A stretch of DNA of 8,463 bases from Candidatus Nanopusillus sp. (lineage in GTDB: Archaea > Nanobdellota > Nanobdellia > Nanobdellales > Nanobdellaceae): positions 1 through 8,463 of the forward strand of contig JBMSAQ010000033.1 in NCBI GenBank assembly GCA_049414405.1, read 5' to 3'. This document shows positions 1 to 8,463 of the stretch, piece by piece; position 1 is the first letter of the stretch, and each line of letters starts with the position of its first letter. The notes under the pieces were generated by a model. It did no database searches. It was not told where the DNA came from and was given only the letters and a program-made list of their open reading frames with translations. A program made the position numbers and the translations under genes.

Positions 1-1
1 G

Positions 2-3000
2 GGAAATTCTAATAAAACCATATATTTATGGTACGGAAACCCAAACGCTATAAGTTTAAGTAACGGAGATTTGGTTTTTGAATTCTTTGATGATTTTAAT
101 GGAAATACTTTAGATACATCTAAATGGACTGTGAATGGTTATGTGGGGTTTCGAGGAATTTTTTATAATGTTTCGAATTCAATACTTACAATATGGTCGG
201 ATAATAATTGGAGAATTTTAAGAATGAATAGAAATTTTGGACCGAATGATATGATAGTTATTGAGGTAAAATTTAGTAAAACAGCAGATAGTGATTGGCA
301 TACTAACTTTTTAATACAACATAATAGTGATAATAATAGGTTTGGATTTGTTGATATAGGATATTCTGGACTAAATATGGGGGTATATTATATGGTTAAT
401 AGTATAAATTATTATCCAAAAAATTTTGGTCTATTTTCTAATAATGTATGGTATATTTCGAGAATTATAAAAAAGAATAGTACCACTTTATATGTAGATG
501 CTTTAGCTTCAAATAGGACTCTTATTAATTCATATGAAACTATACAATCTGCTTGGTCATCTATAACATGGACTTGGGTTACAATACATGGTGGAAGTAC
601 AGGATATGTGCATGTCAGGTATGATTGGATTTTTGTTAGAAAATATACAAACCCAGAACCAATTGTATTTGTAGGTCCTGAATATATTGATTTTTATGTT
701 ACCATAATAACAAACAACCAAATTATTCCAACCCCGTCCCCATTCCAGCAACAAATAGCAATATGTAACGGAACAATAAATATCGGTCCTAATTTTGCTT
801 ATGTAAATAATCCAACATTATTTAATCAAATACACCCAGATGGTAGAAATGTATATTTTACTACGAATTATGGCGATATTCCCAACATATATTCATGGTA
901 TGCGGGACAATTTATACATGGAAATACACAATGTAAGATTTGGTGGATAAGATTAGATAATGAAATCCCAGCTAATGGTAATATTACGATTTATATAGCA
1001 ATATCTGACCTTAATACAAATTTTTATTCACTATATTATCCATATGTTGGTGCTTCTCCAAATGTATTTCCATCTAGACAATATGATAATGGTAGACATG
1101 TATTTATAGTATATGGATATTTTAATAATACGTTTGATGGTTGGACTGGACACATTTATGCCAGATCATACCCCACAGCTACTTCCTGGGGTATTCAAAT
1201 GTTATACAACAACTTTTATACGGGTACTTATATCTTACCCCCCAACAATGGAAATATTCCTTTAATATCTTTAATTGTTGAAGAAGCATGGTATTTTACC
1301 CATGGTGGACATGCCAACGTAATAGCATTATTTGGAAATACAAGTAATATAATTAATACTAATGTAATAAGTGGTGTTTCTGGATGTTACGCGCCAACAT
1401 CTCACTCATCCACATTTGTACAATTTCAATATAATAGAGGAGAATATACAAGAATAATGTCTGCAGTAACAAATAGAATATTAAGTAATACACATTTTGC
1501 ATATGGGGGTAGGACAATTTATTCATATTTAATACTTACCCCATCATATGTCGAAGCTGGGTATTATATTTATAATTTTAGTCAAGTATGGGTTCCATTA
1601 ACATTATTAAATACATATAGAACATATGTTCACGGATCTACTTATTCTTTTTTAGATTATAATCCTTTCCAACATGGCACATTGTTAATAGGTGCGGGGG
1701 ATTGTTACGATTCCACATCACACCAATATATACAGTGGGTAATAGCCAGAGCATATCCACCATATGGTGTAATGCCATCTTTTTCAATTATAAAACTATT
1801 AACACCCGATCTATTAATAAACACATCAACAAATTTCCAATTTAATGTATCTATATATAACCCATTTTCCGAATATGTAAATTATACGGTATATTTAAAT
1901 AGTTCTATATTAACAACTAATAATGTATCAGTAAATGCATTCCAAGCCTTAATAATTCCATATGAATTTCCTTATTTATTTAATCAATCGGGTGCTTATA
2001 ATTTAACTGTAATAGCATATGGACAAACCTCTAGAGTCACATCTATTTCAACTGCTATATTTAATATTCAATTAGATCAATTAAATGTAACTTTAGAACC
2101 TTATTATACTTATAATAACGTAAATTATACAAACCTTTATAATTCAAACTTAAGGATAACCTATTATTGCATGAGGCCAAATAACACCTTAATAATTTAT
2201 AATAATATAACAAATAGAACATTGCAAATTAATCTTTCATGTAATTACATACAAACAATAAATAATTTGATGGTTAACCTTACCCCAATTTTACAAAATA
2301 ATACTTTAAATCATATTAACGGATCGTTATTATATGGTAATCAATCATTTAGAAATATGAGCTTTATGCCATTATGGGGTACTTTAAATGTGACCTTATT
2401 TACAAATATTCCGGGAATTTCAATATATACATCACCATTAAGTTTAAATTATTCTATAAATGTAAGAGATGTTCTACCAAATGTTGTATGTAATATTACA
2501 TTATATGATAATAATACAATTGTGCAAACACATCAAACAACATTAACAAATGCTTCATCACCAACATATTCATGGACTATATCACAAGCACCAATACATA
2601 ACCTTAGGTGGTATATTTATTGCTATAATCCAGTAAATTTAACATATATTATTGATCAAAGAAATGGTACTTTTTACTATAATAGATTTGATTTTAGAAT
2701 GGAAGATAGTGGAAATATGCCATCAAATATATCTTATTCATTATCAATAGCATGTAATAATGATACTACTGTTTTTAGAAACCCAAATATGAATACTTAT
2801 ACGATATATGCATGGACTAATGATCAATGTGGCTTTATATTAGTATCACAAAATATACAGGGTATTGCTTATAGTATGGGTTATAGTACTAATTTATTAT
2901 CTAGATATGCATATCAATGGACTTTATGTCTATTAAATCCATCATTAGCTTACTTTAATAATCCATTAATAGGTCAAAATCAATATTTAGATACTTTAAT

Positions 3001-4198
3001 TGCTTTAGCAAATCCACAAGCAGGATGTTATTTATTAGGATCTTATTTATACTTATATTCATCTAATGTTTATTATGCACCAGTCCCTGTAAGAATTGGC
3101 GCTTTATATTCTATAAGAGTAAATAATACATTCTTAACAACAGTCCAAGGCCAACAACAACAAGCAATATCTATAGATAATCTTATAGCCCAATCAATTC
3201 TACAAAATAATAGAACTGTTTCAGTAATTGCTGAATTTCCAGTTATAAATGTTACAAACATATCTTCTAATGTATATCAATTAACAGTAACAGCTCCAGC
3301 AAGAATTTCTTCAGCAAATATAATTATATATTATAATGATACCCTTTATAGAAATTATACAATAAACTCTATAGGTACAAATAATTTTACTATCTTATTA
3401 ACAGAATTACCAGAAAATTATACATTTAACTTAACTAATTATATGATTATTACAATAACTTATGAAAATGGATTTGTTCAGCAAATGATTTATCCACCAA
3501 ATGTTCTTAATAATAGGATAACATTACCAGCATTTATGGTTTATTTAATAGCAATTTTCATATTATATGCATGGACTAGAGCATTTTCTTATTATCAGAG
3601 GTTAATAATAGCTGGATTTGGACTAGTTTTATTCTTAATACTTATGTCTATGGTTGTTCTTCAAACAACAGCTCCATTAGTTTTAGCTGCAGGTATCTTC
3701 TTCTTATTCTTATTAGATATGGCTTATACTGAATTTCTTTCTAGATTTACTGGAGAACACCCACTATTAAAACCTTTAAGTTTTTTAATAAGAATGTTTA
3801 TAATAATGACGTTTATAACAAGTGTTGTAGGAGTATTTTTCGGACCCTATGGAATTTATAATTTAGGAATACCTACCTTAAATGATTATATGTATGAAGT
3901 AAATAATACAATTAATAAAATAAATAATACAATAATACAAATGACTAAAAATCCATTCTTCTTCGTTATAGGTTTTATAGAACTTGCAATAAACTTAATA
4001 TATGCAATATCTTTAGGAATTAAGGGAGCAGGAGTATTTATTTCGTTATTTATAGTGCCATTAGCATCAATATTCGGACCTGCAGCAGTATCTGTAGCTC
4101 AAGCAATAGTATCAATAGTATATTTTGGAGCCATAATAGCCATATTGGTATATTTAACTTCACTAGTATTCTCGGCCGTTGGATTAAGACCTTTCTAA
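2..4198 (+). CDS. Giant secreted/membrane-anchored glycoprotein (adhesin or spike-like), 5'-partial. It has lectin modules, a sequon-dense stalk and a C-terminal ~7-TM domain.
   Basis: The frame of the 71..4198 ORF stays open back to nt 2. Nt 2-70 translate as GNSNKTIYLWYGNPNAISLSNGD, so the TTG at 71 is an ORF-caller artefact and the true start lies upstream of the window. The run ...YLWYGNPNA..S.. then VFEFFDDFNG..LD.SKW matches the junction usually seen between a DUF2341 domain and a ConA/LamG-like domain. A 4.1-kb uninterrupted ORF is very unlikely by chance in AT-rich DNA where stop codons are frequent. The stop is TAA at 4196-4198. Confidence 0.88.
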   Translation, partial: GNSNKTIYLWYGNPNAISLSNGDLVFEFFDDFNGNTLDTSKWTVNGYVGFRGIFYNVSNSILTIWSDNNWRILRMNRNFGPNDMIVIEVKFSKTADSDWHTNFLIQHNSDNNRFGFVDIGYSGLNMGVYYMVNSINYYPKNFGLFSNNVWYISRIIKKNSTTLYVDALASNRTLINSYETIQSAWSSITWTWVTIHGGSTGYVHVRYDWIFVRKYTNPEPIVFVGPEYIDFYVTIITNNQIIPTPSPFQQQIAICNGTINIGPNFAYVNNPTLFNQIHPDGRNVYFTTNYGDIPNIYSWYAGQFIHGNTQCKIWWIRLDNEIPANGNITIYIAISDLNTNFYSLYYPYVGASPNVFPSRQYDNGRHVFIVYGYFNNTFDGWTGHIYARSYPTATSWGIQMLYNNFYTGTYILPPNNGNIPLISLIVEEAWYFTHGGHANVIALFGNTSNIINTNVISGVSGCYAPTSHSSTFVQFQYNRGEYTRIMSAVTNRILSNTHFAYGGRTIYSYLILTPSYVEAGYYIYNFSQVWVPLTLLNTYRTYVHGSTYSFLDYNPFQHGTLLIGAGDCYDSTSHQYIQWVIARAYPPYGVMPSFSIIKLLTPDLLINTSTNFQFNVSIYNPFSEYVNYTVYLNSSILTTNNVSVNAFQALIIPYEFPYLFNQSGAYNLTVIAYGQTSRVTSISTAIFNIQLDQLNVTLEPYYTYNNVNYTNLYNSNLRITYYCMRPNNTLIIYNNITNRTLQINLSCNYIQTINNLMVNLTPILQNNTLNHINGSLLYGNQSFRNMSFMPLWGTLNVTLFTNIPGISIYTSPLSLNYSINVRDVLPNVVCNITLYDNNTIVQTHQTTLTNASSPTYSWTISQAPIHNLRWYIYCYNPVNLTYIIDQRNGTFYYNRFDFRMEDSGNMPSNISYSLSIACNNDTTVFRNPNMNTYTIYAWTNDQCGFILVSQNIQGIAYSMGYSTNLLSRYAYQWTLCLLNPSLAYFNNPLIGQNQYLDTLIALANPQAGCYLLGSYLYLYSSNVYYAPVPVRIGALYSIRVNNTFLTTVQGQQQQAISIDNLIAQSILQNNRTVSVIAEFPVINVTNISSNVYQLTVTAPARISSANIIIYYNDTLYRNYTINSIGTNNFTILLTELPENYTFNLTNYMIITITYENGFVQQMIYPPNVLNNRITLPAFMVYLIAIFILYAWTRAFSYYQRLIIAGFGLVLFLILMSMVVLQTTAPLVLAAGIFFLFLLDMAYTEFLSRFTGEHPLLKPLSFLIRMFIIMTFITSVVGVFFGPYGIYNLGIPTLNDYMYEVNNTINKINNTIIQMTKNPFFFVIGFIELAINLIYAISLGIKGAGVFISLFIVPLASIFGPAAVSVAQAIVSIVYFGAIIAILVYLTSLVFSAVGLRPF
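86..661 (+). other. ConA/LamG-like lectin (jelly-roll) module 1 within the giant ORF
   Basis: The module starts at FDDFNGNTLDTSKWTV and ends at YDWIFVRKYTNPEP. The opening F-DDF-G..L...W and the closing W..VRKY...EP are the usual boundaries of Laminin_G_3/ConA-like domains that follow DUF2341. This is motif recognition only. Confidence 0.6.
740..1015 (+). other. DUF2341-like module (second copy; the first lies mostly upstream of the window)
   Basis: The peptide FQQQIAICNG...HPDGRNVYFT...IYSWYAGQF...CKIWWIRLDNEIPANGNITIYIAIS matches the DUF2341 pattern as I recall it: an (r/q)xpItI start, dG.d.rF, yWie, a.vWVkvp.ipa.g..tIyiyy. Confidence 0.5.
1100..1768 (+). other. ConA/LamG-like module 2
   Basis: VFIVYGYFNNTFDGWTG ... 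YIQWVIARAYPPYGVMP repeats the opening (vF..y..F.dgW) and closing (W.i.R.Y.P) signatures of module 1. The giant protein therefore carries a duplicated [DUF2341-like][lectin] unit. Confidence 0.45.
1808..3520 (+). other. Beta-rich, sequon-dense, lysine-free stalk region (probably several Ig/CARDB-like domains)
   Basis: This covers aa ~580-1150 of the track ORF. It shows alternating hydrophobic/polar beta-strand patterns, for example FQFNVSIYNPFSEYVNYTVYLNSS...GAYNLTVIAYG. By hand count 36 of the ~46 N-X-S/T sequons lie here, and the region contains no Lys at all. Confidence 0.55.
3527..4180 (+). other. C-terminal polytopic membrane domain (~7 predicted TM helices)
   Basis: Hydrophobic stretches lie at aa ~1153-1172, 1177-1198, 1200-1216, 1236-1258, 1295-1316, 1319-1335 and 1342-1369. 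The only long polar loop (aa 1259-1294) carries two NNT sequons. That fits an extracellular position if the ectodomain is outside. Confidence 0.7.
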
Positions 4199-4199
4199 A

Positions 4200-4580
4200 A
4201 TGGATCAATTAAATGTTACAGCTATTGGAACTGAATTAATAAATTTAACAGATACAATAGTAAAGTTAATTACATTTAAAGATATTTATTCTTACATCCT
4301 TTTAGAAATATTAGTTATAGCTTTTTATATAGCTATGGAAAGTAATAGAGTAGAAAGTATTAAAACTTTGGTAATGGGTATAATGATTATTATGTGGATA
4401 TTTTTAATTGCAATATTAGCGCTTAATAGCATAGGATATATAAACATTACTGGACCACAGCTATATACTTTCTTTATGATGCCTACAGTATTAGTAACAG
4501 TAATAGCTTTAATGTTACCATTGTTAAGTTATTATAAAGGTTCTGGAGGCTCAGACTTTCAAAGACCTCCTTCTCTATAA
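4200..4580 (+). CDS. Small integral membrane protein (3 predicted TM helices, N-out/C-in)
   Basis: The ATG lies 1 nt after the TAA of the giant ORF (taaAatg). TM segments lie at aa ~29-46, 55-76 and 88-110. Sequons (NVT, NLT) sit in the N-terminal tail and NIT in the TM2-TM3 loop, both on the same predicted (outer) side. I recognised no family. Confidence 0.72.
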   Translation: MDQLNVTAIGTELINLTDTIVKLITFKDIYSYILLEILVIAFYIAMESNRVESIKTLVMGIMIIMWIFLIAILALNSIGYINITGPQLYTFFMMPTVLVTVIALMLPLLSYYKGSGGSDFQRPPSL

Positions 4581-5914
4581 TGATGAAGATTGAAACCTTA
4601 CAAGATATACGTAAATTAACATCTCAAGATCTTTTAAATGTTTTTAAAGAAACGAGGGTATTTCAGATTACTTTAAATAAAGTATGGGCTAATAGAACGG
4701 ATATTAAAAAAAGATTTATAAATCCAATAGATTTTATAGAGAGTACATCTAAAGATATAGCTGATGCTATTAGTGCGCCAATTGATGAGGATTATTGGTT
4801 AATTATTTTAGGAGAACCAGGTACGGGTAAATCAGCATTATCTATTGCTTTCTATAAATATATAATGAAGCATTTAGGTTATACAGATGAACAAATTAGA
4901 GAAAACATATATTTAGATGTATGTTATCTCCCATATGATTATATAGGTAGAATAAATTTACATAGTAAACAAATTCAAGAAAGAGGTCGTATATTTCCTT
5001 ATCCAATTGTATTAGATGAAGCTCATAATATGTTTGATTTATTTGCAGAAGGAGCTACGGGTATTGCGAGAAAAATACTTCAGAGAATTTTTGAAATTAG
5101 AGAATACAGATTAGCACACATAGTTAATACCCAAATACCAAGGCAATTAGCAAGTAGATCTAGAGAAAGATTTCATTCATTAATAGTTTTATGGAAAGAA
5201 CCAATATATATCGGAGAGGGTTCTACGCCACTTATGGAAGAATTGTATCTCAGTTATACCAAAAATATATTAAAAAAGGATATTGGTGATGGTAAAATTG
5301 GTTACTTTTTATGGGGGGCTTTTTACAATAAAGAAGTAACACATTCTATAATGAGATGGGTAATAAAACATCAAATTAGTATTGAAGAAGTTAGACCAAT
5401 TCTAAAGAAATTTACTCCAGATTTTTTCTTTCCTATGCTTTTATTATTACATGAATCTACAGAATTAAGAAAGGTTTATGCAGAAATCAAATTATATAAT
5501 AATTCTATAAAATCTTTATACGATGCTTTTGGAATTAAAGGCAGTAAGAAATCTACTTTCTTAAAAATATTAGTAGAATTAGGCAAAAATATAAATAATA
5601 TAAAAGATAAAAAAGATTCTAAAGGTAATTATATAGTAGATCCCTCAATTTCGGTAAGAGTTGATAATGAAAAAATAGTAGAAGCATTACAATATATAGG
5701 AAATGTATCTAAAGAATATGTGTATGAAGAATCTATAGATACTGATCAAAATATTAAAGTTGAAACTTATAAACGCATTAAAAGAATTATCCATGAAGAA
5801 TATTATACAAAAATAAAATCAATTCATCCCGATATTTATTTCTTCTTAAAGAATAACTATTATATAATTGAAAAAAGAGCTAAATTACATGCTGCTACCG
5901 GTTATCAACTTTAG
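4580..5914 (+). CDS. P-loop NTPase (AAA+-like / Zot-like ASCE ATPase) with an uncharacterised ~240-aa C-terminal region
   Basis: The start overlaps the upstream stop (TAATG, 4578-4582). Motifs seen are Walker A GEPGTGKS, Walker B PIVLDEAH, and then HIVNTQIPRQLASRSRERF (sensor-1 Asn/Thr plus an Arg-rich box resembling AAA+ box VII, or the TQ....R.. motif of Zot/pI-type ATPases). There are no TM helices. Confidence 0.9.
   Translation: MMKIETLQDIRKLTSQDLLNVFKETRVFQITLNKVWANRTDIKKRFINPIDFIESTSKDIADAISAPIDEDYWLIILGEPGTGKSALSIAFYKYIMKHLGYTDEQIRENIYLDVCYLPYDYIGRINLHSKQIQERGRIFPYPIVLDEAHNMFDLFAEGATGIARKILQRIFEIREYRLAHIVNTQIPRQLASRSRERFHSLIVLWKEPIYIGEGSTPLMEELYLSYTKNILKKDIGDGKIGYFLWGAFYNKEVTHSIMRWVIKHQISIEEVRPILKKFTPDFFFPMLLLLHESTELRKVYAEIKLYNNSIKSLYDAFGIKGSKKSTFLKILVELGKNINNIKDKKDSKGNYIVDPSISVRVDNEKIVEALQYIGNVSKEYVYEESIDTDQNIKVETYKRIKRIIHEEYYTKIKSIHPDIYFFLKNNYYIIEKRAKLHAATGYQL
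4811..4834 (+). other. Walker A (P-loop) GEPGTGKS
   Basis: Codons gga gaa cca ggt acg ggt aaa tca read directly from the sequence; this fits the GxxGxGK[ST] consensus. Confidence 0.95.
5006..5026 (+). other. Walker B IVLDEAH
   Basis: Codons att gta tta gat gaa gct cat give a hydrophobic strand followed by DE, about 60 aa after Walker A. Confidence 0.9.
5120..5173 (+). other. Sensor-1 / arginine-finger-like motif IVNTQIPRQLASRSRERF
   Basis: It lies ~35 aa after Walker B. The pattern hh.(N/T)(T/Q)......L.SR.R.RF resembles AAA+ sensor-1 plus box VII (compare RuvB ...ATT....L..PLRDRF and RFC ...LASRC). Confidence 0.55.
5871..5876 (-). terminator. Oligo-T (T6 on the minus strand) terminator candidate for the 138-aa membrane protein gene
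   Basis: A6 on the + strand at 5871-5876 gives CTCTTTTTTC on the minus strand, ~19 nt downstream of the minus-strand stop (5895-5897). It lies inside the NTPase coding sequence. Confidence 0.4.
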
Positions 5915-6311
5915 CTTTTAATTTTTGTTTTATTTTTATAGCTAAAAGATATATTAAATTAGCTGCAGGAATTGATAATGCATATACAATAACATTATAA
6001 TCTAAAATATATAAAAATGTCGCAATACTTGTAATAATTGCGCTATATATAATTAAATATATAATTAGTATAAATTGTGGTTTTTTTACATATTCTATTT
6101 TATATATTTCATTAGATAAGATTAATAAAGATAAATCATCATTAAGGTCTCCATAAGTTTTCTTAAGTTTTTCTTTTTTCTTATTATAATATGCATCAGC
6201 CATTCTATTGGATATATTCAATATTTTTTTTACAGCTTTATCACTGCTTAAAATAAGAGAAACTATAAAGCCTATGATTAAAGGAACCAACCATTGTAGA
6301 AAATATGCCAT
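5895..6311 (-). CDS. Small membrane protein (N-terminal TM, Lys-rich cytoplasmic linker, two C-terminal TMs)
   Basis: This is a 138-aa ORF. TM segments lie at aa ~4-22, 78-103 and 106-125. A TTTTTATA box on the minus strand sits 22-29 nt upstream of its ATG. The 3' end overlaps the NTPase gene by 20 nt. I recognised no family. Confidence 0.6.
   Translation of the reverse strand: MAYFLQWLVPLIIGFIVSLILSSDKAVKKILNISNRMADAYYNKKKEKLKKTYGDLNDDLSLLILSNEIYKIEYVKKPQFILIIYLIIYSAIITSIATFLYILDYNVIVYALSIPAANLIYLLAIKIKQKLKAKVDNR
5916..5937 (+). terminator. Oligo-T terminator candidate for the NTPase operon
   Basis: Runs T4, T5, T4 and T5 (cTTTTaaTTTTTgTTTTaTTTTTa) start 2 nt after the TAG at 5912-5914. 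Archaeal RNAP terminates at oligo-T tracts. The tract lies inside the Lys-rich C-terminus of the convergent gene. Confidence 0.55.
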
Positions 6312-6332
6312 ATATTATAAAGCACATAAAAG

Positions 6333-6340
6333 TATAAAAA
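6333..6340. promoter_or_regulatory. Shared TATA element in a 51-bp divergent intergenic region
   Basis: The + strand reads TATAAAAA at -30..-23 relative to the ATG at 6363. The minus strand reads CATAAA-TTTTTATA at -29..-22 relative to the ATG at 6311. Both spacings fit leaderless archaeal transcripts. Confidence 0.55.
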
Positions 6341-6362
6341 TTTATGGTTACATATATATAAT

Positions 6363-6824
6363 ATGACTACTTCAGAAGAATTTTTTAGGGAATTTTCATG
6401 GATTGATGAATTTATTTTAATTATACTCTATCTGAATGATAGAAAATTATCAAAACAAAAACTTAAGGAATTATTTTACTTTATCTATAAAGATCTAAAA
6501 GATAAAAATTTTTATGGATATTTAGAATTCTATATTAGTTTAAATACAAAAGAAATTTTAATATTTGAATCAAGTAGTGAAGCAGAATTGGATGATATAC
6601 TTTATAATTTATATTCAGAAACAGATCTTATAGATATAGATATTTTTGCAGATAATAGCATTATTTATCTTACAGATAAAGGTTATGACGTTGTAAAAGT
6701 TATTGTTAATGATCCTAAATATAAAGATGATATAAATCTTATTATGAAGATTATAAATCAATATAAAAATTTATCAGAAAAAGAATTATTTGCTTTGATA
6801 TTAGAAGATCTAAAATATAAATAA
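6363..6824 (+). CDS. Hypothetical acidic protein, possibly with a winged-helix domain
   Basis: This is a 153-aa ORF with a TATA box at the leaderless distance. The pattern IDEFILIILYLNDRKLSKQKLKELFYFIY ... SIIYLTDKGYDVVKVI resembles a helix-turn-helix plus wing (y.LT.KG). The call is by eye only and the family is unknown. Confidence 0.6.
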   Translation: MTTSEEFFREFSWIDEFILIILYLNDRKLSKQKLKELFYFIYKDLKDKNFYGYLEFYISLNTKEILIFESSSEAELDDILYNLYSETDLIDIDIFADNSIIYLTDKGYDVVKVIVNDPKYKDDINLIMKIINQYKNLSEKELFALILEDLKYK

Positions 6825-6865
6825 AATTATATATTTTCTTATAGTTATAATTTATAATTTATTAC

Positions 6866-6872
6866 TTTTTTT
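6866..6872 (+). terminator. T7 terminator candidate after the 153-aa gene
   Basis: acTTTTTTTaaaa lies 42 nt after the TAA at 6822-6824 and immediately upstream of the next promoter. Confidence 0.5.
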
Positions 6873-6883
6873 AAAATTTATAA
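6873..6883 (+). promoter_or_regulatory. BRE/TATA core promoter (AAAA-TTTATAA) of the 157-aa gene, leaderless spacing
   Basis: TTTATAA at 6877-6883 lies at -29..-23 relative to the A of the ATG at 6906 and is preceded by an A-rich BRE-like tract. There is no SD motif. Confidence 0.6.
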
Positions 6884-6905
6884 GTATAAAATTATAATAA
6901 TAGTT

Positions 6906-7379
6906 ATGGACCCTAAAATAAAGTTATTAATAGAATTAAAAGAAGATATAAAAAAATTTGAATCAGATCTTGGATTTTTAGGAGGAATTGCAGCAGGAGC
7001 TATAGAAGATTTAAAAAATAAAGTCTACAAAAGAGATGAGGATCTTTATGAAGTACTTAACTCTTTAAATAATATCGAACGTAGACTTACTATTACACTT
7101 GCATCAATGATTAAAAAAGCAAGTATATTGGCTTATTATAATTCTACGATGGGGGAATTAGTTCATCTTCTTAATAAATTAGGACCGTATCTTAATTATA
7201 TAAATAAAGCTATATCAAAAGCAATAGTTAGCTATAGAAATAATCCAACTTATGGTATAAGAAATGTATATAGTGCTTTAAGAGAAATTCAAAACTATGC
7301 AGTAGCTATGATGGAAGAAGTAGAAAAAATTATACGTGAGTATATAAATAAATATATAAGTTTCTATTTATTATCATGA
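6906..7379 (+). CDS. Hypothetical all-helical protein (paralog A)
   Basis: This is a 157-aa ORF with its own promoter and terminator. Heptad-like, helix-favouring composition runs throughout. It shows weak but colinear similarity to the next gene. Confidence 0.65.
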   Translation: MDPKIKLLIELKEDIKKFESDLGFLGGIAAGAIEDLKNKVYKRDEDLYEVLNSLNNIERRLTITLASMIKKASILAYYNSTMGELVHLLNKLGPYLNYINKAISKAIVSYRNNPTYGIRNVYSALREIQNYAVAMMEEVEKIIREYINKYISFYLLS

Positions 7380-7408
7380 CATAACAACCCCAAGGAATAA
7401 ACATTTAA

Positions 7409-7434
7409 TTTTTGCAATACTTTTATTACTTTTT
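7409..7434 (+). terminator. Oligo-T terminator candidates after the 157-aa gene
   Basis: T5 at 7409-7413, T4 at 7421-7424 and T5 at 7430-7434, lying 30-55 nt after the TGA at 7377-7379. Confidence 0.5.
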
Positions 7435-7490
7435 AAAAAAGAAAAAGCAGTATTATATAAATTATAAAGCTAAAAGTTTGAATATGTCAT

Positions 7491-7501
7491 AAATTTTATA
7501 A
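7491..7501 (+). promoter_or_regulatory. BRE/TATA core promoter (CATAAA-TTTTATAA) of the 145-aa gene, leaderless spacing
   Basis: TTTTATAA at 7494-7501 lies at -30..-23 relative to the ATG at 7524. It is nearly identical to the minus-strand promoter at 6333-6348 (CATAAATTTTTATA) and similar to the one at 6873-6883. Confidence 0.6.
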
Positions 7502-7523
7502 ATTTAAAAGTAGATGTTTTATT

Positions 7524-7961
7524 ATGATGTGGGGTTATCTAAATAAGATAGGATCTATTGAAGAAGAAGTTGAAGAAGCTAGAGAAGATTTAGAAGCATT
7601 ATATCTTATTATAGATTCAATTAAAAGAAGTATAGAAACTAGAAATTATACAAAGGAAGAACTTATAGAAAAGCTTTATAGGATACAAAGATATACAGAT
7701 ACATTAAGCTTATCTCTTAGATTGGTATATAGAAAGATACAAAAATATGATCCGATGAATATAGCTACATTAAATGTTATAGGTGGTCTTTTGAATGATA
7801 CTTTTAGGATAAGTATGGCTTTTGGAGAAATATTAAAATACTTTTGGAAAAATCCTGTACAAGACATAGAAAATCTATATAGAACTTCAGTATGGAGTTT
7901 AGAAATTTTAGAAAAAGCTAGAAGGGATTTGGCTATGATTATAGGAAAAAGAATATTATAA
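7524..7961 (+). CDS. Hypothetical all-helical protein (paralog B)
   Basis: This is a 145-aa ORF. The promoter spacing favours the first ATG (7524) over the second (7527). It is colinear with the 157-aa protein (see findings). Confidence 0.65.
   Translation: MMWGYLNKIGSIEEEVEEAREDLEALYLIIDSIKRSIETRNYTKEELIEKLYRIQRYTDTLSLSLRLVYRKIQKYDPMNIATLNVIGGLLNDTFRISMAFGEILKYFWKNPVQDIENLYRTSVWSLEILEKARRDLAMIIGKRIL
7946..7950 (-). terminator. T5 (minus strand) terminator candidate for the methyltransferase gene
   Basis: A5 on the + strand at 7946-7950 lies 13 nt downstream of the minus-strand stop (7963-7965) and inside the 145-aa gene. Confidence 0.3.
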
Positions 7962-7962
7962 A

Positions 7963-8463
7963 TTAATAATTAGATACAAAAATAAGAGTCCACGTTTTCT
8001 TTTTTTCGCCTTTTTTCTTTTCCATAGATTTTTTCTTTTCTAATTTTTCAATTTTATAGTTTTTTAATATATCTTTAATAAGATTAAAAGCTTTATCATC
8101 AACTTTTAACAAAAATTTTCCTTTAATTTTTGTTAATATGTTTGCCATATCTCTGATATCTTTAATAGTAAATGTAATCCCATAATAATTATCAGATCTA
8201 TCTGGATAAGGAGGGTCTAAATAAAAAACTGTTTTTTCACTATCATATAATTGAATAACTTTTCTAAAATCTAAATTTTCGATTATTATATCCTGCCAAT
8301 TTTTTGTAAAATCTAAAATAGCCCTTATTTTTTTTCTAAAGGCTCTTGCATCATTTCTTTTTGGATTAATTACACAACTAAATCCTTTTTTAGGTCCACC
8401 CATAAAAGATGTGTTTACTAAATAGAAAAATAAAGCTGCAGCTTCTAATTCACCTAAATTTCT
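7963..8463 (-). CDS. N6-adenine DNA methyltransferase, D12 class (Dam-like), 5'-partial (N-terminal AdoMet-binding half is off the window)
   Basis: The minus-strand frame is open beyond the track's Met at 8403 to the window edge (RNLGELEAAALFFYLVNTSFMGG...). The layout matches Dam-family proteins as I recall them: AALF.YL(N)...F.G, then ~55 aa, then (V)FYLDPPY (catalytic motif IV), then ~80 aa including a hydrophobic strand (GKFLLKVDD) and a basic tail. Confidence 0.85.
   Translation of the reverse strand, partial: RNLGELEAAALFFYLVNTSFMGGPKKGFSCVINPKRNDARAFRKKIRAILDFTKNWQDIIIENLDFRKVIQLYDSEKTVFYLDPPYPDRSDNYYGITFTIKDIRDMANILTKIKGKFLLKVDDKAFNLIKDILKNYKIEKLEKKKSMEKKKGEKKKTWTLIFVSNY
7995..8016 (+). 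terminator. Oligo-T terminator candidate for the 145-aa gene, embedded in the convergent methyltransferase gene
   Basis: T4 at 7995-7998, T7 at 8000-8006 and T6 at 8011-8016 on the + strand. These are the complement of the Lys-rich tail (EKKKSMEKKKGEKKK) of the minus-strand gene. Confidence 0.45.
8206..8217 (-). other. Catalytic DPPY motif (motif IV) of the N6-adenine methyltransferase
   Basis: The + strand ataaggagggtc has reverse complement gac cct cct tat, which encodes D-P-P-Y. Confidence 0.9.

Follow-up and report, generated by a model that had tools for sequence, protein, structure and literature searches.

The window analyzed here, an 8,463-nt stretch of DNA from Candidatus Nanopusillus sp., most likely belongs to a viral genome akin to that of Nanoarchaeotal virus 1 (NAV1, MN056826.1), existing either free or integrated in a Candidatus Nanopusillus genome. 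Three adjacent genes in the window, encoding a giant surface protein, a small membrane protein, and an ATPase, very probably belong to a NAV1-like viral block, and most likely form the distal end of a conserved structural/late gene block. An earlier note on this DNA had proposed them as a candidate undescribed morphogenesis or surface-apparatus cassette similar to mobile-element modules. This reading is partly supported: the cassette and its mobile nature held up and its undescribed status did not, the named analogies are resemblances of logic, and the inference of stoichiometry is weak. The features are as follows.

2–4198, + strand: giant surface glycoprotein, 5'-truncated, homologue of NAV1 NV1_37 (ORF; best named match)
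5–690, + strand: module 1, the end of DUF2341 followed by a LamG/ConA-like region (Pfam; Laminin_G_3 in homologues)
692–1804, + strand: module 2, a divergent second DUF2341/LamG-like unit (host and virus homologues, internal alignment)
1032–1800, + strand: swapped hypervariable cassette within module 2 (differences between the window and contig L010)
1805–3520, + strand: conserved beta-rich, sequon- and Cys-rich stalk (cross-lineage alignment)
3512–4195, + strand: C-terminal polytopic membrane domain, ~7 predicted transmembrane (TM) helices, N-out/C-in (hydropathy, alignment)
4200–4580, + strand: 126-aa 3-TM protein, N-out/C-in (ORF, hydropathy, position upstream of the ATPase)
4580–5914, + strand: 444-aa AAA+-like ATPase (AF2, Foldseek, hhalign, phrog_5484)
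4811–4834, + strand: Walker A, GEPGTGKS (G78, G81, K84, and S85 invariant)
5006–5026, + strand: Walker B, IVLDEAH (D146 and A148 invariant)
5126–5176, + strand: sensor-1 NTQ (5126–5134) plus an Arg-rich segment (N183 and Q185 invariant, R197 nearly invariant)
5895–6311, − strand: 138-aa 3-TM protein closing the conserved block (its 3' end overlaps the ATPase 3' end by 20 nt)
7963–8463, − strand: Dam-type N6-adenine DNA methyltransferase, truncated where the window stops, a context gene outside the cassette (Pfam, PHROG)

The reading frame of the giant is already open at base 2 and extends beyond the 5' end of the window. Its TAA stop (4196–4198) is followed by a single A (4199) and the ATG of the small membrane gene (4200–4202), whose own TAA stop (4578–4580) shares a base with the ATPase ATG (4580–4582; TAATG). 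Both junctions, and the tight packing they reflect, are exactly as the earlier note described. Nonetheless, when 63 pairs of neighboring same-strand genes on three related contigs were examined, 63% had gaps of 2 nt or less. Because such packing is a genome-wide style, the junctions alone do not single out the trio, and the matched stoichiometry previously read from the stop/start overlap is a weak inference. Both NAV1 (52%) and the related contig L005 (55%) have a homologue of the 138-aa protein at the corresponding place. The methyltransferase matched Pfam MethyltransfD12 (E 1.8e-10) and phrog_56 (E 1e-26), and its full-length version on JGI contig Ga0209740_1000052 (L010), which is 97% identical to the window, comprises 303 aa (TIGR00571, E 5.8e-22).

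The viral assignment is carried by comparison with NAV1, to which the window is ~76% identical in DNA over positions 1825–6202. NAV1 holds the same trio in the same order, namely NV1_37 (1311 aa) followed by proteins of 128 and 439 aa, with amino acid identities of 64% for the giant (C-terminal 800 aa), 61% for the small TM protein, and 76% for the ATPase. A 13-gene block around the trio is collinear with NAV1, so that what had been proposed as a three-gene unit is the distal part of a larger conserved block, and its supposed mobile-element origin is specifically viral. Nor is the module new, as these genes are already present in the published NAV1 genome, annotated as hypothetical. What the three genes make up is not an unknown cellular apparatus. 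The two genomes differ in that DNA identity is limited in level and covers just part of the window, and in their downstream accessory genes. They also differ in the N-terminal half of the giant, as in NAV1 the host-like module 2 is missing and DUF2341 matches only weakly.

Co-conservation and synteny of the trio, which the earlier note had proposed to test, were found in six sequenced lineages, where the junction gaps range from −4 to +6 nt. Among metagenome contigs, the small membrane gene immediately precedes the ATPase gene in 19/19 viral-clade loci, and the conserved C-terminal domain of the giant is present in all 14 loci with enough upstream DNA. Flanking genes on related contigs comprise ORFans and genes for a Dam methyltransferase, Hjc, TBP, a BrxL-like ATPase, and a glycosyltransferase, and one related lineage carries a tyrosine integrase fragment. 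No capsid protein was recognized among the related contigs.

The giant protein is supported as a predicted glycosylated, lectin-type, membrane-anchored surface protein, in agreement with its earlier description as a lectin-type ectodomain on a polytopic membrane domain. The full-length version (1513 aa, on L010) begins with an N-terminal Sec-type signal peptide, which lies within the ~106 residues missing from the window ORF. Pfam DUF2341 was detected on the window fragment (aa 2–44, E 1.2e-12) and on the full protein (E 4.3e-31), and Laminin_G_3 (PF13385) adjoins DUF2341 in homologues. The ectodomain contains 40 N-x-S/T sequons in 1105 aa, compared with 22.6 ± 4.0 (maximum 35) in 1000 shuffled sequences, and its composition (Lys 0.9%, Glu 1.4%) has the character of an acid-stable protein. 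The stalk had no match in a Pfam search; together with the TM domain it is 48%–67% identical across the six lineages, with a mean column identity of 73%. Hydropathy indicates about seven hydrophobic segments in the last ~225 aa; this domain also has a conserved predicted cytoplasmic loop, WTRAFSYYQR (3572–3601), and NNT sequons in predicted external loop 4 (3881–3910).

Module 2 aligns with module 1 in a repeat-like manner, and was not found in the NAV1 or L005 giants. It shares 59% amino acid identity with a duplicated domain of Nanopusillus acidilobi Nps_03075 and 69%–72% nucleotide identity with three adjacent host genes (Nps_03075 and its two neighbors), and tblastn matched it to two Sulfolobales virus proteins, namely the rudivirus SMRV1 ORF16 "structural protein" and an SMV1 giant protein (27%–37% amino acid identity). 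These proteins share the module-2 domain with the giant, but they lack the conserved stalk and 7-TM domain and are not followed by a small TM protein or an ATPase. When compared with the otherwise identical contig L010, 231 of 233 nucleotide differences are concentrated in positions 1032–1800. We consider the giant probably a virion adhesin because of its signal peptide, DUF2341, sequon enrichment, and acid-stable composition, because module 2 has homologues in virion proteins of a rudivirus and SMV1 as well as in surface proteins of the host, and because variation is confined to the 1032–1800 cassette while the membrane half is strongly conserved.

The kinship of module 2 with chromosomal N. 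acidilobi surface proteins also fits a cellular operon, in which the block would serve attachment of Nanopusillus to its crenarchaeal host rather than a virus. Likewise, an NCBI contig of 113 kb that bears the label Candidatus Nanopusillus sp. carries the exact ATPase and a 140-aa protein, and the chromosome of Nanobsidianus stetteri (Nst1) encodes a homologue of the ATPase. However, the entire 13-gene block is collinear with a viral genome, and no housekeeping genes were found in the related contigs. The N. acidilobi module proteins, which do sit among housekeeping genes, come with neither the 7-TM domain nor the small TM partner or the ATPase, and Nst1 has the ATPase only. We therefore regard a cellular operon as highly improbable.

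The 126-aa protein has three hydrophobic segments by hydropathy, as the earlier note had it. All three of its sequons fall on predicted external segments, and a predicted cytoplasmic motif, ME(S/A)xRVE, is conserved; no match was found in Pfam, PHROG, or NCBIfam.

The third protein has no hydrophobic segments, and its Walker A, Walker B, and sensor NTQ motifs are invariant family-wide, in line with the earlier assignment as a P-loop NTPase. It does not fall into any cellular housekeeping family. The Arg-rich segment after sensor 1 resembles the AAA second region of homology. Using the AF2 model (pLDDT 85.6), Foldseek returned only AAA+/RecA cores, led by RFC and other AAA+ proteins, plus ATV ORF286, a top BFVD structural match; the ~190-aa C-terminal domain had no PDB fold match. 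In hhalign, the ATPase scored 93.5% against SSV1 B251 and 95.7% against the B251 family profile (E 8.6e-9, 135 columns spanning the pre-Walker A helix to sensor 1), compared with 0.4%–1% for negative controls, and 16 of 19 ATPase family members matched phrog_5484, the "DnaA-like replication initiation protein" family that includes SSV1 B251, ATV ORF286, APSV1 ORF290, and APOV1 ORF247. These profile comparisons group the ATPase, as a divergent relative, with the fusellovirus B251 "DnaA-like" AAA+ family, which the earlier note had not considered. Pairwise sequence searches miss the relationship, and tblastn against a phage/archaeal-virus collection gave no match. The ATPase and B251 are both core genes that stand last in a run of same-strand genes in a virus of crenarchaeal type. 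The ATPase nonetheless differs from B251 in its length (444 versus 230–290 aa), with an extra N-terminal helical region and the C-terminal domain, and in lying directly after membrane proteins, whereas B251 lies beside an integrase.

In fuselloviruses, B251 belongs to the absolute core of genes and is "implicated in replication and packaging" (PMC9608457). Its kinship with the ATPase would also suit a simpler account, in which the ATPase is merely a viral replication initiator or helicase loader, adjacency reflects genome compaction and conserved gene order, and the trio is no functional unit. Weak PHROG matches to DnaC-like loaders and clamp loaders, the RFC-led Foldseek list, and the equally tight packing elsewhere are consistent with this. 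In addition, paralogues without membrane partners occur on the Nst1 chromosome and on contigs L020 and L057–L060, one solitary group being a clade of ~32% identity, so the ATPase is not strictly dependent on its two membrane partners. Against it, linkage of the trio in the viral clades is absolute even though ATPase identity falls to 40% and downstream neighbors vary, these genomes encode a second candidate replication ATPase (BrxL-like), and B251 is implicated in packaging too and is carried by the satellite pSSVx, which must itself be packaged (PMC9608457). On balance, we consider this account unlikely, and a membrane-coupled role for the ATPase is put forward tentatively, at somewhat less than even likelihood.

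The gene logic, a polytopic membrane protein followed by a small membrane protein and an ATPase, is also similar to that of a conjugation-like or Ced-like DNA-transfer apparatus (VirB6-like, VirB2/VirB3-like, and VirB4/HerA-like) on an integrative plasmid. Pfam gave a weak DUF87/HerA match (E 0.004) for one distant member of the family, and Foldseek ranked HerA and FtsK low among its matches. However, the proteins had no Pfam match to TrbL/VirB6, VirB4, TraG, or FtsK, the 444-aa ATPase groups specifically with B251-type AAA+ proteins, and no relaxase or coupling protein was found among the related contigs. NAV1 was reportedly recovered from virus-enriched metagenomes, which also counts against a transfer apparatus, and we give this reading very little credence.

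Similar arrangements occur in other archaeal viruses. SSV1 VP4 (C792) is a glycosylated terminal fibre with small TM proteins after it (PMC9608457); as proposed for the giant, it is an attachment protein of large size that is anchored in the membrane and N-glycosylated at multiple sites, and overlapping genes for small TM proteins (B78, C166) come after it. Yet homology to VP4 is undetectable (hhalign 0.5% or lower), VP4 lacks DUF2341/LamG modules, and it is described merely as having transmembrane helices (PMC9608457), compared with the seven or so predicted in the giant. The giant, the 126-aa protein, and the 140-aa 2-TM protein had no detectable homology to SSV1 VP4, B78/C166, or VP1. The pleolipovirus HRPV-1 (VP3, VP4 spike, ORF6/7 membrane proteins, and VP8 NTPase) also has overlapping genes in the order spike, multi-TM protein, NTPase in a membrane-virus genome; however, VP8 matches the ATPase only at Walker B (hhalign 0.7%), and tblastn of the giant against the phage/archaeal-virus collection gave no pleolipovirus match. 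In PAV1, the ConA-like lectin adhesins ORF676 and ORF678 alternate with small membrane genes in a same-strand block that includes the P-loop protein ORF375, but ORF375 matches the ATPase solely over a 21-column P-loop, and tblastn found no sequence match between the giant and the two adhesins. The analogies named in the earlier note are thus resemblances of logic and not membership, because the ATPase is B251-type and matches VP8 and ORF375 only at the P-loop.

Taken as a whole, we lean slightly toward a NAV1-like virion adhesin, its membrane partner, and a genome replication/packaging ATPase. The giant would enter the host membrane via its Sec signal peptide, become heavily N-glycosylated, be anchored by its seven-helix C-terminal domain, and serve as the attachment protein (terminal fibre or spike) of a virion that we infer to be lipid-containing. 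Its two lectin-like DUF2341/LamG modules may bind surface glycans, with module 2 a putative host-related cassette whose swapping by recombination would alter binding specificity. The 126-aa protein may co-assemble with the conserved membrane domain of the giant, and the B251-type ATPase, possibly docked on the conserved cytoplasmic loops of both membrane proteins, would act on viral DNA at the membrane assembly site, where it would start replication, fill the nascent particle with the genome, or do both. While the function of its trio is inferred from sequence, the block itself belongs to a known virus lineage.

The best named match of the giant surface protein is NV1_37 of Nanoarchaeotal virus 1 (NAV1; genome MN056826, 35,629 bp), in which genes for proteins of 1311, 128, and 439 aa follow one another in the same order as the three genes of the window:

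2-4198, + strand, gene for the giant glycoprotein, open from base 2 and running past the 5' end of the window, with a TAA stop at 4196-4198
4200-4580, + strand, second ORF, a protein of 126 aa
4580-5914, + strand, third ORF, an ATPase of 444 aa

The window matches NAV1 DNA at 76.5% over 4.4 kb (blastn; window 1825-6202), the proteins of the block are 52%–77% identical to those of NAV1, and 13 genes are collinear between NAV1 (170-16034) and L010, a near-identical relative of the window (JGI contig Ga0209740_1000052; 2976-16655). A NAV1-like virus would further be expected to have a circular genome of ~35 kb, to be associated with virions, and to have a host among the Nanoarchaeota. Contigs related to the window carry ORFans, Dam and C5 methyltransferases, Hjc, TBP, a BrxL-like ATPase, and a glycosyltransferase, and none of them encodes housekeeping genes. 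Based on homology and collinearity with NAV1, together with this gene content, we assign the locus to a NAV1-like virus, of whose structural or late module the block very probably forms the distal part. The mobile-element origin suspected in the earlier note was thus borne out, while its suggestion that the module is undescribed was not, as the block is already present in the sequenced NAV1 lineage, where its proteins stand without functional annotation. Relatives of the ATPase are few: clustering at 90% identity leaves 68 groups, and a set of 1.84 billion proteins yields no more than 25 representatives at 50% identity. Where these relatives bear an organism name, the label is Ca. Nanopusillus or Ca. 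Nanobsidianus.

The window is AT-rich (21%–32% GC), and its gene junctions, TAA-A-ATG followed by an overlapping TAATG, are exactly those claimed from the first reading of the sequence. The matched stoichiometry read into them is not implied by the junctions alone, since 63% of same-strand gene pairs in these genomes have gaps of ≤2 nt and tight packing is the rule. The complete giant gene on L010, which is 97.4% identical to the window, encodes 1513 aa, so ~106 N-terminal residues are missing from the window; a Sec-type signal peptide (MIKKFLKLFGIFFLIFFSYNVYS|LD) lies in this absent part. Another contig, L002, is 100% identical to window 3244-8463. At its far end, the ATPase gene overlaps tail-to-tail by 20 nt (window 5895-5914) with an opposite-strand gene for a 138-aa protein with three transmembrane (TM) segments, which is kept at the corresponding position in NAV1 and in the related genome L005. 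Further downstream are two members of a helical protein family of ~140-157 aa (6906-7379 and 7524-7961; also L010 21334-21762 and L005 6131-8029), of which each genome holds several weakly similar copies (22%–38% identity) and which has a sub-threshold match to a HEPN-type domain in Pfam. They are followed by a gene for a Dam-type N6-adenine methyltransferase (7963-8463, - strand), truncated by the 3' end of the window and 303 aa long in L010. Just upstream in the block, a second giant gene (L010 6229-9603, 1124 aa; NAV1 3430-9678, 2082 aa; related contig L016 589-5433, 1614 aa) is highly variable among lineages and without a family match; in L010, its product is predicted to lack TM helices, contains 19% charged residues, and carries few sequons.

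An integrated state of the virus is possible. The exact ATPase and a 140-aa protein have NCBI records on a 113-kb contig that bears the name Ca. Nanopusillus; in the contig of the window no integrase was observed, and tRNA scans of six related contigs yielded no credible att-site tRNA. One related contig, L020, holds a 211-aa fragment of a tyrosine integrase (phrog_9208, E 1.4e-17) for which phmmer matched neither the SSV1 nor the APOV1 integrase. The fragment (11331-11966, - strand) comprises only the C-terminal part and is separated by ~640 nt from a divergent second copy of the ATPase family (12610-13791, + strand), an arrangement that could be the junction left by an integrase that splits its own gene upon integration. 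A Ca. Nanopusillus metagenome-assembled genome contains two different NAV1-like elements (ACO2ON_01540 and ACO2ON_01710), with ATPases only 53% identical, which are viral contigs binned together or else several proviruses. NAV1-like contigs also encode a homolog of the TATA-binding protein (L005 12486-13082, - strand; L020 10617-11213, + strand; best Pfam TBP E 7.6e-27).

The order of giant, small TM, and ATPase genes is kept in six lineages, with ATPases 40%–100% identical to that of the window and junction gaps of -4 to +6 nt. In a metagenome scan, the small TM gene lay directly upstream of the viral-clade ATPase gene at 19 of 19 loci, and the C-terminal domain of the giant was present upstream at all 14 viral-clade loci with enough upstream DNA, so that the trio is co-conserved and syntenic within the viral clades, as the idea of a module would have it. 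An apparent seventh trio in L022, a contig with a distant ATPase relative, was rejected because the alignment revealed its upstream protein to be an unrelated P-loop protein.

The glycosylated, lectin-type ectodomain and polytopic membrane domain proposed for the giant find support in its predicted features. DUF2341 was matched at its N terminus well beyond the Pfam gathering cut-off of 23.4 bits, both in the window fragment (E 1.2e-12, 48.5 bits) and in the full protein (E 4.3e-31, 107.6 bits). A putative LamG/ConA-like region follows, detected as Laminin_G_3 (PF13385) adjoining DUF2341 only in homologs, which places the protein, as judged from its domains, among the DUF2341/LamG surface proteins of archaea. 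Module 2 (window nt ~692-1804), a divergent further unit of this type, aligns weakly to the first (module 1). The ectodomain has 40 N-x-S/T sequons (22.6 ± 4.0 in shuffled sequences) and nearly lacks Lys and Glu, and the last ~225 residues form about seven hydrophobic helices. Given the signal peptide, the predicted topology would be N-out, C-in, which would place both NNT sequons of the membrane domain in a single long external loop and its most conserved loop, WTRAFSYYQR, in the cytoplasm. The 126-aa protein has three hydrophobic segments; its three sequons are all predicted to face outward, and its conserved charged motif, ME(S/A)xRVE, to face inward.

Conservation along the giant is uneven. 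The C-terminal 800 aa, comprising the stalk and membrane domain, are 48%–67% identical in all lineages. Of the 233 positions that differ between the window and L010, 231 fall within window 1032-1800 (L010 11349-12150), where the two diverge by about 30% over ~770 nt, with indels, and are essentially identical over the remaining 8.4 kb. The segment corresponds to the LamG-like portion of module 2, and the clustering of differences indicates a putative recombinational cassette swap in the second lectin-like module. Among viral lineages, L016 and L020 have module 2, which NAV1 and L005 lack; more distant relatives of the module include ORF16 ("structural protein") of the rudivirus SMRV1 and a giant SMV1 protein. 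It shares 59% amino acid identity with a domain duplicated in Nps_03075 of Nanopusillus acidilobi and 69%–72% nucleotide identity with three adjacent genes that lie amid housekeeping genes on the N. acidilobi chromosome (CP010514; copies at 6304-7075, 8387-9208, and 12715-13529, in genes of 590, 1052, and 1215 aa). These genes look like a cluster of host surface-protein paralogs with a domain in common with the virus. Given the collinearity with NAV1, we consider it very unlikely that the window's own block is a cellular adhesion operon. A conserved base with a host-related tip that recombines is the pattern expected of a receptor-binding protein, and on balance the giant is probably the particle's attachment protein, glycosylated and anchored in the membrane, with the 126-aa protein as its partner there.

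The Walker A, Walker B, and HIxNTQ sensor motifs of the ATPase are invariant over 19 diverse relatives (residues G78, G81, K84, S85, D146, N183, and Q185), and its AlphaFold model is confident (pLDDT 85.6). Its family was less readily found: a tblastn search of 50,697 phage and archaeal virus records and two IMG/VR scans gave no match, profile searches of PDB returned P-loop matches only, and single-sequence matches in Pfam, NCBIfam, and PHROG were all below threshold. Foldseek aligned the model with generic AAA+ and RecA cores, ATV ORF286 ranking third among viral models. One of the weak single-sequence matches, phrog_5484, was found by 16 of the 19 family members (best E 1.1e-8), and we judged it real because of this recurrence and of the hhalign comparison with B251, the "DnaA-like" AAA+ ATPase of fuselloviruses. 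The ATPase family profile matched SSV1 B251 at 93.5% over 124 columns and a profile of seven B251 family members (SSV1, SSV2, ASV1, SSVRH, ATV, APSV1, and APOV1) at 95.7% (E 8.6e-9, 135 columns, starting ahead of Walker A and extending through sensor 1), with negative controls at 0.4%–1% (M13 pI 1%, an archaeal AAA+ ATPase 0.4%, HRPV-1 VP8 0.7%). A relationship with M13 pI (Zot-type) was rejected on its value. Profile comparison places it with the viral B251 family, and the P-loop ATPase groups with no housekeeping family; on this evidence it is a divergent relative of B251 with an added C-terminal domain of ~190 aa. The full-length architecture of B251 (~230-290 aa with a common C-terminal region) is not shared, the alignment ending at about residue 199 of the 444. 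The C-terminal domain had no recognizable fold match, and a winged-helix DNA-binding C terminus ("LxxIG" motif) was dropped, as the model of aa 262-444 (pLDDT 71) matched nothing in PDB (best E 0.65). [quoted passage not shown]

What the ATPase does next to two membrane proteins can be read in two ways. We tentatively suggest a membrane-coupled role, in which it would work at a site defined by the membrane proteins, starting replication of the viral genome and/or loading that genome into the particle. A purely replicative role unrelated to the neighboring genes seems somewhat unlikely; partnerless ATPase paralogs do exist, in a chromosomal clade of Nanobsidianus stetteri and in a clade of ~32% identity, and viral-clade copies adjoin the small TM gene throughout. 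One stand-alone copy of the ~32% clade is the one close to the integrase fragment of L020. The N. stetteri homolog (APJZ01000001, 10001-11317; 53% identity) lacks membrane partners, is flanked by an AsnC-type regulator and small ORFans, and has altered motifs (GGSGAGKS, and a Walker B of DDAYH instead of DEAHN); it may represent a viral gene undergoing domestication or decay.

The closest known counterpart of the trio is the same block in NAV1, and membership of the ATPase core in the B251 family is the sole family link beyond NAV1 that can be demonstrated. The pleolipovirus VP4/ORF7/VP8 block, the lectin, membrane, and ATPase genes of PAV1, and SSV1 VP4-B78-C166 resemble the trio in logic only. 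For the first two, the likeness drawn in the earlier note therefore stands as regards the logic of gene order and fails as regards ATPase homology: hhalign gave 0.7% for pleolipovirus VP8 (18 columns, Walker B only) and, for PAV1 ORF375, 73% over 21 columns confined to the P-loop. Profile comparison did not find the fusellovirus hallmarks VP1, VP4, B78, and C166, and neither the giant nor the small TM protein was accepted as a homolog of SSV1 VP4, B78, or C166 (three hhalign comparisons, with values of 0.5%, 0.3%, and 0.2%). Upstream of the window, L010 encodes two low-charge proteins (5281-5703, the 140-aa NV1_40 homolog, and 9642-10004, 120 aa; K+R+D+E about 3%), each with two hydrophobic helices and a polar, sequon-bearing linker between them, as in fusellovirus VP1/VP3. 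Both are candidates for capsid or envelope proteins; for the NV1_40 homolog, the likeness to VP1 is one of architecture only (hhalign 5% for VP1, 1.8% for VP3). A conjugation-like apparatus, which would also pair an ATPase with polytopic membrane proteins, is highly improbable: neither a VirB4/HerA-type ATPase nor a VirB6/TrbL-type polytopic protein was matched in Pfam at E ≤ 0.1-1, and Foldseek ranked AAA+ proteins first for the ATPase and HerA only 28th.

The window therefore represents a further member of a known, barely characterized virus lineage and not a new kind of system. To our knowledge, viruses of Nanoarchaeota and other DPANN archaea are known nearly exclusively from sequence. A more far-reaching and, taken as a whole, unlikely reading is that NAV1-like viruses may be a separate lineage of membrane-containing viruses that infect DPANN archaea, in which the 7-TM-anchored giant lectin adhesin, its 3-TM partner, and the B251-derived ATPase with its new C-terminal domain form one membrane-embedded portal machine. 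Its receptor-binding cassette would be exchanged, through recombination, with surface proteins by which the nanoarchaeal host acts on its own crenarchaeal host. Such a portal, if real, would couple attachment or budding to genome movement across the membrane. Three features deserve attention from specialists: the link to B251, the anchoring of a giant lectin-type adhesin by a 7-TM domain, and the swapped cassette shared with the host. The placement with B251 would be the first demonstrable gene link of NAV1-like viruses to the gene pool of fuselloviruses, bicaudaviruses, and guttaviruses; the giant, as the likely attachment protein, offers a concrete target for virion proteomics; and the swapped, host-shared cassette gives a testable approach to viral recognition of a cell that is itself attached to another cell.

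Follow-up and report, generated by a model that had tools for sequence, protein, structure and literature searches.

What kind of protein would join a pair of lectin-like modules to a long stalk and a large membrane-embedded domain in a single chain? The question is raised by a gene at the left edge of an 8,463-nucleotide stretch of Candidatus Nanopusillus sp. DNA (contig JBMSAQ010000033.1; the whole stretch is hereafter the window). We propose, with a probability of about 0.6, that this gene encodes the receptor-binding spike (a terminal fibre or adhesin) of a NAV1-group virus infecting Nanoarchaeota such as Nanopusillus. To our knowledge no virus group other than NAV1 has been described for the Nanoarchaeota, and we know of no gene in it that has been assigned an entry role. 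Nanoarchaeotal virus 1 itself was reportedly recovered from virus-enriched metagenomes.

The gene occupies positions 2..4198 of the forward strand. As an earlier note on this DNA had it, this is one uninterrupted frame, cut at its 5′ end where it runs off the window and continuing for 1398 codons to a stop at 4196–4198 (ORF list). Four parts make up the product. Unit A pairs a DUF2341 domain with a ConA-like jelly roll behind it; unit B repeats this two-domain arrangement in divergent form; a stalk of 560 residues comes next, and a C-terminal hydrophobic domain of 228 residues ends the chain. The architecture claimed in the note, two units of DUF2341 plus ConA-like domain on a long stalk that leads to a polytopic C terminus of about seven helices, is real and conserved: the fused stalk and hydrophobic tail are kept in 13 homologues from independent JGI, ENA and NCBI contigs, including NV1_37 of Nanoarchaeotal virus 1. 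A full-length homologue, P0001 (93% identical), carries a signal peptide, MIKKFLKLFGIFFLIFFSYNVYS, ahead of its complete DUF2341 domain. Searching the window for tRNA genes, Rfam families and repeats yielded nothing of note.

Unit A opens with the C-terminal half of a DUF2341 β-sandwich (2..133, forward strand; residues 1–44). The Pfam model (PF10102) matches residues 2–44 with an E value of 1.2e-12 (48.5 bits, gathering cut-off 23.4), spanning profile positions 41–83 of 84. The match is only half-length because the window edge truncates the domain, whose N-terminal half, along with the signal peptide, lies past the 5′ edge; the complete domain of P0001 scores 107.6 bits. The jelly roll that follows (134..691, forward strand; residues 45–230) runs from VFEFFDDFNGNTLDTSKW to DWIFVRKYTNPEP. 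Compared with the PDB, the unit A profile matches GH16 jelly-roll enzymes, among them porphyranase A (4ate, E 1.4e-6, profile positions 108–285). In that alignment the GH16 catalytic motif E-x-D-x-x-E is absent from unit A, the enzyme's SEIDVIEH being paired with R-F-G-F-V-D (R-x-G-x-x-D). With the catalytic residues replaced, we therefore take the domain to be a putative binding module and no enzyme. Across 22 relatives the FDDF, W and DW..VRKY elements of unit A are invariant or nearly so, and DUF2341 units from Aenigmatarchaeota, Thermococcus, Methanosarcinales and others share 28–45% identity with the unit.

Unit B (residues 231–605) begins with a divergent DUF2341-like β-sandwich (692..1003, forward strand; residues 231–334). 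The DUF2341 Pfam model finds no match here and weak matches in 4 of 37 relatives (best E 2e-4). Profile–profile alignment relates the two units, both locally (hhalign probability 95.5%, E 1.5e-8) and globally (97.4%, E 3.7e-11, 293 columns); reversed and shuffled control sequences gave E values of 0.4–0.7. The AlphaFold model of unit B has seven strands in its residues 1–104. On this profile evidence the first domain is a remote DUF2341 homologue, below the family threshold.

The second domain of unit B (1103..1753, forward strand; residues 368–584) is predicted to adopt an L-type-lectin-like jelly roll; the unit closes with QWVIARAYPPYGVMP. The model has a pLDDT of 74.8, rising to 85–94 in the jelly-roll part. 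Foldseek against the PDB returned the L-type lectins VIP36 and ERGIC-53 and legume lectins (E ~1e-7, probability 1.0), among 175 matches at E ≤ 1e-3. Target-normalised TM-scores to L-type lectins are 0.55–0.69, at 6–11% sequence identity. The unit B model and the unit A profile both point to the β-jelly-roll fold of the ConA-like lectin/glucanase superfamily, L-type lectins sharing the fold of unit B and GH16 hydrolases showing sequence-profile similarity to unit A. Profile searches do find similarity to lectins and to DUF2341, and it is profiles and predicted folds that support the lectin assignment. Two families named in the note, Laminin_G_3 and CARDB, have no Pfam match in the window protein (for Laminin_G_3, as for Laminin_G, none at E ≤ 1), and the Laminin_G_3 matches seen in relatives fall in other protein regions.

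Unit B and the signal peptide have cellular counterparts. They are 55–60% identical to the N terminus of surface proteins that Nanopusillus and Nanobsidianus encode on their chromosomes (Nps_03075 of Nanopusillus acidilobi and Nst1_264 of Nanobsidianus stetteri), in a conserved housekeeping locus adjoining a type IV pilus-like ATPase/TadC pair.

Within unit B, the lectin domain stands out as hypervariable. Compared with contig Ga0209740_1000052, 231 of 233 differences fall within a hypervariable cassette of ~770 bp that spans this domain (1032..1800, forward strand). DNA identity is ~73% inside the cassette, and just two differences are found across the remaining ~7.7 kb. An independent ENA contig carries the window allele unchanged. 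Virus genomes that are otherwise identical have exchanged this lectin domain as a cassette. Whole heads vary too: unit A stands alone in P0003, unit B alone in P0002 and P0008–P0011, and both are present in the window protein and P0001. Receptor-binding proteins and host-range determinants typically behave in this way, with heads shuffled and cassettes replaced. As a source of the cassette we rejected a diversity-generating retroelement: indels are among the differences, which affect as many as 27% of positions, neither the window nor contig L001 holds a second copy of the cassette, and no reverse transcriptase was found.

The heads are followed by an Asn/Thr/Tyr-rich stalk (1817..3496, forward strand; residues 606–1165), matching no Pfam or PHROG family and common only to the viral homologues (P0001–P0013, NV1_37 included). 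It contains 36 N-x-S/T sequons, where 2000 composition-preserving shuffles of the stalk predict 14.4 ± 3.1 (z = 6.9; none of the 2000 reaches 36). The enrichment is confined to the stalk, and fits an exposed, glycosylated ectodomain.

The nearest named relative is NV1_37 (Nanoarchaeotal virus 1, MN056826.1; UniProt A0A5P9U552), 64% identical over residues 606–1398, 71% in the hydrophobic domain alone and 57% in the first part of unit B. NV1_37 has a homologous stalk and hydrophobic domain and the same gene neighbours; it differs in having no unit A, in carrying another jelly-roll half in its single head and in a duplication of the first stalk domain. Judged by this homology, the window protein belongs to the NV1_37 family of NAV1-like viruses. 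NV1_37 was deposited without an assigned function, and the literature that we searched, which excluded the original NAV1 description, held no published analysis of it.

The surroundings of the gene agree with this kinship. Gene order is constant in contigs L001, L002 (NV1), L006 and L007: a giant protein, a small membrane protein, the candidate spike, a membrane protein of 110–128 residues and a P-loop NTPase of 419–448 residues. In the window, a 126-residue membrane protein with three or four hydrophobic segments by hydropathy (4200..4580, forward strand) begins 2 nt past the stop codon of the candidate spike. Its own stop codon overlaps by 1 nt the start codon of a 444-residue NTPase (4580..5914, forward strand; motifs GEPGTGKS and IVLDEAH), which has weak P-loop matches to DnaC/DnaA-like families in Pfam and PHROGs and aligns with the DnaA-like ATPase B251 of SSV1 at E 4e-4 (pairwise BLASTP). 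Convergent with the NTPase gene lies that of a 138-residue membrane protein (5895..6311, reverse strand; ORF list and hydropathy), whose position is kept in L001 and NV1. A search for an integrated provirus found nothing in two exact-pattern scans of species-representative genomes, and the Nanobsidianus stetteri homologue of the NTPase is chromosomal and alone among cellular genes.

All hydrophobic 19-residue windows of the protein fall in its last 228 residues (3512..4195, forward strand; residues 1171–1398). Hydropathy, AlphaFold helices and an alignment of 13 proteins (A1) define about seven helices (residues ~1175–1193, 1200–1219, 1226–1247, 1260–1284, 1318–1338, 1344–1362 and 1369–1393), with an external helical loop at 1285–1317 that carries two sequons. 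The AlphaFold model contains these putative membrane spans and the one loop helix, at a low-confidence pLDDT of 58.8. The distribution of positive charge fits an N-out/C-in seven-span topology. Identity across the 13 homologues ranges from 27% to 100%, with Asp1239 (codon 3716–3718) in helix 3 and Gly1359–Pro1360 invariant in the alignment and prolines conserved at helix starts; in the fragment P0064 the Asp1239 position is a Glu. In the topology given by the charge pattern, Asp1239 would sit toward the cytoplasmic end of its helix, not mid-membrane.

The domain is an orphan, with no detectable relative outside its family by sequence or fold. No match was obtained with Pfam for the 13 members at E ≤ 10 or against PDB sequences, and an exhaustive profile search of 1.84 billion representative proteins found no relative outside the spike family. 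Foldseek of the model (pLDDT 58.8) against the PDB gave no significant match; among predicted viral structures (BFVD) the sole match is NV1_37 (E 3e-22). hhalign between helix groups revealed no internal repeat (E 0.05–0.75). Cellular DUF2341 proteins of Nanoarchaeota differ in this region, ending in one hydrophobic helix or none on unrelated stalks; the seven-helix domain is present in none of them. The possibility that the tail is a chain of capsid-protein-like hairpins, or kin of the virus's own small hydrophobic proteins, was discarded when the tail profile, run against every protein of contig L001, scored ≤ 5 bits.

What such a domain might do is best approached through the fusellovirus tailspike VP4, the closest functional precedent. 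VP4 of SSV1 (C792) has a signal peptide and a hydrophobic C-terminal region of ~75 residues forming three helices, and is followed by small hydrophobic genes. In SSV19, VP4 is heavily N-glycosylated at NxT sites, and its three-helix bundle seats the hydrophobic capsid protein VP1, lipids occupying the clefts (PMC9351363). The window family shares with VP4 a signal peptide, a large β-rich, N-glycosylated ectodomain (here predicted, from sequons), a glycan-recognising module (here putative), a hydrophobic C terminus of several helices and neighbouring genes for small hydrophobic proteins. The two differ in the tail, of three helices (~75 residues) in VP4 and about seven (228 residues) in the window protein, and in the glycan module, a GH76-like α/α barrel in VP4 as opposed to jelly rolls. 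The comparison is one of analogy, since VP4 resembles the window protein in neither sequence nor fold. VP4 does show that the note overstated its premise, of spikes normally anchored by one TM helix or by a lipid, where archaeal viruses are concerned.

The VP4 precedent and the orphan character of the hydrophobic domain together led us to read the protein as a NAV1-like receptor-binding spike with an unusually large hydrophobic anchor. Also counted for this reading are the signal peptide of P0001, taken with the confinement of hydrophobic segments to the last 228 residues, and the differing surface glycans of the two cells concerned: N. acidilobi is labelled by WGA, its Acidilobus host by ConA and DBA (PMC4935971). 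In the mechanism that we envisage, the signal peptide would export the ~1270 N-terminal residues of the full-length protein (residues 1–1170 of the window frame). The two tandem heads, each a DUF2341 β-sandwich with a non-catalytic ConA-like jelly roll, would bind glycans on the target cell surface, held out on the 560-residue, heavily N-glycosylated stalk. The C-terminal domain of about seven helices would be sunk into the virion's hydrophobic shell or lipid layer, probably adjoining the small hydrophobic proteins encoded nearby, and so fix the spike to the particle much as the C-terminal three-helix bundle of VP4 does. Specificity would be varied in two ways, by swapping whole heads between relatives and by replacing the lectin domain of unit B as a cassette; for the latter, the direction of exchange that we infer has the cassette drawn from a pool common to the virus and the host's own surface proteins. 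Several observations count against the spike: the anchor is more than twice the size of that of VP4, the invariant acidic residue and Gly-Pro exceed the needs of a passive anchor, no gene matches a known capsid family (Pfam and PHROGs assign ten further proteins of contig L001 to no family at all), and the IMG/VR viral contig collection holds no relatives of the tail. The analogical nature of the VP4 comparison and the low confidence of the hydrophobic-domain model weigh on the same side.

The first two of these observations lead to an alternative in which the seven-helix domain is an active membrane device (a channel, fusion machine or DNA conduit) triggered directly by receptor binding at the lectin heads. 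Its size beyond the requirements of a simple anchor, its conservation down to 27% identity with Asp1239, the Gly-Pro pair and the helix-start prolines retained, and the translational link to a small membrane protein and an NTPase would all be accommodated. There is moreover a bacterial parallel, where DUF2341 is fused to polytopic, ion-driven membrane proteins of the MotA/ExbB type (PMC12505986), DUF2341–MotA/ExbB/TolQ fusions being recorded also in an InterPro note quoted in PMC11003980. These proteins resemble the window protein in pairing a DUF2341 ectodomain with a polytopic membrane domain, but they have three or four helices where it has about seven, and its membrane domain matches no MotA_ExbB. 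A MotA/ExbB/TolQ identity was accordingly rejected: Pfam gives no match, and no ExbD/TolR/MotB-like partner gene adjoins, the 126-residue downstream protein belonging to no such family in Pfam. More generally, the domain resembles no channel, transporter or fusion protein in the Pfam, PDB, profile and Foldseek searches described above and contains no internal repeat of the type common in transporters. Its conserved Asp would lie toward the cytoplasmic end of helix 3, and in VP4 of SSV19 a multi-helix tail is known to serve structurally. Nothing in these searches marks the domain as the channel or transporter body suggested in the note, or as a fusion device, though the fold comparison used a poor model (pLDDT 58.8); given that model, the note's coupling of binding to fusion, pore opening or DNA passage is weakened but stays a conjecture. 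We consider an active device unlikely.

Slightly less probable is a protein that is not in the virion at all, inserted instead in the membrane of the infected nanoarchaeon and altering its surface. It could then act by adhesin mimicry, holding the cell on its crenarchaeal partner, or in superinfection block or as an exit structure. In unit B and the signal peptide the protein closely matches chromosomal surface proteins of the host, a polytopic domain is the usual mode of sitting in a cell membrane, and the external proteins of Nanoarchaeota evolve fast and are thought to mediate host contact (PMC6142677). Against this, the gene lies within a conserved block of small hydrophobic and giant proteins that resembles a structural module, its heads are shuffled and its cassette replaced in the manner of receptor-binding proteins, and the analogy with VP4 holds. 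The virion and cell-surface roles are compatible, since a virion that derives from the cell membrane acquires its spikes there.

Still less probable, in our view, is a plasmid-like or conjugative element in which the adhesin, the polytopic domain, the small membrane protein and the NTPase form an apparatus for cell-to-cell transfer. The missing capsid match would suit such an element, as would the results of the virus database searches (besides that of IMG/VR, a tblastn search with the stalk and tail through 50,697 records of phages and archaeal viruses, SSV1 included, found no match) and the stand-alone chromosomal homologue of the NTPase in N. stetteri. However, the nearest named relative was deposited as Nanoarchaeotal virus 1, and no relaxase, VirB4 or VirD4 families were found with Pfam or PHROGs in the window, L001 or NV1. 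Recognisable capsid genes are, in any case, missing from many archaeal viruses. Finally, an assembly or frameshift artefact that joined the tail from a separate gene, for which we found no supporting point, is refuted by the continuous frame and by conservation of the same fusion in 13 proteins from independent contigs at tail identities down to 27%, the short database entries that might pass for separate tail genes being fragments that begin at internal Met codons.

The preferred reading, a virion spike, supplies a concrete candidate for the receptor-binding protein of the NAV1 group. A structure of its orphan seven-helix tail would reveal either the way in which a spike is secured in an archaeal virion or a new entry device. 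A Nanopusillus–Acidilobus co-culture exists and the surface sugars of the two partners differ, making binding of recombinant heads directly testable. One of the putative binding heads comes from the same gene pool as the external proteins of the host, which are suspected of bringing the nanoarchaeon into contact with its crenarchaeal partner. It is conceivable, if improbable, that this shared head binds the same ligand as the host proteins, possibly crenarchaeon glycans, in which case the virus would locate its host by way of the cell on which that host lives, and that the seven-helix domain is a new device turning such binding into fusion or a DNA conduit.

The reading frame that encodes the putative spike is open at its 5′ end and runs from base 2 to a stop codon at 4196–4198 (1,398 codons), in an AT-rich window (GC 19–32%). 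Pfam recognizes DUF2341 in the first of two heads, unit A (aa 1–230), where the match (aa 2–44, E 1.2e-12) is cut by the window edge. A full-length relative found by protein search, P0001 (1,513 aa, 93% identical, on the 23.5-kb metagenome contig Ga0209740_1000052), has what is missing here: the signal peptide (MIKKFLKLFGIFFLIFFSYNVYS) and the N-terminal half of DUF2341. In the PDB, a unit A profile made from 22 archaeal relatives finds jelly-roll enzymes of the GH16 family (porphyranase A, E 1.4e-6). Where these have the catalytic ExDxxE, unit A has R-F-G-F-V-D, so its jelly roll is predicted to be a binding module, not an enzyme.

The second head, unit B (aa 231–605), is not recognized by Pfam. 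Profile–profile comparison relates it to unit A with a probability of 95.5% locally (E 1.5e-8) and 97.4% globally, reversed and shuffled controls giving E values of 0.4–0.7. The motifs that an earlier note had paired are those that align: IWVKVP..IYLWYGNPNA with IWWIRL..IYIAIS, VFEFFDDF with VFIVYGYF, and DWIFVRKYTNPEP with QWVIARAYPPYG. An AlphaFold model of unit B (37 sequences, pLDDT 74.8) comprises a seven-strand sandwich and, after it, a jelly roll (pLDDT 85–94), with L-type lectins as the best PDB matches (VIP36, ERGIC-53 and legume lectins, E about 1e-7). The duplicated DUF2341 plus ConA-like arrangement proposed in that note is thus borne out, in unit A by Pfam and the GH16 profile, and in unit B by profile–profile comparison and the L-type lectin fold. 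The Laminin_G and CARDB models of Pfam, which the note proposed to search with, have no match in the spike.

Residues 606–1165 form a stalk that belongs to no known family and is common to viral homologues only. Of the 47 N-x-S/T sequons in the protein, 36 are in the stalk, whose own composition would predict 14.4 ± 3.1 (z = 6.9); heads and tail have no such enrichment. This would suit an exposed shaft that is heavily N-glycosylated.

Hydrophobic windows occur nowhere in the spike but in its C-terminal tail (aa 1171–1398). The same stalk–tail fusion occurs in 13 proteins on independent contigs, with tail identity ranging from 100% down to 27%, which excludes a frameshift or assembly artefact and makes the tail part of the same gene. 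Its AlphaFold model is all helical and of low confidence (pLDDT 58.8), with seven spans and one helical loop. If the ectodomain is taken to lie outside, six or seven Lys/Arg fall in the C terminus and the four short loops predicted to be inside, and none in the two short loops outside; the long loop that joins helices 4 and 5, also predicted to be outside, has two sequons. Among the invariant positions are Asp1239, in helix 3 and replaced by Glu in one fragment, and Gly1359–Pro1360. A tail profile searched against 1.84 billion representative proteins returned seven matches, all from its own family or fragments thereof. There is no match in PDB sequences or Pfam, and no PDB fold matches significantly; among predicted viral structures the sole match is NV1_37, from Nanoarchaeotal virus 1 (NV1, or NAV1). 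The tail has no internal repeat, nor any similarity to the virus's other proteins or to host loci, and is an orphan domain, outside every known family.

In protein searches, NV1_37 is 64% identical across the C-terminal 57% of the query. The gene order is the same in the P0001 contig, the genome of NV1 and two contigs that are more distant: giant protein, small two-helix protein, spike, membrane protein (110–128 aa) and NTPase (419–448 aa). From this homology and shared order, we judge the window to be part of a NAV1-like virus genome. NAV1 was reportedly described by Munson-McGee et al. (2020) from Yellowstone hot springs, with a 35.6-kb circular genome, and assigned to Nanoarchaeota. No similar DNA or protein was found among 50,697 phage and archaeal-virus records, nor any similar sequence in IMG/VR; the NV1_37 family is public, but a literature search found no annotation or published discussion of it.

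The giant protein lies two genes before the spike, in sequence upstream of the window (P0001 contig 6229–9603, 1,124 aa; NV1 3430–9678, 2,082 aa), separated from it in the P0001 contig by the gene for a ~120-aa two-helix protein. It is Ser/Thr/Asn/Gln-rich in its N-terminal third, Gly/Ala-rich in the middle and Arg/Glu/Tyr/Pro-rich at its C terminus, with no family match in Pfam or PHROGs. NAV1-like genomes encode several small proteins around the spike gene that combine an Asn/Gln-rich loop with two hydrophobic helices; in the P0001 contig (5281–5703 and 9615–10004) a helix sits at either end with the loop between. This topology is reminiscent of the hairpins formed by capsid proteins of spindle-shaped archaeal viruses, although no family match was found.

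Directly downstream of the spike gene, a 126-aa membrane protein (4200–4580) begins 2 nt past the stop codon (4196–4202), and its own stop overlaps by 1 nt (4578–4582) the start of a tightly spaced gene for a 444-aa P-loop NTPase (4580–5914); this spacing suggests that the three genes may be translated as one unit. The NTPase has a 53%-identical homologue alone amid cellular genes (10001–11317 of a 158-kb N. stetteri contig, L013), a 100%-identical copy on a 113-kb contig of an NCBI MAG labelled 'Candidatus Nanopusillus sp.', and a weak alignment to the DnaA-like ATPase B251 of SSV1 (pairwise E 4e-4). A 138-aa membrane protein (5895–6311) is encoded on the strand opposite to the spike, then three small unknown proteins. 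Two adjacent helical proteins, of 157 aa (6906–7379) and 145 aa (7524–7961), have weak mutual similarity (pairwise E 0.016) and may be distant paralogues. The 3′ window edge cuts a minus-strand D12-class N6-adenine methyltransferase gene (7963–8463), whose listed 146-aa ORF is only the C-terminal part; the full gene in the P0001 contig encodes 303 aa.

On a constant stalk and tail, the set of heads varies: P0003 has unit A only, P0002 and P0008–P0011 unit B only, and the window and P0001 both, while NV1_37 joins the unit B sandwich to a different jelly roll and duplicates the first stalk domain. Over 8,463 bases aligned between the window and the P0001 contig, 231 of 233 differences fall within 1032–1800. 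This ~770-bp cassette encodes the unit B lectin domain and is about 73% identical in DNA, with indels; the other ~7.7 kb has 2 differences. An independent ENA contig (k141_86145) has exactly the window's allele, and three chromosomal paralogues of Nanopusillus acidilobi match the cassette at about 70% identity. Such variation of heads and cassette is what one would expect of a host-range determinant.

Unit B, with a very similar signal peptide, is also the N terminus of chromosomal surface proteins in N. acidilobi and Nanobsidianus stetteri (55–60% protein and about 70% DNA identity between viral and chromosomal copies), whose genes all share one signal peptide and unit B at their start. Three tandem paralogues of 590, 1,052 and 1,215 aa lie in N. 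acidilobi (CP010514.1; L003 5910–14883), and one gene in N. stetteri (L004 8001–10460). The locus is conserved, syntenic and housekeeping, between RNase J and a tRNA synthetase and beside T2SSE/T2SSF (type IV pilus-like ATPase/TadC). Unlike the viral spike with its tail, the cellular proteins have a single terminal helix or none. External proteins of Nanoarchaeota are known to gather non-synonymous changes and are suspected of bringing the cell into contact with its crenarchaeal partner (PMC6142677). When the jelly-roll domain is placed in a simple neighbour-joining tree, without support values, viral and cellular copies interleave, which suggests repeated virus–cell exchange.

By analogy, the best guide to the spike's role is probably VP4, the fusellovirus tailspike. 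The SSV1 protein carries a signal peptide and ends in about 75 hydrophobic aa arranged as three helices, and small hydrophobic genes come after its own. In the SSV19 structure, the heavily N-glycosylated VP4 consists of a glycan-recognising core, a β-sandwich and a C-terminal three-helix bundle; the hairpin capsid protein, itself hydrophobic, is stacked on this bundle, and tetraether lipids occupy the clefts (PMC9351363). The unusual architecture remarked on in the earlier note is real, yet less exceptional than it held. The spike is a member of the NV1_37 family, with heads of the DUF2341 and ConA-like families. It is not homologous to VP4 but in its working would resemble VP4-type adhesins of archaeal viruses. 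Because of this precedent and the small two-helix proteins encoded around the gene, we favour, with a probability of about 0.6, a receptor-binding protein of the virus, in which lectin heads would be carried on a glycosylated shaft and the tail buried in the particle's hydrophobic shell or envelope.

That the tail is instead a channel or fusion device that binding sets off, as first proposed, we consider unlikely: we found no positive evidence for it, and it retains some credit given the tail's large size, its good conservation and the poor quality of its model. Lower weight still goes to a protein acting in the infected cell's membrane, not the virion, and to a non-viral transfer element. With its orphan tail, putatively host-derived head and variable cassette, the putative receptor-binding spike is a good starting point for studying the biology of an ectosymbiont's virus.

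Follow-up and report, generated by a model that had tools for sequence, protein, structure and literature searches.

We describe a very long lysine desert in a giant predicted surface glycoprotein of Candidatus Nanopusillus sp., encoded in an 8,463-nt stretch of DNA (positions 1 to 8,463 of contig JBMSAQ010000033.1, assembly GCA_049414405.1; hereafter, the window). The desert is produced neither by chance nor by base composition, is conserved throughout the family of relatives of this protein and, in the clade to which the window protein belongs, is accompanied by gains of arginine and histidine. It probably reflects an inherited, charge-poor design in which net charge has been adjusted to vanish at habitat pH, combined with a further, lysine-specific exclusion. 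Lysine deserts have so far been discussed almost solely as a shield from ubiquitin-like tagging inside cells; the desert reported here, which is conserved and statistically extreme, lies in an extracellular, possibly viral, archaeal glycoprotein.

Architecture of the giant glycoprotein

The giant gene and the parts of its product, with residues numbered over the whole ORF from nt 2, are as follows.

2–4198, + strand: ORF of the giant surface glycoprotein, 1398 aa (ORF list and translation), with the 5' end cut by the contig end
2–691, + strand: head, comprising the end of DUF2341 and a LamG/ConA-like domain (residues 1–230); Pfam PF10102 at residues 2–44, E-value 1.2e-12
692–1789, + strand: conserved lectin-like module (residues 231–596, from the homolog coverage map); 1 Lys, 11 Arg
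1790–3514, + strand: sequon-dense, beta-rich stalk (residues 597–1171); 1 Lys (K598), 17 Arg, from counts per 100 aa
3515–4195, + strand: C-terminal hydrophobic anchor (residues 1172–1398) of about seven helices (hydropathy scan, long helices in AlphaFold2)
644–3769, + strand: span singled out by the first-pass annotation (residues 215–1256, 1042 codons), with two Lys, K312 (nt 935–937) and K598 (nt 1793–1795)
1796–3769, + strand: uninterrupted Lys-free run (residues 599–1256, 658 aa)

The missing N terminus, about 107 residues that cover both the signal peptide and the initial half of DUF2341, was located on contig C12 of the same genome, the reverse complement of which ends in an exact 141-nt overlap with positions 1–141 of the window. 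A relative of 1513 aa (P0002) is 93% identical to the giant protein, and the complete product is a predicted glycoprotein of roughly 1513 aa. Its head, of DUF2341/LamG-like type, is followed by a module resembling L-type lectins, then by a beta stalk rich in sequons, and finally by an anchor of seven helices at the C terminus. The part of PF10102 within the window scores 48.5 bits, compared with the gathering cut-off of 23.4, which places it in DUF2341, and the C12 fragment matches the whole domain with 111 bits in Pfam; both PF13385 and PF10102 are present in relatives of the giant protein. According to the coverage map, the mature protein starts with the module at residues 231–596 in most relatives, and this module is found in at least 8 proteins of the genome. 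Sequon (N-x-S/T) density in the stalk reaches 11 per 100 aa. We refer to the module and the stalk together (residues 231–1171) as the core ectodomain. The anchor contains four lysines (1257, 1306, 1316, and 1341), of which K1257 and K1341 are predicted to lie in cytoplasmic loops, given the positive-inside rule and a topology derived from the sequence. Two antisense ORFs (557–754 and 3073–3261) lie within the giant gene; Rfam, tRNA, and tandem-repeat scans yielded nothing relevant.

AlphaFold2 models residues 231–590 with block-mean pLDDT of roughly 60–87 and one low stretch at about 337–368, and the whole core with a mean pLDDT of 53.7, the stalk appearing as predicted beta strands at low pLDDT. 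Residues 364–589 (nt 1091–1768) are predicted to adopt the L-type (legume lectin/ERGIC-53) lectin fold: Foldseek matched the model of this segment, for which block-mean pLDDT is mostly 65–87, to ERGIC-53, VIP36, and legume lectins with a probability of 1.00, and VIA-align superposed it on L-type lectins with Z-scores of 18–20 and an rmsd of 2.6–3.9 Å over about 190 residues. The superposed region is the beta-sandwich jelly roll, at a sequence identity of just 6–11%, and the fold suggests that the module might bind sugars. Comparison of the stalk with the Atlas gave weak, sub-threshold leads to CarboxypepD_reg, PKD, and MG-type beta-sandwich domains.

Extent and significance of the lysine desert

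The first-pass annotation, in which residue numbering starts at the TTG at nt 71, had reported a stretch of about 1040 codons with only two lysines, including 658 aa with none, and had attributed their absence to strong selection. Recounting from nt 71 placed the lysines at 18, 67, 70, 117, 134, 135, 191, 289, 575, 1234, 1283, 1293, and 1318, in exact agreement, and the two stretches correspond to residues 215–1256 and 599–1256. The 658-aa run is the longest Lys-free run among the 811 ORFs called in the genome. Overall, the giant protein consists of 1.0% Lys, 3.1% Arg, 2.6% Asp, 1.6% Glu, 11.5% Asn, 8.5% Tyr, 8.5% Thr, and 7.4% Ser; the core ectodomain has 2 Lys (0.21%), 28 Arg, and 14 His, and the earlier statement that the positive charge is essentially Arg is borne out. 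So is the description of the neighboring proteins as Lys-rich (9.7% in the ATPase, 11.1%, 9.6%, and 6.9% in the proteins of 153, 157, and 145 aa, respectively, and 16.3% in the methyltransferase tail).

Selection rather than composition is likewise upheld as the source of the desert: the base frequencies of the giant gene itself predict 7.1–7.4% Lys, and a 658-aa stretch without lysine has a probability of 4e-29 if the proteome rate (9.45%) applies, and of 1e-11 under the rate of 3.74% found in the secretome of this genome. When the 14 lysines of the protein itself are placed at random, a gap of this length arises with P = 0.002.

Comparison with the other proteins of the genome

In a set of secreted proteins drawn up by simple ORF calling and crude hydropathy-based prediction, pooled Lys content is 3.74%, compared with 11.1% in the non-membrane proteins of this genome, an approximately 3-fold depletion, and the median ectodomain has 3.5% Lys versus 11.7% for proteins that lack hydrophobic segments (Mann-Whitney P = 6e-30). 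Many large proteins with signal peptides contain 0.7–2% Lys and Lys-free runs of 150–500 aa. The first-pass annotation had reasoned that the desert would be unspecific if all secreted proteins were equally Lys-poor; this is true to the extent that the secretome is depleted as a class, but the core, at 0.21% Lys, lies 18-fold below the pooled secreted proteins (P = 2e-13) and still below the lowest large ectodomain that is not a paralog (1.87%; P = 4e-6). Across secreted proteins, there is no significant correlation between sequon density and Lys content.

The core also differs in the choice of basic residue, with a Lys to Arg ratio of 2:28 versus 320:150 in the secreted proteins of the genome (Fisher P = 1e-11); in the stalk of the paralog encoded on contig C13, this ratio is 2:16. 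In the other surface glycoproteins, Lys is about as frequent as Arg, and the predicted pI of the large ones is mostly 5.0–6.7. Lys, Arg, and His together account for 4.7% of the core, an acid-adapted composition when set against the 11.1% Lys, 4.3% Arg, and 1.3% His of the non-membrane proteins.

The depletion does not extend to the head, where residues 1–230 include 8 Lys, 9 Arg, 13 Asp, and 5 Glu. All 8 lysines are conserved in a 69%-identical paralog, and the Lys content of the head (3.5%) is close to the mean of 28 homologous segments from other lineages (4.0%). The head of the same protein keeps its conserved lysines, so Lys as such is not ruled out by the medium around the cell.

Charge and isoelectric point in the family

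The desert is conserved among the relatives, with Lys-free runs of 186–901 aa. The ectodomains of 31 aligned sequences contain 0.63% Lys, 0.73% Arg, 2.3% Asp, and 1.9% Glu, and all 30 aligned nanoarchaeal relatives are low in both Lys and Arg; in 147 remote representatives of the lectin-like module, the medians are 1.3% Lys and 1.05% Arg. DUF2341 proteins from Thermococcus, Archaeoglobus, and further lineages of archaea and bacteria contain 2–9% Lys. No homolog of the core from a neutrophile was found, and comparison with other habitats therefore covers the head domain and whole DUF2341 proteins. Twelve proteins with the same anchor are 42–65% identical to the giant protein. Depletion specific to virions was considered and rejected, given that anchor-bearing, element-type relatives and the shorter cellular ones have equal ectodomain Lys.

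The predicted ectodomain pI, calculated from sequence with glycans, burial, and pKa shifts ignored, is 3.4–4.7 (median 3.78) in the 28 relatives outside the window clade and 6.24–6.61 within it. The low-pI relatives include a homolog from N. acidilobi, which was cultured at pH 3.5, the value at which its host grows best (PMC4935971). In the window protein, each of three ectodomain blocks is within about one charge of neutrality at pH 6.5. A quick tree nests the window clade within the low-pI group that bears the seven-helix anchor. The predicted pI is shifted from about 3.8 to about 6.4 in the window clade by the gain of about 24 Arg and about 10 His, accompanied by just 2 Lys. Among the close homologs compared, just four Arg are conserved throughout; at the approximately 24 clade-specific sites, the relatives have Asn, Ser, Gln, Tyr, or Gly, and many of these Arg are common to a 66%-identical paralog.

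A virus-like gene block

Downstream of the giant gene, the window includes the following genes.

4200–4580, + strand: gene for a protein of 126 aa that has three hydrophobic segments, closely packed behind the giant gene; product 46% identical to the C13 protein g326
4580–5914, + strand: 444-aa P-loop ATPase with 9.7% Lys, which adjoins the giant gene in the C13 copy as well
7963–8463, − strand: C-terminal part of a D12-class N6-adenine DNA methyltransferase that runs off the contig; 88% identical to a gene at the opposite end of the C13 block

A collinear block of 16 genes that includes the methyltransferase and the ATPase is present twice in the genome, once split between C12 and the window contig (C33) and once on C13, where the gene for the 126-aa protein also follows the giant gene. 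This paralogous block confirms the joining of C12 to C33. The ATPase probably adjoins a giant-type gene on several metagenome contigs: the longest contigs of the ATPase relatives and of the giant-protein relatives have the same sizes (19217, 5608, and 7188 nt), which suggests that both are encoded on the same contigs. An identical ATPase is also encoded elsewhere, on a 113-kb contig.

The giant protein produced no match in PHROGs, where the ATPase gave weak P-loop matches only, with no structural match. Scanning IMG/VR with the giant protein returned five loci in which the DUF2341 head is the sole shared part and the genes are not syntenic with those of the window, C12, or C13. In a 'phages' collection that does not contain Nanoarchaeotal virus 1 (NAV1), the sole match was to SMV1, over a 128-aa stretch. 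The giant gene sits in a virus-like block, and its product may belong to a NAV1-like element or virus; the block may be integrated, extrachromosomal, or purely cellular. With regard to glycosylation, Pfam STT3 had no match in the genome (92.6% complete), but we do not take this as proof that N-glycosylation is absent: a 1192-aa protein encoded on C39, with 18 hydrophobic segments, a WWDYG motif, and no Pfam match, is a candidate oligosaccharyltransferase (AglB/STT3).

Origin of the desert

We propose that the desert arose under selection and has been inherited as a compositional feature of a family of exposed glycoproteins of hot-spring Nanoarchaeota and their NAV1-like element or virus. The exposed core, comprising the lectin-like module and the glycan-rich beta stalk, is nearly devoid of basic residues and poor in acidic ones, polarity presumably coming from Asn, Tyr, Thr, Ser, and N-glycans instead. 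With so few charges of either sign, the ectodomain would carry approximately zero net charge at the outside pH, the neutral point falling at pH 3.4–4.7 in most members, which would fit strongly acidic springs. In the window clade, this point would have moved to about pH 6.4 through the Arg and His gains, with Lys remaining excluded. The driving force may be the need for a stable protein of low net charge in water that is hot and acidic to mildly acidic, and Arg may be favored over Lys for structural or ligand-related reasons, such as hydrogen bonding, cation-pi contacts with the abundant Tyr, or the binding of anionic glycans. Charge tuning alone does not explain why only Arg and His were gained, because the other surface glycoproteins of the genome use Lys about as often as Arg. 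Exposure to very low pH and high temperature, one of the options raised by the first-pass annotation, accordingly survives in part: it agrees with a family that is poor in Lys and Arg and has pI values of 3.4–4.7, and it is at odds with the eight lysines of the head and the pI of about 6.4 in the window clade.

Alternatively, a Lys-specific hazard might operate where the core of the spike functions, so that Lys is eliminated and Arg can accumulate freely; candidates include heat-driven glycation, carbonyl, or carbamyl adducts on a long-lived particle that is not repaired, a Lys-directed protease, and an enzyme from the host or the community that cross-links or tags. The imbalance between the Arg and Lys gains is what such a hazard would produce (binomial P = 7e-7), given that one-step mutational supply favors Lys (7.4% versus 6.2% of non-synonymous neighbors), and the skewed Lys to Arg ratios of the core and of the C13 paralog stalk point the same way. 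Nevertheless, we regard this explanation as rather unlikely: a diffusible chemical or protease should also strike the eight conserved lysines in the distal head of the same exposed chain, no candidate enzyme was identified, and amine chemistry is slow at acidic pH. Furthermore, Arg is as rare as Lys in most relatives, which indicates avoidance of charge, not of Lys. A broader version, in which the exclusion of Lys with free gain of Arg marks the contact proteins of ultra-small symbiotic archaea or virions and betrays Lys-directed attack at the symbiont-host or virus-host interface, is a long shot; if it were true, a lysine desert would be a marker, readable from sequence, of contact proteins that face cross-linking, tagging, or cleavage.

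Plain organism-wide adaptation of an acidophile, with nothing specific to the giant protein, would account for the depletion of the secreted proteins as a class, but is improbable given how far the core falls below both the pooled secreted proteins and the lowest non-paralog, and given the undepleted head. Moreover, predicted pI values of about 6.4 in the window clade and of 5.0–6.7 in most other large surface glycoproteins of the genome speak against this organism living in strongly acidic surroundings.

A classical desert that averts ubiquitin-like (SAMP/Urm1-type) tagging and proteasomal degradation is highly improbable. The genome does encode a ThiF-type E1-like protein and two proteasome subunits, and the run is far longer than those in the lysine-desert literature (PMC10169902, PMC10665810, PMC13696103); these proteins, however, act in the cytoplasm, whereas the desert is predicted to lie outside the cell, after the signal peptide, amid dense sequons, and before the first membrane helix. 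The urmylation-type tagging suggested by the first-pass annotation is unlikely because the desert is extracellular while the two predicted cytoplasmic loops each carry Lys, and the cytoplasmic neighbors are Lys-rich. Finally, an origin by chance, by biased mutation, or through an error of frame or assembly has a negligible probability and is refuted by the base-composition expectation (7.4% Lys), by a frame that is open over 1398 codons and matches dozens of proteins in databases, with identities of up to 93%, and by the C13 block, which backs the C12-C33 join across the split gene, the sole assembly issue.

Most of the desert probably follows a simpler rule, namely that exposed proteins are held near zero net charge at the pH of the habitat. 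If the relation between pI and pH is borne out, the habitat pH of uncultured symbionts of hot springs and of their viruses could be estimated from ectodomain composition, with sequence as the only input. The gain of Arg and His but not Lys represents a clean, testable discrimination between two residues of the same charge. Proteins of this kind are also nearly invisible to trypsin-based proteomics.

Comparison with known systems

Among the closest known counterparts is NV1_37 (P0005), a hypothetical protein of NAV1, which is 64% identical to the giant protein over 801 residues of the stalk and seven-helix anchor (residues 606–1398 of the giant protein) and 57% identical over part of the lectin-like module. 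The giant protein belongs with NV1_37 by virtue of similarity along the full length of the stalk and the polytopic C-terminal anchor. NV1_37 is likewise charge-poor and sequon-rich (1.0% Lys; Lys-free run of 579 aa), but lacks the DUF2341/LamG head and has 0.9% Arg and a predicted ectodomain pI of 3.77, compared with 3.0% and 6.4 in the giant protein.

The charge-poor, heavily N-glycosylated envelope proteins of thermoacidophilic archaea and their viruses, such as the Sulfolobus S-layer proteins SlaA and SlaB, Nps760, and a 1550-aa protein of the Sulfolobus virus SMV1, are also large, beta-rich, and exposed, with many sequons and few basic residues. The SMV1 protein contains 1.0% Lys and 0.6% Arg and is 37% identical to the giant protein over a 128-aa stretch of the module. 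SlaA has 31 predicted sequons and retains its structure from pH 4 to pH 10 (PMC10903991), and Nps760, the S-layer protein of N. acidilobi, escaped trypsin-based proteomics because it offers few proteolytic sites (PMC4935971). The giant protein differs from all of these in that its positive charge is almost purely Arg and His, its predicted pI is about 6.4 rather than acidic, and its anchor is a seven-helix C-terminal domain instead of a single helix or a partner protein.

Acid-stable extracellular enzymes contain fewer Lys, Arg, and His than their relatives from other habitats, the published rationale being that less repulsion between positive charges arises once carboxylates are protonated (PMC6172347). 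In those enzymes, the reductions are modest and often accompanied by an excess of surface Asp and Glu, unlike in the core of the giant protein, where about 940 residues include almost no Lys and Asp and Glu are likewise scarce, although Arg has been kept.

The lysine deserts described in connection with ubiquitin and Pup (PMC10169902, PMC10665810, PMC13696103) are similarly long, conserved, Lys-free stretches on a Lys-rich background that are not due to base composition, and the 658-aa run exceeds a threshold of 150 aa for such regions, besides being conserved and non-compositional. Those deserts, however, are cytosolic, often disordered, and exposed to Lys-directed ligases; a term search of a 2026 review of the subject (PMC13696103) showed that acidophiles are not mentioned there, and neither are extracellular or secreted proteins. 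The desert of the giant protein does not fit cytosolic conjugation: on the predicted topology, it is a folded, presumably glycosylated, extracellular stretch, dense in sequons, between the signal peptide and the first membrane helix.

The lysine desert and its statistical support

The source genome amounts to 695 kb in 42 contigs (25.2% G+C), and the window represents one entire contig, C33, on which an ORF at 2-4198, open at its 5' end, encodes 1398 residues of a giant protein (numbered here from window nt 2). Residues 215-1256 (window 644-3769) contain only two lysines, K312 and K598, and the 658 residues at positions 599-1256 (nt 1796-3769) contain none; a recount returned exactly the positions that had been read by hand in the first-pass annotation. 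The protein, initially described as poor in acidic residues and dominated by Asn, Tyr, Thr, and Ser, contains 11.5% N, 8.5% each of Y and T, and 7.4% S, next to 2.6% D, 1.6% E, 3.1% R, and 1.0% K, and the region 601-800 carries 8-11 N-x-S/T sequons per 100 residues. The soluble proteins adjoining the giant gene, already noted as Lys-rich, contain 6.9-16.3% Lys.

Reference Lys frequencies (811 ORFs from a simple longest-ORF script covering 92% of the genome; both the ORF caller and the hydropathy-based protein classes are crude)
All called ORFs: 9.45%
Proteins without hydrophobic segments: 11.1% pooled, 11.7% median
Predicted by the base frequencies of the giant gene itself: 7.1-7.4%

A 658-residue stretch without Lys would arise with a probability of 4e-29 if the proteome rate applied and of 1e-22 if the rate expected from base composition did, and the 14 lysines of the protein are clustered (P = 0.002 for an equal gap under random placement). 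The desert is thus confirmed as real and highly significant, and its cause, as originally proposed, is selection rather than base composition.

Architecture of the giant protein and its split gene

At its end, reverse-complemented contig C12 overlaps the window start (1-141) exactly over 141 nt. The C12 sequence supplies a signal peptide and a complete DUF2341 and thereby a full giant protein of ~1513 aa, similar to P0002, a 93%-identical relative. The gene is divided between C12 and C33 by an assembly break, and the join is real given the collinear paralogous block on contig C13, where 16 genes follow the same order as in reverse-complemented C12 and then C33, including a 1131-aa copy of the giant protein followed by a three-segment small membrane protein and an ATPase.

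Elements of the giant gene and protein
C12 3-458, minus strand: missing 5' part of the gene, encoding the signal peptide and complete DUF2341 (111 bits)
On C12: signal peptide, the first element of the architecture
Window residues 1-230: head, DUF2341 and LamG-like (Pfam, including the Pfam domains of relatives)
Residues 231-596: conserved module, the start of the mature protein in most relatives
Residues 597-1171: stalk, beta-rich and sequon-dense (low-confidence model)
C-terminus: anchor, about seven predicted membrane helices

Within the module, residues 364-589 were modeled with block-mean pLDDT mostly of 65-87 and superposed on legume lectins, ERGIC-53, and VIP36 at Z 18-20, whereas for the stalk fold the structure Atlas yielded weak leads only. 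The largest loop of the anchor contains a 21-nt tandem duplication (window 3900-3942) that repeats N-N-T-I and creates two sequons beside K1306. The giant gene is separated from the gene for a 126-aa membrane protein by a 1-nt gap (window 4195-4203), and the latter overlaps the ATPase gene by 1 nt at the start/stop (window 4577-4583), a tight packing that suggests co-translation of the three genes as one unit.

Judging by its sequons, the giant protein is probably N-glycosylated. A Pfam search of the whole genome produced no match to STT3; a 1192-aa protein encoded at C39 1643-5218 (minus strand), with 18 hydrophobic segments, WWDYG at residue 760, and no Pfam match, is a candidate highly divergent AglB oligosaccharyltransferase.

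Relatives and the duplicated gene block

The nearest relative of the giant protein is NV1_37, a hypothetical protein of Nanoarchaeotal virus 1 (NAV1) with 64% identity to residues 606-1398; Nanopusillus acidilobi and Nanobsidianus stetteri also encode related proteins. The block of ~16 genes is present twice, at C13 4824-17865 and in reverse-complemented C12 plus window 2-5914, with 28-93% protein identity. Both copies encode the giant glycoprotein, the small membrane protein, and the ATPase in one order, with a D12 methyltransferase elsewhere on the contig; one bin may here combine a pair of related NAV1-like elements. An identical ATPase is also encoded elsewhere, on a 113-kb contig, so the block may be integrated, free, or simply cellular. 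The 2.2-kb contig C21 consists entirely of one ORF open at both ends (C21 1-2208; K 0.7%, R 3.1%). With 73% identity to residues 152-883, this ORF represents a third version of the giant gene, be it a strain variant or a further paralog that breaks the assembly.

Directly upstream of the giant gene, both blocks encode a large soluble protein (C12 859-4230, minus strand, 1124 aa, K 3.6% / R 7.0%; C13 9362-12364, 1001 aa, K 4.9% / R 4.9%) that has no Pfam match and in which Arg is at least as frequent as Lys, unusual for this genome. The loci C12 4759-5178, C13 8433-8837, and C23 235-1029 encode small membrane proteins that lack Lys entirely, the last of these (265 aa) being devoid of Asp and Glu as well. 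Reverse gyrase is split into helicase and topoisomerase halves on separate contigs (C3 24720-26459 and C22 47592-49448), as known in Nanoarchaeum equitans and expected for a hyperthermophilic nanoarchaeon.

Lysine depletion across the secretome and the protein family

Signal-peptide proteins of this genome have a median ectodomain Lys content of 3.5%, compared to 11.7% in proteins without hydrophobic segments (P = 6e-30); the pooled content of 25 ectodomains with sequons, paralogs excluded, is K 3.74% and R 1.76%, and numerous large surface proteins contain 0.7-2% Lys, with Lys-free runs of 150-500 residues. The ectodomains of the giant-protein family (31 aligned sequences) average K 0.63%, R 0.73%, D 2.3%, and E 1.9%, with Lys-free runs of up to 901 residues and the leftover Lys mostly in the signal peptide and anchor.

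A search of the lectin-like module against 1.84 billion representatives yielded 189 relatives; the 147 new remote ones examined have a median K of 1.3% and R of 1.05%. A 1550-aa "conserved archaeal viral protein" of Sulfolobus monocaudavirus SMV1 (HG322870.1 12117-16769; L069 4873-9525) is 37% identical to residues 315-442, part of the module, a match that links the nanoarchaeal module to a bicaudavirus protein, and is likewise charge-poor (K 1.0%, R 0.6%, D 1.6%, E 1.9%). Large DUF2341 proteins of Thermococcus, Archaeoglobus, Aenigmatarchaeota, and others contain 2-9% K and 8-15% D+E. According to a review, acid-stable amylases have fewer K+R+H (PMC6172347), and the S-layer protein of N. acidilobi, whose host grows optimally at 80-82 C and pH 3.5, contains fewer proteolytic sites than trypsin-based proteomics requires (PMC4935971). 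Taken together, the genome, family, remote, SMV1, and literature data indicate that the baseline of the desert follows a known trend.

Discrimination between lysine and arginine or histidine in the core

The core (module plus stalk, residues 231-1171) contains 2 Lys in 941 residues (0.21%), 9-fold under the lowest large non-paralogous ectodomain (1.87%; P = 4e-6) and 18-fold under the pooled secretome (P = 2e-13). The proposal that all secreted proteins share the same Lys rate therefore holds for depletion of the class but fails for its extent. The head retains 8 Lys (3.5%), all 8 of them kept in a 69%-identical paralog, a level like that in homologous segments of other lineages (n = 28, mean 4.0%), which argues that the outside medium does not forbid Lys as such.

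The positive charge of the core is nearly all Arg, as first described, with 28 Arg plus 14 His. The window protein, P0002, and the C13 paralog make up one clade, and in relatives that do not belong to it the counts are 1-8 for Arg and 0-4 for His. Arg 583, 725, 1031, and 1039 are the only ones kept across the close homologs compared. About 24 others are unique to the clade, many being common to the 66%-identical paralogs, and replace N, S, Q, Y, or G of the relatives. Only 2 of 26 gains are Lys (P = 7e-7), although one-step mutational supply slightly favors Lys (7.4% vs 6.2% of non-synonymous neighbors), and the K:R ratio is 2:28 in the core vs 320:150 in the secretome (P = 1e-11).

Net charge and isoelectric point

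Ectodomain pI (computed from sequence; glycans and pKa shifts ignored)
Relatives not in the clade (n = 28): 3.37-4.71 (median 3.78)
N. acidilobi Nps_03075: 3.71
NV1_37: 3.77
Window clade: 6.24-6.61

At pH 6.5, the window protein carries a net charge between -1.3 and +0.5 on each of its three ectodomain blocks. Most of the other large surface glycoproteins of the genome fall at pI 5.0-6.7, compared with a median of 8.6 for its cytoplasmic proteins. In a quick maximum-likelihood tree (midpoint root, quick search only, unequal composition among the sequences), the high-pI clade (SH-aLRT 100) is nested within a low-pI, anchor-bearing group beside NV1_37, so the Arg/His-rich state looks derived. 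The exposed core of the family may thus be held near zero net charge at ambient pH, with a baseline tuned to strongly acidic springs and the window lineage re-tuned to approximately pH 5.5-6.5.

Possible causes and comparison with known systems

The exposed core combines a selected and inherited near-total absence of Lys with clade-specific gains of Arg and His. At low pH, carboxylates would be protonated and unpaired cations would destabilize the protein, and the family would therefore do without basic residues, drawing polarity from Asn, Tyr, Thr, Ser, and glycans; any demand for additional positive charge would have been served by Arg and His.

For the avoidance of Lys, one option is that Arg has specific structural or ligand roles, possibly multidentate hydrogen bonds, cation-pi contacts with the abundant Tyr (8.5%), or, in a lectin-like protein, anionic glycan binding. 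Another is that, at 80 C and on a particle that persists for long, Lys is the chemically more labile residue. A Lys-directed enzyme is also an option, but the conserved lysines of the head speak against an agent that attacks every exposed Lys. Escape from ubiquitin-like tagging is unlikely: the genome encodes an E1-like protein and proteasome subunits, but the desert is predicted to be extracellular and Lys occurs in two predicted cytoplasmic loops. The initial interpretation is thus partly supported. Selection stands, and the desert is mostly a known, family-wide adaptation; on top of it comes a real effect confined to the clade, which takes up Arg and His but discriminates against Lys, and for which that adaptation does not account.

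When a 2026 review on lysine deserts (PMC13696103) was searched by term, neither acidophiles nor extracellular or secreted proteins turned up. The name of this published class fits the giant protein descriptively, but the context that defines the class, exposure to cytosolic Lys-directed ligases, does not apply to it; its nearest analogues in make-up are the S-layer and virion glycoproteins of thermoacidophiles.
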